Of a stretch of DNA of 64,000 nt, positions 1-64,000 are shown piece by piece. This DNA comes from Candidatus Thorarchaeota archaeon (GTDB taxonomy: Archaea; Asgardarchaeota; Thorarchaeia; Thorarchaeales; Thorarchaeaceae). Where the stretch lies: positions 32,001 through 96,000 of the forward strand of contig JBHLRP010000004.1 of assembly GCA_048882485.1 (NCBI GenBank), given 5' to 3'. Position numbers and translations under genes: made by a program. A model generated the notes under the pieces. The model was not told the DNA's origin and ran no database searches. It saw only the letters and a list, made by a program, of their open reading frames with translations. The number at the start of each line of letters is the position of its first letter. Position 1 is the stretch's first letter.

Positions 1-112
1 TACTCAGAATACCGTCAAGGGCAGCTTCGGCTAGCTCCACAGGCTCATCATGGCGAGCCACCTTCACAACATCCTCGATGGTTAGACTAATGCCATCAAT
101 GACCACAGTCAT
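1..112 (-). CDS. hutH: Histidine ammonia-lyase, N-terminal part (runs off window)
   Basis: Hand translation from ATG 112: MTVVIDGISLTIEDVVKVARHDEPVEL, a typical HAL N-terminus; SD GAGGTGA upstream; hutU nearby. Confidence 0.8.
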   Translation of the reverse strand, partial: MTVVIDGISLTIEDVVKVARHDEPVELAEAALDGILS

Positions 113-263
113 GGATTCACCTCGTGACTCCGTGCCTTTTCCTAAGGCATGTTGGTCCTGCTTTAGTAATTACCGGAGAATGCTTCAAAGCGGCAATGTT
201 TAGAGCTGATGCAACACATTAACGAATCTGGCCCGATTTTGATTCACTGGCACAGACCAGGAT

Positions 264-947
264 TCACTGACTGTACTCGCGGGTTCGCCAGGAGGGGAAA
301 GACCGTTCATAGTCTGACCTATATGAGGCATTCTTCATTAACCTCTTACTTGTGAGTCGAGTTGCAGAGGTCAGATAGCCCTTGGCACCAGAATCATGCA
401 CATTCGACTCAAATATCACATCTCGAATGTAGTTAAGATGGAATCTGTCTTGGAAAGACTCGGTGATTTCCTCCACACTCATCCTTCTTGGTCCGGTCAT
501 TCCAGGTTGCTTGACAGAGAAGGCCAACATGAAATATGACCCTCCAGGCCTCAGAACTCTAGCAACCTGTTCGACGTATAGCGGTCGTTCCTCATCAGTC
601 AGAGCATGAAAAAGTCCCGAATCAAGCACTGCATCAAACTCAGCTTCGCAGAAGTAATAGTCCAGTTCTAACACGTCACCCACTAGGAATTCTACGTCCA
701 CTTGCCTCTCAAAGGCTTTCACCTGTGCTATCTCGATTGCTCTAGGGGTGAAATCTATGCCCACAACATCAGAGCCATTGGCAGCTAGAAAAATCGCATT
801 CTCGCCAGTCCCGCAACCTACATCCAAGATTCTTCCTGATAGATCGCGGCTATCATTAAGAGTAACAACAGCCTGTTGTGGGCGGCCAATGTCCCAAGGG
901 GGTGTGGTTTCGTAGGAGCCTGTCCATCCGCTCAATTTCAACAACAA
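264..947 (-). CDS. Class I SAM-dependent methyltransferase
   Basis: PPWDIGRPQ N-terminus, ILDVGCGTG motif I, DSGLFH. Confidence 0.85.
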   Translation of the reverse strand: MLLKLSGWTGSYETTPPWDIGRPQQAVVTLNDSRDLSGRILDVGCGTGENAIFLAANGSDVVGIDFTPRAIEIAQVKAFERQVDVEFLVGDVLELDYYFCEAEFDAVLDSGLFHALTDEERPLYVEQVARVLRPGGSYFMLAFSVKQPGMTGPRRMSVEEITESFQDRFHLNYIRDVIFESNVHDSGAKGYLTSATRLTSKRLMKNASYRSDYERSFPSWRTREYSQ

Positions 948-1000
948 GCTTTGGGAAGGGAAACAATAGTTAATATTCTTTGGTTATGGCACAACAGCAT

Positions 1001-2992
1001 TTATTGTAGCTTCTCCTTCACAATGCTCTCAATAAGTCCTTCTTCTGGCACATAAGGCAGAGTGATCTGACCTCTGTTAATCATCAACTTGTTCCATTCA
1101 ATCGCAGTTTCAATCGAATGGTCATTTCTAGCCCATGCCCGTCGAGCAACTCCACCCATCACATCCCAATCAAGGCCAAGGCGTATAATCTTGTCCACCC
1201 TCTCACTTCCATCAAGCACAAGGCCGAAGCCGCCATTGATGGCCTTCCCGGTGCCCACGCCACCCCCATTTGAGAGGACACAGAGGGTCATCCCCCTGGC
1301 TGCGTTCCCAGCCCAGACTTGATGAGCCATGTCACTTGTCACATTACTGCCATCGCGAATGTTTGCGGTTTCTCTGAAAGGAGAGTCTGTGCCACCTGTG
1401 TCATGATGGTCCCTCCCCATCATAATAGGACCAATCTCACCCTCGCGGACCTTCTTATTGAACTCCAACGCAATTTTGACTCGTCCAGCCGCATCAGTAT
1501 AGAGAATTCTTGCTTGAGAGCCAACTACCAAAGCGTTCTTCTCAGCATCTCGAATCCAGACGAAATTATCCCGATCCTGACCTCTTCTTGCTGGGTCTAT
1601 ACAGGACATAGCAGCCTGGTCGGTCTTGATCAAGTCTTCATGTTTGCCGCTCAGACACACCCAGCGAAATGGGCCATAACCATAGTCGAAACATATTGGT
1701 CCCATGATGTCCTCCACATAAGAGGGGAATATGAAACCATCATCGGGATTCTTGCCGTTCTTTGCGATGGCTGTCACCCCGGCGTCGAACACTGCTTTCA
1801 TGAAACTGTTGCCATAGTCCCAGAAGTATGAGCCTTGTCTGGTCATCTTCTGGATGAGTTCAAACTGCAGCCTCAGTGATTTGTTAACGAGAACCTTGAA
1901 TTCTTCTCGATCTGTTCTCAGGAGTTCTCGACCCTGTTCAAAGGTCAGTCCCTGGGGAGTGTATCCACCATTATAGACATCATGACAGGAGGTTTGGTCC
2001 GAAGAGAGATCTATTGGTATCCCATTATCTGCAACATACTTCCATAGATCGACAACATTTCCATAGTAGCCAATCGAAATAGGCTCATTCTTTTCCTTGT
2101 AATCTTCAACCCACTCGAAGATCTCCGCCAAATCAGCAGAGTACTTGCTCAGCCAACCTTGCTCGTGGCGGGTTTCTATGCGACTCTTGTCCACTTCTGC
2201 AATAAGACCTATGCCACCTGCAATCTCGATTGCTTTCGCCTGGGCACCGCTCATCCCGCCAAGCCCCGAGGTCAAAAACGTCCGACCTCGAAGGTCTCTG
2301 TCTTCAGGCAGTCCCAAATACATCCTTCCGGCATTGAGCAATGTAATGTAAGTCCCATGGACTATACCTTGGGGACCGATATACATCCAGCCTCCAGCTG
2401 TCATCTGCCCGTAGTTCGTGACCCCCATCGCTGCAGCTCTGTGGAACCCATCAAGGGTGTCATACATGCCAACCATAAGCCCGTTTGTCGTGATTGCACG
2501 TGGAGCAAGCTTGTGAGAAGGGAACAGACCCATCGGATGACCGGAACTGACAACAAGAGTCTGTTCATATGTCATTGTTTCTAGATACTGCTTGATGAGT
2601 CTGTACTGCATCCAGTTCTGGCAGACCTGTCCGCTCTCTCCATATGTCACGAGTTCGTAAGGATATAGCGCTATATCGAAGTCCAAGTTATTGTCAATCA
2701 TGACTTGAAGTGCTCTGGCTTCCAGGATTCCCTTGTACTCTTCTACAGGCAATGCTTTGATGGGCCCTGGAGGACGATAACGGTACCCATAGATCCGCCC
2801 TCTGGTCATCAACTCATCCAAAAACTCTGGAGCGAGTGTTTCGTGAAGATTTACTGGAATATATCTAAGAGCGTTCTTCAGCGCGATCACAGTATCAGAT
2901 TCGGATAGAGTGTATCCTCTATTCGGGGCTCTCCTGTACCGTACGTCAAACTCTGGATATGGGGGTATCTCTTGGGGGAGCTTAATGGTCAT
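1001..2992 (-). CDS. hutU: Urocanate hydratase (long form, about 660 aa)
   Basis: YGQMTAGGWMYIGPQGIVHGT, SGLGGMSGAQ, SDQTSCH, GRDHHD; start taken at MTIKLP (2992). Confidence 0.95.
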   Translation of the reverse strand: MTIKLPQEIPPYPEFDVRYRRAPNRGYTLSESDTVIALKNALRYIPVNLHETLAPEFLDELMTRGRIYGYRYRPPGPIKALPVEEYKGILEARALQVMIDNNLDFDIALYPYELVTYGESGQVCQNWMQYRLIKQYLETMTYEQTLVVSSGHPMGLFPSHKLAPRAITTNGLMVGMYDTLDGFHRAAAMGVTNYGQMTAGGWMYIGPQGIVHGTYITLLNAGRMYLGLPEDRDLRGRTFLTSGLGGMSGAQAKAIEIAGGIGLIAEVDKSRIETRHEQGWLSKYSADLAEIFEWVEDYKEKNEPISIGYYGNVVDLWKYVADNGIPIDLSSDQTSCHDVYNGGYTPQGLTFEQGRELLRTDREEFKVLVNKSLRLQFELIQKMTRQGSYFWDYGNSFMKAVFDAGVTAIAKNGKNPDDGFIFPSYVEDIMGPICFDYGYGPFRWVCLSGKHEDLIKTDQAAMSCIDPARRGQDRDNFVWIRDAEKNALVVGSQARILYTDAAGRVKIALEFNKKVREGEIGPIMMGRDHHDTGGTDSPFRETANIRDGSNVTSDMAHQVWAGNAARGMTLCVLSNGGGVGTGKAINGGFGLVLDGSERVDKIIRLGLDWDVMGGVARRAWARNDHSIETAIEWNKLMINRGQITLPYVPEEGLIESIVKEKLQ

Positions 2993-3162
2993 CGCTTTGG
3001 ACACTTCAAACGTCACAATATCACATCCCGCGGTGAGGCTCTCAATATGCACTTCCTCATAAACAAGTCGTCTCTTGGTATATTAGTTAAATGTTCCAGA
3101 GAAAGAGAGAATGACCCCACATGAAGCCATTTGCCTGCATGCACAGGCGTATCCTGTGGGGC

Positions 3163-3417
3163 TTATACCGGGACTCTGCCGTACCTAAGAAAGACCGCTC
3201 TGGCCCGCTCATTGTCAGCAATATATAGGGGCTGGCGCATGTCACTGAGATTGGGAATTCTGCGACATAGCTGTCCCTTTCGCAAGTGGCGTAGGGCAAA
3301 GGAAACCGTCCTAAGTGGAAGGTTGGCCTTCTTGCTTATCACTTTGGGCGAGTGGGGGCCTCTCTTTGTAAGAAAATCGAGTACTATCAGCGCGCTCATA
3401 GGCAACTCCATAGTCAT
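3163..3417 (-). CDS. Small winged-helix DNA-binding protein
   Basis: SPKVISKKANLPLRTVSFALRHL HTH, PNLSDMRQPLY wing; SD upstream. Confidence 0.75.
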   Translation of the reverse strand: MTMELPMSALIVLDFLTKRGPHSPKVISKKANLPLRTVSFALRHLRKGQLCRRIPNLSDMRQPLYIADNERARAVFLRYGRVPV

Positions 3418-3436
3418 TTTTTAACCACCTTTCACT

Positions 3437-3940
3437 TTATGATGTATACTTGAATGGGGAGATGACAGAACTCTCAGCACTCCATGGAACACAGTCGGAA
3501 GGAGGAGAAAGTAATTCGAAGAATTCCTGACGGGGGGATTCCTGAAGGTCTCTAGACGCAGTCCAGAGACATTCTTGTCCGATTAACTCAAGAGTGAATC
3601 CTTCATCCTGGAGAAGTATCATATAACGAAGATGCTCAATAACTTGATCTGCAAGCACCTTTGTGTCTGCTTCTTTCAAATCATCCTTTTCGCGAATACC
3701 TGATGACACCTTTGTGCTTCGCGCAGGAAGTGACAGTTCAACCTCGATTGAAACCAGATTAGCAGGATCTTGACGCTGAATCACGAGGATACGAACCCAT
3801 TCAGACTGGCAGAGTATTACTACTGATTCACCATGCTCGTTGAATCTCAGCTCCTTTATGGGAGTCGCAAGGATTTGTTCGTATCTCTTGTTCAATTCTG
3901 AGGGGTCTGTCATCTCTTTTCCCGTTACAAGATAACTCAT
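3437..3940 (-). CDS. Hypothetical protein
   Basis: 167-aa ORF co-oriented with neighbours, no recognised motif. Confidence 0.6.
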   Translation of the reverse strand: MSYLVTGKEMTDPSELNKRYEQILATPIKELRFNEHGESVVILCQSEWVRILVIQRQDPANLVSIEVELSLPARSTKVSSGIREKDDLKEADTKVLADQVIEHLRYMILLQDEGFTLELIGQECLWTASRDLQESPRQEFFELLSPPSDCVPWSAESSVISPFKYTS

Positions 3941-4040
3941 GGAAAGAATATCTATGCTCGGGAGATGTGGGATTCCTGTTTGTGCGTGCCAGCCTATGAA
4001 AAAAGCAAGAATCCGAATTCGCTGGTTCGGAAATAGGCGA

Positions 4041-4592
4041 TTAGACTATATCCTTGATGATGTTATTGTCTTGAATTGTCCCCCAAGCACAGAAGCTCAG
4101 TCTTTGCCATCTGGAGAACACATCATCGGCTCCTAGGAGATCTGCAAAATGCATTGAAAGAACTAGTCCATGAGAGATGAGGAGCCCCTCTCTGAAACCG
4201 CCCTTGTTCGTTATTCGCCCTAGTCCTGATTGAAAGCGGTTCAAAGCCTGCTCTCTCGACTCCCAGCCAGGTACTTTAATCAATCCTTTCAGAGTCCGCT
4301 CCACGGAGTGCAGGTATTCCGTGTTGGAGAGAAGTTCCTTTCCTCTGTCGAGGTCCCTAAGCTCGGAATATTCCAGAATCTCAATTCCGAGTCTATCAGC
4401 GAAAGGGCGTGCTGTCTGTAATGCTTTGCCTTCAGTAGACGAAAAGATGCAATCGACAGAATCAAAGAGGCCCGCTGAGGCAAGCGACTCAGCCTGGCGA
4501 AGGCCATCCTTGGTGAGCAGCCAGTCAGAAGCTTGAACTTTATGGTCAATCGCTGTTTCAGCATGTCTCATTAGATGTAGGATTTGAGTCAT
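4041..4592 (-). CDS. Histidine phosphatase (phosphoglycerate mutase-like) family protein
   Basis: LMRHA (variant of RHG), LTKDGLRQA, SS...KALQTA, LISHG. Confidence 0.85.
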   Translation of the reverse strand: MTQILHLMRHAETAIDHKVQASDWLLTKDGLRQAESLASAGLFDSVDCIFSSTEGKALQTARPFADRLGIEILEYSELRDLDRGKELLSNTEYLHSVERTLKGLIKVPGWESREQALNRFQSGLGRITNKGGFREGLLISHGLVLSMHFADLLGADDVFSRWQRLSFCAWGTIQDNNIIKDIV

Positions 4593-4704
4593 GATAGGTG
4601 TCATCAAGGTATCGACAAAGCCGCCAAATGATTGTATCGTTCACCTTTGGATTTATCATTTGGATTGATTGAAGAAAGGTTTTGAGTGATACGGAGGCGA
4701 TAGG

Positions 4705-5076
4705 ATGGCAGGAATCATATTCTTTCGAACCAAAGATCTTGATACAATAATTCAGTTTTATACAGAAAAACTGGGGATGATTGTCTAGCTTGAGCAGAAA
4801 GGGTGCACGATTCTGAATCATGGCAATCTTCTGCTTGGATTCTGCCAAAAGGAAGTGTGTGAATCTGAAGGTGTGATCACTTTCTTTGTAGAAGATAAAG
4901 AAGAGGTAGACACAATATACAATGGTCTTCAAGACATTGCTACAACATTACCAGCGGAGAATCATACGTATAAGATATACCAGTTCTATGCGGTGGATCC
5001 AGAGGGTAGGACCTTAGAGTTTCAATCGTTCCCGCATGAGCGAGAACCGATTAGTGTTGAGCAATTCCTGCATTAA
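4705..5076 (+). pseudogene. VOC/glyoxalase family gene with in-frame TAG at 4786-4788 (pseudogene or amber read-through)
   Basis: SD GGAGG then ATG 4705: MAGIIFFRTKDLDTIIQFYTEKLGMIV*LEQKGCTILNHGNLLLGFC, continuing in frame into ORF 4855-5076 (FYAVDPEGRTLEF). Confidence 0.8.
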
Positions 5077-5090
5077 TTATCGGACAATGT

Positions 5091-5684
5091 CTAAAGAGCA
5101 ACAAAGGCACTTGTGGCACTATCCCAGCCAAGCTTCTTTGCCTTCTTGAAGGCCTCACTAGATTCCTTATGCTTCCCAAGAAGCCAAAGAACAAGCCGCA
5201 GTTTATTCCAAAGGTCAGGATTATCTGGGTCTTCCTTGATTTCTTTTCTCACACCTTTCTCAATTTGCTTGTAGGTCTTGATCTCCATCTTGCGCTCGTT
5301 CTTAGCAGATTCGAGAACTCCATGGATATGTTCCGGCGAACGCACAAATTGGTAGGATAGAAACTCCGCAGGAGCCCCCTTTATTGCGCTATTGAGTGCA
5401 GACTGGGGAGTGTCAGCAGCTCGCCATAGTTCACCATCAACCAATTGCTTCTCACAGCCCCCTTGCATGAACTCAAGAAGTGACTCCAAATGCGTGGTGA
5501 CTGGATGGTCCTCTCCCAACAAGTGTTGAGCTTGAGACCACTCAAAATAGACTACTTCGCGACCGATATTGTCAAGAACTCTAGGAGAGCACCCTATCTT
5601 CTTCAAATCAGCAACTAGATTCTTGACTGTATACTTCTTCCTCTTCGTGAGTTTGGGGGACTTTTTCTTGGACAAGCTCCTCAC
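5091..5684 (-). CDS. Protein with C-terminal TPR-like repeat
   Basis: DPDNPDLWNKLRLVLWLLGKHKESSEAFKKA fits the TPR consensus. Confidence 0.65.
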   Translation of the reverse strand: MRSLSKKKSPKLTKRKKYTVKNLVADLKKIGCSPRVLDNIGREVVYFEWSQAQHLLGEDHPVTTHLESLLEFMQGGCEKQLVDGELWRAADTPQSALNSAIKGAPAEFLSYQFVRSPEHIHGVLESAKNERKMEIKTYKQIEKGVRKEIKEDPDNPDLWNKLRLVLWLLGKHKESSEAFKKAKKLGWDSATSAFVAL

Positions 5685-5750
5685 CTACTGAAGCACTCTA
5701 ACCATTACTTCCGGGATTAGATAAATGAAATCCATATGGACTATAAAGCA

Positions 5751-6524
5751 CTAGAACGGCAACTGAAACAGCATCCATGATGGAAGTGGAACAAAGAGCC
5801 TAACATAGATACAGCCCACTAGCAGGAAAAATGATACGAGCAGGACCGCCCAGTCCCTTCTTCTGAATCTCAATAGCTCCATATATGTTCGGTTCCCACT
5901 TGCTCCGAATCCCCTCGATTCCATACTCTCAGCCACAGACAATGCTCTTCTTATTGAAACAATAATCAGGGGAACAATGATTGGCACTATATTGCGAATA
6001 CGCTTCAGAATGTTGCCTTTGTCCAATTCCACTCCGCGGGCCTTCTGCGCATCCATGATTGCATAGGCTTCCTGTCCGAGGGTAGGAACATATCGCATAG
6101 CCATACTCATTGCAAATGCAAACTCGAATCGAACCCGCATCTGAATAAGGGCTTGAGCAAGTTGGTCGGGATGCACTGTCAAAAAGAAGATTGAGAAGGA
6201 AGTCATCAAAGCAAGAAGCCTGATGGCTAATGCTATTGAGTGCGAAAATGGATTTGAAACAGTTGAAAGTAATGTGTTAAAGATGACAATGAAGAGCAAA
6301 AGATAGGACATTCCCTTCATGCTGCGTGCCCATCTTCGGAGGGATTTAGCTGCAACGAGAAGGGGAATCATCGTCATTAGAATGATTATCAGTGGAACAA
6401 TGTTCAGAAAAAGGAGAGAGATAGCAGCAAGAGTGAAAGCTAACATCATTTTTGACCGTGGATCTAGATCATGGACCAGAGAAGCTTGGCGAGTATACTG
6501 AAACACTTCAAGAAATGACATCAT
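5751..6524 (-). CDS. ecfT: ECF transporter T component
   Basis: LDPRSK, AQKARG and MESRGF motifs; multiple TM segments. Confidence 0.9.
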   Translation of the reverse strand: MMSFLEVFQYTRQASLVHDLDPRSKMMLAFTLAAISLLFLNIVPLIIILMTMIPLLVAAKSLRRWARSMKGMSYLLLFIVIFNTLLSTVSNPFSHSIALAIRLLALMTSFSIFFLTVHPDQLAQALIQMRVRFEFAFAMSMAMRYVPTLGQEAYAIMDAQKARGVELDKGNILKRIRNIVPIIVPLIIVSIRRALSVAESMESRGFGASGNRTYMELLRFRRRDWAVLLVSFFLLVGCIYVRLFVPLPSWMLFQLPF

Positions 6525-7348
6525 GTCATACCTCCTAGTATCTCAGAGACCGCGTCTTCCAATTCTGATAGCAGCGATAGACGTTCAGGTACCTGCGGAA
6601 AGGCTCTATGAAGCGCTCGTGCTGCCAATGTTAGTTGTGGTGGTGTCAAAGAACAGCGCTCCAAAACATCATCATTACTCAAGACAGCCCCGGTCGAACC
6701 GTCCGCGACAATTCTTCCCTCAGCCATTGCTATGGTTCTTGGAAAGTTTTCAATAACGAACTCAACATCGTGGGTCACAACAATAACAGTGCGCTCTCGT
6801 TCATTGAGATCCATCAACATACGAGCAAGTCGTTCTTTCTGGTGTGCATCCTGTCCAATGGTTGGTTCGTCTAGTGCAAGAACTCCAGGCTCCGTGGCTA
6901 ATACTGTTGCTAATGCCACACGCTTTCTCTCGCCTCCGGAAAGAGCAAAGGGAGATCTCTCTGCAAAACCCTCCAGTCCAAGATTAAGAAGTGTCTTGAT
7001 ACACTGTTCTTCAGCCTCCTCTGGAGTAAAGCCCAGGTTCTTTAGTCCAAATTCAATCTCCTTCTTCACACTATCAAGAAACAGCTGGTGGTCAGGGTTC
7101 TGCCAGACAAGTCCAACAGTCCTAGAGAGTTCCGCGATTGAGAGAGACTTCGCATCGACACCATCCACGATTACCCTCCCTTTCTGAGGCCGTAGAAGCC
7201 CATTCATATGCTTGATTAGAGTTGTTTTTCCTGCTCCGTTAGTTCCCATAATGGCAACTCTTTCACCCTTCTCAATCTGTAAAGAAACTCCTTGGAGAGC
7301 TGTATAGATGCCATCATACGAGTAATGCACATTCTCCACAATTATCAA
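6521..7348 (-). CDS. ecfA: ECF transporter ATPase
   Basis: GTNGAGKTT, QNPDHQ, LSGGE, LDEPT. Confidence 0.9.
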   Translation of the reverse strand: MIIVENVHYSYDGIYTALQGVSLQIEKGERVAIMGTNGAGKTTLIKHMNGLLRPQKGRVIVDGVDAKSLSIAELSRTVGLVWQNPDHQLFLDSVKKEIEFGLKNLGFTPEEAEEQCIKTLLNLGLEGFAERSPFALSGGERKRVALATVLATEPGVLALDEPTIGQDAHQKERLARMLMDLNERERTVIVVTHDVEFVIENFPRTIAMAEGRIVADGSTGAVLSNDDVLERCSLTPPQLTLAARALHRAFPQVPERLSLLSELEDAVSEILGGMT

Positions 7349-8193
7349 TGATGGCGCACCTCCCCGACTAATGCGGCAAGCTCTTCACCAGTGAGAGGAA
7401 CTCGGCCTAATTCTTTGCCCTTAGCCTGAAGTCGCCTGTACACCTGAGTTGCTTTAGGAATCCCAATTCCAATCTCCATTGAGATGTCCATAGACAGAAC
7501 ATCTCGTGGTGGCCCGTCAGCCACAATTTGCCCCCTATCCATCAGGATTATTCTAGATGCATCCTTAGCCACAAGGTCAAGTCTATGCTCCACGAGAAGG
7601 ACTGTCATTCCATTTCGCTTGTTAAGCTCGGCAATGATATCTAGTATCAGTTCGGCACTCTTTGGATCAAGATTTGAAGTTGGCTCATCTGCCACCAACA
7701 CTTTGGGCTTAAGAGCCAATGTTGCAGCCATAGCGAGCCGCTGTTGTTCGCCTCCGCTCATCTCATGTGGATGTTTCTCTCGTAGATGTTCAAGATTCAG
7801 AAGGTCAATAATCTCCTCGACGCGCTTTCTGATTTCCTGTGGAGCCACACCAAGATTCTCGGGTCCAAAGGCAATCTCCTTCTCTACGTTCAGTGTGACT
7901 AGCTGGTTGGCTGGATTTTGAAAAACCAAGCCTACTATTGATGCCAGTTGAGCAACCGTTGCTTCGCGTGTATTGTGTCCGTCTACGTACACATTACCTG
8001 CAATATATCCTCGATGAAAATGCGGCACCAGCCCGTTGATAGCTCGACACAGAGTTGTTTTGCCACATCCAGATGGCCCCGTTACAACAACATATTCTCC
8101 CTCATTGACTGATGCATTAACCTTGCGCAGAGCAAGAAAATCAGCTCCCAGATATTTGAAGCTGAAATCCGCGAACTCGACCAAGGCCATCAA
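7345..8193 (-). CDS. ecfA: ECF transporter ATPase
   Basis: GPSGCGKTT, FQNP, MSGGEQQR, DEPTSNLD. Confidence 0.9.
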   Translation of the reverse strand: MMALVEFADFSFKYLGADFLALRKVNASVNEGEYVVVTGPSGCGKTTLCRAINGLVPHFHRGYIAGNVYVDGHNTREATVAQLASIVGLVFQNPANQLVTLNVEKEIAFGPENLGVAPQEIRKRVEEIIDLLNLEHLREKHPHEMSGGEQQRLAMAATLALKPKVLVADEPTSNLDPKSAELILDIIAELNKRNGMTVLLVEHRLDLVAKDASRIILMDRGQIVADGPPRDVLSMDISMEIGIGIPKATQVYRRLQAKGKELGRVPLTGEELAALVGEVRHH

Positions 8194-8203
8194 CCAACGC
8201 CTC

Positions 8204-9202
8204 CTAGCTAGCCTTCACTCCTACGCTTTTCTCTATTGCCAATCGGAGAAGCTCAACTGCCTTTGCCAGCCCCTTGCTTCGATTCTTTGTACCATTTGCC
8301 CCTGCTGCATTGACATGTCCTCCACCCACGCCCCCTATGATTGCCCCGATAGGCTCCATTACGTCTGTCCCCAGGTTGACACCCGTTTCTGAGGAGAATT
8401 GTCGACTACTTCGAGAACTGAATCTAACGACCCCCTTGGGGGTCTTTCCTGCAACAATGGCAACATCCGCACCAATCTCGACCATAGCTCTACATGCGCT
8501 TGCCTCATAGGCTCCTATCTTGGAAACGGCAACTATCCAACCACCCATATCATGAATCTGCAGTCGTCCAGCAGCTTTCAGTCTAGCGATTCTCTCAGAT
8601 CGGTCTGGCTTGATTACCAAGGCTCTTACACACGAGTCATAGTCAGCCCCAGCGTCTATGAGCTTCACAGCCAATTGAAAAGACTCACGTCCTGAGTGGA
8701 AGAAACGACGAGTATCAAAAATCATGCCCGTAAGAAGTATATTGGCTACACTGGAGGAGAGTGGGATTCCTAGGTCATCATATAGGCCAATGACAAGCTC
8801 ACATGTGGATGAGGCATTACTATCTACAATCTGATGCTTCGCTATTGATGACAACTCCGAATTCTCTTCATGGTGGTCAATAGCAAGGGTTCTCGAAGGG
8901 TCTGTGAGAAGGCTCCTCACACGAGGACCCAGTTGAAATTGGCTATTGGTGTCTAAGAGGATAACAAGGTCATGAAGTCCCTCTGAATAATCAGAAAAAG
9001 GAACATCAAGTGAGAAATGACTCAACACCTGATTGGACAAGCGGCTAACGTCATCACACACAAGTGTCACGTTGCCATCCGGGCGTATTGCGAGGTAGAG
9101 GTCTCTTACTGCGACCATAGAACAAACTGCATCAGGATCTGCGTTCTGGTGACCCAGTATTAGGGGGTTCGATGACTCAGCAAGAAGAGATCTGAATCTC
9201 AA
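8204..9202 (-). CDS. DHH family phosphoesterase
   Basis: HQNADPDA, IDHH, GGGHVNAAG; conserved position at the end of the exosome superoperon. Confidence 0.9.
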   Translation of the reverse strand: MRFRSLLAESSNPLILGHQNADPDAVCSMVAVRDLYLAIRPDGNVTLVCDDVSRLSNQVLSHFSLDVPFSDYSEGLHDLVILLDTNSQFQLGPRVRSLLTDPSRTLAIDHHEENSELSSIAKHQIVDSNASSTCELVIGLYDDLGIPLSSSVANILLTGMIFDTRRFFHSGRESFQLAVKLIDAGADYDSCVRALVIKPDRSERIARLKAAGRLQIHDMGGWIVAVSKIGAYEASACRAMVEIGADVAIVAGKTPKGVVRFSSRSSRQFSSETGVNLGTDVMEPIGAIIGGVGGGHVNAAGANGTKNRSKGLAKAVELLRLAIEKSVGVKAS

Positions 9203-9510
9203 TTAGTCTTCAGCTCCTTCAGGCGCTTTTCCAACCACTCAGTACCATATCGCGTTGCGTCATCCAGAATCTCGTCTAGTTGATTTCCAGTGTCGTAGCT
9301 TTGCTCCAGATTTATCTGAATATCGACATCAAGCTCTTCATCGAATTCCAGAATGCAACTAACGGAGATTTCTGCCACGCTCTTCTTGGGAATCTTGCCA
9401 AGAATGAATTTGGTTATCTCGTCCTCACACTGCTCAGCAAGACTCTCTATCTGCTGATCATCGAGACTGGGCAATCCAATCTCAGTTGGTGTGGGACACA
9501 TGTGATTCAC
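9199..9510 (-). CDS. DUF3194-like protein
   Basis: IGLPSL..QIESLAE N-terminus; synteny after pfdB. Confidence 0.65.
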   Translation of the reverse strand: MNHMCPTPTEIGLPSLDDQQIESLAEQCEDEITKFILGKIPKKSVAEISVSCILEFDEELDVDIQINLEQSYDTGNQLDEILDDATRYGTEWLEKRLKELKTN

Positions 9511-9869
9511 TGGACCTTTAGGTTTCGCTTGGAGATATCAAGCTGAATCTGAGCGTTTAACTCTTCAATCTCCTTCCTGTCCTTTTCAGCGGCTTTCGTC
9601 CTAAGCTCAAGCCATTCCCGGAGATTAGCCACTCTATCAGTGAGTTCGCTCTGAAGCTGTGCCTTGTCAACTTTGAACATGATTTGACCTACAGTCTTGT
9701 ATGTGACTGCCTCATCAGGATACTTCTTCATCTCTTCTAAGGTGACTTCTGCCTCTCTCAATTCGGCCTGTCGTGTTTGAATTGCGGCCATCAGCTGTTC
9801 GAGCTGCTGTTGCTTTATTACTAGCTTTCTTACCTCGTTTTCGACTTCTGGTGGAATTGGCTGTGCCAT
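9507..9869 (-). CDS. pfdB: Prefoldin beta subunit
   Basis: Coiled coils flanking YKTVGQIMFKV hairpin; synteny. Confidence 0.85.
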   Translation of the reverse strand: MAQPIPPEVENEVRKLVIKQQQLEQLMAAIQTRQAELREAEVTLEEMKKYPDEAVTYKTVGQIMFKVDKAQLQSELTDRVANLREWLELRTKAAEKDRKEIEELNAQIQLDISKRNLKVQ

Positions 9870-9926
9870 CTTTATCTTCTCCTCTTGATGCGAGGTTTAC
9901 TTCGCCTGCGCCTTCTGGCAAGCGAC

Positions 9927-10190
9927 TTAAGGATTTTGGCCTAGGACAGCATCTATTGTGTCAAGACTAGCTGAAACCCATGCGATATACGAATTCATTG
10001 CAGCCCTCAGCGAGGTCAAGTCACCAGATGAAATTTCAATGACTAGGACTGAGCCGCGTACAATCACTTCAACACGAGCCCTATCTGATGGAGCAGAGTG
10101 GGTTTCGGGATTAATTGCAGAACGAATTGCTTCGGCGAGCTCTTTTGATTCCATTGGGATTTCGATAACTGCTCGTCCATGCCCTATCAA
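9927..10190 (-). CDS. pcc1: KEOPS complex subunit Pcc1
   Basis: AINPE...DLTSLRAAMNSY; TTG start at 10190 overlaps the stop of the Brix gene. Confidence 0.85.
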   Translation of the reverse strand: MIGHGRAVIEIPMESKELAEAIRSAINPETHSAPSDRARVEVIVRGSVLVIEISSGDLTSLRAAMNSYIAWVSASLDTIDAVLGQNP

Positions 10191-10750
10191 GAGGATCCCC
10201 TCCAGACTTCTGAGATTCGAATGCGTGGACCTATCTCCAGTCCATTCTGCGCATGATAGAATGTCCAAAGGAGCTTGCTTCCACCAAGGTCGGAAACTCG
10301 TATCTCGACCATGCCAGAAGCCGATTCATCTAGAACTACAGGCTGTTGTTCGTTCTTCACGTCAATCTCAAGCATTGATGCAATAACTGATGCAAGCTCT
10401 CGGGCATTCCTTGAACAATTCTCTTCAACGGTCACTCCAAAAATGGTATCTATTCTAAGCCCCTTATTGTCAGAAACCTCTCTTCTAAGAGCTGCACTCT
10501 CGACTTTGATTTCCAGCGCATCATCATCGTACGGGTATAGAAACCTGATTGTCCTTGGATTGCCCTTCCAGATTGTAACTATGAGGGCGAGTCTAGCACC
10601 TGAATGTACCACTCTTGACCGCAACTCATCGATACTCATCCCTCCTCGATTGAACCTTTCAGTGCCGGGTAGAACAGACCAGAGATCGCGTACAAAAGAG
10701 CGAACTCGATTTGATGTTTTTCGAGATGTAGTGATCAAAGCGCGGGGCAA
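10187..10750 (-). CDS. Brix/Imp4 domain ribosome biogenesis protein
   Basis: LITTSRKTSNRVRSF...RGGMS, KGNP, EIGPRI. Confidence 0.85.
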   Translation of the reverse strand: MPRALITTSRKTSNRVRSFVRDLWSVLPGTERFNRGGMSIDELRSRVVHSGARLALIVTIWKGNPRTIRFLYPYDDDALEIKVESAALRREVSDNKGLRIDTIFGVTVEENCSRNARELASVIASMLEIDVKNEQQPVVLDESASGMVEIRVSDLGGSKLLWTFYHAQNGLEIGPRIRISEVWRGSS

Positions 10751-10774
10751 TGCACTTCACTGCCCTGTGAGCCG

Positions 10775-11182
10775 CTATTCACTAGCCTCAGGTTCCTCGA
10801 CAGGAACATCTGAGTCCTCATCAACGGAGACCGCTACGACTGCTTCCTCCTCAACATTCGGAAGGAAATCGGAAGGATCGACAATCTCGTCTTCGTCTCT
10901 TAACGCAAGAAAGTCACCCGAAACCCTCTGGGCAATGGCACGCCTAGCAGCCTTTCCCGCATCGGTAAATGGGACATATGCCCCACCAGCAAAACTCAGA
11001 CCACACTTTTTGCAGCTCCACAGACCAACAGCTTCTCTGGTCAGTGCTCTTGTAGCACAGGACGGGCATCGCTGTGGTTCAGCACGACGTCTTTCGATAT
11101 CAAGCACTCTGCGTCGTAGTTTCGCACCGTACCTAGCACCAAACCTTCCAGTGCTGCCAACTTTCTTTGTCTTTTTTCCCAA
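10775..11182 (-). CDS. rpl37ae: 50S ribosomal protein L37Ae with acidic C-terminal extension
   Basis: KKVGSTGRFGARYG, CPSC...CKKC zinc ribbon, FAGGAY. Confidence 0.95.
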   Translation of the reverse strand: MGKKTKKVGSTGRFGARYGAKLRRRVLDIERRRAEPQRCPSCATRALTREAVGLWSCKKCGLSFAGGAYVPFTDAGKAARRAIAQRVSGDFLALRDEDEIVDPSDFLPNVEEEAVVAVSVDEDSDVPVEEPEASE

Positions 11183-11209
11183 ACCGGTATTCTCCTGGTG
11201 TGGTCATTA

Positions 11210-11280
11210 GGAGCGCCGGAATTGGCGCTCCGAGTCTATCAGTCGCCCACCGATTTCGCTTATTAGCATATCTATCGGTG
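11210..11280 (-). promoter_or_regulatory. Stem-loops in the rrp42-rpl37ae spacer (candidate leader or processing structure)
   Basis: GGAGCGCC-N6-GGCGCTCC (11210-11231); CACCGAT...ATCGGTG (11248-11280). Confidence 0.4.
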
Positions 11281-11326
11281 AAGAGAATAGAAGGTGTTCC
11301 AGACTGACTGAAACACGCATTTCTTC

Positions 11327-12163
11327 CTATTCTGCGGTCTTCATTGTTTCAGTGATAAGCTCTCGAATCTCTTTTGATCTATCAAGAGCCATGCCCATTG
11401 AATGGTCAATCATCTCAAGAGACATAGGACCTACGCCTCCACCCTTCTGCATTGCAGTGAAGTTGTCATCCTTGTCAACCGCCATAGTTAGGCGGCAGTC
11501 CATGACCATCTCTTCCTTGATGATAGGATCGATGACTAGGTGCTCTCCAATCTTGGCAACAGTGTGTTCTATTGCCATATTCTGAAGAGGCAGAGTGAGC
11601 ATCTTGCCAGTAGCTACCTCCCCAGCATCTTCAAGCTTGACTTCTGGAAACTTGGTTCCGAGTAGCGCAGCGTTAACTGCTATTGATGACGCATCGATCA
11701 GATTGCCATCATATTCGAGTGTATAGACGTCTGCAAAGACCATATACACAAGTTTGCCTGGTTCAATGCAAAGAGCCTTGGTATCCATTGTTTCTGACTC
11801 ACGGACTCCTCTGTCAACAACTCGTGCTAGTTCGATGGCGGGTTCCTTAGGAGGACCCAACTCGAATAGAGGAGAAGCCATGGGTGCCAATTCGGCTGTT
11901 ACCATCGTCACACCTTCATCGGGCGTGTCTGGATAAGGTGCTCCTGTCAGTACCTTCACACCAGCAACTACAGAGGTTCCACCAATCCGTACAATTGCTG
12001 ACCCTTCTGCTTTTGCAGCCACGGGATTGGGTTCGATCGTAATTTCTCGATATTCGTCAAAGGGTCGACCGTCAACCCTTTCACCTTTGTTCAGCAGGTC
12101 TGCAACATAGCCCCTGTCAATATGGCTGATAATTTCTGAACTAAAATCAGTCATTCTACTCAT
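11327..12163 (-). CDS. rrp42: Exosome complex component Rrp42
   Basis: RVDGRPFDEYR, KAEGSA, FELGPP, ELARVVDRGVRES, DGNLIDAS. Confidence 0.95.
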   Translation of the reverse strand: MSRMTDFSSEIISHIDRGYVADLLNKGERVDGRPFDEYREITIEPNPVAAKAEGSAIVRIGGTSVVAGVKVLTGAPYPDTPDEGVTMVTAELAPMASPLFELGPPKEPAIELARVVDRGVRESETMDTKALCIEPGKLVYMVFADVYTLEYDGNLIDASSIAVNAALLGTKFPEVKLEDAGEVATGKMLTLPLQNMAIEHTVAKIGEHLVIDPIIKEEMVMDCRLTMAVDKDDNFTAMQKGGGVGPMSLEMIDHSMGMALDRSKEIRELITETMKTAE

Positions 12164-12968
12164 CCCCCATTATCTCGGCTTCGCCGAGATCAGTTTCAAG
12201 ATCGTCTTCATAGTCGTCCATCTCTTCATCATCACCCTCGGGAGCCTTTTTCGCGTACGACCGCTTCAGAGCGTCTTTCTGCAGTTCATGCAGGTATTTA
12301 CAGGAGTTTATTCCCATCTGCATTGCCTCAACGAGTTCCTCTCGCGTGAATGAACCATCCTGTTGCAGCAGAGTCAGTTCATTTGTACCAGGGAGAATAG
12401 CTAGTGGAACATCACCCTGGCCGTATTTGTCCTCTTCATCTCCAAGATCCACAATTAGCTGGCCTTCAGCTTTGCCCACAGCAACAGATGGAACCAGAGA
12501 CCTCATCGGAATTCCTGCATCAGCTAATGCAAGTGAAGCTGCGTTAATGGCAGCACATCTTGTACCACCGTCAGCTTGGATGACTTGTATGAATACATCA
12601 ATCACAGCCTTAGGATATTGCTCCAAGAACAGTACTGGCTGCAATGCATTTGCAATGACCATCGAAATCTCGCGCTCTCGCCGAGATGGTGCAGGCCTCT
12701 TTCTGTCTGGAACCGAGAATGTAGCCATTCTGTAGACAACTCTGAGATATGCACGGTCATTCAACGTCAAATGTCTAGGATGTAGCTCTCTTGGACCATA
12801 GACTGCGGCTATGATGTAGGTCTTGCCTTGCCTTATAGAGGCTGAACCGTCGGCAGTCTTGAGCACTCCAACCTCCATTTGAATTGGTCTTAGCTCATCT
12901 AATCTTCTACCATCAACTCGTAAGCCTTCAGCATTAAGCAAGGAGTCAGGTTTCACTTCTGGACTCAT
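12156..12968 (-). CDS. rrp41: Exosome complex exonuclease Rrp41
   Basis: RVDGRRLDELRP, YGPRELHP, RREREIS, QADGGTR. Confidence 0.95.
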   Translation of the reverse strand: MSPEVKPDSLLNAEGLRVDGRRLDELRPIQMEVGVLKTADGSASIRQGKTYIIAAVYGPRELHPRHLTLNDRAYLRVVYRMATFSVPDRKRPAPSRREREISMVIANALQPVLFLEQYPKAVIDVFIQVIQADGGTRCAAINAASLALADAGIPMRSLVPSVAVGKAEGQLIVDLGDEEDKYGQGDVPLAILPGTNELTLLQQDGSFTREELVEAMQMGINSCKYLHELQKDALKRSYAKKAPEGDDEEMDDYEDDLETDLGEAEIMGDE

Positions 12969-13909
12969 TATTCACTCACTTCCTCCGTAGTTTCAGTTTC
13001 GGTCTCTTCAGACTCGGTTTCTGCTTCTTTAGCATCTTTAGGTGAGTCTTCAATTGCCTTATCAGCAACATCAGTTTCAAGAGGCTCTTCAGTCACCACA
13101 GGCTCCTCACCTTCAGCCGTGTCCTCTTCTTTGATATCTTCAACAGGTTCCGCAGAGTCTTCAGATTCCTCAGAATCCTCTACCTCCATCGATTCCTCAG
13201 ACATTTCCTCTGGTGGCTCATCACCACGAATCCTAGTCATTTCCTCCTCAAGCATCTCCTTCACACGATCGGTGAGTTTCGATGTGTGGGCTTGGGCTTC
13301 AATCATCTTGAACGCCTTTATTGCTAGGCGCATGACATCGGTATTGGATGTACGAATCCAAATCCGACCATTCTGACCAACCATAGTTTGGATTTTGAGG
13401 ATGTCCTGAATCATGTTGATCATTGATCCACGTCTCCCAATAACGCGTGGAATCTTTGCCGGACGGATTTCAAGAATCATCCCGGAGTCCAGGCGTCTAA
13501 GCCCTCTTCCTTTCATCCCGAGGAATGGTCCTGTCACCCTGTCGAATGCAATTACTTCAGCAGCAATGACATCACCTATGTCCATGTATCTGCTGATATC
13601 GTCATCATATGGCCGTCGTAGAGCATTGTTTGCATGAAGAGATGCTAGGTATGGCCCTCCGATGTCCACCTTCCAATTATTCCCCGTCACCATTGTGATG
13701 GTTCCGAGGACCAGATCGCCCTCGCGAGGGATGTAAACCCCCTCAAGCGCAACCACTTTCACGGTATTGCCGCGCAGCTCAGCGAGGCCTACCAATGCGG
13801 AGTATATTTTTTCTCCTTCGTCATAGGTCCCAAAGGAGGCACGGTATCTGCCTTCAGCCAATAATTGTCCTGGGACCACTACTTCTCGTTTTTGAAAGTA
13901 TACAGCCAA
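12968..13909 (-). CDS. rrp4: Exosome RNA-binding protein Rrp4 with long acidic tail
   Basis: VVPGQLL, YIPREGD S1 domain, PRVIGRRGSMI KH domain, GQNGRIW. Confidence 0.95.
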   Translation of the reverse strand: MAVYFQKREVVVPGQLLAEGRYRASFGTYDEGEKIYSALVGLAELRGNTVKVVALEGVYIPREGDLVLGTITMVTGNNWKVDIGGPYLASLHANNALRRPYDDDISRYMDIGDVIAAEVIAFDRVTGPFLGMKGRGLRRLDSGMILEIRPAKIPRVIGRRGSMINMIQDILKIQTMVGQNGRIWIRTSNTDVMRLAIKAFKMIEAQAHTSKLTDRVKEMLEEEMTRIRGDEPPEEMSEESMEVEDSEESEDSAEPVEDIKEEDTAEGEEPVVTEEPLETDVADKAIEDSPKDAKEAETESEETETETTEEVSE

Positions 13910-13953
13910 TGTATTCCCTCATTTGTAATTTTTATCATCAATATTCTCAACCG

Positions 13954-14679
13954 CTATCGAACGGTCTCTATCTTTACTTGTCCTTTGCAGAGCTTGTTCA
14001 AATCGTCATAGAGCTCTTGTCGTTTTGATGCAGGAATCTCAACCAAGCCAGACCACTCCCCGTTCTGTGCCCATGCCTCGGACTTGATTAGTCCAGCCTT
14101 TGCAACCACGTTGTAGCCCTTCCCTGAGAAGGCTGCTGGAAGAGTTATCTGAAGCTTGACGCTCTCAAATGAGATGGGGATTATCACCAAGAGAGCCTTC
14201 ACAATTCCGGGGATTTGCTCGTCCGCTTTGATGAAGGGGTCGATTTGGACCTTTGCCTCCTCCATCGCCTGTCTAATTCTGTCAGGTGGATGAGGATGTC
14301 CTGTCTGTGGATTCATTGCCCGCTTAGAGATGCTCTCAATTATTGCTTCAGTTTTCTCCTTTACAAGCTGATTACGCTGCTCATGGGTAAGTCTGAACTC
14401 TCCATCTTTGAGTATAATCGGCGCTATCTTAAATACATCAGACGAGCCAAACTCCTCTTCTGCAAGCTCTTCAGATGCACGCTCTCCTCTCTTGGCATCT
14501 TCGTAAAGGTCATAGCTCTTCAAGATCTCTTCGATCGGGATGTCTTCACCTCGTCTATATTCAAAGGCTAAATCCGGATCGACAAATAGCTCAAATCGCA
14601 GGTGACCCTTTTGAATTCCAATCACGACTGCATCAAGTTCAAGCCACTTCTCGCCAGATTTCTTCCCTGAACCCATCAA
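13954..14679 (-). CDS. Ribosome maturation factor SBDS/Sdo1
   Basis: RFELFVDPD, DAKRGERAS, NPQTGHPHPP..I..AMEEA. Confidence 0.95.
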   Translation of the reverse strand: MMGSGKKSGEKWLELDAVVIGIQKGHLRFELFVDPDLAFEYRRGEDIPIEEILKSYDLYEDAKRGERASEELAEEEFGSSDVFKIAPIILKDGEFRLTHEQRNQLVKEKTEAIIESISKRAMNPQTGHPHPPDRIRQAMEEAKVQIDPFIKADEQIPGIVKALLVIIPISFESVKLQITLPAAFSGKGYNVVAKAGLIKSEAWAQNGEWSGLVEIPASKRQELYDDLNKLCKGQVKIETVR

Positions 14680-14693
14680 GCCCTAGTCCACTC

Positions 14694-15434
14694 CTATTCA
14701 TTTTCCGCTTTACTGGAGGGATTCAAAATGGTCTGTGTTTCGGATCTGCTGAGCTTCTCGAATTTCCGGGTGCTCACAGGAATCTTGGCGATTTCTACAT
14801 TGTCAGCAGAAAGATCTGCCTCCGTGGCTTGGCGAAGTGCTTCAAGTGCAAGTTGAATGGCTTGATTAAGATTCTGTTTCTTGCTCAGGTCATACTTGCC
14901 TTCCAGGTACTCGCCAGCTCTTGCGCTTCCTCGACCAATTACTACTGCCAAATATCCCCAATAAGTGCCCACTGGATCAGTCACATAAAGGCGTGGCGTA
15001 TCATCATGATCTGCTGAGCCAATAATCATAGCAACACCGTAGGGTCTTGCTCCGCCCCCCTGAGTAAACTGGGCTTTCACATCACATATATGCTCAGCTA
15101 GAACTTCTCCAGGAATTGGCTCCTCGTAGGTCAGCCAATATGATTGCGCCTTGATTCTGGCCTCCTGAATCAGTTTTCGCGCATCTGCCATGAGTCCAGA
15201 TGTCGCTACACCGATGTGTTCATCGATCTTTGAAATCTTCTCTATGCTGTCTGGCTCTTGAAGATCCTTGATGTTCTTCTCTGCGAGCAGCACAATTCCT
15301 TCATTCACAAGGATTCCAATCGATGTAGCTCCTTGTTCGACTGCTTTCTTGGCATATTCTGCCGCGAAAATGCGTCCTTCAGGGCTGAAGATGCTGGTTG
15401 ACATATCATACCCCGCACCAGATATCCCAAACAC
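14694..15434 (-). CDS. psmA: Proteasome alpha subunit
   Basis: GYD...FSPEGR...EYA, GATSIGI, SGLMADAR, RPYGV; probable GTG start at 15434 after GGAGG. Confidence 0.92.
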   Translation of the reverse strand: MFGISGAGYDMSTSIFSPEGRIFAAEYAKKAVEQGATSIGILVNEGIVLLAEKNIKDLQEPDSIEKISKIDEHIGVATSGLMADARKLIQEARIKAQSYWLTYEEPIPGEVLAEHICDVKAQFTQGGGARPYGVAMIIGSADHDDTPRLYVTDPVGTYWGYLAVVIGRGSARAGEYLEGKYDLSKKQNLNQAIQLALEALRQATEADLSADNVEIAKIPVSTRKFEKLSRSETQTILNPSSKAENE

Positions 15435-15635
15435 GGTGTTTTCCTCCAAGTAGTCAACCTGTCTCTATCCGGAAGCCAGAGCCTCACAGTGGGCAACGCC
15501 TGACAATTCCGAATAGTTACTGTCAAACTCCTTTGTTTTACCAGCCCTCGGCATTTCTGCATCCTAGGCTCAAATGGCCTTCGTTGACCTAGACTCATAA
15601 AGCTTCTGGTGTGAATGTAGAAACTTTGTAATCAA

Positions 15636-16034
15636 TCACTCTTGCAGCATGTATAGATACACAATAATCGCCAATGAAAGCAACAGCGTGACTATGGCCA
15701 CACCAGATTCAAACATCAGGAAGGTCATCACAAAGACTACGATGGTGAGGAGAATTAGCTCCACCCATCCTGCTCGAATCTGAGTCATATAGAGGCGAAT
15801 ATTGACCACCGTGATTGTGAGAAAGAGAAACATCCCTGACATGACCAGTATCTCGATTATGAGAGCAAGAAATGGATTCATGTCATTCAGCGCGCCAACG
15901 GGACTTGTATTAATGACATCTGGAGCAGACCATGCCCAAAGTGCCAATCCGAGGCTCAAGAGAACCACTGTAAGAATAACCGTGATGATAGTGGACCGTA
16001 TAATTTCGCTTCTTTCAGGAATCTCGTCGCTCAA
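15636..16034 (-). CDS. Hypothetical membrane protein (about 4 TM)
   Basis: Four hydrophobic segments. Confidence 0.7.
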   Translation of the reverse strand: MSDEIPERSEIIRSTIITVILTVVLLSLGLALWAWSAPDVINTSPVGALNDMNPFLALIIEILVMSGMFLFLTITVVNIRLYMTQIRAGWVELILLTIVVFVMTFLMFESGVAIVTLLLSLAIIVYLYMLQE

Positions 16035-16188
16035 TGTCTCTCACACCGGGCCTTGGAGTCCGAGATGTTTCCGTGTCACACTTAAAGATACCGACCGATT
16101 AAAGGTCGTTCCCCTTTTGAGAACATGAATGAATGTAGGTGCTTGATGTGAAATGAATTTAAGAGAGGCCCCTGCCTGACAAAGCGCG

Positions 16189-17649
16189 GTGCATGGCGTG
16201 GGCAGAATCACATCGTACTTCGGTCTACCTGAAGACAAACCACATGTGATTAGACTCACCAGTATTGCGCTATCACTGAGTACGTTCATGGAAGCCACAA
16301 TTACAATCTCAACGACGTTCTATCTCATTTTTGTTGCAGAGGCTCTAGGACAAGGAGATTTCATAGCTGGCATGACCCTAGTTGCTGTTCTGGTGATAAT
16401 ACAAATGGCTGTTCAAACCATTTTCGACTATCCAACAGGAGTCATTGGCGACTGGATAGGTCAACGTTACATCCTAGCCACATCATACTTCACATACGCA
16501 GCTGCATTCTACGTTGTGTCGCTAGTGACAAGCACGACTCCAATTATATTGCTTGTCCTCGTCTACATTCTAATGGGCTTCGCTGGATCGCAACAGAGCG
16601 GAGCGCTCGGCAGTTGGTTTGATAACAATTGGAGAGTCGCAATGCCTGAAGATGAAGGACGCAAGCAGTATGGGGTGCTTCAAGGCAAGTGGGGAATGAT
16701 ATCTTGGCTAGCAAATGTCCTCATTCTCATTCCAGGAGGCATTCTGGCTACACTGTTTGCTCGTGCATGGGTATTTCAAGCGCAATCAGTGCTTTGTATC
16801 GTCATAGCCCTTGCATCATGGAGATTAGTACGGAATCTTCCTGAAGCTGATCAGAACAGGCAGACAAAGCCAGACTTGGGCGAATATATCTCGCTATTGA
16901 AAGAAGGTGTAACATATCTGTTCAGCAGTCAGTACGTGAAGTATCTCTTACTTGGTTCAATGCTTGTCAACAGCGTTATTGCAGTATGGAGCAACCTCAT
17001 CCTATTCCCGATGTACTACACATACTTGGTATCCGACGTGGCTGTGGCTAGCTTCCGTACGATTGTCATGGTTCCTCTTGTGGTATATAGCGAGAGAAGT
17101 GGAAACTGGGCAAAGAAATACGATCCGGAGAGGTGGATACCTCGTTTCAGATTCATTCAGACGTGCGGGGCTGTGTTCTTCTGGGTGTTCGCAGTATTGA
17201 TGATTGTGTTTCAACCGCCTCCTGCGAGCTCACCAATGATAGACTACATCCTGCCGGGTACGGACATTCTATTGCTTAGAGTCCCTATAGCATCACTAGT
17301 GCCAGTGTTCCTAATGATTGCTATGTTCTTTGTCTGTGGCGCTTTCCTACAACTTGGAGGAGTTCTGACTGCACGTGTCTTCGTTGATGCGATTCCAAAC
17401 AGAGTGAGGAACGGCGTTTACTCTTTGTTCCCAACTGTGGTGTTGATTTTCGCAATACCTCAGATTGCGTTCTTTGGATGGTTGATTCCATTACTGGGAA
17501 TTTCAGCCACTCTTTTCCTATGTGGATGCATATCGACAATAGGCGTGTTGATGATTCGTAGGGGTCTAAGCTATCCGAAACCATGGATTCAAGACCCTGA
17601 ATATCATCTAGAACAAGAGCCTGACCGTCAGGCCGAGGAGGAGTTTTAG
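16189..17649 (+). CDS. MFS transporter
   Basis: DYPTGVIGDWIGQR motif A; about 12 TM. Confidence 0.85.
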   Translation: MHGVGRITSYFGLPEDKPHVIRLTSIALSLSTFMEATITISTTFYLIFVAEALGQGDFIAGMTLVAVLVIIQMAVQTIFDYPTGVIGDWIGQRYILATSYFTYAAAFYVVSLVTSTTPIILLVLVYILMGFAGSQQSGALGSWFDNNWRVAMPEDEGRKQYGVLQGKWGMISWLANVLILIPGGILATLFARAWVFQAQSVLCIVIALASWRLVRNLPEADQNRQTKPDLGEYISLLKEGVTYLFSSQYVKYLLLGSMLVNSVIAVWSNLILFPMYYTYLVSDVAVASFRTIVMVPLVVYSERSGNWAKKYDPERWIPRFRFIQTCGAVFFWVFAVLMIVFQPPPASSPMIDYILPGTDILLLRVPIASLVPVFLMIAMFFVCGAFLQLGGVLTARVFVDAIPNRVRNGVYSLFPTVVLIFAIPQIAFFGWLIPLLGISATLFLCGCISTIGVLMIRRGLSYPKPWIQDPEYHLEQEPDRQAEEEF

Positions 17650-17963
17650 AACTCGACAGAGGTCCCAAGTCGCATGTTATAGACTTGGAACTCTAGTTCA
17701 GTCAGTTCATCCTGAAGCTTGCGATATTTCTTATCGAATTCATCTTGACCGATGGTTCCAGCCTTCTTCTCCATCACAAGTCTCTTTAGCTCGCTTTGAC
17801 GCTCTCTTATCTTCTCCTTGATCTCTTCCCAGTGACTACGGTGGGTGGATACCGATTTGCCCCAGCTCTCACTCGACTTAGAATCCTGCTCGAGCTTGTC
17901 AACTACTTCATCGAGAGAGCTCTTAATCTTCTCAGCATCTTTGCTGTCCTCTTTCAGGCTCAA
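17646..17963 (-). CDS. Small coiled-coil protein
   Basis: Charged heptad pattern; GAGGTG SD before GTG/TTG start at about 17963-17966. Confidence 0.65.
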   Translation of the reverse strand: MSLKEDSKDAEKIKSSLDEVVDKLEQDSKSSESWGKSVSTHRSHWEEIKEKIRERQSELKRLVMEKKAGTIGQDEFDKKYRKLQDELTELEFQVYNMRLGTSVEF

Positions 17964-18021
17964 CACCACCTTCACCTCGATTTTGATTCGATATATGCGT
18001 TGAGATGAGGCTGTAAACGGT

Positions 18022-18948
18022 CTATCCAAGCAAGAAGGGTAGTATCGGCACCACAGGGAGAAGTAGAAGGGTCCCTATTGTAACCGCCGTTGCTGCTGAT
18101 TCTGTGTCCAGCTTTAGACCACCAGCGAATACTACAGTGAACACTGCAGGTGGCATGAGCGCCTCAATGAAAACGACCTTCGTCGCCAAATCTGATAGGG
18201 CAAAAAGGAACAGCAGAATAACAATCATGATTGGAACAATCAATTGCCGGACTGCAGCCACTTCCAGACCGCCTATTACATCAACCCTGGAGAATCGTGT
18301 GCCAATGCCAAGTCCAACAGTGACTAACGAGAGGTAGGTTGTGATGGTTCCGTTGAATGAGAGGATGGAAACGACTTCTGACGGCAATGTAACTCCGACA
18401 AGCAATAGCAAAATCGCGAGCAGGACAGCGATGAATGGAGGGAACTTTAGCCATTGTTCTGTCATGCTCCTCCAATTGGTGCCAGTATCACTATATCTCG
18501 AACCAATCATCGATCCCAAGCTGACTAGGAGAAGCATCTGTGTCAGCGAGAACATGATAACAAAAGGCACCGCCTGTTCCCCAATGAATAAAATTGCCAA
18601 TGGGAGAGGGATGAACAGAGCATTTTGAAATGTGGAGCAGAGCAGCAGAACCCCTTTTCTCCTGTTCTCAATTGTGCTGTTTCTGAGCCGAATATACATG
18701 ATTAGCGTGCCAGAGAGATGCACAATCAGTGCAGCTAAGAGAACCAGAGGAATTTCAACCAAGGTTTCTAGAGAAGAGGTGAGTAGTGAGTAAATGACAA
18801 GAATGGGTACCAGTAGGTTCACAAGAAGCGCTATCAGGTATTTGTTTACCTCTTGCCCCCGACCTGAAATCTTGGCGATGGCATAACCTATGACAATCGA
18901 ACCGTAGAAGGAGCCCAAGTTCAAGACGGGGTCCATTACCTGCAGCAC
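18022..18948 (-). CDS. AEC (auxin efflux carrier) family transporter
   Basis: FQNALFIPLPL, PPFIA, EALMPPA; about 10 TM. Confidence 0.85.
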   Translation of the reverse strand: MLQVMDPVLNLGSFYGSIVIGYAIAKISGRGQEVNKYLIALLVNLLVPILVIYSLLTSSLETLVEIPLVLLAALIVHLSGTLIMYIRLRNSTIENRRKGVLLLCSTFQNALFIPLPLAILFIGEQAVPFVIMFSLTQMLLLVSLGSMIGSRYSDTGTNWRSMTEQWLKFPPFIAVLLAILLLLVGVTLPSEVVSILSFNGTITTYLSLVTVGLGIGTRFSRVDVIGGLEVAAVRQLIVPIMIVILLFLFALSDLATKVVFIEALMPPAVFTVVFAGGLKLDTESAATAVTIGTLLLLPVVPILPFLLG

Positions 18949-18971
18949 TAACCACCAGCCTGTTACATCGT

Positions 18972-20744
18972 CTAGAGACCTAATCGCTCAAGTGTTTCAG
19001 AAGTGGGCGTTCCCGTTGTCCGATCCCATTCTCGATATTCATAGTAATCGTTCAGTTGTATTTCCATATCTGGTACAAAATCATCAGTAGCATAGTCAGG
19101 CAGTGGTTTTAGGAGTGGAGCAGGAAGACAGTCGTCTTCTGGCTTGAAACCACACTTGAGATTGAACAGCCGCTTCATTGTGACGGCTCGTGAACCAATC
19201 AATAACACATCATTGCTAGTGAGTGACATACCTGTTGCTTTAGTCACAAGTTCCAGTATTGTATCAAGTGGTACTTGGGCAAAGTGGCACATCATGATGG
19301 AGTCAAAAAATGCTCTGAAATCTTGGGCGCGGGCAGCAATATTCCCCTTTCCTTCATTCTCCAATCGATCTCCGGAGTAGATTCCTATCGATCGCTCTTC
19401 CATTCCGCCCATGTCAACACTATACATGTCGCCCTCCATGTGGCTTGCACCTCTTGATGCAGTTGCATATACAGTACCCATCCCTGCGAATGCTCTAGGG
19501 TCATGGTTTGGCACTTCTTGGCCTTTAACATGAATGACTAAGTCCGATGCATTGTGCCTTTTCGCAAAGCGAAAGGAACCCTCAGCCAGCTCATTACCAA
19601 TGCCTGACCGTGTCCCGATAGCATGGATAAGCTCAATGGCTCTATCTGCATCTCCCCACTCAAGACCGATATCCAGCTGTCCGAGATCACATAGGTGTGC
19701 AGCAAATGCTATTGTACTACCGCAACTAATGGTGTCCAGTCCGTACTGGTTGCAAAGATTGTTGATGACTGACACCTTCTTCAGATCAGAAACCATCAGA
19801 TTGGACCCAAATGCTGCAATTGTCTGGAACTCAGGTCCTGCCACCTTTTTGAGGCCATGCTCTGGCAAGGTAATCACTCGTCCGCATGCGATAGGACACG
19901 AATAGCAGGCTGTTCTGCCAGTCAGGAACTCTTTCATCGCCGTAGAAGTCAATGAATCGTATTCAAACTCAGTTTCCTGAAAATACTTGATGGGCATGTC
20001 ATTGAACATCATCCCGACTTCAACATACATAGAAGTGCCTGAATCGCGAAGATGATGCATAACTTCACCCAGAATCTTTGATGATTCTCTGGCAAGACTC
20101 GTGAAGCCCTCAGGATCAGCCACTTGTACTCTCTTCGAGCCTGCAATTGTGATTGCTTTCAATTTCTTCGAGCCCATCACTGCTCCCAATCCACATCTAG
20201 CTGCAGCTCTCTCATCCGTCAAGATGGCTGCGAATTTGACGAGATTCTCTCCTGCAGGGCCTATGCAGGCTACACGAACGCGTCCGAGTTTTTTCTTCAG
20301 AGCCTTCTGAACTTCATCCGTCTTCATGCCCCATAGTTCTTCGCCAGAAACGATTCCAGCTTCACCTTCATTGATGCGTACAACAACGGGGTCGTCAGAC
20401 CTTCCCTTGATGAGGATTCCATCGAAACCAGAGAATTTCAGATTCGCACCAAAATGCCCGCCCACATGTGCTTCACCCCAGATACCAGTCAAAGGGGACT
20501 TCCCGCAGACTACAAGCCGGCCGGTGCTTGGAGCCAAGGTGCCTGTCAAAGGTCCAGTCATAAATAATAACATGTTATCTGGACCTAGAGGATCTACAGA
20601 AGGATCCATGATATCATGCAGGAGCTTGCTTGCATAGCCACTACCACCAATGAATTTTGAGGCAATCTGCTCGTCGATGGGAAGAAGGGATGTCGTCTTT
20701 TCCGTAAGGTCAACTACAAGTATTTGACCCATATACCCATGCAT
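18972..20744 (-). CDS. aor: Tungsten-type aldehyde:ferredoxin oxidoreductase
   Basis: KSPLTG, IGPAGE, GAVMGSKKLKA, CYSCPIAC, GPEFQT, GLDTIS, DPR; start MHGYMG. Confidence 0.92.
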   Translation of the reverse strand: MHGYMGQILVVDLTEKTTSLLPIDEQIASKFIGGSGYASKLLHDIMDPSVDPLGPDNMLLFMTGPLTGTLAPSTGRLVVCGKSPLTGIWGEAHVGGHFGANLKFSGFDGILIKGRSDDPVVVRINEGEAGIVSGEELWGMKTDEVQKALKKKLGRVRVACIGPAGENLVKFAAILTDERAAARCGLGAVMGSKKLKAITIAGSKRVQVADPEGFTSLARESSKILGEVMHHLRDSGTSMYVEVGMMFNDMPIKYFQETEFEYDSLTSTAMKEFLTGRTACYSCPIACGRVITLPEHGLKKVAGPEFQTIAAFGSNLMVSDLKKVSVINNLCNQYGLDTISCGSTIAFAAHLCDLGQLDIGLEWGDADRAIELIHAIGTRSGIGNELAEGSFRFAKRHNASDLVIHVKGQEVPNHDPRAFAGMGTVYATASRGASHMEGDMYSVDMGGMEERSIGIYSGDRLENEGKGNIAARAQDFRAFFDSIMMCHFAQVPLDTILELVTKATGMSLTSNDVLLIGSRAVTMKRLFNLKCGFKPEDDCLPAPLLKPLPDYATDDFVPDMEIQLNDYYEYREWDRTTGTPTSETLERLGL

Positions 20745-20755
20745 GTTCATTTCTC

Positions 20756-21394
20756 CTAGAAATCCCTCATGATTTCCCACAGGTCTTCCTCATCCTCAAC
20801 AACATCCTCAGGAAGAGGAATGGGGTCGCCAGCCCGCAGCGCCAGCAGATAAATCCGGCAGGTTCTCTCGAGAAGGATGGCATTGTCAAGAGCCTTTCTG
20901 ATATTGTTCCCACAAGTCACGGCACCATGATTAGCAATAAGCACCGCACTTCTCCTGTCCATGGCCTCAACGACATTCTTAGCCAAGTCCTTTGTCCCTG
21001 GCATCGCATAGGAAGTGACGCGAATCTCACCACCCAGCTTTGGAACTACCTCATCCAGTATTGGAGGAAGAGGCTTTTGGAGAACAGCTAGGGCTGTGGC
21101 ATATACGCTGTGAGAATGAACAACTGCGTTTGCATCGTTTCGCTGCCTGTATATCTCTAGATGCGTTGGGATTTCGACACTAGCATTCCGATCAGCTTCA
21201 ATGACATCACCCTCCATATTTACCACGACTATATCGTCTATAGACATATTGGCGTAGGGGACTGAGCTTGGTGTGATAACTGCATGCTCATCATTCACTC
21301 GGATGCTCGCGTTGCCAGCTGAGATGATGACTAGGTCCTTTCTAATCATCTCACCACAAGCTGTTAGAAGTTCCTCTTTCTCAGTTTCATACAT
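20756..21394 (-). CDS. Class II aldolase (FucA-like)
   Basis: GNAS, ITPS, SVE, VVHSHS, ANHG zinc ligands. Confidence 0.9.
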   Translation of the reverse strand: MYETEKEELLTACGEMIRKDLVIISAGNASIRVNDEHAVITPSSVPYANMSIDDIVVVNMEGDVIEADRNASVEIPTHLEIYRQRNDANAVVHSHSVYATALAVLQKPLPPILDEVVPKLGGEIRVTSYAMPGTKDLAKNVVEAMDRRSAVLIANHGAVTCGNNIRKALDNAILLERTCRIYLLALRAGDPIPLPEDVVEDEEDLWEIMRDF

Positions 21395-22899
21395 TATTCG
21401 TCACTTCCTAAGGACCATATCTCTTTCCAGCGAGAGTAGTAGAAATCATACTCAGACGCCCGCTCATCTGGTATCAGTGTTGGTTGCCATGACACCATTG
21501 CTTCTGAAGCCTTCCTGAGATCAGTATACCAGCCTGCTCCAACTGCAGCGCAGATAGAGGCTCCGATGAGGCTGCCTTCGAACTCCTTGGGATTCATCAC
21601 TGGCTTTCGTATGGCATTACTAAGAATCTGTCGCCAGACCTGCGATCTTGAGATACCACCAATTGCTTTTACAACTGGAGGGTTCTCATACTCTTGTAAT
21701 TGCTCTATATTTCCCCGTACTGCAAACGCTATATTCTCAAGAACTGCATGAATCAGACTGGCTGAGTCGAGAGGTCTGACCTGGGGCAATGCCGGCTGTG
21801 GAAAATGAAGCCGAGCCAGGGGTATGTCAGCCATTCTAGTTGAGTCCATGATTCTGGGTCCTAGACCAGCAAAAGCCTCGTTGCTTCCCGGGGGAACATC
21901 CTTGAGAAGCTCTGGCAATCTGTCAAATGTCTTCTCTCTGCATCTAGCAGGATTCTCAGAGAGCTCGCATAATAGCCCTATGACCCATTCGATATATGCC
22001 CCAGTGAGCATTGCATTACTCTCTAATGTCCACATGCCTGGGACCATATGACAGGAAGACCATAGTGTCTGTTCAGAGGAGCAGACATGATTGTCCAATG
22101 TGAGCATCACAGGAGTTGTACTGCCTGCAATGACTGTGATTTCTCCAGGACTAGCTTGCGCGGCAAGGAGAGCACAATGTGTGTCAGTGCCACCTTGGAT
22201 GACAGGTGTACCCTCAGGAAGTCCTGAGTCCTTAGCTGCATTGGGTGTGATACTTCCAACAACCTCACCAGCCTTTCGCAGGCTGGGAAAAATGGCTTTG
22301 TCAATACCCAACGCCGAGAGTATCTCCTCACCCCAATTCCGAGCCTTAATGTCGTAACATCCAGTAGCACTGGCAGAGGCTGGCTCTGTGACATACTCAC
22401 CGCTGAGCCTAAAAGTAATCCAGTCGTTGATTGGAAGAACGTGGGCCACAGCCTCACGAATCTCAGGCTCCTCCTCCTCAAACCAAGCCATTCTCGCAGG
22501 AGTAAACATCAGGGGGGGCCAGCAACCTGTGACCTCCAAGAACTTCTTTCCTAGAGCTTCTTCGACTACATATTGGGACATAGCGCCCCGTGCATCGATA
22601 TTTGGACCACTATAAAGCTCTTTTCCATCAGCATCTAGAAATACTACTCCATGACGCTGACTCGTGGTGGCCACGCTTTCAATCTTTGAAGAGGGCAGTC
22701 CAGAGACCTTCACTGCCTCCTTGGTCACAGTGCATATCAAATCCCAGAAGTGAGAAGGGTCGAACTCTTTTGCTATCTCAAGAAATTCAGGGGTTTCATA
22801 TCCCCACGTCCTCCTTCCAAGACCTAGAACCTCTCCTCGTTTTCCAACAATCATGCAACGAACGCCAGTCGTACCAGCATCTATCGCAGCAACAGGCAC
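21394..22899 (-). CDS. FGGY carbohydrate kinase, LsrK-like
   Basis: IDAGTTGVR, EFD...W, TSQRHG, NIDARG, GGTDT. Confidence 0.88.
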   Translation of the reverse strand: MPVAAIDAGTTGVRCMIVGKRGEVLGLGRRTWGYETPEFLEIAKEFDPSHFWDLICTVTKEAVKVSGLPSSKIESVATTSQRHGVVFLDADGKELYSGPNIDARGAMSQYVVEEALGKKFLEVTGCWPPLMFTPARMAWFEEEEPEIREAVAHVLPINDWITFRLSGEYVTEPASASATGCYDIKARNWGEEILSALGIDKAIFPSLRKAGEVVGSITPNAAKDSGLPEGTPVIQGGTDTHCALLAAQASPGEITVIAGSTTPVMLTLDNHVCSSEQTLWSSCHMVPGMWTLESNAMLTGAYIEWVIGLLCELSENPARCREKTFDRLPELLKDVPPGSNEAFAGLGPRIMDSTRMADIPLARLHFPQPALPQVRPLDSASLIHAVLENIAFAVRGNIEQLQEYENPPVVKAIGGISRSQVWRQILSNAIRKPVMNPKEFEGSLIGASICAAVGAGWYTDLRKASEAMVSWQPTLIPDERASEYDFYYSRWKEIWSLGSDE

Positions 22900-22900
22900 T

Positions 22901-23917
22901 CTAGATCACCCCCTTCTTCAGGACTTCAGGATTTAGCACATTCTCTGGACGATCACCGTTGAGGATTGCTCTAATGTCCCTTGCAATCATCATGGACTGT
23001 CGCTCAATCGTGTCAACAGTATTGCCTCCAATATGCGGAGTCACAATAACATTTTCCAATTCCAGAAACTCATTATCACAGTCCACTGGCTCCATTGAGA
23101 ATACATCGAGACCAGCACCTGCAATTGATCCTGACTCTAATGCTTGACGAAGTGCATGCTCATCTGTAATTGATGCACGGGCAGTGTTGATGAAGATCGC
23201 ACTCTTCTTCATCATTCCAAACTGCTCAGCTCCAAGCATTCCTTTGGTCTCATCTGTCGGTGGGCAGTGGACTGTCACTATGTCTGAATTCCTCAGAAGC
23301 TCCTCCAAAGAAACTTGCTTTGCATCCACTTCATTTAGTTTCTCTTGAAACACATAGGGATCAAAGACTAGAATTTCAACACCAAAAGCTTGCAGTCGCT
23401 TTGCAACTTCGTGTCCGATTTTTCCTAGACCAATGATTCCAACAGTCCTGCCATGCAGTTCGAAACCTGTTGTGGTCATGTACATGCGTGCAAAGTCAGA
23501 ATAGTCATCAACCATGAAGTCATTCTTCAGTAGACGGTCCGCTGTCACGATTCGACGTGCTTGACTTAACATCAGAGTGATGGTCAGCTCGGCTACCGCA
23601 ATTGTGTTTCTGCCTGGTGCTCCAATCACTGGTATGTTCTTGGCTGTAGCTGCAGAAATCGAAACATTGTTGGGATTGTCTCTTGCTGAAGCTATAATCT
23701 TCAAATCAGATTCCTCAATGACCTCTTCCTTAACCTCATCACCCTCAACAATTACAATGTCATAGCCACCGTCTTTGATGACGGGAAGGAGCTTGTCCCC
23801 GAGGTAGAGCTTGCCAGTCTCAAGCCAACTCTCATGTTGAACCTCTAGTCCTGCATCCTCAAGCAGTTTCAACCCCGACTCTGAGAAGGGCGCGGTGATT
23901 AGCACCTTCATGGTCAT
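22901..23917 (-). CDS. D-2-hydroxyacid dehydrogenase family protein
   Basis: APGRN..AVAE, GLGKIG, INTARA, LDVF..EP, TPHIGG. Confidence 0.9.
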   Translation of the reverse strand: MTMKVLITAPFSESGLKLLEDAGLEVQHESWLETGKLYLGDKLLPVIKDGGYDIVIVEGDEVKEEVIEESDLKIIASARDNPNNVSISAATAKNIPVIGAPGRNTIAVAELTITLMLSQARRIVTADRLLKNDFMVDDYSDFARMYMTTTGFELHGRTVGIIGLGKIGHEVAKRLQAFGVEILVFDPYVFQEKLNEVDAKQVSLEELLRNSDIVTVHCPPTDETKGMLGAEQFGMMKKSAIFINTARASITDEHALRQALESGSIAGAGLDVFSMEPVDCDNEFLELENVIVTPHIGGNTVDTIERQSMMIARDIRAILNGDRPENVLNPEVLKKGVI

Positions 23918-23953
23918 AGTCCCCTAGATATCCAGCAGAGAGAGCGGTCCTAG

Positions 23954-24286
23954 CTACAGCATCAGCTTCTGTAGCTTGAGAAGGTCTGGAACCTCTCCCT
24001 TGGTCTTGAGCTTCCCAGCCTGATAGGCAGCCATAGGACTCTCACTCTTGTCCATAATCTTGAGAAAGACTATCGAGTCCATAGTCACAGTCATCTCAGC
24101 TTCTACGGTTCCCTCGGCAAGCTCCACTAGCTCGGCATCGCCTATCTTCATGTACATCTGAACATCAATGTCGGGGAAGATGAACTGGAGAGTCTTATGG
24201 AAATCCTTGAAACGCCGCTGAATCTTGGGATCTTCAAACCGCGTTCCCAGTTCTTTCAATTGCGCCAAAATCTCATCCTTAGTCAT
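23954..24286 (-). CDS. SCP2 sterol/lipid-binding domain protein
   Basis: TVTMDS..F..I......PMAAYQAGKLKTKG..LLKL SCP2 signature. Confidence 0.85.
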   Translation of the reverse strand: MTKDEILAQLKELGTRFEDPKIQRRFKDFHKTLQFIFPDIDVQMYMKIGDAELVELAEGTVEAEMTVTMDSIVFLKIMDKSESPMAAYQAGKLKTKGEVPDLLKLQKLML

Positions 24287-24435
24287 TCAAGCACCACCCA
24301 GAATCGCGTGCATTATGCGATATATCTTGTGCGTATATGGACTGGATTTGGACGAAAAGTGAGTTTGCCGCACAAACTGCTTTGACCGACAAAAAGATTC
24401 CATATATTATATGCATTCTATGCGCGTGTTTATCC

Positions 24436-25194
24436 ATGTCAATTACAAAATCTGAACATGCGATAAAGATAGAGAACCTGACCAAGAGGTTTGAGGAAGT
24501 CACTGCGGTTGATGGACTTAACCTTGAGATTGGTTGGGGCGAACTGTTTGGCTTGCTTGGACCAAACGGTGCAGGCAAGACCACCGTAATCAATGTCCTC
24601 TGTACCATTCTTGAACCTACTGAAGGAGTTGCAGCCGTAGATGGTCACGATGTGGTGTTTGATGCAAATGCAGTTCGAGAGATAATCGGAGTCTGTCCTC
24701 AGGAACCAGCATTCTATGAGCACCTCACTGGGAGGGAGAACATCGAGCTCTTTGGAGACCTCCATGATGTACCAAGAGAAGTCCTAAAGGACCGAGTCGA
24801 GGACATGCTTGAAAAGATCGGGATGGTGGGAGATGCGGACAGACGTGCTGGTCAATACAGCGGTGGAATGATTCGCCGTGTCAGTACAGTGATGGCCCTC
24901 ATTAATGATCCCCGAGTTGCACTGCTTGATGAGCCTACAGTAGCCATGGATCCTGTTTCGAGGCGTGCGGTGTGGGACTTCATCCGCGAGCTGCAAAACA
25001 ACGGGAAAGCCATCATCCTGACGACTCACTATATGGAAGAAGCTGAAGAACTCTGTGACAGGGTTGGAATCATTGACCAAGGAAAGCTCATCGCCTTGGG
25101 CACTCCAAATGAGCTGATGGAGCAGCACAATGCTGAGGATCTCGAAGAGGTCTTCATCAAACTCACTGGAAAGCAACTTAGGGCGGTGGTCTAA
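24436..25194 (+). CDS. ABC exporter ATP-binding protein
   Basis: GPNGAGKTT, YSGGM, LDEPT, TTHYMEEAE; start at ATG 24436. Confidence 0.92.
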   Translation: MSITKSEHAIKIENLTKRFEEVTAVDGLNLEIGWGELFGLLGPNGAGKTTVINVLCTILEPTEGVAAVDGHDVVFDANAVREIIGVCPQEPAFYEHLTGRENIELFGDLHDVPREVLKDRVEDMLEKIGMVGDADRRAGQYSGGMIRRVSTVMALINDPRVALLDEPTVAMDPVSRRAVWDFIRELQNNGKAIILTTHYMEEAEELCDRVGIIDQGKLIALGTPNELMEQHNAEDLEEVFIKLTGKQLRAVV

Positions 25195-26355
25195 ATGGGT
25201 CTACGACGCATAACCGCCCTTACGAAGAAGAACTTGAAGATGTTCACAAGACAGCCTGCGGTTCTCTTCCTTCTCCTCCTGTTCCCCCTAATTGTCACAG
25301 CAACCTTTGGATTGGCCTTTGGTGGCATGGGTGAAGGGGGAGTGACCAACTTTGATGTGGGATTGCTGAATCTAGACACTGCCACAACAGATCCTCAATG
25401 GGCTGACAGCTTCGAAGGGAATCTTTCAGAACTTGAGGGGATCACAGTCATTCATTACGACGCCAACGAAACTGGTCAAGCAGAGCTACTTCAAGGAAAT
25501 CTTGATGCATTCATTATCATTCCCGGAGGCTTTGGTGACAGCTGCACGTCATACTGGGGCTCGCCATTCGACGGAAGCTCTTGGACCAATACAACTGTCG
25601 AGCTCTATGTGGACAGTGGTTCTATGATTGCAAGTAGTGCAATTCCGCCGCTTGTGCAACAGGTTGTCTTGACAACTATGTTTGGAAGCGAAGCAACCAC
25701 TCTGGACCTGCCTGTGGGAATAGGGAGCCCCTCCATGGTAGACGCAAGCACCTTCTCGCAGTGGGACTTCATGGCTCCTGGGATATTTGCCTTTGCTAGC
25801 ATCTTCATGATAATGATAGTTGCACAGTCATTGACGGGAGAACGAGATGGTGGACTGCTGAAGAGGATGGGTACGACTCCACTAAAGTCACATGAGTTCA
25901 TGTTGAGTTATGTGATTTCGTACATGATTATTGCAGTCATCCAAGTTCTCCTTGTGTTCACCGCGTCATATGCAATAGGCTATCGACCTGCCACTGATGT
26001 CAGTGGATTGGCATTTGCTTTTGCGATGTTGCTCGCTTTCTCTCTTGTAAACGTCGGCTTTGGCCTGATTGCAGCCACAATCTCCAAGTCAGCAGAAATA
26101 GCCTCTGGTATATCGTTCGTCTTCATCATGCCACAGATGTTTCTGGGCACTTTCATGCCTCTTGGTGGAGCGACTGAAGTCATTGCACAGTTCATGCCAA
26201 GCAATTATGTGACTGAGGCCTTGACGACCTTGTTCCTACGTGGAGCTTCTATAACGACTGTTTCTATCTGGACGGATCTGGCTCTGGTGTCAGTCATTGG
26301 CGTTGTGCTCCTTCTTATCGGTATAGCCCTCTTTCGTCGATTTGGAACAAGGTAG
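25195..26355 (+). CDS. ABC-2 type permease
   Basis: N-terminal TM, extracellular domain, ER..G.LKR...TP, C-terminal TMs. Confidence 0.9.
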   Translation: MGLRRITALTKKNLKMFTRQPAVLFLLLLFPLIVTATFGLAFGGMGEGGVTNFDVGLLNLDTATTDPQWADSFEGNLSELEGITVIHYDANETGQAELLQGNLDAFIIIPGGFGDSCTSYWGSPFDGSSWTNTTVELYVDSGSMIASSAIPPLVQQVVLTTMFGSEATTLDLPVGIGSPSMVDASTFSQWDFMAPGIFAFASIFMIMIVAQSLTGERDGGLLKRMGTTPLKSHEFMLSYVISYMIIAVIQVLLVFTASYAIGYRPATDVSGLAFAFAMLLAFSLVNVGFGLIAATISKSAEIASGISFVFIMPQMFLGTFMPLGGATEVIAQFMPSNYVTEALTTLFLRGASITTVSIWTDLALVSVIGVVLLLIGIALFRRFGTR

Positions 26356-26366
26356 ACAACTGGTTA

Positions 26367-26401
26367 GAGAAGGGAGTATAGTCCCTTCTCATTCCTTTTT
26401 T
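26367..26401 (+). terminator. Hairpin plus T-run terminator candidate
   Basis: GAGAAGGGA-gtatag-TCCCTTCTC followed by ATTCCTTTTTT. Confidence 0.6.
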
Positions 26402-26478
26402 CTTATTTCCCGCAATCAAAGAGTAGTCTTTATCAGGAAGAAGTCGGGAGTGCGTTCTTTGTAGAGAGGATGTGAAAA

Positions 26479-27555
26479 ATGGCTTCTGAAGACCAATCAA
26501 TGAAAACTGAACCTGCCCCAACCGAAAGGAAATCTAGAGCGGCATCCATCCTTTGGGTTGGCGGAATCGCATTCGCATTTGGATTCACTTTTCTAATCTG
26601 GTTCTTTGGTCCTCTGCTTGATCGATTTGTATTGGGTCCAGACCAAGGTCCTGCATGGTACTACTGGCAGCTCCCCTCCCCTGATGTAATTGCCCAGTTC
26701 ATAGTATGGACCTTCTATCTTGCCCATCAGTTTGTTGTGTGGTTTACGATTTATTGGGCGCAGAAAAACCTGATAGAACAGAAGACAAGGCCCACAACAT
26801 CATTGACCAGGTACAACTGGGCCATGGTTGTCATCAGTGTCTTCTTTGTAATACTGCATCTTATTCAAACCCATATTTGGTTCGATGGACTAGCCCAGGA
26901 CGTTCCCATTTGGACCAGTCAGGGTTCAGTCATTATAATGCTAATTCTCATCCTCGTAATTGAGAATCCCAGACGAGGCCTATTTCTTGGAAAAAGGGCT
27001 GGGAAGCCATTTACTGCACGTGTGTCAGGTCTTGTGCGGCGCATACACATGTACCCAATTGCATGGGCGCTTGTTTACACATTCTGGTTCCATCCAATGT
27101 TCTATGACCCACAGCTATTAACAGGCTTCTTCTACATGTTCCTTCTGTTCACACAGATGACGGTGGCCTACACATCTGTGCATATTGATAAGAGGTGGGT
27201 TATCACTGTTGAGGGCTTTGTTGGCGTCCATGCTTTGGTAGTCGCCATATTCAACACATTGGACCACGGAAGCACAGACATGTGGGCAATGTTCCTGTCT
27301 GGATTCGTGTTCATGTGGGTCTTCACGTACATGTATGCTCTGAATGTTAGAAGAGAAATGAAAGCTCTTGTCACACTGCTTTACTTCGTATTCCTAGCTT
27401 GGATCTACATCCCCACACCATTTGGATATGGAAGAGACATTTCGTATCTGTTGCGATTTGAGATGCTTTGGATACCTATCATCTTGTATCTCCTAGCTGC
27501 GGTTGTGGCAGGAATTGGCTATGTATACCTGAAGGCTACCAAAAAGACGGAATAA
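26479..27555 (+). CDS. Polytopic membrane protein of unknown function
   Basis: About 10 TM, aromatic-rich, several His in TM segments (YLAHQ, LHLIQTH, FWFHP, VHA). Confidence 0.75.
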   Translation: MASEDQSMKTEPAPTERKSRAASILWVGGIAFAFGFTFLIWFFGPLLDRFVLGPDQGPAWYYWQLPSPDVIAQFIVWTFYLAHQFVVWFTIYWAQKNLIEQKTRPTTSLTRYNWAMVVISVFFVILHLIQTHIWFDGLAQDVPIWTSQGSVIIMLILILVIENPRRGLFLGKRAGKPFTARVSGLVRRIHMYPIAWALVYTFWFHPMFYDPQLLTGFFYMFLLFTQMTVAYTSVHIDKRWVITVEGFVGVHALVVAIFNTLDHGSTDMWAMFLSGFVFMWVFTYMYALNVRREMKALVTLLYFVFLAWIYIPTPFGYGRDISYLLRFEMLWIPIILYLLAAVVAGIGYVYLKATKKTE

Positions 27556-27573
27556 GGAACCTCCCGCTACAAT

Positions 27574-28734
27574 ATGATTCGTCCATTCCATTCAATAACA
27601 CAAGAATCTACTGCCTGCTATGTGGGTGGTAGAGTGGAAAGGCCGAGGTTGAGATTGAAGCTTGGGAATGCAAAGCTCGTTGGAATGGCATTAATCCTGA
27701 TCATAATAGGTTCACTCTTTATAGTCATTAGTCCTCGTCCACACTACTCTGTTCCACGTGAACAAACACCGCGCACTCACCCTGTTTCTTTCAACGTGTC
27801 ATTAGATGACTCTGAGCGATATTATCCAATTGAACCACTTTCCTACGCTGGCATGATTAGTCGAGTCGGAATTACTGACATGGAAACAAATGGGACTTCG
27901 GTTGGACTTTCCATCCAGAATAGGAACAATGTCACGGTTTTTGCAATATCTAGTGTTAGTCTGATTTCCAATAGCTCTCTGGTTGTTCAAGCTTCAGAAG
28001 ACTCTAGAGTCATTCTGACCAGAGAAACTGGAGACGCCAATGGTAGTTTCGTGATATTGATATGGGAAATAATGCCCCCGCCACCCATTGATCCTGCGGT
28101 CATTGGCGTCTATATTAACACCTTTCCCCTCCTAGCATTTGCAGCGTATGTTTTTTGGAAAATAGTCACAATGAAGACAGCCCGTAGAAGCATTAGACCA
28201 GCCTGGGTAGCTGTCCTAGTGTTAACTGGCCTCGTACTAGTGACTCCATACATTTCCGGATCTCTGGGGGGTTTCTTTACTCCCACAGCTATGACAGAAC
28301 AGGTCTATTCTGATACGAGAACTTTGGAATTGAATGATTCAAACCCCAACAGGCTTTTGCCCTTTGGCAGTGAAATCTCAAATAACACAGAATCATTCAG
28401 AATACATTCGTTCGAAGATGATAACAAGAGGTATCATTTTGAACTGCTTGGTGTCGCTGGTGAGGTGGTTCTCTCTGCAACTCATGAAAACTCGTCTATA
28501 GCGTGGGAGATTATTGGGGGATCCGTAATTGAGAACCATAGTCTGAGTCTTTATAGAGCGGATAGCAATGTTGAAGTTAGCCTCACCATTGAAGCTAGTG
28601 CCACAATTGTAAGAGTCCCAGTCGATCCATTACCAGACTCAATTCTAGCAATCATCGGGTTCATTGCACTAATCCTGGCAGTGGCAGCAAGCCTCGCGGT
28701 TCAAACGGTGGAAAAAGTGGGACAAAACTGGTGA
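27574..28734 (+). CDS. Membrane protein with two extracellular beta-rich domains (start uncertain)
   Basis: TM-domain-TM-TM-domain-TM pattern; many N-x-S/T sequons. Confidence 0.65.
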   Translation: MIRPFHSITQESTACYVGGRVERPRLRLKLGNAKLVGMALILIIIGSLFIVISPRPHYSVPREQTPRTHPVSFNVSLDDSERYYPIEPLSYAGMISRVGITDMETNGTSVGLSIQNRNNVTVFAISSVSLISNSSLVVQASEDSRVILTRETGDANGSFVILIWEIMPPPPIDPAVIGVYINTFPLLAFAAYVFWKIVTMKTARRSIRPAWVAVLVLTGLVLVTPYISGSLGGFFTPTAMTEQVYSDTRTLELNDSNPNRLLPFGSEISNNTESFRIHSFEDDNKRYHFELLGVAGEVVLSATHENSSIAWEIIGGSVIENHSLSLYRADSNVEVSLTIEASATIVRVPVDPLPDSILAIIGFIALILAVAASLAVQTVEKVGQNW

Positions 28735-28900
28735 ATGGCATTCCTAGACGTCAAAATTCGAAACTTTGAATCTGAAAACATCAAGAGATTGCGGTCACAA
28801 ATATCGAGCGAGATTGATTAGAGCCTAGTTGGACAACATCTTGACGTCTATGTAATCTGCGAGGACTGCAAGAAATGACTAATGGTACATGACAGAAAGG

Positions 28901-28907
28901 TTATATC
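28901..28907 (+). promoter_or_regulatory. Candidate TATA box for hdrA
   Basis: TTATATC after purine-rich GAAAGG; same heptamer upstream of hdrC (46526), korB (54434) and fadD (59361). Confidence 0.4.
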
Positions 28908-28955
28908 GCCAGTCCGTTGAGGCCCCCAGTACAACTGCAGCTTGGGGACTTAAAG

Positions 28956-31900
28956 ATGGCCACAACATCATCAAAGAAGTCGACGCCTGCAACCAAGCCA
29001 ACTGACGTCCTTGTCATTGGCGCCGGAATGGCTGGTATCAATGCAGCTCTTTCTCTAGCTGAAGGAGGACACCATGCGCATGTCATTGAGAAATCGGTGA
29101 ACATTGGCGGCAACTATGTGGCAGTGTACAAGATATTCCCAATGTTAGAATGCAGTGCATGCGTAATGACCCCACTGACCTCCTATGTAGGCAAACACCC
29201 CAACATCTCCGTTCATGCTCTTTCAACAGTTGAGAAAGTCACAGGCTCGCAGGGCAATTTCACAGTCACGGTGAGAAAGAAGGCACGCTATGTCAATGAG
29301 GAAACCTGCACAGGATGTCAGAAGTGCATTGCAAACTGTCCTGTCGAGGTGCCATCAGAGTACGACCACGGTCTTTCTCTGCGAAAGGCCATCTACATGA
29401 ACTTCCCTCAGCAGGTCCCTCTCGTCGCAACGATTGACAGGGAGAATTGTATTGGTTGTGGAACTTGCGCAGCGGTTTGTCCACAGGACTGCATCAGCTA
29501 CGATGATGAGGACAGGGTATTCGATATTAATGTGGGTTCGATTGTTGTTGCCACAGGATTTCAAGAATACAAGCCAGAAGACTATAGTGAGTATGGCTAT
29601 GGTGTCTTTCCGAACGTTGTCACAAGTCTGGAATATGATCGGATGACCCATCCGACAGGGCCTACTGACGCACATATGATTCGGCCGTCTGACGGGAAAG
29701 AGCCTGAGAAGATTCTGTTCATCAACTGTGTGGGAAGCAGGGATGTCCGTGAGAACATCGGAGGATACAGTAAGCACTGCAACAAGGTCTGCTGTTCATT
29801 TGGCCTTAAACTAGCTCAAGTCACACGGATGCATTATCCAGAGGACCACTGTGAGATAATCTACACCTACATGGACATGCGGACTGCTGGAAAGGCCCTA
29901 GAGGAGTTCCTATGGGACTCAGAACGAAATCATGCCATCAACTTCGTCCGAGGTCGAGTTGCAGAAGTTTCTGAAGACCCAGACACTCGCGACCTCTATG
30001 TCAAAATGGAGGATACTGAGAAAGGGGAAATCATCGAGATTGACAAAATCTCAATGGTCGTACTTAATGCAAGCTTCAGACCAAATAATGGACAAGAGGA
30101 ACTCGCAAAGATTCTGAAGATTGACATAGACGAGAATGGGTGGGTGAAGACTGCCCATGCGAACTCAGGCGGAGTAGAAACCACCAGAAAAGGAATCTTT
30201 GTTGCTGGCTGTGCAACGGGACCGAAGGATGGTACTGATAGTGTGAATGAAGGTAAAGGCGCGGGCATGGCATCTCACTCTCTTCTGCCGATACCAACGC
30301 CTGCAATACCTGAAGAGATTCCTCCAGCTGAACTTGGTGATGAGCCCCGTGTAGGCGTATTCATCTGTCATTGTGGCGGTATCATTGGCAATGTCATAGA
30401 TTCACCCCGACTGGCTGACTGGGCAAAGGAAATGCCAAATGTGGCGTATGCGACCGATTATCTATTCATGTGTTCAGACCCGGGACAGGAGTTGATTGTT
30501 GAAGCCATAAAAGAACACAAGTTGAACCGGATTGTGGTCGGATCATGTTCTCCGCTTCAACACCAGGAAACATTCAGAAGAGCCTTAATTGCCGCCGGTC
30601 TTTCACCCTATTACTTTGTTGGACCTGTTGGCCTTAGAGAACAGCTTTCTCTTGTAAATGCCAATGCACCTCTTGAGGAGCGTCAGGAAAAAGCTCAGGA
30701 CATGATTCGTAGTGCAGTGGCTCAGGCAGTGAATTCTGAAGTGGTTCCTGTCAAGGAGGTTGAGGTTACCCGAGTAAGCATGGTAGTCGGAGGCGGAGTA
30801 TCCGGAATGACTGCTGCACTGGACCTTGCTCGAAAAGGCTTTGATGTCATACTAGTGGAGAAACAAGACAAGCTTGGCGGTCGGTTAAACGACCTCCACC
30901 ATCTCTTCCCTAAAATGGAATCGGCAAAAGAGATTGTTGACAGATTGGTTGCAGAGGTAGAGAATGAGAAACGGATTAAGATCATACTCAACTCCAAGGT
31001 TGTGAGCCGTGATGGCTCATATGGCAATTATGACATCGAGGTCGAGCATGTAGAATCAGGTGAGAAGAATAACTATCGAATTGGATCGATGGTGGTGGCA
31101 ATTGGCACCGAAACCTATACTCCGAAGGATGGAGAGTATGGTTATGGCGAGGTCCCAGCTGTCATATCTACACTTGACCTTGAAAGAAAACTCAGAAATG
31201 GCGAACTCAAGAAAGCTCCAAAGAATCCTGTCTTCATTCACTGTGTGGGCTCCAGACAGAATCCAGGCGAAGGTTTCAGGCATTGCTCAAGAGTCTGCTG
31301 CTCAGCAATCGTCACCATGCAGCACGAGTTGAAGGAGCTGTTCCCTGAGATTAAGATCTTTTCAGCTTACAAGGAACATATTCGTCCGTACGCAAATGGA
31401 ATGGAAGAGATGTGGCGCGAAAACAGGCAGATGGGCGTATCCTATCTTCGTTGGGTCAGAGATAGACCAGTTACTGTTGAGAATGACCCAGGAAGCGGCG
31501 ATGCTATTGTCACAATCTATGACACCTTGGCGCAGGAAACCTTCAAGATAAAGTCAGACATGGTCGTCCTCGCTCTAGGCCTTCATGCTCCAGATGATGT
31601 TAATGAGCTGGCAAAGGCACTTGGGATAAATCGTGGAGCTGATGGATTCCTAGCAGAAATGCACATGAAATACCGTCCAGTAGAAACCACCGTGCCGGGA
31701 GTGTTTCTAGGTGTTACCTACGCTAAGAATGTTGCAGACTCGATAAACCAGGCCAGAGGTGCCGCAAGCGAAGCAGCAGTCCCGTTGAACCTAGGTACTG
31801 TGGGAATCGAGCTTGAAACTGCAGAGGTGGACCAAGACCTATGTGTGGGGTGTGACCTCTGTCACTATTCGGACATCTGCCCCTATGACGCAGTCTCAAT

Positions 31901-32060
31901 GATTGAGATTGAGCCAGGAGTCAAGAAGAGTGTCACTGATGAGATGCGCTGTGAAGGTTGTGGTGCCTGTACTGCAATCTGTCCTACTGGAGCTCGCGAC
32001 CTACGATGGTGGCGTGAGGGCAGCTTCATGGAACAGATTGAAGAGATGCTCAAGGAGTGA
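28956..32060 (+). CDS. hdrA: Heterodisulfide reductase subunit A-like protein, tandem two-FAD-module form
   Basis: GAGMAG and GGGVSG FAD motifs, KIFPMLECSAC, CVGSR, CCS, VGVFICHCG, ferredoxin inserts. Confidence 0.9.
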   Translation: MATTSSKKSTPATKPTDVLVIGAGMAGINAALSLAEGGHHAHVIEKSVNIGGNYVAVYKIFPMLECSACVMTPLTSYVGKHPNISVHALSTVEKVTGSQGNFTVTVRKKARYVNEETCTGCQKCIANCPVEVPSEYDHGLSLRKAIYMNFPQQVPLVATIDRENCIGCGTCAAVCPQDCISYDDEDRVFDINVGSIVVATGFQEYKPEDYSEYGYGVFPNVVTSLEYDRMTHPTGPTDAHMIRPSDGKEPEKILFINCVGSRDVRENIGGYSKHCNKVCCSFGLKLAQVTRMHYPEDHCEIIYTYMDMRTAGKALEEFLWDSERNHAINFVRGRVAEVSEDPDTRDLYVKMEDTEKGEIIEIDKISMVVLNASFRPNNGQEELAKILKIDIDENGWVKTAHANSGGVETTRKGIFVAGCATGPKDGTDSVNEGKGAGMASHSLLPIPTPAIPEEIPPAELGDEPRVGVFICHCGGIIGNVIDSPRLADWAKEMPNVAYATDYLFMCSDPGQELIVEAIKEHKLNRIVVGSCSPLQHQETFRRALIAAGLSPYYFVGPVGLREQLSLVNANAPLEERQEKAQDMIRSAVAQAVNSEVVPVKEVEVTRVSMVVGGGVSGMTAALDLARKGFDVILVEKQDKLGGRLNDLHHLFPKMESAKEIVDRLVAEVENEKRIKIILNSKVVSRDGSYGNYDIEVEHVESGEKNNYRIGSMVVAIGTETYTPKDGEYGYGEVPAVISTLDLERKLRNGELKKAPKNPVFIHCVGSRQNPGEGFRHCSRVCCSAIVTMQHELKELFPEIKIFSAYKEHIRPYANGMEEMWRENRQMGVSYLRWVRDRPVTVENDPGSGDAIVTIYDTLAQETFKIKSDMVVLALGLHAPDDVNELAKALGINRGADGFLAEMHMKYRPVETTVPGVFLGVTYAKNVADSINQARGAASEAAVPLNLGTVGIELETAEVDQDLCVGCDLCHYSDICPYDAVSMIEIEPGVKKSVTDEMRCEGCGACTAICPTGARDLRWWREGSFMEQIEEMLKE

Positions 32061-32632
32061 GCACCTTGGTGAATATTGACGGCCTTCGTGCAGGATGGAC
32101 CGTGTTGAATGACCTTCTGGGAGAGCTCAGAGCAAAGCATGTGTTCATCCCAGACCTCACCTATGCAGACCTGCGTAACTCAAAGATGGTGATAGAGTAT
32201 CTCTCAAGTTTTGAAGGCGACCTCAGAAGCTCAGACCATGCAGATGAGAAACTCAGGGTCGAGATGGAAACAAAGATCATGAGCCTTCGTGAAACCCTGA
32301 TGGTGTGGGCTGAAGAGAGGGATGGCGTCGGATATAGACAGGTCTGGGAAGACAAATTTCAGCGTGCCTTGGATGGGAAAGCCGAGTATGTTGAGGAGGA
32401 GAAGACTCCAATCTCCGATATACCTAGGGAGAAGGATATAGGCTTCTTTAGAATCAGACTTCCAGATGAGATTCCAGTTGAAATCATATCAGAATTGGCT
32501 GAAGACTGCGGAGTACTCATATCCCTAGACGGCGATAGACATCTGCAGGTTAGTGGAAAGAAAGACTGTGTCAGGGATGCGATGAAACGACTTGGTGAAA
32601 TATTCTATGGAGATAGTAAGCTGAGGAAATAG
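32057..32632 (+). CDS. DUF2096-like protein
   Basis: W.VL.DLL.EL...DLRNSK..I N-terminus; GTGA overlap with the hdrA stop. Confidence 0.6.
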   Translation: MSTLVNIDGLRAGWTVLNDLLGELRAKHVFIPDLTYADLRNSKMVIEYLSSFEGDLRSSDHADEKLRVEMETKIMSLRETLMVWAEERDGVGYRQVWEDKFQRALDGKAEYVEEEKTPISDIPREKDIGFFRIRLPDEIPVEIISELAEDCGVLISLDGDRHLQVSGKKDCVRDAMKRLGEIFYGDSKLRK

Positions 32633-32684
32633 CATCTCCTCAAATGTCACTCTTTATCTGTTCGCTCATCCTCGGATAATTTGT

Positions 32685-33590
32685 ATGGCCATTGAACACT
32701 CGGATAGATTGGAGCGCGCGAAGCTCTCACTCATTGGATTATCAGTTGGAGATGCCTTTGGAGAGAGTTTCTTCGACTCTCACCCTCAATTGGTGAATCG
32801 GATAGCTGAACGCAGGATTCCGCCGGGTAGATGGCCATTTACTGATGATACGATGATGGCTTTATCGATAGTTTCTGTTCTGAAGGAATACAAGGAGATT
32901 AACCAAGACGCGCTAGCGGCAAGCTTTGCGAGAAACTTCGATCCAGTTCGGGGCTATGGCCTGGCAATGCATCATGCACTGCCGAGGATGGCTGCTGGAG
33001 AGAGATGGTCCTCCGTGGCATCCAACCTGTTTGGTGGAGAGGGCTCTTTCGGGAATGGAGCGTCAATGCGAGTGGCACCAGTGGGTGGATATTTCGCTGA
33101 TGACATTCTTGAGGCAAGAAGGAATGCAGCCTTGTCCGCGGAGGTCACACATACACATCCTGAAGCTGCAGCAGGTGCTATAGCAGTTGGACTAGCTGCT
33201 GCTTGGGCTGCCAGAATGAGCAATACCGAAGTCCCAACACCTGGCGAATTCATTGAAAAAGTAGTGAAGGGAGTACCTGATAGTATGACTAGGAGAGGAA
33301 TTCTGAAAGCACAGGAAGTTCCTCCTCTTGCTACCCCTTCTGATGCTGCCGCCATTCTGGGGTGTGGGCAACAGATTACGACTCAGGACACTGTCCCATT
33401 TGTCATTTGGTGCGCTGCACATTATTTGGAAGACTATGAAAATGCCCTCTGGAACACTGTAAGTGCGTTTGGGGATATGGATACGACATGTGCAATGGTT
33501 GGTGGTATTGTAGTTCTGTATTCTGGAATAGAAGGCATACCTAAGCAATGGCTGGTACAGCGAGAAGCCCTTCCAGATCTGCCAATCTAG
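32685..33590 (+). CDS. ADP-ribosylglycohydrolase family protein
   Basis: VGDAFG, TDDT, GNGASMR, THTHP, GDMDT. Confidence 0.92.
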   Translation: MAIEHSDRLERAKLSLIGLSVGDAFGESFFDSHPQLVNRIAERRIPPGRWPFTDDTMMALSIVSVLKEYKEINQDALAASFARNFDPVRGYGLAMHHALPRMAAGERWSSVASNLFGGEGSFGNGASMRVAPVGGYFADDILEARRNAALSAEVTHTHPEAAAGAIAVGLAAAWAARMSNTEVPTPGEFIEKVVKGVPDSMTRRGILKAQEVPPLATPSDAAAILGCGQQITTQDTVPFVIWCAAHYLEDYENALWNTVSAFGDMDTTCAMVGGIVVLYSGIEGIPKQWLVQREALPDLPI

Positions 33591-34471
33591 ATGCCAAGAA
33601 TGCCACTAATCGGGTCCAAAGAGATTCTATTCAGCTCAAGGCCCAGCTGTTCCTGATCAAGACCCATCGCTAGCCCGAGAATCTGAGTGACAAACATGGC
33701 TGGGAGTTCGAGCGACTCGCCATTATCATCCTTCACCCCAATCAACTGCACATCAAACTGTGTATGGCACGCTGGACAGTTGGTCACGAGAACATTGGCT
33801 TGGCTTTCTTTCGCCGAGATCATCTTGTCCTTCAGAACATCTGTAGCTACTTCTTCACTTGCAATCAAAAGAGGGGAACCACAGCAGTTGATCTTTGCAC
33901 CCCAAGGAACGCTTTGTGCACCAGTGAGTTCAAGGAGTTCGTCTACCTTTCTTGGGAGTTCTGGATCATCGAAACCTGCAACATTTGATGGACGAATGAG
34001 ATGACATCCGGGGTGAAATGCAATTCTGAGCCCAGTGAGGGGTTTCACAATCCTTGACTTGATATCATCTTTCATGTCATAGAGGACCTCTACAAAATGG
34101 CGTATCTTGGTCTTTCCTGTGTACTCGAGCCCCAGAGTCTTTAGGGCGCCATTGACTTTCTTTCGATAGGTTTCGTCATCATGCAATACATGGTCCGTGT
34201 CTTTTAGTGAACCAAAACATCCGTTGCAGGGAGTGACGATATCATGACCTCTGCTCTCTGCTAGAGCAATGTTCCTGCCCGACATAGAGAGCCAACTAGT
34301 TTCATCAATTGACTTCAGGACAACCGTACCGCAGCAGGATGCGCCTTCGAAGTCAATGAGTTTCACACCGAGTTCCTTGGCTACTGCACGCATCGAGGCC
34401 TCATAGTTGTTGAAGCGGTTGGGGATTGCGCACCCTAGGAATACTTCGTAGGTCTGGGCCATCTCACTCAC
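33587..34471 (-). CDS. hdrB: Heterodisulfide reductase subunit B
   Basis: FLGC, SCCG, CNGC, HPGCH, CCG, CPAC (two CCG domains). Confidence 0.92.
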   Translation of the reverse strand: MSEMAQTYEVFLGCAIPNRFNNYEASMRAVAKELGVKLIDFEGASCCGTVVLKSIDETSWLSMSGRNIALAESRGHDIVTPCNGCFGSLKDTDHVLHDDETYRKKVNGALKTLGLEYTGKTKIRHFVEVLYDMKDDIKSRIVKPLTGLRIAFHPGCHLIRPSNVAGFDDPELPRKVDELLELTGAQSVPWGAKINCCGSPLLIASEEVATDVLKDKMISAKESQANVLVTNCPACHTQFDVQLIGVKDDNGESLELPAMFVTQILGLAMGLDQEQLGLELNRISLDPISGILGI

Positions 34472-34982
34472 TCTCCTCCAACTTCATTAGACCCATTTTG
34501 TCCAAGACTTTACGTGTGTCCTCGACATTCAGCTCTGGCACGTCATCGAGCTCTAGGTCCTCACGTTCCCATTCAGTAGGTTCGTACAGTTTGCCAGTGT
34601 CATAGAGTGACTTTCTTGCAGCGACATAGCCAGGTGGTGCCATTTTCTTCTTGAATGCCATGTTCTTTAGGCCAAAGATGATGTCAGTGATGTCTATGCC
34701 TTGAGGGCATCGCTCCTGACAGGTATAACAGGTCGTGCACAACCATACCATGTCGGTTTCTAGGACTTCTTTTAGTCCAAAGAGAAGCATCCGCATCAAC
34801 TCGTGCACTTGGATGTTCACCTTGTCACTCACTGGACAGCCAGCACTGCACTTGGCGCACTGGAAGCATGCGGTGAGGTCTTTTCCACCAAGCAGTCCGG
34901 AGACCTCCTTTGTAAACTCCGCATCTAGAGCCTCGAACTTCTTTCCCTCAAAAGACTTGAACTGGCCCCACGACTCTGTCAT
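34464..34982 (-). CDS. hdrC: Heterodisulfide reductase subunit C
   Basis: CFQCAKCSAGCP, WLCTTCYTCQERCP. Confidence 0.92.
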   Translation of the reverse strand: MTESWGQFKSFEGKKFEALDAEFTKEVSGLLGGKDLTACFQCAKCSAGCPVSDKVNIQVHELMRMLLFGLKEVLETDMVWLCTTCYTCQERCPQGIDITDIIFGLKNMAFKKKMAPPGYVAARKSLYDTGKLYEPTEWEREDLELDDVPELNVEDTRKVLDKMGLMKLEESE

Positions 34983-34985
34983 ATC

Positions 34986-37900
34986 TTATCGCCTCCTAGG
35001 TCTGAGCGGGCTTGGGCCCAGTTTATCAGCGACTTCAGTCAGCTTCTTCACAGTTTCCGCCCAGATTGGGCCTTCGCTGGCACTTATTTGGGTGAACTGG
35101 AGCCTCTCAGGCTCGAGACCTGCTTTCTCAAGAATCTTCCTTGCAATGGCAAACCTTCGCTCAAAGGACACGTTCCCATCGACATAGTGACAGTCCCCGA
35201 AGTGGCAGCCCGAAACCCACACCATGTCAGCTCCCATTCTGAAAGCCTCCAGCATGTGAGTCACGCTGACTCGGCCTGTGCACATCACCCGGATGTCACG
35301 GACCGTGGTCGGCTGTTGGAACCTTGAAACACCTGCACTGTCAGCACCTGCATACGAACACCAATTACAGAGGATCGTCACTATCCTCGACTCAGTGGCT
35401 GGCATGTCCTCCAAAGATGAACGAATCTGAGCCAGTATCTGGTCGTCAGTGAAGTGCTTCATTGTGATGGCTCCGGCGGGGCATCCGGCAGCGCATTTAC
35501 CGCATCCAGCACAGAGAACCGGATTGGAAACTGCATAATCAGAGCCGCCGTCACCAGGCACGACCTCAATTGCATTGTAAGCACAGTTTATCTCACACGT
35601 ACCGCAACCAACGCAGACTTCAGGGTCAACAACAGAAACGATAGCTTCAGCCTTCCGGATGCCGCTGGCTAGAGGTATTAGTGCTCTTGATGCAGCACCT
35701 CGACCTTGAGCTACGGATTCAGCAATTGTCTTTGGAGCAGTAGCAGTCCCAGCGACATAAACACCATCTGTCTGGAAATCTACTGGTCTGAGCTTTGGAT
35801 GCGCCTCCATGAAGAACCCAGACATATTGAGTGGGACCTTGAATAGCTCAGAGATCTCCTTGTTCTTCTCCCGTGGAATCATAGCAGTTGAGAGAACAAC
35901 ATGGTCAACATCAAATGCCACCTCAGCACCGAAGACTTGGTCCATGACCTCTACACGTAGCGCCTTGTCCTTGCCTTTCTTCACGCTGGGTGGACTAGCC
36001 TGATCAAACCTGAGAAATACAACTCCCTTCTCTCGAGCCTCTCTGTATTTGTCCTCGTCCTCATAGGACACCCTGATGTCACGATAGAGATGGAAGACTC
36101 TCGAGTTGGGATACTTATCAAGCAGTTCTAGTGTGTGCTCTAGGGCGATTTTACAGCATATTCCTGAACACCAGGTCCGGCCACCTTCGAGGGACTCCTC
36201 TTCGCGAGAACCTGCACAATGAATGACCGCAAAGGTCTGACCGTCCTCGATTCCTTCACCGTCTGCTGTCTTGTGATTGAACTCGACCTCCGTGATAACA
36301 TTGTCCAGCTTCTTCAGGCCGTAAAGACCCTTTTCAGTGAGTTCAGTGGCACCTGTGGCAACAATGACAACTCCGACCTTGACCTCTTGCTTCTCCTTTC
36401 CTGTCTTTATAGTGATATCAAAATCACCAATTGAGCCCTTAGCATCAGTCACTTCGGAGTTCATCATCAACTGGATGTTCGGATTGCCTGTGACGGCCGC
36501 CTCGAACTCCTTCACTATCTCTGCGCTTGGTCTGTGATCAAAATTGACTGTTCGGAGCTCATTCAGAAAGCCTCCGACCTTGTCCTCCTTCTCGACAAGA
36601 ACCACCTTGAATCCCTTCTGAGCGATAAGGTCGGCTGCAGCCATTCCAGATACTCCGGCACCAATGACCAGGACAGTTGGTTCAATCTGGGTGACTGCTT
36701 CTTCCTGAGCCTCCAGAAGTCTTGCTCGTGCCACGGACATTCGTACAAGGTCGTTTGCCTTGGATGTTGCCTCATCCTTTGCAGCCTGATGCACCCATGA
36801 ACAGTGTTCTCTGATGTTTGCGAGCTCAAACAGATACTTGTTGAGGCCAGCTTCTTCGATTGTGGCACGGAACAGAGGCTCATGCGTTCGGGGCGTGCAA
36901 GAGGCGACAACCAAGCGGTTCAGGTTATGTTCCTTGATAGCTTCCTTGATTACATCTTGAGCGTCTGATGAACATGAGTAGAGAAGGTTCTCTGAATAGA
37001 CTACACCGGGGAGAGTACTTGCGTACTCTGTGACTTCTGCAACATCAACAGTTCCAGCGATGTTGATTCCACACGAGCAAATGATCACGCCAATCCGCGG
37101 CTCTGCAGCTATGAGTTCGAAGTCTGCTTCAGTAAGGGCTTCGCTCTCTGACGCTTCAGGCAAGACAATATCCATTGCAGCCATTGCCGCTGCTGCGCTC
37201 CCCTGAGCTACAGAGTCAGGGATATCCTTGGGGAAATTGCATGCTCCACACATGTGCACACCAGGAACGCCTGTCTGAACCGAATCGACTCCATCTCCCT
37301 TGCCTTTGATGAACCCATACTGATCTAGTTCAATCCCCAGCTTCTCCATTAATTCTGAATTCTTGTTTGGCACCATAGCAGGGCAAAGGACCACAAGGTC
37401 GTAACTGTCCTTCAAGATCTCGTGTCCCTTTGCATCACTGTGACGGACGATTAGGTTCTGGGTTTCAGGCTCCTCAGTGATGTAGCTGGGCAGGCCCTTG
37501 ACATAGTTTATCCCATACTCTGTTTCTCCTCTAACCACAAACTCTTCGAAACCCTTTCCAAAAGCTCTCATGTCATTGTATAGGATGTCAATATGTACCT
37601 CAGGAGTATGCTCTTTGGTGATGATCGCTTCTTTGGTAGCATACGTACAACATATTCTCGAACAATATGCGCAGTGGTTTGCATCTCGGCTACCGACGCA
37701 TTGAATAAACGCAATATGATGAGGCTCCTTTCCGTCGGAGGGGCGCATAACAATCCCTTTTGTGGGACCACTGGCTGAGACCATTCGTTCATACTCAAGT
37801 GCGGTCACAACATTTGGAAATCGACCATACCCATACTCCGGGACTGAGGATGCATCAAGTAGGTCATACCCCGTGGCAACAATTATCGACCCTGCATTGA

Positions 37901-38444
37901 TATTCACAATCTCATCAGGAATCTCAAAATCAATGGCCTCTGCCTTGCAGGTCTTAACGCAGGTCATGCACTCAATACAGTTCTCCATATCAATAGTAGC
38001 AATGTTAGGTACGGCTTGAGGAAACGGAATATAGGCCGCCTTTCTCATCTTCAGACCCATGTCATACTCGTTTCTCACTTCGATAGGACAGACACGCTCG
38101 CAGTCACCGCACCCAGTGCACTTGTCCAAGTCCACCCTTCTTGTGTGCTTCATAACCTTGACCATGAAATTACCAGGCTCTCCAGAAACATCAGTGACTT
38201 CCGAATATGCTAGTAGCTCAATATTGCGATGACGAGAACAATCAACCATCCATGGACCTTGAATGCACATTGAACAGTCAAGTGTGGGGAATGTCTTGTC
38301 CAGTTGGGACATATGACCTCCAATTGAGGGATTCTTCTCGACCATATAGACTTGGACGCCCATTTCAGCGAGGTCAAGTGCAGCTCGCATTCCTGCAATA
38401 CCCGCGCCGATGATGACAACTGGCTTTGTAGCAGACTCGGCCAT
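34986..38444 (-). CDS. hdrA: Tandem-module HdrA fused to C-terminal MvhD
   Basis: KTFPTLDCSMC, GKGFEEF, CSCG, CTPRTHE, REHCSWVH, second FAD motif; MvhD motifs CNWCSY, RVMCTGR, GCHFGDCHY. Confidence 0.95.
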   Translation of the reverse strand: MAESATKPVVIIGAGIAGMRAALDLAEMGVQVYMVEKNPSIGGHMSQLDKTFPTLDCSMCIQGPWMVDCSRHRNIELLAYSEVTDVSGEPGNFMVKVMKHTRRVDLDKCTGCGDCERVCPIEVRNEYDMGLKMRKAAYIPFPQAVPNIATIDMENCIECMTCVKTCKAEAIDFEIPDEIVNINAGSIIVATGYDLLDASSVPEYGYGRFPNVVTALEYERMVSASGPTKGIVMRPSDGKEPHHIAFIQCVGSRDANHCAYCSRICCTYATKEAIITKEHTPEVHIDILYNDMRAFGKGFEEFVVRGETEYGINYVKGLPSYITEEPETQNLIVRHSDAKGHEILKDSYDLVVLCPAMVPNKNSELMEKLGIELDQYGFIKGKGDGVDSVQTGVPGVHMCGACNFPKDIPDSVAQGSAAAAMAAMDIVLPEASESEALTEADFELIAAEPRIGVIICSCGINIAGTVDVAEVTEYASTLPGVVYSENLLYSCSSDAQDVIKEAIKEHNLNRLVVASCTPRTHEPLFRATIEEAGLNKYLFELANIREHCSWVHQAAKDEATSKANDLVRMSVARARLLEAQEEAVTQIEPTVLVIGAGVSGMAAADLIAQKGFKVVLVEKEDKVGGFLNELRTVNFDHRPSAEIVKEFEAAVTGNPNIQLMMNSEVTDAKGSIGDFDITIKTGKEKQEVKVGVVIVATGATELTEKGLYGLKKLDNVITEVEFNHKTADGEGIEDGQTFAVIHCAGSREEESLEGGRTWCSGICCKIALEHTLELLDKYPNSRVFHLYRDIRVSYEDEDKYREAREKGVVFLRFDQASPPSVKKGKDKALRVEVMDQVFGAEVAFDVDHVVLSTAMIPREKNKEISELFKVPLNMSGFFMEAHPKLRPVDFQTDGVYVAGTATAPKTIAESVAQGRGAASRALIPLASGIRKAEAIVSVVDPEVCVGCGTCEINCAYNAIEVVPGDGGSDYAVSNPVLCAGCGKCAAGCPAGAITMKHFTDDQILAQIRSSLEDMPATESRIVTILCNWCSYAGADSAGVSRFQQPTTVRDIRVMCTGRVSVTHMLEAFRMGADMVWVSGCHFGDCHYVDGNVSFERRFAIARKILEKAGLEPERLQFTQISASEGPIWAETVKKLTEVADKLGPSPLRPRRR

Positions 38445-38545
38445 TCGTTAGTCCACTCCGACGTAACAATGCGCATCGGTTCAATGGCATGATAAAATGT
38501 TTGTTATCGGACGATGAAATCAGACCCATAGGTTTCGAGCCCAGG

Positions 38546-38770
38546 CTATTCGAGTAGTCCTATGATTTGTGGACTCTTTGGAATGAGGGCTCTCTGAATC
38601 CTGATGGCACGCACTGGGCATTGAAACTCACAAGAGGTGCAATCAATGCATCTTTTCGCATTTACAAGCTCAGCCTTCCTTTTACTCTGGCTGAACCCCC
38701 AGACTCCTCTTGGGCACACCTTCAAGCAGTCTTGGCAACCGGAACAGGCCTCATAGTCATAAATTATCAT
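38546..38770 (-). CDS. 2x[4Fe-4S] ferredoxin in the HgcB-like position
   Basis: CSGCQDCLKVCP and CIDCTSCEFQCP; ATG 38770 with GAGGTG SD overlapping the upstream stop. Confidence 0.88.
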   Translation of the reverse strand: MIIYDYEACSGCQDCLKVCPRGVWGFSQSKRKAELVNAKRCIDCTSCEFQCPVRAIRIQRALIPKSPQIIGLLE

Positions 38771-38780
38771 GTCATTCACC

Positions 38781-39776
38781 TCAAATGATGCCCGAAGGAT
38801 AGTAGAATCCCAGGACAAAGATAACAATCAACGACCCAATACCCGCGATTATATCACGGATCATCTGGTCCTCTCCTAACTGAGGAGTAGAGCCTCCCCA
38901 ATTGAATCCCACAAACAACGACAGTCCGATTATCGCGAGACCACTTGTATCTAGCCATGCCCATTCGGTGAGTACAGCCAGGTATGTGTCTGAGAGAAAC
39001 GCGACGATTAGCCAAATGATTTTCCATACGAATAGCGCGATTACTCCAGTTATCGCACCCCTCATATAACCCGAGGAAGTTGGCATCTTTGAATCGACCA
39101 TGGCCATAAACGTGCCCAGAGTCCATGCTCCACAAATGATTAGCAAGAGGTTTGCCATCCAGAAGCTGGACCATGACCGGAAGACTCCACCCATTAGCCC
39201 GAGTGCCCAGAAGATTGGTGTCATCATCAGGAACATTGTGGTTTCAAAGAAGAGATGGGCAAGATTGCATTCCATTCGCCTGTAGAAGCCGAACTTTACA
39301 ATGCTCTGGTCGAGGGTCTTCTTGTTTCCATTTTTGATGAACCTGCCTACGTCCTCAATCTCTACGGGTCCGAAGACAGCGTTCCATCCATTGTCTGATA
39401 ATACAGCCTTTGAGATTGAGCTCGCAGCAAGTTGAGGGAGTATTAGATTCCTGTGAGAAACTACGCTCTCCAATTTGGTTGAGCTGATTGCGGTTAGTAC
39501 AGAGTCAGTGTTTACATGGCCGCCTCTGCTGCCACACCAGACATTGATTCCATGACCATCAACAACCAGAAGATGACAGCTCAAGTGCTGTTTTTCAATC
39601 TCCTCAGTCACTTTGAACACAGTCATGTAATAGTCTGTTGTGACAATCACTGGTGATTCATGATCCGCTCCATTGAATGAGAACAAACCTTGGGCTGACT
39701 TGATGGCCAATGCGGGCCACATCCATTGCGAGCCTAACAGACATGCAAAGTACTTCCAGCCTTTCTTCATAGTCAT
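38781..39776 (-). CDS. HgcA-like corrinoid-binding membrane protein (CdhD-like domain plus about 5 TM)
   Basis: SPVIVT, LLVVDGHGINVWC cap helix, L..VVSHRNLILPQLAA, FGPV, C-terminal TMs with FNWGGSTP. Confidence 0.85.
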   Translation of the reverse strand: MTMKKGWKYFACLLGSQWMWPALAIKSAQGLFSFNGADHESPVIVTTDYYMTVFKVTEEIEKQHLSCHLLVVDGHGINVWCGSRGGHVNTDSVLTAISSTKLESVVSHRNLILPQLAASSISKAVLSDNGWNAVFGPVEIEDVGRFIKNGNKKTLDQSIVKFGFYRRMECNLAHLFFETTMFLMMTPIFWALGLMGGVFRSWSSFWMANLLLIICGAWTLGTFMAMVDSKMPTSSGYMRGAITGVIALFVWKIIWLIVAFLSDTYLAVLTEWAWLDTSGLAIIGLSLFVGFNWGGSTPQLGEDQMIRDIIAGIGSLIVIFVLGFYYPSGII

Positions 39777-40423
39777 GCCTCCGCTACAAATAACTCATAG
39801 AGACCTCCCATTAGAGTCACTCTATACCTGGGGCTCAGGCCAGCAGATCTCATTGAAGCAGGAATATTGTGATGAGTGTGTGACACAACATTACTCAATC
39901 GAGAAACTAGTCTGAAGCTCAATCTTCGAATCAGCCCAAAGAAAGGTGCAATGAGTCTACTCTGTGGAATACCCTCTCCGCCAACTACCACTTGCCCGCC
40001 TCGGACAACTACTCTCGCTGCTTCGTTCAGGAAAGCCTTCAGTTGTTTCGGCTGTAGCTCGCTCACCATTAGGGTGCTCACAACCACGTCAAAGACACCA
40101 TCATCGAAATCAAGCGCAGTGGCATCTCCATATCTGACATCTATGCGTCTTGTCAGGTTGTGCTTCTTGACATGCTCTTCAGCAATTTGAAGCATTTCCT
40201 TATTGGTGTCTACTCCAATCCCACGGATGCCTCGCCTTCCAGCTTCGATTAGGAGTTTCCCAGTGCCACAACCAATGTCAAGCAATTTACCTTTCCTTGG
40301 TAAGAGATTATCAACGATATAGTTCCGGAGGGCGCTGTCCTGTTTGAATGTGAGAAGAGATATCCACCTATCATACTGAGTTGCTGCTCTATCCTCTGAT
40401 AGCTTCATCAGGATGGTTGCCAT
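39773..40423 (-). CDS. SAM-dependent methyltransferase resembling corrinoid-protein-associated (CpaM-type) methyltransferases
   Basis: LMKLSE...QYDRWISLLT N-terminus, LDIGCGTG, FDVVVSTLMVSEL; ATGA overlap with the hgcA-like gene. Confidence 0.85.
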   Translation of the reverse strand: MATILMKLSEDRAATQYDRWISLLTFKQDSALRNYIVDNLLPRKGKLLDIGCGTGKLLIEAGRRGIRGIGVDTNKEMLQIAEEHVKKHNLTRRIDVRYGDATALDFDDGVFDVVVSTLMVSELQPKQLKAFLNEAARVVVRGGQVVVGGEGIPQSRLIAPFFGLIRRLSFRLVSRLSNVVSHTHHNIPASMRSAGLSPRYRVTLMGGLYELFVAEA

Positions 40424-40489
40424 TGTGGATACGCCACATGTACTTAGGACAGTTCAGCTATATCAGGATGCTGTACTTCCAAGCGGGCT

Positions 40490-40864
40490 TCAGCCTTTGA
40501 TAATCATGGGTGTGACAAACGTCCAGAAACCTACACCGAGCAGGACTATGTAGTTCAGGTCTCCCAGACTAATGGCCAATATTCTGATGCTTGCTAAAAT
40601 GATGTAAAGCATTGATGTCACAAATGCAACAACAAGTTGGGGCCGAAGGTCAACCTTCTAATCTCGAATCTCAAAATGCCAAAACAGTACAATGGCAGCA
40701 ATAAGGACCATCACGACTGCTGCGACTTGAAAGGGAACGTTCAGTGTGGCAAATGGGGTCAAAAGTCCCTCTACGGTTGTCATGAGCGCAATAATGTAGA
40801 TTGGCGTCAGTTTGCCAAGCCTGTGAAGATAACTATCATCTGCATCAATATTTGTCAATCTCAT
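40490..40864 (-). pseudogene. Four-TM membrane protein gene with in-frame TAG at 40658-40660
   Basis: ORF 40658-40864 continues past the TAG for 55 codons (KVDLRPQLVVAFVTSMLYIILAS...VLLGVGFWTFVTPMIIKG) to TGA 40490-40492. Confidence 0.75.
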
Positions 40865-41434
40865 TTCCTCCTGACCAGACTTGTTTCAGTCTGGACTTGT
40901 CTTTCATCTCTTCAAGCGCAAGTAGGCTGCACTTGGTTGGCAATTAGTTATCGCTAGAGGACGAAACATGCTACTGCCTATGTTCGAGGGGGTTTCGTGG
41001 GCATTGATTGGCGCCAAACCATTTTCGAGTGTTTGACTTAACTATTTCAAATAGGTGACCTCATATATTACAGGGATAACGTCCGATTCGGGAGACGCAG
41101 ATGAAGTGCAGGCGGTTATACACGCGGGCATATCTTACGCGGATGAAGTCAAGAGATTATGTCGATAGGACCCATGATCTCTCCAAGATCGAGATTGTTC
41201 TACCGCAGCGAATCAAGAGTTAGTCTGCACCGAGATGTTTCATTTTGATAGTGCCACGATAGGGTGTTCTCTAGACGCCTGTCAGACTTGGCTATCGTAC
41301 CCACATGGAACAATTTGAAGCATTATGAAGGTTCTAGTAGCGCTAGAAGGGATATGGGGTCTTCTAGCAGGCAGAATTCAGTACTCTTGTTCATCTTTAT
41401 TATATATGCTCGATTTAAGACGCATCTTGGTGAT

Positions 41435-42673
41435 ATGGTGAAACATCCCAAACTTCTGAGATATGCAGCTGTGCTCGCATTTCTAGTTTTGCTGCTCTCG
41501 CCAATGAGCGTACTTGCCCAAAGTGATGACGGCGATGAGCATGAAGAAGAACATGAGCCTGAATATTCTAGAGATAGCGATGGTACAGCTTGGATACAGA
41601 CCGATATAGTCACCGTACGGCTTGATGGTGAACAGCCTATTTTCCAGTTCTGGTACTCATCCGATAGCAATGGAAGCCACGCCAGATTCCTTGTGAGCTA
41701 TCTGATGATTGTTGAGTTTGAAGATCTCAATGGTGATGGAGTCTACCAGGTTAATGAAACGTTAGACTTCGCTCCGCTCGACGCCTTTGAGTGGGCCCTT
41801 CAGACTGGAGCGGTCACTGATGAACATGGACATAACACAGAGGTCTATGCATCGTATACAAAAGGCGGACTAAGTGAAGATTGGGAAGATGATTGGTTTG
41901 AGGATTGGATGCCCGGCTATAAGGAAGTGGATGAGCCCGAAGAGCCGTTCATCCTGAGTAGCGACAGTGACATCAACTTCACTCGTTTCGAAGGAATGAC
42001 CCTTCAATTCTACGCCCATATGTACCTAGATGACTACAATGGGACGGTGAGTGATGATGAAGGGGTCAAAGCCAATTACACTGTGCTCGGCGGAGTCGAG
42101 TTGAAAATTGACATCGAAATCGGGAACTTCCCATATCTCTCTGAAACATCTCATGTCGCGATACTGAACTTCCTCCAAGAGGACGTCGCTTCCGAAGATG
42201 ACTCTGATCACCACTTCAGACTTCATGAAGATGATGAGGATGAGGACCGTGACTCTGAGGATCTAATGCCGGAGGAGGAGTGGGGAAAGAAATTCGAGGA
42301 TGCGGATGAGGATGATGATGGGCATGAGGATGATGTTCAAGAACTCTCCTTGGTTGAAGCTTCAACTGATACAACACGCGGATTCTATCGCTGGCTGGAC
42401 AAAGCTGTCATGACTCTTCCCGGGGGAAGCCAGGAGGCAGTTGATGTCGAGGCGTCCTACTGGACTAACGGAAACGCCCTACTGCTATTCTTCTCCTACC
42501 CCAACTTTGACGGGGGATCTCTCTTACACGACCCATCTATGAGGTTTGCAGAGCTTGCAGCACCTCTCGGGAATGGTGGACTCATTATTCCGGAGGGCAT
42601 TGTACTCCCGGCAATTGCTGCTATCGCGCTTGTTGCAGTAGTTGGCCTAGGAATAGCAATTAAAAAACGTTAG
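41435..42673 (+). CDS. Secreted, C-terminally anchored acidic surface protein
   Basis: Signal peptide MVKHPKLL..VLA, D/E/H-rich loops, DLNGDG Ca-binding-type loop, C-terminal TM plus KKR. Confidence 0.8.
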   Translation: MVKHPKLLRYAAVLAFLVLLLSPMSVLAQSDDGDEHEEEHEPEYSRDSDGTAWIQTDIVTVRLDGEQPIFQFWYSSDSNGSHARFLVSYLMIVEFEDLNGDGVYQVNETLDFAPLDAFEWALQTGAVTDEHGHNTEVYASYTKGGLSEDWEDDWFEDWMPGYKEVDEPEEPFILSSDSDINFTRFEGMTLQFYAHMYLDDYNGTVSDDEGVKANYTVLGGVELKIDIEIGNFPYLSETSHVAILNFLQEDVASEDDSDHHFRLHEDDEDEDRDSEDLMPEEEWGKKFEDADEDDDGHEDDVQELSLVEASTDTTRGFYRWLDKAVMTLPGGSQEAVDVEASYWTNGNALLLFFSYPNFDGGSLLHDPSMRFAELAAPLGNGGLIIPEGIVLPAIAAIALVAVVGLGIAIKKR

Positions 42674-42680
42674 TCAAAAC

Positions 42681-42704
42681 TGGAGGGGGACAATTCTCCC
42701 TCCA
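42681..42704 (+). terminator. Stem-loop after the surface protein gene
   Basis: TGGAGGGGGA-caat-TCTCCCTCCA, 10-bp stem with one G-U pair. Confidence 0.5.
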
Positions 42705-42754
42705 ACCATTTAGTTTCACACCACAACCTTATTGGATGAATTGATACTACAGAC

Positions 42755-43777
42755 ATGACAGGATTGCTAATGATGGCCACCAAGAGCACAAAGATATTCG
42801 CACTAACAACCGGCTTTCTTGTGATGCTAATTGTGATAGGATTTCCCATTCCAGTCCATGGTCAGACCCAAGATTTCGTCCTGTCCAATGTGGTGATAGA
42901 TGCCATTCTAAATCAGAATTGCACTACAAGCATCTCAATTGAAGCGGATATTGTGAATAATGGGTCAGTCGATTTGAGCTTCATCGACCTAAGGCTAGAT
43001 ATTCGGAGTTTGAATGTGACAAATAGTGTTCTTGGAGGCGGGCATGCTGAAACGGTTCTTGAACCCAAGGAGCGATATTCTATGGTCAGAGTTTCTTCAG
43101 CATCTTTGATACCGCTCAATAGTACAAGCCATCTCTCGCTCATGCTGACAACTAATGAACTACAACAACGACAAGATCCCTCTCCAACTGGACCATTATG
43201 TACAAATCATTTCATCTATTACATACGGCCCTTGAATGAGATACAGGGCCTCACCTTTAGGACTCACCTCCCTGCTCATGCTACATTGGAAGCGGATGCA
43301 CCAGCACCACTATTCCCCGTACCAACAAGCAATTTCACCGATGGAAATAGGATGGTCTTCACCTGGGAAACCGCCGTTCTACGTCCAGGGGAAGAACAAG
43401 CCTTCATCGTGAAGTATCAGCTGCCTACTGGGCTTTTACAAACCGACTCTTCAGAACCTGTTAATCTTCTCCTCTTTGCGGGAGTAGGTGTAGCAATTGG
43501 TGCGGTTGCTGCATTATCGATTGAAAGACTGCCTACAGCGATTAGACAGCTCCGGACAAAGAGAGAGAGCACAATCAGTGTTGTTTCAAGTCAAGAGCAG
43601 CAGGTCCTAGCTTTGCTGGATGGCAAGGGAGGATCATGTCTTCAGAGAGAAATCTATGAAGAGCTGAACATGTCTCAATCAATGGCAAGCATGCTGCTGA
43701 ACTCGCTTGAAGAGAGAGGCTTAATAAAGCGATTTAGAGATGGCCGCGAGAACATGGTCCACAAGATGGAAACTTGA
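42755..43777 (+). CDS. Membrane-anchored regulator: extracellular domain, TM, cytoplasmic winged helix
   Basis: Signal peptide, beta-rich domain, TM, then EQQVLALL..GG.CLQREI...MSQSMAS..LNSLEERGLI.R..GREN. Confidence 0.8.
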   Translation: MTGLLMMATKSTKIFALTTGFLVMLIVIGFPIPVHGQTQDFVLSNVVIDAILNQNCTTSISIEADIVNNGSVDLSFIDLRLDIRSLNVTNSVLGGGHAETVLEPKERYSMVRVSSASLIPLNSTSHLSLMLTTNELQQRQDPSPTGPLCTNHFIYYIRPLNEIQGLTFRTHLPAHATLEADAPAPLFPVPTSNFTDGNRMVFTWETAVLRPGEEQAFIVKYQLPTGLLQTDSSEPVNLLLFAGVGVAIGAVAALSIERLPTAIRQLRTKRESTISVVSSQEQQVLALLDGKGGSCLQREIYEELNMSQSMASMLLNSLEERGLIKRFRDGRENMVHKMET

Positions 43778-43794
43778 GAAGTGATATTGCCGCC

Positions 43795-44742
43795 TTATTC
43801 AGAGGCTGCCGCATCTTGAGACGTTTCAATCTCAATACCAAGATTCTGCCAATTTGGCTGGTTCTTTCTTTGCAGATACTGCAAGTGGGTAGTAAGACCA
43901 AACTCATCAGGCTCATGTCCAAACGCCAGAGCGAGTAGCTCCATGACATGCATGAGATCGAAATGATACTCCGCCTCAAAGTGTTTCTGAATTTCAACCT
44001 GTCCAAGGTCCAGTTGTAGTTCACAGAATGGACACGGAGTAACAATGATGTCAGCTCCTCCCGCGGCTAAGAGACTTTCAAACTTCTGTCTTGTAAAGTC
44101 AAGGGCGGTCTTGACATCTGCTGTTCTAACTGCTCCTCCAGCGCCACAGCAAATTAGCTCATCTTTGTATGGCACATATGTTGCACCGGATGCCTCACAG
44201 AGTTCTCGGAATATATGAGGCCGCTCTGAATCATCTTTCTTCTTGATCAGCTTGGGCCGCATCCAATGACATCCGGGATGAAGAGCCATTCGTACACCTT
44301 CGAGTGGGCGTGTAACACGTTTTCGAATCTTGTCCAGCCCTGCCGTATTGTAGAGCGCATCAACATAATGAGTGACCTCTATTGTACCTTTGAACTCGCG
44401 CCCAATCTCAGCGAGATTCTCATTAACCGCAGTTCTAAGCTCTTCGTCATGTTTGAGCTCATGGTCAGCATCCCAAAGACTCGCAAAGCACCCATTGCAT
44501 CCAGTAGTGATATTCGTGCCTGCCTCTTCAGCTATTGTAAGGTTTCGTGCTGCTATTGATGCCCAGGTCACTTTATCAAATGATCCAAAGACTCCGGGGG
44601 CCGGACAACAGGTAGCTTTCTCCATAGGTAGAAGATCCATGTCAAGGTCTTCGAACACAAGCTCAGCAGCTTTCTGTACGCTAGGATATCTATGGGGAAT
44701 TATGCAGCCTAGGAAATGTAAGAACTTTGGTCTCTTTGCCAT
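43795..44742 (-). CDS. hdrB: Heterodisulfide reductase subunit B
   Basis: FLGC, CCPAPG, CNGC, HPGCH, CCGAGG, CPFC. Confidence 0.93.
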   Translation of the reverse strand: MAKRPKFLHFLGCIIPHRYPSVQKAAELVFEDLDMDLLPMEKATCCPAPGVFGSFDKVTWASIAARNLTIAEEAGTNITTGCNGCFASLWDADHELKHDEELRTAVNENLAEIGREFKGTIEVTHYVDALYNTAGLDKIRKRVTRPLEGVRMALHPGCHWMRPKLIKKKDDSERPHIFRELCEASGATYVPYKDELICCGAGGAVRTADVKTALDFTRQKFESLLAAGGADIIVTPCPFCELQLDLGQVEIQKHFEAEYHFDLMHVMELLALAFGHEPDEFGLTTHLQYLQRKNQPNWQNLGIEIETSQDAAASE

Positions 44743-44748
44743 ATTGTT

Positions 44749-45300
44749 TTACTCCTCCTTCTCTTCCTTCTCAGCAACAAGCTTGTCGAAACCACTCTTC
44801 TTTGCGATCTTGACAACTTCCTCAATGGCTTCAGGGTAACTGCTTGCGTTTGGTGGCTTCTCATCAAGGCCAACCTTCTTTCTTAGGCCTTCCCAAGTTT
44901 CACCACCCAGAGGAACTGCATGTCCCGTGTTGAGCACATTCATCCCCACCTTTCGATGGGGCTCAAGCATATATCCCTCAGCGACTGCGACATTTCGGAT
45001 AGCCTTGATGACCTCTGTTGGCTGAACGTCCTGAGGGCATCGATCAGTACAGGTATAGCATGTCGTGCAGTACCATAGCTCCATGCTAGAGATCACTTCT
45101 TCCTTTAGACCAAGTAGGGCCTTTCTGATGATACCTCGCACCAGGTAGTTTGTGCGAGCCCCTGCAGGACAACTCCCGCTACATGTACCACACTGATAGC
45201 AGCTCTGAATGTTAGGACCGCCTATTCTCTTGATCATGTCAACAAATTCTGTGTCGACCTCATCAATCATATGGATGCCCGGCTGGTCTGCACTAGTCAT
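44749..45300 (-). CDS. hdrC: Heterodisulfide reductase subunit C
   Basis: CYQCGTCSGSCP, CTTCYTCTDRCP, TGHAVP. Confidence 0.93.
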   Translation of the reverse strand: MTSADQPGIHMIDEVDTEFVDMIKRIGGPNIQSCYQCGTCSGSCPAGARTNYLVRGIIRKALLGLKEEVISSMELWYCTTCYTCTDRCPQDVQPTEVIKAIRNVAVAEGYMLEPHRKVGMNVLNTGHAVPLGGETWEGLRKKVGLDEKPPNASSYPEAIEEVVKIAKKSGFDKLVAEKEEKEE

Positions 45301-45409
45301 AGTGATGCACCGACTACCCGCGGTGCTTAGATTCCGGCCTTAAATCCATTGTCAAAAGGACGTTTCGCGAGAAGCAAAGACTCATTCCCTTTTGCGTCCA
45401 TCATGAGCC

Positions 45410-46492
45410 ATGCTCTGTCCAAATCATGAGTATGAAGGCAGAATCGCATCCAAATCAATAGGACACTGTTCAATCTGCTTGGGTACTGATGATAGTGCTA
45501 TTCATGCTGCCAAGGACAAGCACAAACAGCTCAGATTCAATCAAAACTTGGTTCCCAAAATACCTGAAAGCGGGAACATAGTATGTCCTGACTGCGGAAA
45601 CCATTGCAGACTCATTGAGGGGGAGATTGGTTACTGCAACCTCCGTGTCGTAGAGCATGGAGCGGTCACTCATCGATTTCAAGGAAAGGCGATAGTTTCA
45701 TGGTATTTTGACCCACTTCCAACCAATTGCGTGGCTGATTGGGTGTGTCCGGTCACAAAGGGCGATCCAACTTTTACGTACGCCAGACGATTCAACAATC
45801 TTGCAGTATTCTATGGGTCATGCAATTCTGATTGCCTATTCTGCCAGAATGACAGTTTCAGAGAGATGATGGCTAAGGGAGAACCCTTGATGACGCCTAG
45901 AGAATTGGCTGCAGTAGCAAACGACAGGACTGCTTGTGTTTGCTATTTCGGTGGCGATCCAGCGTGCAATCCGGTTCATTCCTTGGAAACCTCAAAGATA
46001 ATCTATGAGGAACGCCAGGCCCGAGTATGCTATGAAACCAACGGTAACATGTCACGTAAGTGGCTCGCTCGGACTGCTGAAATAGTCATGAAATCAGGGG
46101 GAACTTTCAAGTTCGACCTTAAGGCAGTGTCTCCTCGATTGTACACATCGCTCACAAGCATGACCAATACAACCGTTCTCAACAATTTCAGATTCCTCGC
46201 AAAGAAGGGATTGGAACGTGATGGAGAGTTTCTTGTAGCCAGCATTTTGCTGGTTCCTGGATATGTGGGTGTAAGTGAGGTAAGGAAGCTGTGCGAATTC
46301 ATAATGAAATGCGATTCAACGATTCCAACTGCGCTTCTTGGTTTCCATCCACATCACGCCATGTCTGATCTCCCCCGAACAAGCAGGGCTCATGCGAAGG
46401 CTGCAATAGATACAGCTGAAGATGTTGGGCTGGCAAATGTGAGAATAGGAAACATGGGTCTACTCTCGACAAATGAATACTCGTTCGACTAA
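45410..46492 (+). CDS. Radical SAM protein (AmmeMemoRadiSAM/PflA-like) with extra Cys motifs
   Basis: CNSDCLFCQN, FGGDP, ETNG; N-terminal CSIC and CPDCGNHC. Confidence 0.88.
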   Translation: MLCPNHEYEGRIASKSIGHCSICLGTDDSAIHAAKDKHKQLRFNQNLVPKIPESGNIVCPDCGNHCRLIEGEIGYCNLRVVEHGAVTHRFQGKAIVSWYFDPLPTNCVADWVCPVTKGDPTFTYARRFNNLAVFYGSCNSDCLFCQNDSFREMMAKGEPLMTPRELAAVANDRTACVCYFGGDPACNPVHSLETSKIIYEERQARVCYETNGNMSRKWLARTAEIVMKSGGTFKFDLKAVSPRLYTSLTSMTNTTVLNNFRFLAKKGLERDGEFLVASILLVPGYVGVSEVRKLCEFIMKCDSTIPTALLGFHPHHAMSDLPRTSRAHAKAAIDTAEDVGLANVRIGNMGLLSTNEYSFD

Positions 46493-46582
46493 TGCTTTCC
46501 AAAAATCTAGACGCAAAACCAATCCTTATATCTCCAAATACTCGGCGTCCTAACGGAATCCAGATTTGCGAAGGTAACCCTA

Positions 46583-47131
46583 ATGGAGAAAAGCTTCTCG
46601 GGCGAACGAATCGAGTCTGAAGACATCGACCCGCAATTCACTGAGAAAATCATTGAGGCAGGGGCTGACAGAATTCGGACTTGTATTCAGTGCGGAACAT
46701 GTTCCAGTGTTTGCCCGAGTGGACGTCGGACTGCCTTCAGGACACGTGAACTGATGAGAAAGGCGGTTCTTGGTCTCAAGGATGAAGTTCTAGCCAGTCC
46801 AGATCTTTGGCTCTGTGCGACTTGTTACACATGTCTTGAGAGATGCCCTAGAGAAATCAGGGTGACGGATGCAATAATCATCATGAGGAACATGGCTGTT
46901 GAAGAGGGGTTCATGCTTCCTCAACACAGGAAAGCCTCACAGAAGCTCATCTCAACTGGCCATGCTGTTCCAATCGATGAAGAAAATCGCGAATTGCGAA
47001 AAGACCTCGGTCTAGAGGAATTGCCACCCACTACGCACTCAAAGAAGAAGGCTCTAAAAGATGTTCAGAAGATATTGAGGAAGACTGGATTCAAGAGCCT
47101 CATTGATAGGCAGACCAAGGAGGGAGAATGA
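46583..47131 (+). CDS. hdrC: Heterodisulfide reductase subunit C
   Basis: CIQCGTCSSVCPSGRRT, CATCYTCLERCP, TGHAVP. Confidence 0.93.
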   Translation: MEKSFSGERIESEDIDPQFTEKIIEAGADRIRTCIQCGTCSSVCPSGRRTAFRTRELMRKAVLGLKDEVLASPDLWLCATCYTCLERCPREIRVTDAIIIMRNMAVEEGFMLPQHRKASQKLISTGHAVPIDEENRELRKDLGLEELPPTTHSKKKALKDVQKILRKTGFKSLIDRQTKEGE

Positions 47132-48035
47132 TGTGACAGAAACAGAGGGTCAGAAGTACTCGCTCTTCCTTGGTTGCGTCATGCCAAATCGATTCCCTAA
47201 TCTGGAGAAGAGCATCAGAGTCGTGCTCCCCCTGCTTGGAGTTGAACTCGAGGATTTGGAAGGGGCTAGTTGCTGTCCTGCACCGGGGGTAGTTCGATCA
47301 TTCGATGAACCTACATGGCTTGCTCTCGCGGCCCGGAACCTCGCCCTTGCGGAAATGGCTGGAAACGATATAATCACAGGATGCAATGGTTGCTATGGGA
47401 CGTTCAAGGAGGCACTCTCAGAGGTTCACGACCATCCTGAGAGACTGAAACAGGTGCAAGACGTCTTTGATGGAATGAATATCACTTTCAATGCAGAGGT
47501 CGATGCAAAGCACGTCATAGAGGTCATTTCCAATATGGGCGCTGAACGAATCAGGGAGCTTGTTACACATCCACTAGAGGGGATTAGGATCGCAGTTCAC
47601 TATGGGTGTCATCTCCTTAAACCAAGCAAGAACAAGCCTTGGAGAAAGACTCAGAACCATACATTTCTTGATGAATTGGTTGAAGCGACGGGTGCAGAGA
47701 GCGTAAGATACAAGGACAAGTCGCTTTGCTGTGGCGCGGGAGGAGGCATGAGGGGAGGCAATGTGGCAATCAGCGTTGATATTGCCAAAGAGAAGCTAGA
47801 CAATATGTTGGCAGCCGGAGTTGACTGTGTTCTCAATGTCTGTTCATTTTGTCATCTCCAGTATGAGCTGGCTCAACCTCAGCTGAACAAGGAGATCGGA
47901 GAGGAAAGATATCAGATACCGGTGATTTACTACACACAGCTCCTAGGCCTGGCTCTTGGTCTGGACCCAAGCGAATTGGGGCTTGACAAGCATGTTGTTA
48001 GCACAAAGCCATTATTGAACAAGATATTCAGATGA
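47103..48035 (+). CDS. hdrB: Heterodisulfide reductase subunit B (true start probably slightly downstream)
   Basis: FLGCVMPNR, SCCPAPG, CNGC, HYGCH, CCGAGGG, CSFC. Confidence 0.93.
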   Translation: MIGRPRRENDVTETEGQKYSLFLGCVMPNRFPNLEKSIRVVLPLLGVELEDLEGASCCPAPGVVRSFDEPTWLALAARNLALAEMAGNDIITGCNGCYGTFKEALSEVHDHPERLKQVQDVFDGMNITFNAEVDAKHVIEVISNMGAERIRELVTHPLEGIRIAVHYGCHLLKPSKNKPWRKTQNHTFLDELVEATGAESVRYKDKSLCCGAGGGMRGGNVAISVDIAKEKLDNMLAAGVDCVLNVCSFCHLQYELAQPQLNKEIGEERYQIPVIYYTQLLGLALGLDPSELGLDKHVVSTKPLLNKIFR

Positions 48036-48046
48036 CTGGCGAGGCT

Positions 48047-48991
48047 TCAGAACCATTTCTTTGCGATATAATACACGATAAGCGCCATGACTCCACTAGT
48101 GACCAAGAATAGCACCAGGAATGTGAAAATCCGAGGATCAACGGGAGGGGGTGGTGTGGTGGTCGATGTTGTATTGGGAGATGTAGTTGGCGACGCCGGT
48201 CCACCAGCAGTGAAAGTGGCATCAGATCTATCCGATATGTGATATATTCCGTCAGTGGCTGAAACTTGAATTAGGTATGTGCTAAGAACAGGACAGGCAC
48301 CACAGTCCCACATTAGCCATGTCCTATTCAAATCGGAAGCAATTGACTGGAATGTTGCGCCTGAATTAGAGGAGAAGAAGACCTCGTAGGTTAGAGTTTC
48401 ATCTTGATTTATGTCCCATGCCTTCCAAGTAATGTTATTCGTGCCAGTCCAGGTTTCACCACCATTCGGAGTAAGAACTGTTAACCTGGGAATGAAGAAA
48501 TTTCCAATGTAGACATTCTCGACTATTTTACTATATGCTGATCCATTCAGTAGCCACACGGTGGAGTTTATTGTGCAGGTCGCGTTATTACCAAGTCCGC
48601 GTGTGTCTATTATAACAGAATTCGTTGTGGAGCTATTTGATATCGCGGACGGGATTGCAGGTGCAGTCACCTCAATTCCTGCATGATCAACTAGGGATGA
48701 TGGAGTCCAAATTGCATTCAGAGTGACGTGATCGCCTCCGATTCTGTCACCTGAATTCACAAAACCTATGTTCGGGTTGGTTCGAGACCAATATGTCAAA
48801 TTCAGGTCAACATCTTCCGCAGACGGATATGCAAATTCATTTACATACCCCTCAAGAGATACATCAGGCAGTTTTTGCTTCTGTAGAGGCAATGGTGAAA
48901 CTAACAGAACTAATAGGAGAAGAGAAATCATCTCCATCACTATGATTCTCTTCGCAATTGTTCGCTTCTGTTGATTCTCTCTTGATCTCAT
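48047..48991 (-). CDS. Surface protein with Ig/Fn3-like domain, Thr/Pro linker and C-terminal TM
   Basis: N-terminal TM, TPNGGETW...ITW, SDATFT, PTTSPNTTSTTTPPPP, TM; ATGA overlap at 48988-48991. Confidence 0.78.
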   Translation of the reverse strand: MRSRENQQKRTIAKRIIVMEMISLLLLVLLVSPLPLQKQKLPDVSLEGYVNEFAYPSAEDVDLNLTYWSRTNPNIGFVNSGDRIGGDHVTLNAIWTPSSLVDHAGIEVTAPAIPSAISNSSTTNSVIIDTRGLGNNATCTINSTVWLLNGSAYSKIVENVYIGNFFIPRLTVLTPNGGETWTGTNNITWKAWDINQDETLTYEVFFSSNSGATFQSIASDLNRTWLMWDCGACPVLSTYLIQVSATDGIYHISDRSDATFTAGGPASPTTSPNTTSTTTPPPPVDPRIFTFLVLFLVTSGVMALIVYYIAKKWF

Positions 48992-49494
48992 TCGGTCTGT
49001 TCTGGAAATGGCTGTTCCCTCCAAATGCTGAATGCCTCGTACCATAATACCACACACGCCGATGCTAGCAGAAGAATCAGGGTTATAGAGTACCAGTTAC
49101 TAAATAGGTACAACATTGTCATTAGAGCTGCAGTAAGCGAAGTATAGAAGGTAGCATAGAAAAGATAGCGAGGCACCATTGCTCTTCCTCGACCAATGAA
49201 GAGTCGAAGAAAGCCAACACGTACGTCACGCTTCACCTCGTATTCACCATGAGCGTTCTTCTCGACAAGTCCAAATTGACGCAGCTTCTCGAGATGGTGA
49301 AGTGAAAGAGAGGGGCTAGAGAGTTCTGTTCCACGTTGGACTTCTCGCGCAGTCAAAGGTGTAGGATGCCGTAAGAGGTACCAGTAGACCTGTAGGGTCT
49401 TGCCTTTAATTTGTTCAGCCAATTCTTCCGCAGTTGGCTCGTTATCAGGCAACGCCCACAGCTCCTTTTGGTAATCGATAGAATGTAGAGACAT
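48988..49494 (-). CDS. Winged-helix regulator with two C-terminal TM helices
   Basis: GKTLQVYWYLL, REVQR...SSPSLS.HHLEKL...GLVEK, then 2 TM; likely start TTG 49452. Confidence 0.8.
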   Translation of the reverse strand: MSLHSIDYQKELWALPDNEPTAEELAEQIKGKTLQVYWYLLRHPTPLTAREVQRGTELSSPSLSLHHLEKLRQFGLVEKNAHGEYEVKRDVRVGFLRLFIGRGRAMVPRYLFYATFYTSLTAALMTMLYLFSNWYSITLILLLASACVVLWYEAFSIWREQPFPEQTE

Positions 49495-49639
49495 GCTTTA
49501 AACTCTGGCCCTTTGCTCATCCAATATATAGTCCGCCAAGGTAAGGCTCATATAGCTCGACAGTTCGCCCATGCGCAGGGCAGTCGAGGAACTGTCTCAG
49601 TCAATCCTCTGATAACTGACAGGAAGGCATCAGGAGAAT

Positions 49640-49990
49640 ATGGTTGTGTCAGCCGTTCGAAAACCAATAACACCAAAACCCGCAAGAGAAAGGGAGAAAG
49701 TCTTGGTGATATTAGAGGAACAGTGCAAGCAGTGTGGCCTCTGCATCGAGTTTTGTCCTAAGAATGTTCTCTGCTTTGACACGTCCAAGTACAATCGGAA
49801 GGGTTACCACCCAGTGACTGCATGCGATATCGATGCATGTGTGAACTGCGAATTCTGTGAACGAATATGCCCAGACATGGCGATATTCTTGGCAAAGAAG
49901 GATGAGGCACGGAAGGCCTACAAAACGGGAGCAATGGAGGAGAACACTGCAATTCCCGAGTTTGACCGAGAGTCCAAGGAGGAGAACTAG
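49640..49990 (+). CDS. korD: 2-oxoacid:ferredoxin oxidoreductase delta subunit
   Basis: CKQCGLCIEFCP, NRKGYHP, CVNCEFCERICPDMAI. Confidence 0.88.
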   Translation: MVVSAVRKPITPKPAREREKVLVILEEQCKQCGLCIEFCPKNVLCFDTSKYNRKGYHPVTACDIDACVNCEFCERICPDMAIFLAKKDEARKAYKTGAMEENTAIPEFDRESKEEN

Positions 49991-51127
49991 ATGCCTGAGA
50001 GGATCATGTTCACAATGGGAGATATCGCCTGTGCAGAAGGAGCTCTCAGTGCCGGCTGCAGATATTTCGGAGGATACCCTATCACGCCAGCAACTGAGAT
50101 TGCAGAGTGGATGTCAATCAGAATGCCAGAGGTTGGCGGAGCCTATGTCCAATATGAGGATGAGATTGCGTCAATTACAAGTGTGATTGGCGCATCGTGG
50201 ACAGGTACGAAATCTATGACTGCGACATCAGGACCTGGTGTTAGCCTGATGTTGGAGGCCATCGGCTTGGCAGTTATGACTGAAACTCCACTCGTATTGG
50301 TCAACATCATGAGAGGCGGTCCAAGTACAGGACAACCTACCAAGGGCCAGCAGGGCGACGTGATGCAACCGAAATGGGGGAGCCATGGAGACTATCAGAT
50401 CATTGCCCTCACACCAGCATCCGTTCAAGAGATGTTCGATCAGACGGTTCAAGCCTTCAATCTCTCTGAGAGATATAGAACACCAGTTTTTGTCCTGGCA
50501 GATGAAACTGTAGGTCATATGAGAGAACGTCTTGTCATACCTGATGAGAAAGACCTTAAACTCGAATACAGGAAACTGGCCTCAGGGCCACCCGAGGATT
50601 ACCTTCCATTCAAGCCAGACGATGACCTCGTACCACCCATGGCACTACTTGGTTCGAAATATCAATTCTATGCAACAGGTCTGACGCATGATGAGCGAGG
50701 ATATCCGAGTGACAAGGAGAAGGTCCAGATTGAATTGATTACTCGGCTAAATGACAAGATTATCCACAATGCTGACAAGATAATCGATGTTGAAGAGTTC
50801 ATGCTTGATGACGCCAAAATAGCAGTTGTCGCCTACGGCACGCCATCCAGAAGTGCGAAGAGAGCAATCAAAGACGCCAGGGAACAAGGAATCAAAGCAG
50901 GGATGCTTCGTCTGAAGACTGTGTGGCCATTTCCAGAAAGGCAGGTAGCGGAACTTGCCTCTCAAGTCGACCATATCATTGTTGCGGAACAGAATCTTGG
51001 TCAAATGTATCACATGATTAGGGCTGGGGCTGCTCCGACTCCAGTTCACTTGATGGCCAAACCTGCTGGCATGCCACAGATTCCAAGCGAGATTCTCGCT
51101 AAGATAAAGGAAGTCAAGGCTCTCTGA
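49991..51127 (+). CDS. korA: 2-oxoacid:ferredoxin oxidoreductase alpha subunit
   Basis: GYPITPATE, EDEIAS, TATSGPG, RGGPSTGQPT. Confidence 0.95.
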   Translation: MPERIMFTMGDIACAEGALSAGCRYFGGYPITPATEIAEWMSIRMPEVGGAYVQYEDEIASITSVIGASWTGTKSMTATSGPGVSLMLEAIGLAVMTETPLVLVNIMRGGPSTGQPTKGQQGDVMQPKWGSHGDYQIIALTPASVQEMFDQTVQAFNLSERYRTPVFVLADETVGHMRERLVIPDEKDLKLEYRKLASGPPEDYLPFKPDDDLVPPMALLGSKYQFYATGLTHDERGYPSDKEKVQIELITRLNDKIIHNADKIIDVEEFMLDDAKIAVVAYGTPSRSAKRAIKDAREQGIKAGMLRLKTVWPFPERQVAELASQVDHIIVAEQNLGQMYHMIRAGAAPTPVHLMAKPAGMPQIPSEILAKIKEVKAL

Positions 51128-51174
51128 TAGTTCATGGGCCAAATGCTTAAAATACGCTCAAAATTGGCTGGAGC

Positions 51175-52146
51175 ATGTTCGTTCTATTGACTGGGGCATT
51201 TGGTAATATTGGCGAAAGCACATTAATTGCGCTTCTTGAGAGAAATCATCATGTTCGGTGCTTCGATCTTCAGACAAAGAGTAATGAGAAGAAGCTGAAG
51301 CAACTTCAACGCATAGGTGAGTTTGATACAGTATGGGGAGATATCCTAGACTCGGAAATCATGAACGATGTCATAAAAGACATAGAGTGCATCATTCATC
51401 TGGCTGCGATTATCCCGCCCATGAGTGACCAGAACCCGGACCTTGCATTTCGCGTGAACGTCGATGGAACGAGAAACATCATCAATGCAGCTGAAGTAAG
51501 CTTGAAAAAGCCCAAGCTCATCATTGCGAGTTCAGTGTCAATATTCGGGCCAACAATGCATCTTCAGCCTCCCCGTAGAGCATCTGATCCAGTAAATCCA
51601 ACCGACATCTATACTCAGACGAAGATGAAATGTGAAACAATGATTCGGGAGAGTACGATTCCGTGGACGATTCTGAGACTGGCTGCAGTCCCACCACTTG
51701 ATGTAAATAGCGACATAGCTGTAATGTTTGAGATACCTTTTGACCAACGGATAGAGTTCGTTCATACTCGAGATGTTGGTGTTGCTTTTGCGAATTCAGT
51801 GACGGCTGAAACCCAAGGAAAGACTCTGCTAATCGGAGGAGGAAAGGATAGCCAAATGCTTCAGGTTGATTTCATTAGAAGAATACTGGAAGCTTCCGGA
51901 CTTGATTTGCCCCCTGAGGAGGCCTTTAGAGCTCCGTCTAGGCCAGAAGAGTACTTCTACACAGACTGGTTAGACACGGAAGAATCGCAGAGACTGCTTC
52001 AATATCAGATTAGAACATTTGACGAATACCTAGAGGAAATCAAGAGATCCTTGGGAATCAAGCGGGTTCTTGCGAAGCTGTTCAGGGGTCTGGCTATGAG
52101 GAAAATCGTTGCGTCGTCGCCATATATCCGCAAGAAAGAGGATTGA
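51175..52146 (+). CDS. NAD-dependent epimerase/dehydratase (extended SDR)
   Basis: TGAFGNIG, HLAA, YTQTK. Confidence 0.9.
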   Translation: MFVLLTGAFGNIGESTLIALLERNHHVRCFDLQTKSNEKKLKQLQRIGEFDTVWGDILDSEIMNDVIKDIECIIHLAAIIPPMSDQNPDLAFRVNVDGTRNIINAAEVSLKKPKLIIASSVSIFGPTMHLQPPRRASDPVNPTDIYTQTKMKCETMIRESTIPWTILRLAAVPPLDVNSDIAVMFEIPFDQRIEFVHTRDVGVAFANSVTAETQGKTLLIGGGKDSQMLQVDFIRRILEASGLDLPPEEAFRAPSRPEEYFYTDWLDTEESQRLLQYQIRTFDEYLEEIKRSLGIKRVLAKLFRGLAMRKIVASSPYIRKKED

Positions 52147-52154
52147 CTCCGCTA

Positions 52155-52670
52155 TCAGAAGAGCCAGTCATGGACGCTTCGAGCAATCAGTTCAAAGGCC
52201 CGATTGACATTCTTGTCAAGTGCGACCGAGCTTTCTATGTAATTCATGCCAAGCCTTGTGGCTGTATTCTGGCCTTCTTCTGTAGATACCACGCGGTCAT
52301 CAATTAAATCCGTCTTGTTGCCGACTAATAGCGCTTGGTATTCTTCTACATTCTTATCAACTTCAAGCTTCCAATCTGAAATCGCGGTTAATGATTCCCA
52401 AGAAGTCACATCATACATGAAAATGACTCCCTGTGTTCCTCCGTAATAATTTGCACGAACTCGCTCAAGGAAGCCTTGGGATCCAAGATCCCATATCTGA
52501 AGGTTCACTGTGTTGTTGTCAATACGCATCTTCTTGTAGGCAAATCCAGTTCCCAGTGTCGGTGAATAATGCTCACGAAAGACTCCCGTGGAGTAGCGGA
52601 TGATAAGACTGGTCTTACCAACTGATGGAGCTCCAACGGTAACCACCTTGAAGAGATAAGTCGGACTCAT
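52155..52670 (-). CDS. Small Rab-like GTPase (no prenylation motif)
   Basis: YLFKVV, GAPSVGKTS, PTLG, LQIWDLGSQ, GNKTD. Confidence 0.92.
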   Translation of the reverse strand: MSPTYLFKVVTVGAPSVGKTSLIIRYSTGVFREHYSPTLGTGFAYKKMRIDNNTVNLQIWDLGSQGFLERVRANYYGGTQGVIFMYDVTSWESLTAISDWKLEVDKNVEEYQALLVGNKTDLIDDRVVSTEEGQNTATRLGMNYIESSVALDKNVNRAFELIARSVHDWLF

Positions 52671-52771
52671 AATCAGACTTCCCACGGATTAATGATATTC
52701 TTTGAACAGATTTTTAGTTAATAATTGTCCTGACATATCCCGATTCTAATCTTGATGTCCTATTTGATTGC

Positions 52772-54349
52772 TTATCGAAAAATCCCTCTTGGTAGCGCGA
52801 CACCTAGTTGTCTTGATAGAATAAGCAGAGTGAGCTTCGCAGCATTGCCCAGCTTCCCATACTCAACTAGGAAGCGCTCAAGGCTCTGTGTTTTTTGCCA
52901 TCCTACCCAGAAATCCGGGGGAACATCAGCTAGAGGTATTCCAACTGCAGTGCATATCCGAGAGATGCGTTCAGGACCATAGATCACCTGTCCTCTAGTC
53001 ACAAGAATATAGACCATTTCTTCCACAGCCTCAACTTTTGTGGGCTGCAATGACCCAGTTTTTATCACCTTGACCTGAGACCATCGATCTGCACTGAGCT
53101 GCTCAAGCCAGAAGGTGAACTCCTCAAATCCTCTAAGATCATAGGAGGCATAACGGTCAAGGATGCGATGATAAAAAGTCTGGGTTAAACCAGCGATAAA
53201 CCCATCCAGCCGATCTCTATCCAATTCTCCAACAAACTGGGCTAGCATCTTCATCCATTCGCCATATAGAAGCATGAGTCTTTGATGGTTTAGACCTTCC
53301 AATATTTTGAAGTCAAAGTCAACTGTCCAGCTCTCATCCACGAATCGAAGCTGTCCTAGAGTTTCGGGAGTGTCACTCCGGTTCATTACGCTTCTTAGTG
53401 CTTCTGTTGCCTGTCTCTGATAATGCTCCTCGCCAACACGAAGCGCAGACTCTAGGGCTTCCTTAACCAACAGAATACGCCTCTTCTCAGGGGACAAGGC
53501 CTCGATGACATCGTTCTCAAGCAAATAGTCCATCACTCGAAGAATCTCACGCTCATCATAAGACCCACCTAGCTCAGCTAGGGTTTCTCGAACAGTTCGA
53601 CGGCCATCCATAAGCCCGGCTAGTCTTGGAATGACACCCACCATCTCTGGGTGCAGATTGCGCAGGTCTGCTGTTTCCTTAGATGTCGACTGTACATATC
53701 TTAGGAATGAGGTGCGTGATGTCACGAAGTCATTGAAACTGAGTGTGTTGCGGAATCGAATGACACGATGTGCCCATAGTGTTGAGGTTTCAACAATCAT
53801 CTCTTCTTCAGTTGTCCCACTTACCTCGCGAATCTCTCTCACGTTTCTCGAACCATCAATGAAGGGGGCTATCACACTATCAACAAGTGCAATTGCATCT
53901 GGCTTGATGGTGAAATATGGCACCCAGTTATCAGAGAGTTCCTCAAAGGAGAGCTTCTTCATCACACTCTCTCCGAAGGACTCCAAGTAGGCATCAACAA
54001 AGGAGGTGCCTAGCTCAACGGATTTGCATGCTGGAAGCCATTCTAGTTCAAACTCCGCTAGGAGGGAGTCCAACACCTCCGTAGTATCATGTGTAAGGCG
54101 ATGCACACCAACTGAGATGAGATTGGTCTGCACACCGCTTATGACTGTGAATATTCTTGTACCATAATCAATCTGGAATTGTGGCGCAGTCTGCTCAAAG
54201 ACTTCCTTTGAGAACATATCAATAGCTGCGAAAAAGCTTGATGCCATCACAGGGTCCATTCCAAATGCACGCGGATCGAGCTGCATATAGAATCGAGGGC
54301 TGCCACTCTTGTCTGTGATGAGAATGGCCTCGATGGAATGTCCTGTAAT
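52772..54349 (-). CDS. Longin-domain plus tandem winged-helix protein, NPRL2-like
   Basis: Longin-type N-terminus (IEAILITDKSG.P...SSFFAAIDMF); VPYF...IAPFIDGSRNVREI; second wHTH MDGRRTVRE; probable ATT start at 54349 (ORF track start 54430). Confidence 0.72.
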   Translation of the reverse strand: MTGHSIEAILITDKSGSPRFYMQLDPRAFGMDPVMASSFFAAIDMFSKEVFEQTAPQFQIDYGTRIFTVISGVQTNLISVGVHRLTHDTTEVLDSLLAEFELEWLPACKSVELGTSFVDAYLESFGESVMKKLSFEELSDNWVPYFTIKPDAIALVDSVIAPFIDGSRNVREIREVSGTTEEEMIVETSTLWAHRVIRFRNTLSFNDFVTSRTSFLRYVQSTSKETADLRNLHPEMVGVIPRLAGLMDGRRTVRETLAELGGSYDEREILRVMDYLLENDVIEALSPEKRRILLVKEALESALRVGEEHYQRQATEALRSVMNRSDTPETLGQLRFVDESWTVDFDFKILEGLNHQRLMLLYGEWMKMLAQFVGELDRDRLDGFIAGLTQTFYHRILDRYASYDLRGFEEFTFWLEQLSADRWSQVKVIKTGSLQPTKVEAVEEMVYILVTRGQVIYGPERISRICTAVGIPLADVPPDFWVGWQKTQSLERFLVEYGKLGNAAKLTLLILSRQLGVALPRGIFR

Positions 54350-54474
54350 TTCAGCCCACCTCGCTCCAAAAACTAACGGTGAATGAATATTAGCATTCTT
54401 CGGAGAGCTTTGACAGGTCCTCATCAACAACTGTTATATCTGGAAGGCGTAGAAACCGCACTTGTGGCCTCATC

Positions 54475-55323
54475 ATGACCGAGTCAGACTCAATATTGCG
54501 ACATCCAATGGCGAAGTATGTCAGAGATGACCGCCAACCATGGATCTACTGTTCTGGCTGTTCCATTGGGGTAGTCACACAGATGATAGCACGCGCTATT
54601 GACAACTTGGGTCTTGACTTCTCAAAGGTGGTTGTTATTTCGGGGATTGGTTGCACTGGCAGAACCTCTGGCTACTTCAAGACCGGGACGTATCATACAA
54701 CGCATGGAAGAGCAATTGCCTTCGCTGAAGGTGTTAAGATTGCAAATCCCGAACTAGAGGTCATAGTAGTCAGTGGTGATGGGGACCTTGCTGCTATCGG
54801 AGGCAATCACCTCATTCATGCCTGCAGACGGAATATCGACATGACGATTATTTGTGTGAACAACTTCAACTATGGAATGACAGGGGGGCAATTCGGCCCA
54901 ACAACGGAACATGAGAGGTATTCTCAAACAAGTCCGAGACCAATTGGCAATGTAGAGCATCCCTTCAACCTCGTGAAACTTGCTGCATCATCGGGAGCCA
55001 CATTCGTAGCCAGGTGGACCGCTGTGCAGGCGAGGAGAGCGACCAAATCCATTGAGAAAGGCCTCAAGAAGAAGGGCTTGTCCTTCATCGAGATTATTGG
55101 TGCATGTCCTACTGAATTCGGTAGGATGAACAGACTCGGTGATGGTGTTGAAATGCATCAACACTTGCTTGAAGTTGCCGAAATTCAAAATGGCCTTCCA
55201 CCTCATGAAGCTGAACTTGAATATGATACACGAATAGTATGCGGCGAGTTCGTAGACATCGAGAAGCCGGAATACACCTCTGTTCTGAAACAAATGAATG
55301 AGAAGTTAAAGAAGAAAGGGTGA
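54475..55323 (+). CDS. korB: 2-oxoacid:ferredoxin oxidoreductase beta subunit
   Basis: CSGC, SGIGC, HGRA, GDGD..AIGGNH, NNFNYGMTGGQ. Confidence 0.95.
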   Translation: MTESDSILRHPMAKYVRDDRQPWIYCSGCSIGVVTQMIARAIDNLGLDFSKVVVISGIGCTGRTSGYFKTGTYHTTHGRAIAFAEGVKIANPELEVIVVSGDGDLAAIGGNHLIHACRRNIDMTIICVNNFNYGMTGGQFGPTTEHERYSQTSPRPIGNVEHPFNLVKLAASSGATFVARWTAVQARRATKSIEKGLKKKGLSFIEIIGACPTEFGRMNRLGDGVEMHQHLLEVAEIQNGLPPHEAELEYDTRIVCGEFVDIEKPEYTSVLKQMNEKLKKKG

Positions 55324-55886
55324 TCTCAGTGAGTAGGTATGAGATCCGAATTGGTGGGTTTGGCGGACAAGGAGTAGTCACCATGGCTGTGGTGATGGGA
55401 GAAACTGCATCGCTATATGACAAGATGTTCGTTGTCCAGACTCAGTCATACGGCCCTGAGGCACGCGGGGGAGCCAGCAAGAGCGAGCTTGTCATCGGTG
55501 ATGAAGAGATCGACTATCCCAAGGTTCAGGAACCAGATGTGTTCATTGCCATGAGCAGGGCAGCCTACCTAGAGTACGTCGACGGTCTCAAGGATGATGG
55601 GATTCTCATAATCGATGAAGACCTCGTGACAATTGAAGGGGACCTTCCGGAGGGAGTGACTCTCTACAAGATACCAGCCACTAGGATTGCTGATGAAGAG
55701 GTTGGAACAAAACAGGCCACAAATGTTGTAATGATTGGGGCTTTCACAGCTATAACAGGAAAACTCTCGGTCAAGGGTCTCAAGAAGCGTATTGAAGAAA
55801 GGTGGCCGCGATTTGTGGACACGAACCTCAAGGCGCTCGACCTGGGAATGAAAGCAGGAAAGGCAGCACTGGCTGCCAAAAAGTAG
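55320..55886 (+). CDS. korC: 2-oxoacid:ferredoxin oxidoreductase gamma subunit
   Basis: GFGGQG, QSYGPEARGG, NVVMIGA. Confidence 0.95.
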   Translation: MISVSRYEIRIGGFGGQGVVTMAVVMGETASLYDKMFVVQTQSYGPEARGGASKSELVIGDEEIDYPKVQEPDVFIAMSRAAYLEYVDGLKDDGILIIDEDLVTIEGDLPEGVTLYKIPATRIADEEVGTKQATNVVMIGAFTAITGKLSVKGLKKRIEERWPRFVDTNLKALDLGMKAGKAALAAKK

Positions 55887-55971
55887 CTCAGACGAAGAGT
55901 CCCAAGAGAATCTCTAGAGAAGATTTCATACTGTGCGGTGAAGATGTAATGAAGCGAGTGAGATAGTAAAG

Positions 55972-56760
55972 CTATGCTTCCGCATCTTTCAAGGCAATAA
56001 TTGCTGCACCAAGAGCTCCCGTGAGTTGAGGAATTTCCGGCATCCAGAGTTCCGTCTTCAGGACTTCTGAAAGGTAATGACGAAAAGCAGGATTCAATGC
56101 AACACCTCCGGTCACCCCTATGGGAGTGGCAACTCCTACCCTCTTAGATAGCGACCCTATCTTTGAGGCCATTGACTGATGAACACCTGCAGCTATGTCA
56201 GCCGGGGAATCGCCAGAACCTATACGACCAATTACCTCGCTCTCAGCAAATACTGTGCATGTGCTGCTGATTGTACAAGGTGACTTGGACTCAAGAGCCA
56301 AAGGTCCCAATTCATCCATTGACACCTCTAACACACGTGCCATCACTTCTAGGAATCTGCCTGTACCGGCGCTACATTTGTCATTTAGTTCAAAGTCTTC
56401 AGGTCGACCATTAGACCCTATTCGAATCACCTTGGAGTCTTGGCCACCCACATCGATTAATAGGCGAATGTCAGGATTGAGGGCATTAACACCTACACTA
56501 TGACAGGTGATTTCTGTCACGGTCTTATGAGCCATATCGACTATGTTTCTACCGTATCCAGTACCTATGATGCGACAGTCATCCCTGGTCTTTCCAGATG
56601 CAGTGAATAGAGTTCCCAAGACATGTGCAACTGCGGATGCCGCTGAGGCTCCAGTGCCTTGGAGATGACTCGCGAGGATAGATCCATTTCTGTCTACCAT
56701 GACCCCCTTTGTCGTTGTTGACCCAACATCAAGTCCAATTGCAAATGCTTTCTTTGTCAC
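55972..56760 (-). CDS. 2-hydroxyacyl-CoA dehydratase activase (ASKHA ATPase, HgdC/HadI/BadF type)
   Basis: GLDVGSTTTK, TGYGR, EITCH, DVGGQDSK, NDKCSAGTGRF, CTVFAESE. Confidence 0.93.
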   Translation of the reverse strand: MTKKAFAIGLDVGSTTTKGVMVDRNGSILASHLQGTGASAASAVAHVLGTLFTASGKTRDDCRIIGTGYGRNIVDMAHKTVTEITCHSVGVNALNPDIRLLIDVGGQDSKVIRIGSNGRPEDFELNDKCSAGTGRFLEVMARVLEVSMDELGPLALESKSPCTISSTCTVFAESEVIGRIGSGDSPADIAAGVHQSMASKIGSLSKRVGVATPIGVTGGVALNPAFRHYLSEVLKTELWMPEIPQLTGALGAAIIALKDAEA

Positions 56761-56772
56761 AGTCTTAACATC

Positions 56773-57987
56773 CTAGATGAACATCTCAAGAAGAGCATCG
56801 ACACGAGTCTGAATCTGAGCCTCGTTGAAGAGCCGGCTGTCCACCATGTCACCCTCAATCACAACACCTGGGACTCCAGTTCTTTCAGTCACAATCTCCT
56901 TTGACACAAGCTGACCAAGTGAATAGCGCTTGCAGGACCGGACGGAGAACATGACAAATCCATCCAGATCGAAGTCCTTTATCAGCTGGACCATCTTGTC
57001 GACCTTGGCATCGAGGTTCTTATTGAGATAGACATTCGAATAGATGTCAACGATGCCATCAAGAAGTGAGCTGGTGTCTGTTCCCTCAACGGCGCCACAC
57101 CATGCATGAGTGTAGGTATCTGCAGGAAACACGACGCCTCGAGCAGCTAGCTTATTGAAGAATTTGAGAATGAACCATGGAGGAATATTGTCCCACAATA
57201 GCCTGATCTTCTCCTCTCGTATTGCACCTATACCCTGTTTGACACGGTCCTCAACCTCCGCCAAAAGAACTTCGTAGAACTCCGTACAATGCTCCATGCC
57301 GCGACTTGAAACGACTGGGGCCATTGTCAGAAAACGATCAGCGCAATTGAGCGGACTCGGCTTATTCTGGCAGGCCTTGAGTGATTGAGTCCAGAGCTTG
57401 ATAGCTCTGCTTGAGAGGTCCGAAACTTCTCTAAATCTGTCCTCTTCCAGTGTTGTGTTGAAGGTCTTCGCTAAGAAATCAATGAGCCGCATTAGACCCT
57501 GTTTTACGTAAGCTCGATGGTGGGGCTTCTGCTCTTCTTCCAGCGGTGGTGTGTCAAGCAGAAACACAGGAGCACCGGTCTGTTCGGAATTTGCATCGTA
57601 CCACTTCAGAATTGTGCCGCAGATGTTATTGCAACCAAGAAGAGCCTGCGGCCTTGGTAATGCCCCCATCGTTACGTCATCGGGCCTGTCTGTTGATCCA
57701 ATGCTCGCCCGGGCATAGGAGCACAACTCCTGCGAGTATCCCAAGTCCTCGGCAAATCCACAGACTTCCGGTCCTATCTTTGTTGCACCAATAATCGCTC
57801 CAGCCTGCTCAGGATAGGTTGGAAATACATTCATGGCAACTGGAATCTCAACAGGGAATCCAGATGACACCCATGCCAAATTGCCCTCTTCTGAGGCCGC
57901 CATGGCTTCCATTCCGTGACGGAAGGCTATCTGCTGGAGTAGGGCTTGGGTTTCTAGTTTTCTATAGGGCTTCTCGTCGTTACTCAT
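56773..57987 (-). CDS. 2-hydroxyacyl-CoA dehydratase / class I benzoyl-CoA reductase family subunit
   Basis: PVEI...YPE, ELCSYA, NNIC, RSCK, EGDMVD.R; start MSNDEK. Confidence 0.88.
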   Translation of the reverse strand: MSNDEKPYRKLETQALLQQIAFRHGMEAMAASEEGNLAWVSSGFPVEIPVAMNVFPTYPEQAGAIIGATKIGPEVCGFAEDLGYSQELCSYARASIGSTDRPDDVTMGALPRPQALLGCNNICGTILKWYDANSEQTGAPVFLLDTPPLEEEQKPHHRAYVKQGLMRLIDFLAKTFNTTLEEDRFREVSDLSSRAIKLWTQSLKACQNKPSPLNCADRFLTMAPVVSSRGMEHCTEFYEVLLAEVEDRVKQGIGAIREEKIRLLWDNIPPWFILKFFNKLAARGVVFPADTYTHAWCGAVEGTDTSSLLDGIVDIYSNVYLNKNLDAKVDKMVQLIKDFDLDGFVMFSVRSCKRYSLGQLVSKEIVTERTGVPGVVIEGDMVDSRLFNEAQIQTRVDALLEMFI

Positions 57988-58000
57988 TCTTTTCACTCCT

Positions 58001-59203
58001 TCAATTGGCATCAATGGTTTCTAAAAAGGTCTGAATTCTGCCTTCAATTCGGGCACGGTCAGAGAGTTCAGAGTCAAGAGGAAGTTTCACAGTTGGTACA
58101 CCAACTTCTTCTGCAGCCTTTTCCAAGGACGGTGCTTCAAACTCATCTGGATCACAGAAAGACTGCTCACATACTATCAGTCCCTGGATTGATAGCTTCG
58201 TAAGTACATCTTTGAGGAATGCGACACGTTTCGGCAAGCCTTCCTGAGTTGGCTCACTATGGGCTCCAAGAATCGATCGCGCTGATTCTTGGAAAGGTTC
58301 GCCCTCGGCATTCACTTGGGGTGTGAAAACTGTCTTGAATCCAAAGGACAACATATCGAGCACAAGGGTTGTATCAGTGACCCCGGGAATATTCTCGATA
58401 AGTCCAGCAAACGTTCTTGGTTCTACCATTCCTCCAATCACAGCAATTCTTGGGCTAGATGTATTGATATCTACCTCATAGCCTGATAGATCTTGGTTTA
58501 GCAGAGAATCGCGAAGCTGTTCTACCTTATTCATCTGATTATCATTCTCGAAACTCTCCTCAACCTCCTCCCACTTTCCGTTCATTCGTTCTGAAACCTC
58601 TTGTGTAGGAGCTGTGAGAAACTCTCCAACAAAATGAGAGAGTTCATTGTATGAAATCAGAGAGGGGTAGAGAAGCCGAGTACAATACATCAACTGCAAC
58701 ATATCTCGTATCTCATGAAGAAGTAATGCTGCGGTCTTGAAAATCGATTCTGAAAAACCATTGCCGTATATGGTGGCTAGATTGTCAGAGAAAGCCTTGA
58801 TCTCCATGGCCAGGAAGTCAACACTTGATTCACCTGCGTCGCCAACTGGATACGTGAGACGAAACACCTTGTCTTCAGGGAATCGCTTCCGCCAGACATC
58901 GCCTACATTCTGGAGTGCATCACACGTGTTCCCTGAGAAGAGTATGCCAGCCAGTTGAGGGAAGCTGTCATTGATTCTTTGACTGAACAGGTTTCGAGTC
59001 AAGGAACAAGCAAATGTCTGTAGACTTGCCTCATATGCCCCCACTACTGCTGGGTTAGTACGGACAAGAGAGGGTTTGAGTCCGTGAGCTATGATCAATT
59101 CGTGTGGAGGATGTGGATATATGTAGCCAAGAACTTGCTCACCAGCATCAACAAGCGCTTTCAGGACTTGATTGGATTGTTCGATAACTGTCGGGTAGCT
59201 CAC
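58001..59203 (-). CDS. 2-hydroxyacyl-CoA dehydratase / benzoyl-CoA reductase family subunit
   Basis: PHELI.AHG, FACS, NTCDAL, FCDP, RIQTFLE. Confidence 0.85.
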   Translation of the reverse strand: MSYPTVIEQSNQVLKALVDAGEQVLGYIYPHPPHELIIAHGLKPSLVRTNPAVVGAYEASLQTFACSLTRNLFSQRINDSFPQLAGILFSGNTCDALQNVGDVWRKRFPEDKVFRLTYPVGDAGESSVDFLAMEIKAFSDNLATIYGNGFSESIFKTAALLLHEIRDMLQLMYCTRLLYPSLISYNELSHFVGEFLTAPTQEVSERMNGKWEEVEESFENDNQMNKVEQLRDSLLNQDLSGYEVDINTSSPRIAVIGGMVEPRTFAGLIENIPGVTDTTLVLDMLSFGFKTVFTPQVNAEGEPFQESARSILGAHSEPTQEGLPKRVAFLKDVLTKLSIQGLIVCEQSFCDPDEFEAPSLEKAAEEVGVPTVKLPLDSELSDRARIEGRIQTFLETIDAN

Positions 59204-59462
59204 TGGTACACCTCATCTTTCAGTCGTTGATACTATCAACAATAGCGAACAATCTCCCCTCTACTTTCTTATTTCTTGTGCTACAACTCAACTTGGAACG
59301 AATTTTGATGAAAGCGAGCAATTCCATGGTGCAGATAGTCCATCAGAGGTGAGCAGAAGATTATATCAAGCAGTGTTTTTGTAGAATTTTGTAATGCCAG
59401 TCGCAAAAGCTAAGGCATTTTGCGCCTGATAAATTGTGAGAGAGAACGGAGTGAACAAATCT

Positions 59463-61208
59463 ATGGAAGAAATGATTTGGCATAAGCATAGGTGGCCTGA
59501 AACCGTCAAGAAGTCATTAGACTATCCTGAAGAGCCACTCTTTGCGATATTGGACAGGACTGCTGCGGAACATCCAGATGCGCCTTCCACCCTATATCAG
59601 GGGATTGCGCATCCATTCGCAGAGGTGAAGGATCACGCGGATCGGATTGCTAATTTCCTTTCAAGTAGAGGCATTGGGAAAGGTGACAAAGTTGCGATTT
59701 TCATGCCGAACGTGCCCATGTATCCGCCTGTATTCTTTGGAATCCTTAAGGCTGGAGCAACATGTGTGACCTGTAATCCATCGTATAAAACAGGTGAACT
59801 GAACTTCCAGCTAAAAGACTCGGGTGCGAAGGCTGTGTTTACTTTTGACCATTCCGTCTTCACACCAACAACATATGCCGCGACTAAAGGAACTGACGTT
59901 GAAACTATAGTGATCTGTAATATCAAGAGCTTTCTACCAAAAATCAAGGCTATTATTGGTGGACTGATAGGAAGGGTGCCCAAGGGCGATTCATACGAGG
60001 AAGGAACTGTATTCTATGATGACATCATAGAGCAATATGAACCAAAGGCACCAGACGTAAGTATCGATGTTAAAGAAGATCTTGGATTGATTCTCTATAC
60101 TGGCGGAACGACTGGTACGCCTAAAGGAGCAATGCTCACTCATTACAACCTTTACAGCAATGTCATGCAGTTTGATGAGTGGGTCCAGCTTGAGCCTGAG
60201 GAGGGAGGACCACCAAAGAAACTCAAACCTGGTGTGGAAATCTTCGTTGGAGCGCTTCCATGGTATCACAGCTATGGTCTAACTCTCACGATGTTGGCCT
60301 CCTATTACATGGGTAGTGCTGTTATTTGCATTCCAGACCCAAGAGCTGGGAAGCCTCCGATGAGTGAAATGTTAGCAGATATTCAGAAGTACAAGGGGTC
60401 AATCCTTCACTGTGTGCCGGCACTATACGCTGGAATGATTAACAACCCAGACGTTGGCAAGTACAACCTGTCATCTCTCAAAGCCTGTGGGTCAGGTGCC
60501 GCACCCCTGCCTCCAGAAGTTGCTAAGGTCTTTGAGAGCACAACCGGAGCCACACTCTTTGAGGGCTATGGTCTGACTGAAACATCTCCAATGACACATG
60601 CCAATCCTTCAATCAAGTCTTTGCGAAAGTTTGGCTCAATTGGAGTTCCTATTCCTGACACATATGCAACAATTGTTGACATTGAAACTGGAAAGAAGGA
60701 ATTGGAGCAGGGAGAAACCGGAGAGATAGCCATCAGTGGGCCGCAAGTCATGAAAGGATATTGGAACAAACCTGATGAAACTGCGGAGGTGATGCGAGAA
60801 ATCAAAGGAAAGCGCTACTTCCTAACTGGTGATATTGGTCATATTGACGAGGATGGATTCTTCGTCATTTCTGACAGGAAGAAGGACATGATCAATGTAG
60901 GTGGTCTCAAGGCGTATCCGAGAGAGATTGAAGACCTCTTCTTTGAACATCCAAAGGTGCAGATGGCGGCTGTCATCGGTATACCCAGAGAGGACGACCC
61001 GAGCAATGAGTATGTCAAGGCATATGTCATCCTGAAAGAGGGAGTAACTGCGACTGAAGACGAGTTCATCGCATGGGCCAAGGAAAACATGGCGGGCTAT
61101 AAGCGACCCAAAGAAGTGGAATTTGTCGATACTCTTCCAATGACTGCAGTTGGAAAAGTCCTTCGTCGAGAACTTCGTGATGCCGAACTCGCCAAAATGA
61201 AGAAGTAG
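59463..61208 (+). CDS. fadD: Long-chain fatty acid-CoA ligase
   Basis: YTGGTTGTPKG, EGYGLTE, TGDIG, DRKKDMI, GKVLRR. Confidence 0.9.
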   Translation: MEEMIWHKHRWPETVKKSLDYPEEPLFAILDRTAAEHPDAPSTLYQGIAHPFAEVKDHADRIANFLSSRGIGKGDKVAIFMPNVPMYPPVFFGILKAGATCVTCNPSYKTGELNFQLKDSGAKAVFTFDHSVFTPTTYAATKGTDVETIVICNIKSFLPKIKAIIGGLIGRVPKGDSYEEGTVFYDDIIEQYEPKAPDVSIDVKEDLGLILYTGGTTGTPKGAMLTHYNLYSNVMQFDEWVQLEPEEGGPPKKLKPGVEIFVGALPWYHSYGLTLTMLASYYMGSAVICIPDPRAGKPPMSEMLADIQKYKGSILHCVPALYAGMINNPDVGKYNLSSLKACGSGAAPLPPEVAKVFESTTGATLFEGYGLTETSPMTHANPSIKSLRKFGSIGVPIPDTYATIVDIETGKKELEQGETGEIAISGPQVMKGYWNKPDETAEVMREIKGKRYFLTGDIGHIDEDGFFVISDRKKDMINVGGLKAYPREIEDLFFEHPKVQMAAVIGIPREDDPSNEYVKAYVILKEGVTATEDEFIAWAKENMAGYKRPKEVEFVDTLPMTAVGKVLRRELRDAELAKMKK

Positions 61209-61217
61209 AACATCAAT

Positions 61218-61247
61218 AGGGGGGATTTCCCCCTCTTTCCTATTTTT
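61218..61247 (+). terminator. GC hairpin plus pyrimidine run between the fadD paralogs
   Basis: AGGGGGG-attt-CCCCCT followed by CTTTCCTATTTTT. Confidence 0.5.
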
Positions 61248-61317
61248 CCCTAACAAATATGAGTAGGCAATGCGATAGCGAGCAGATAGTCTGTAATATT
61301 GTATTAGGAGTAGATTA

Positions 61318-63072
61318 GTGATGGACGAACTATATTGGCAGAAAGGCCCAAGGTGGCCACCTACTGCAAGAACGACATTGGAATATCCAAAGGAACCACT
61401 GTATACCATGCTTGACAGGACCGCTGAGAAAAGCGGAGATCTGCCCTTTACATGGTTTATGGGAAAGACAGAATCCTTTGCTGAGGTTCGAGATCATGCT
61501 GATAGGATAGCAAACTTCCTATCTACTCAAGGAATCAAACCGGGTGATCGAGTAGCGGTTTTCCTGCCTAATGTACCGCACTTTCCACCGGTGTTCTTTG
61601 GAGCACTGAAAGCAGGAGCGAAGGTTGTGACCTGCAACCCCATGTATAAAGCAGGAGAGCTAAACTATCAACTCACGGACACGGGAGCTGTAGCTGTCTT
61701 TGTGTTGGACCACCCAACTTTCACGCCGACTTGCTATGAGGCTATCAAGAGTACAGATATTGAAACAGTAGTGGTCTGCAGTCTGAAGTCATTCATACCA
61801 ACAGTCAAGGCATTCCTAGGAGGTCTTACGGGTAGGATTCCAAAGAGCGGGTACTATGAAGAGGACAAGACTTTCTTCTACGATGACATTATTGCTGAAT
61901 ATGAACCTAAGTCACCTCAAGCAGACTTGGACCCCGATGATACTGCAGTTCTCATCTATACGGGAGGGACCACGGGAACTCCGAAGGGAGCTGAGTTAAC
62001 TCATGTCAATTTGGTATCGAATATTCTGCAAATCTGTGAGTGGGTCTATCTTGAACCTCCGGATGTTGAGGATGCGGGAGGAATCAGATACGAAGAGGAG
62101 GTCTTTGTTGGAGCAGTTCCGTGGTATCACAGCTACGGACTTACTACAACTCTATTGTTGGCAGTATGGAATGCAGGCCAACTTGTGTGTATCCCAGATC
62201 CTAGGGCAGGTAAACCCCCTCTATCAGACTTGCTCAAGGATTTGGAGAAGAGCAAAGGAACGTCATTGAATTGTGTGCCAGCCCTATATGCAGGCATTGC
62301 TACCCATCCCGAAGTGGGCAAATACGACTTGACCAATGTAAGGATATGCAGCTCTGGAGCTGCGCCATTACCGCCTGAGCTAGCCAATGCGTTCGAAGCA
62401 GTGACTGGAGCCCTTCTTTTCGAGGGCTATGGTCTGACTGAAACATCCCCAGTGACTCATATGAACCCGTTTAACTCACGGAACCGCAGGTTTGGCTCTA
62501 TTGGACTCCCAATTCCAGACACAATATGCAAGATAGTGGATCTTGAAACTGGGACTAAGGAGATGCCTATTGGGGAGATAGGAGAGATAGCTATTCATGG
62601 CCCCCAGGTAATGAAAGGATACTATGGGAAACCCGAGGAAACTGATAACGTGATGCGCAACATCAATGGCAAGCGTTTCTTCCTAACTGGAGATGTGGGA
62701 CACATGGATGAAGAGGGCTACACCTACATCAGTGACAGGAAGAAGCAGATGATCAATGTTGGTGGTCTGAAGGCATACCCGAGAGAGATAGAAGACATCT
62801 TGTTCACGCATCCGAAAATTCAGCTGGCTGCTGCAGTGGGAATTCCGAGAGATGATGACCCAAGCAACGAGTTCGTCAAGGCGTATATAGTCTTGAAAGA
62901 GGGCGAGTCTGCGACAGAGCAGGAGTTCATCGATTGGGCGAGGGAGAAGATGGCGGGGTATAAGAGACCCAAGGAAGTTGACATTGTCGACTCGCTACCC
63001 CTTAGCAACGTAGGGAAAGTCTTGCGCCGAGTACTGAGAGAAGAGGAAATCAAGAAGCGCAGTGGCAAATAG
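61318..63072 (+). CDS. fadD: Long-chain fatty acid-CoA ligase (tandem paralog)
   Basis: YTGGTTGTPKG, EGYGLTE, TGDVG, GKVLRR. Confidence 0.9.
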   Translation: MMDELYWQKGPRWPPTARTTLEYPKEPLYTMLDRTAEKSGDLPFTWFMGKTESFAEVRDHADRIANFLSTQGIKPGDRVAVFLPNVPHFPPVFFGALKAGAKVVTCNPMYKAGELNYQLTDTGAVAVFVLDHPTFTPTCYEAIKSTDIETVVVCSLKSFIPTVKAFLGGLTGRIPKSGYYEEDKTFFYDDIIAEYEPKSPQADLDPDDTAVLIYTGGTTGTPKGAELTHVNLVSNILQICEWVYLEPPDVEDAGGIRYEEEVFVGAVPWYHSYGLTTTLLLAVWNAGQLVCIPDPRAGKPPLSDLLKDLEKSKGTSLNCVPALYAGIATHPEVGKYDLTNVRICSSGAAPLPPELANAFEAVTGALLFEGYGLTETSPVTHMNPFNSRNRRFGSIGLPIPDTICKIVDLETGTKEMPIGEIGEIAIHGPQVMKGYYGKPEETDNVMRNINGKRFFLTGDVGHMDEEGYTYISDRKKQMINVGGLKAYPREIEDILFTHPKIQLAAAVGIPRDDDPSNEFVKAYIVLKEGESATEQEFIDWAREKMAGYKRPKEVDIVDSLPLSNVGKVLRRVLREEEIKKRSGK

Positions 63073-63690
63073 GTGCTAGACTTGAATTGGAGGAAAATTG
63101 GGGCAATTTGTGGGATTCTTGCCGGGCTGCAGTTTGTTGTCCTATCGTTTGCTGACATGCTGATCTACCCGGGTGGATACAACTTCTTTGAGAATTACTT
63201 TAGCCAGCTGGGTCTGTCAGTGATAAACAGTGTCGATACTCCACTCAATTGGTTCCTGTTCGCCACGGCAACAACTCTCGGAGGAATATTCACTGTTCCA
63301 TTCTATCTGTCAATCAGAACTGTGTTCACGGAAACAGGAGTGCAGAAAGCCCTCAGCGGACTGGGAACAGCACTTGGCGTTTTGGCTGCACCATGTCTAG
63401 CAGGAATTGGGATCTTTGCAGCTGACCTATTTCTCTTTGAACATGCATGGTCAACCATCATATTCTTTGTACTCACTGCGATTGCCATTGCCACGTACTC
63501 AATAGCAATTCTCCTGAAGAGCGATTATCATAACCTGTATTCCCTAATTGGAATCATTGTCGCAATCATATGCTTGTTGCATATCTACGGTCCAGGATTT
63601 GGCACTGCAATCATGCAGAAGGCTGCGGTCTATGCGCTAGTGTCATGGTCTGCGTTCCAAGGATATGAGCTAGGGAAAATGGTCCAGTAG
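63073..63690 (+). CDS. DUF998-like membrane protein
   Basis: YPGGYNFFENYFSQLG; multiple TM; H and QK motifs. Confidence 0.65.
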   Translation: MLDLNWRKIGAICGILAGLQFVVLSFADMLIYPGGYNFFENYFSQLGLSVINSVDTPLNWFLFATATTLGGIFTVPFYLSIRTVFTETGVQKALSGLGTALGVLAAPCLAGIGIFAADLFLFEHAWSTIIFFVLTAIAIATYSIAILLKSDYHNLYSLIGIIVAIICLLHIYGPGFGTAIMQKAAVYALVSWSAFQGYELGKMVQ

Positions 63691-63701
63691 CGATAGTCTG
63701 A

Positions 63702-64000
63702 TTACCTCTGAATCTCTCCGGGAAGGATGTAGGCATAGTACCTTCTAAGAATCTTAGTGCGAATAAAACGATGTAGTCTTCGCATACGAAGGTAGAGCTT
63801 CCAGGTAGATGCATCATCCTTGTAGTAGTCCTCTACCTCTTCGTAGACAATAGGAGCAATATTGAGGGTACTAGCTTCGGTAGATAGAAATTCATTGGCA
63901 ACCTCTATGAGTAACGGAACGAGCTCTGGTCTTTGTTCCTTGAAGAAGTTGGCAACAAGGTCAATGATTACCTTCCGAAAGTCGTAGTATCTGTTCACGA
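63702..64000 (-). CDS. C-terminal part of a conserved hypothetical protein (DUF6206-like); runs off window
   Basis: Open frame to the window edge; DLVANFFKEQ...YY.DDA..W...YILPG. Confidence 0.55.
   Translation of the reverse strand, partial: VNRYYDFRKVIIDLVANFFKEQRPELVPLLIEVANEFLSTEASTLNIAPIVYEEVEDYYKDDASTWKLYLRMRRLHRFIRTKILRRYYAYILPGEIQR

Follow-up and report, generated by a model that had tools for sequence, protein, structure and literature searches.

A methyltransferase, an HgcA-like corrinoid membrane protein and a ferredoxin encoded together in Thorarchaeota: a probable split variant of the CpaM/HgcAB-like system

What HgcAB and its paralogs do in nature is a standing question for both mercury biogeochemistry and B12 enzymology; paralogs in which HgcA and HgcB are fused have been on record since 2015. 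Two NCBIfam models are of interest here: NF043040 (CpaM, "corrinoid protein-associated methyltransferase") and NF043039 (HgcAB-like fusion protein). A literature search found no paper on CpaM or on a methyltransferase beside fused hgcAB, the pairing being recorded only in the NCBIfam models. Work with purified HgcAB has shown that its methyl group comes from SAM, that it has a Co-S bond, and that Hg methylation depends on C73, C94 and C95 of HgcB (PMC11588087). For the fused relative from P. furiosus, PMC10083202 cites Podar 2015 as showing no Hg methylation. In the phylogeny of Lin et al. (2023, PMC10083202), Asgard sequences fall in the fused-HgcAB clade.

Here we analyse a locus within a stretch of 64,000 nucleotides (the window) from a Candidatus Thorarchaeota archaeon, in which a SAM methyltransferase (MT), an HgcA-like protein and a ferredoxin are encoded by three translationally coupled genes on the minus strand (Table 1). 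The tight coupling described in a previous sequence-only reading was found again when the ATGA overlap and the GAGGTG over the HgcA-like stop codon were re-read; the MT and HgcA-like genes, which overlap by 4 nt here, likewise abut or overlap in relatives. An Rfam scan of positions 33000-42000 (E <= 0.1) gave no matches, and thus no cobalamin riboswitch, SAM riboswitch or SECIS element. We believe that the three genes represent, with a probability of roughly 0.6, an Asgard variant of the CpaM/HgcAB-like system that is split into three polypeptides, the system being a membrane-anchored, SAM-driven machinery for corrinoid methyl transfer that is paralogous to HgcAB. The earlier proposal of a new B12-dependent methylation system is not supported, since the combination of MT, HgcA-like protein and ferredoxin is already curated in NCBIfam, the fused HgcAB forms were recognised years ago, and Asgard members were present in the published phylogeny.

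Table 1. Position of the triplet, its domains and motifs, and neighbouring genes in the window
Feature	Coordinates	Strand	Basis or remark
Class I SAM-dependent methyltransferase, divergent CpaM, 216 aa (P0001)	39773..40423	-	NF043040, Pfam Methyltransf_25
ATGA overlap, HgcA-like ATG / MT TGA	39773..39776	-	read from sequence
HgcA-like corrinoid membrane protein, 331 aa (P0002)	38781..39776	-	NF043039, NF040863, PF03599, AF2
Corrinoid-binding domain, residues 24-152	39321..39707	-	Pfam and NCBIfam alignments, Foldseek
Cap-helix motif GINVWCGSRGG; Cys81 codon 39534-39536	39519..39551	-	read from sequence
Five-helix TM domain, residues 164-330	38787..39287	-	AF2 secondary structure
GAGGTG ribosome-binding site	38777..38782	-	overlaps HgcA-like TGA (38781-38783); 6 nt before ferredoxin ATG
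HgcB-like 2x[4Fe-4S] ferredoxin, 74 aa	38546..38770	-	NF040864, Cys motifs
Small 4-TM protein encoded 66 bp upstream of MT, possibly accessory	40490..40864	-	in-frame TAG 40658-40660
Possible electron-supply partner, Hdr set	33587..38444	-	Pfam FlpD/MvhD, Pyr_redox_2, Fer4, CCG
HdrA(x2)-MvhD fusion	34986..38444	-	
HdrC-like	34464..34982	-	
HdrB-like	33587..34471	-	

The pair made up of CpaM and an HgcAB-like fusion has the same modules in the same order as the Thorarchaeota (Thor) triplet, namely a class I SAM MT, a Cys-capped corrinoid domain followed by five TM helices and a 2x[4Fe-4S] ferredoxin, and its two models were the best-scoring families for the Thor MT and corrinoid protein. However, the pair consists of two genes and the Thor triplet of three, and every score of the triplet was below the curated cut-off. 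For the MT, NF043040 gave 145.2 bits (cut-off 180) over an alignment that ran almost end to end (about residues 3-215 of 216), this being twice the score of any other methyltransferase family (UbiE, the next best, 72 bits), and Pfam Methyltransf_25 was matched with an E of 7e-22. The class I motifs are intact, as motif I LDxGCGTG (G51, G53, G55) and D72 were invariant in 24 homologs. The AF2 model (pLDDT 84) depicted a generic Coq5/UbiE-like fold resembling SAM-bound methyltransferases, and the fold search pointed to a generic class I methyltransferase with no clue to the substrate. An HPxH motif present in the MTs of Thor and Hodarchaeales-type (Hod) loci is absent from bacterial CpaM. Similarly, the top NCBIfam match of the HgcA-like protein was NF043039 (HgcAB_like, 174 bits, cut-off 285), while that of the ferredoxin was NF040864 (HgcB, 57 bits, cut-off 99), the HgcAB_like tail reaching 55 bits. 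These values also expose an annotation gap: all three genes lie below the NCBIfam cut-offs, and their homologs are deposited as "hypothetical protein".

The elements of the HgcA layout that had been noticed in the middle protein (corrinoid domain, Cys81 cap, HRNLILPQLAA at residues 108-118 and five TM helices) are all present by sequence, Pfam and AF2. PF03599 matched residues 24-143 (E 2e-17) through the B12-binding end of the model, and the CdhE/AcsC family NF003195 aligned with the B12 domain alone (86.8 bits, model positions 323-448), without reaching its cut-off of 306. For this domain, Foldseek retrieved 4djd_C, 4c1n_G, 2h9a_A and 2ycl_A, with rmsd values of 1.3-3.0 A over ~125-135 aligned columns. 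The former description of the cobalamin domain as CdhD-like was therefore loose in its wording, because by fold the modelled domain corresponds to the corrinoid domain at the C-terminus of CdhE/AcsC, the large subunit of CFeSP. The AF2 model of the whole protein (pLDDT 88) matched the HgcAB integrative model 9a0b_A from end to end (E 7.5e-12). A PDB sequence search returned CFeSP only and no solved HgcA. In the model, Cys81 sits in a short helix (residues 79-84) and the TM helices span residues 164-193, 198-230, 236-261, 265-295 and 302-330. Across 30 members of the family, G76, N78, W80 and C81 were invariant and L111-L116 were also kept. Since F162, R167 and G295 are invariant in the TM domain and an N-x-x-G-x-T-P loop is common to it and true HgcA, the two membrane domains are homologous, beyond mere similarity.

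In CFeSP (CdhE/AcsC with MeTr; 4djd, 2ycl), a separate methyltransferase also loads a corrinoid carrier with this type of B12 domain. Unlike the Thor protein, CFeSP is soluble and devoid of the Cys ligand; it also has a TIM barrel and, at its N-terminus, an Fe-S domain, and its loader works with methyl-tetrahydrofolate in place of SAM. A canonical CdhE is encoded elsewhere in the genome (549 bits with NF003195), and on account of this gene, the TM domain, the Cys cap and the SAM-type MT we rejected a CFeSP/Wood-Ljungdahl role for the triplet.

HgcAB of Pseudodesulfovibrio mercurii ND132 and the Thor triplet share homologous Cys-capped corrinoid and five-helix TM domains as well as a partner ferredoxin, but no methyltransferase adjoins true hgcAB loci. 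This HgcA architecture and the fact that HgcB is the best family match of the ferredoxin would be expected if the triplet were a functional mercury methylase, that is, an HgcAB orthologue plus an accessory gene. However, the HgcA-like protein scored only 144.2 bits with the HgcA model NF040863, whose cut-off is 275, and its cap helix (WCGSRGG, compared with WCAAGK in HgcA and WC(A/G)(A/S)xG in the HgcAB-like fusions) is without AAGK. The reading of this helix as NVWCGSRGG instead of N(V/I)WCA(A/G)GK was confirmed directly, and the motif GIN(V/A)WCGS(R/K)G was found in each of the 38 Thor-clade sequences covering the cap region, with slight variation at later positions. Phylogeny gave a concordant picture: the sequences labelled as true HgcA because they read WC(A/S)(A/G)GK (93 in all) formed one clade apart from the Thor protein (100/100 support), with SH-aLRT 100 in the quick trees of 150 and 66 rows, and the same label pattern, with true HgcA excluding the Thor protein, appeared in 200/200 bootstrap trees of a more careful analysis. 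The Thor protein fell inside an 85-row clade of HgcAB-like and MT-linked sequences (SH-aLRT 98, or 94 in another tree). The stem of the Thor clade is long, at 1.1-1.3 changes per column, and an AU test did not reject a union of the clade with true HgcA in one clade (p 0.22), a sister position that would also suit a mercury methylase; its deep placement among the HgcAB-like and MT-linked sequences is not secure. The score, the position outside the HgcA clade and the cap helix support the view, already held in the sequence-only reading, that this protein is a paralog of HgcA and not a bona fide HgcA.

The ferredoxin also bears on the substrate. It begins at the ATG at 38770, the mechanical ORF (38546..38827) being too long, and it carries two CxxCxxCxxxCP motifs with exactly 8 Cys and none between or after them. 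As had been observed, extra C-terminal Cys are missing, and this holds for the 19/19 Thor-clade ferredoxins recovered, none of which has Cys beyond the two cluster motifs and whose tail (RAIRIERALIPKSPxIIG) is conserved. Equivalents of HgcB C73 and of the C-terminal CC (C94, C95), both present in the true HgcB that was checked, are thus absent, and 52/62 tails of the HgcAB-like fusions also lack C-terminal Cys pairs. Since the HgcB Cys are required for Hg methylation, Hg is unlikely as a substrate of the Thor proteins; the inactivity on Hg attributed to the fused P. furiosus relative in the citing passage mentioned above argues in the same direction. Accordingly worded, the acceptor is probably not Hg(II), and a mercury methylase is a highly improbable reading of this locus. 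In metagenomic surveys of Hg risk, the Thor protein would be an HgcA look-alike not to be counted as a methylator.

All 22 Thor-clade loci retain the order MT, HgcA-like protein and ferredoxin in so far as their contigs extend, and so do eight Hod loci at 27-32% identity. The MT was encoded beside the HgcA-like gene in 28 of these 30 loci, the contigs of the other two (L030 and L036) ending before its position. When neighbourhoods of +/-8 kb were compared, the triplet genes were the only families common to Thor and Hod loci with the exception of F4 (not annotated), which occurred in one Thor and seven Hod loci; no fourth family widely common to both was found in that comparison. The synteny, whose absence had been put forward as a possible refutation, thus holds in 30 loci of two Asgard lineages; a position inside bona fide HgcA, which had been named as another, was likewise not observed. 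Outside them, bona fide CpaM genes (251-287 bits, above the cut-off of 180) were located directly upstream of HgcAB-like fusions in three cases (L046/L047, L048/L049 and L050), with one additional MT gene between the two in L046/L047. The modules are also fused elsewhere as MT-HgcA, as HgcA-Fd and, in five proteins, as a single MT-HgcA-Fd chain, the MT being joined straight to the N-terminus of the corrinoid domain. In fact, an MT-HgcA fusion followed by a ferredoxin exists in the same genome (L001) and in one Chloroflexota MAG (P0111, NCBI name CpaM). The components of this arrangement are the same as those of the Thor triplet, but the MT is covalently fused; in the L001 copy, moreover, the cap reads WCAARG, the ferredoxin keeps the HgcB-type extra Cys (GCGC and a C-terminal CC), and the protein branches nearer to true HgcA. 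These fusions show that the MT and the corrinoid protein would act together and, with the synteny, that the MT belongs to the unit. Judged by sequence, the Thor triplet is a long-branch clade of its own, restricted to one family of Thorarchaeota and distinct from the CpaM/HgcAB-like pair; the new traits of the triplet are the three separate genes, the sub-cut-off scores, the cap helix and the Cys-free ferredoxin tail. Moreover, forms linked to an MT are found on either side of true HgcA in the tree, and the link with SAM may therefore predate mercury methylation.

We infer that the proteins of this putative split CpaM/HgcAB-like system would work as follows. The small ferredoxin would deliver low-potential electrons to a cobamide bound in the HgcA-like protein, reducing it to Co(I); the CpaM-like MT would present SAM to Co(I), yielding CH3-Co(III) with Cys81 as axial ligand; and the methyl group would then pass to an acceptor reaching the cofactor at the five-helix membrane domain. 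A complex prediction for the MT and residues 1-165 of the HgcA-like protein, run with our own alignments, scored 0.00, which has no bearing either way. The Thor locus and its fused relatives lend genomic support to the 2024 biochemistry in which SAM feeds an HgcA-type cobamide, and the split form offers three small, separately expressible proteins in which the roles of loader, carrier and reductase would be separable. On the other hand, true HgcAB accepts SAM without an MT or any extra protein (PMC11588087), so that a separate loader is not obviously required and the MT might act on the substrate or the product. The corrinoid protein would then be methylated by SAM directly or have a reductive function such as dehalogenation, as a 2026 preprint on CCl4 dechlorination by HgcAB could suggest (bioRxiv 10.64898/2026.04.26.720869), and the MT fold, of a generic small-molecule type like that of Coq5 or RebM, is compatible with this. 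However, the attachment of the MT to the N-terminus of the corrinoid domain suits SAM delivery to the cofactor, and the MT family, to judge from its preference for CpaM, is context-specific; we consider that an MT without a loading role is unlikely.

As to the acceptor, the same machine might be membrane-bound and detoxify a metalloid, such as As(III), Sb or Se, by methylation. In a bacterial MAG (L048/L049), CpaM and the HgcAB-like fusion have an ArsR-type regulator on one side and, on the other, an Acr3-type exporter, two arsenate-reductase-type genes (LMWPc) and another ArsR; ArsR-type regulators precede true hgcAB too (PMC7438021), and GNAT, EamA and MFS exporter genes precede the Hod-clade triplets in seven loci. 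Nevertheless, that ars link was seen in only one of the three HgcAB-like fusion loci examined, no ars genes occur within +/-8 kb of the Thor loci, and the Thor ferredoxin has no free Cys to bind a soft metalloid, so a metalloid acceptor seems rather improbable.

With regard to the neighbouring genes, the small 4-TM gene upstream of the MT is present in seven loci of close relatives, all with Q at the TAG position; it was not found upstream of the MT in more distant loci and, for this reason, it is not part of the core. On the other side, the co-directional HdrA-MvhD/HdrC/HdrB set begins 100 bp downstream of the triplet, and another HdrC/HdrB pair is found upstream, likewise on this strand. Genus g1 retains the arrangement and, despite insertions, one g6 genome does so in part, its HdrA homolog being four genes further on. 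The set may supply electrons to the triplet, and a partnership could be envisaged in which Hdr-driven electron bifurcation provides the low-potential electrons for Co(I), or in which a thiol accepts the methyl group and HdrB-type CCG proteins deal with the disulfide of that thiol. Yet neither the g9 and g12 Thor loci nor any Hod locus has this arrangement, which may reflect inherited gene order only; like the GNAT/EamA/MFS genes of Hod, the Hdr genes of Thor are lineage-specific in the +/-8 kb comparison. We therefore hold this partnership as very doubtful, and find it hardly less improbable that the particular job of the Thor triplet is that of a SAM-loaded membrane Cys-cobamide methyltransferase for an organic acceptor (such as a thiol cofactor, a membrane lipid or a quinone) with Co(I) regenerated by the flanking electron-bifurcating Hdr-MvhD complexes, which would tie methyl transfer to Asgard energy metabolism instead of metal detoxification. 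A further point against the partnership, as read from the sequence, is that the 100-bp gap contains an AT-rich, TATA-like stretch, which suggests a separate promoter for hdrA.

The window carries three coupled genes, all on the minus strand, that encode a CpaM-like SAM methyltransferase (MT), an HgcA-like corrinoid membrane protein and a small ferredoxin. The ATG of the HgcA-like gene overlaps the MT stop codon (ATGA), and a GAGGTG motif 5' of the ferredoxin ATG overlaps the TGA of the HgcA-like gene upstream. An AlphaFold model of the HgcA-like protein (30-sequence alignment; pLDDT 88, pTM 0.82) displayed a Rossmann-like domain, with Cys81 on a short helix (79-84), and five long helices within residues 164-330. 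The top Foldseek match of this model was the deposited integrative HgcAB model (9a0b_A; full length, E 7.5e-12), and the second-ranked matches were B12 domains of the large subunit of CFeSP (rmsd 1.3-3.0 A). The description of the three genes in the sequence-only reading was correct in all the details that could be checked.

Features of the triplet and its surroundings (window positions)
Feature	Position	Strand	Length	Remarks
MT	39773-40423	minus	216 aa	class I SAM methyltransferase (Pfam)
HgcA-like protein	38781-39776	minus	331 aa	PF03599 at residues 24-143 (Pfam)
Ferredoxin	38546-38770	minus	74 aa	true start is the ATG at 38770; 2x[4Fe-4S] dicluster protein (Pfam)
GAGGTG motif	38777-38782
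Hdr-rich block, first part	33587-38444	minus
Hdr-rich block, second part	43795-45300	minus
Hdr-rich block, third part	45410-48035	plus
Four-TM ORF	40490-40864	minus		66 bp upstream of MT; in-frame TAG at 40658-40660
Protein with no Pfam match	41264-42673	plus	469 aa
DUF7343/MarR-type regulator	42755-43777	plus

The best NCBIfam matches were NF043040 ("corrinoid protein-associated methyltransferase CpaM") for the MT (145 bits, end to end; cut-off 180), NF043039 ("HgcAB-like fusion protein") for the HgcA-like protein (174 bits, cut-off 285; ahead of NF040863 HgcA, 144 bits, cut-off 275) and NF040864 HgcB for the ferredoxin (57 bits, cut-off 99), which scored about equally with the C-terminal part of NF043039 (55 bits). 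These matches show that the association of an HgcA-like corrinoid protein with a SAM methyltransferase and a ferredoxin module is already curated, and the proposal of a new B12-dependent methylation system has to be abandoned as far as novelty is concerned. Moreover, at three independent loci (L046/L047, L048/L049 and L050) a CpaM protein that scores above the cut-off (251-287 bits) is encoded just upstream of an HgcAB-like fusion, with one extra MT gene in between at L046/L047. No published description of CpaM was found in the literature that could be searched. The triplet is a divergent, split, Asgard-restricted variant of a catalogued but uncharacterised CpaM/HgcAB-like system. A true hgcA locus is ordered ArsR-HgcA-HgcB and has no methyltransferase.

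We built two trees with CdhE, the CFeSP large subunit, as outgroup, one of 150 rows (quick search) and one of 66 rows (careful search, LG+C20 PMSF). True HgcA proteins (cap WCAAGK) formed one clade (SH-aLRT 100) that leaves the window's protein outside, which bears out the HgcA paralogy proposed from the sequence. This protein and its close Thorarchaeota relatives (the Thor clade) were monophyletic (100/100) on a long stem (1.1-1.3 changes per column). The clade from Hodarchaeales-type (Hod) loci was its sister in the 150-row tree (SH-aLRT 83), a fork not resolved in the 66-row tree, and both clades fell among HgcAB-like fusions and MT-HgcA fusions (SH-aLRT 98 and 94). A topology that unites true HgcA and the Thor clade was not rejected by the AU test (delta lnL 14, p 0.22), and the deep position of the Thor clade is not secure. 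These trees agree with Lin et al. 2023 (PMC10083202), whose phylogeny put Asgard sequences into the clade of fused HgcAB.

Near-identical HgcA-like proteins in the databases are labelled "hypothetical protein" and come from Candidatus Thorarchaeota MAGs. The clusters listed by a word-indexed search at 55-99% identity numbered 39, and every named one was from Thorarchaeota or "Promethearchaeota". The matches then broke from E 1e-82 (a 221-aa fragment; the last full-length match was at 1e-113) to 1e-40, where proteins of 319-327 aa appeared, one of them named Hodarchaeales by NCBI, followed by MT-HgcA fusions, HgcAB-like fusions and true HgcA (E 1e-23 to 1e-30). An exhaustive search yielded 863 relatives among 1.84 billion representatives, only one above 50% identity and only five at E <= 1e-30. 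A survey of 400 genomes from the phylum placed the close clade in 15 of 16 further genomes of the window's genus (one match, at the end of a contig, being a fragment of 77 residues) and in 1/3, 2/7 and 4/28 genomes of three other genera of the same family.

The order MT, HgcA-like protein, ferredoxin was kept in all 22 Thor-clade loci, as far as the contigs reach, and in all eight Hod-type loci, at 27-32% identity, so that synteny in other genomes was confirmed. The triplet comprises the only families common to the Thor and Hod neighbourhoods (+/-8 kb), apart from an unannotated one found in one Thor and seven Hod loci. Elsewhere the same modules are fused: a second locus of the window's genome (L001, G000:C128, 1369-3420, minus) encodes an MT-HgcA-like fusion of 571 aa directly next to a ferredoxin of 111 aa, a Chloroflexota MT-HgcA fusion named CpaM by NCBI is followed by an 82-aa ferredoxin, and the ferredoxin lies in the same chain in 5 of 36 MT-HgcA proteins. 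Kept order and fusions, which uphold the proposed methyltransferase link, argue strongly that the proteins of the triplet work together as a unit. P0142, P0143, P0148, P0151 and P0208 are single chains of 582-644 aa with MT, HgcA-like domain and 2x[4Fe-4S] ferredoxin.

In the best-supported reading, the cobamide would be reduced to Co(I) by the ferredoxin and would receive the SAM methyl from the CpaM-like enzyme, giving Cys-ligated CH3-Co(III); an acceptor at the membrane domain would then take over the methyl group. Methylation from SAM is suggested by purified HgcAB, which is methylated by SAM and contains a Co-S bond (PMC11588087), and by the fusions. Since HgcAB needs no separate methyltransferase, the MT is only a putative loader and its action on the substrate side is a live rival, although the fusions, by placing it directly N-terminal to the corrinoid domain, favour loading.

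The cap-helix motif GIN(V/A)WCGS(R/K)G was present in 38 Thor-clade sequences. Its WCGS(R/K)G differs from the WCAAGK of true HgcA, the WC(A/G)(A/S)xG of HgcAB-like fusions, the WCSAAGG of Hod proteins and the WCAARG or WCAAGGG of MT fusions. Residues G76, N78, W80, C81, the LxLPQL segment, G136 and P137 are family-wide, true HgcA included, as are F162, R167, G295 and an N-x-x-G-x-T-P loop in the membrane part; the latter indicate that the membrane domain is homologous across the family, and a functional site common to all members probably lies there. Bacterial CpaM lacks an HPxH motif that the methyltransferases of Thor and Hod loci have in common. The Thor-clade ferredoxin contains exactly eight Cys, none of them in its conserved tail, whereas a true HgcB has GVGC and ends in CC; C73, C94 and C95 of HgcB are required for Hg methylation (PMC11588087). 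Considering the missing HgcB cysteines and the P. furiosus fusion, inactive on Hg according to Podar 2015 as cited in PMC10083202, Hg is an unlikely acceptor of the triplet. The L001 fusion, a second paralog with cap GINVWCAARG, has a tree position closer to true HgcA than that of the gene in the window (SH-aLRT 83), and its ferredoxin keeps the extra HgcB-type cysteines (NIGCGC and C-terminal CCS). On these cysteine features it would be the better candidate for soft-metal chemistry, and 577-582-aa frames in relatives suggest that both paralogs are present in most members of the genus.

Hints to the acceptor from genomic context diverge, and no one context (ars, GNAT/EamA/MFS or Hdr) is general. 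The ars context was found at one bacterial locus (L048/L049; GCA_006240825.1 contig and Logan contig), where an ArsR-type regulator lies upstream of the CpaM and HgcAB-like fusion pair, and an Acr3-type exporter, two LMWPc arsenate-reductase-type genes and another ArsR lie downstream. In Hod loci, the triplet comes after GNAT, EamA and MFS genes; in seven of them (L061-L067; e.g. L061, 4363-9000) GNAT acetyltransferase, EamA and MFS transporter genes precede it on the same strand, and a small unannotated family (F4) follows on the opposite one. In Thor loci of two genera, the triplet lies between Hdr-like gene sets. In the window, a double-HdrA-MvhD fusion (1152 aa), HdrC and HdrB lie downstream, a second HdrC/HdrB pair upstream on the same strand, and a radical SAM gene with a third HdrC/HdrB pair on the other strand. 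The genus retains this layout, and one genome of another genus retains part of it. The genes for the 469-aa protein and the DUF7343/MarR-type regulator, on the strand opposite to the triplet, separate it from the upstream HdrB-like gene; they look like an insertion because they are present in only four of the genus-level loci. The small four-TM ORF is kept in the closest relatives only, seven of which (L010-L016) have Q at the position of its in-frame TAG; recoding, a nonsense mutation or an error in the assembly could explain this codon.
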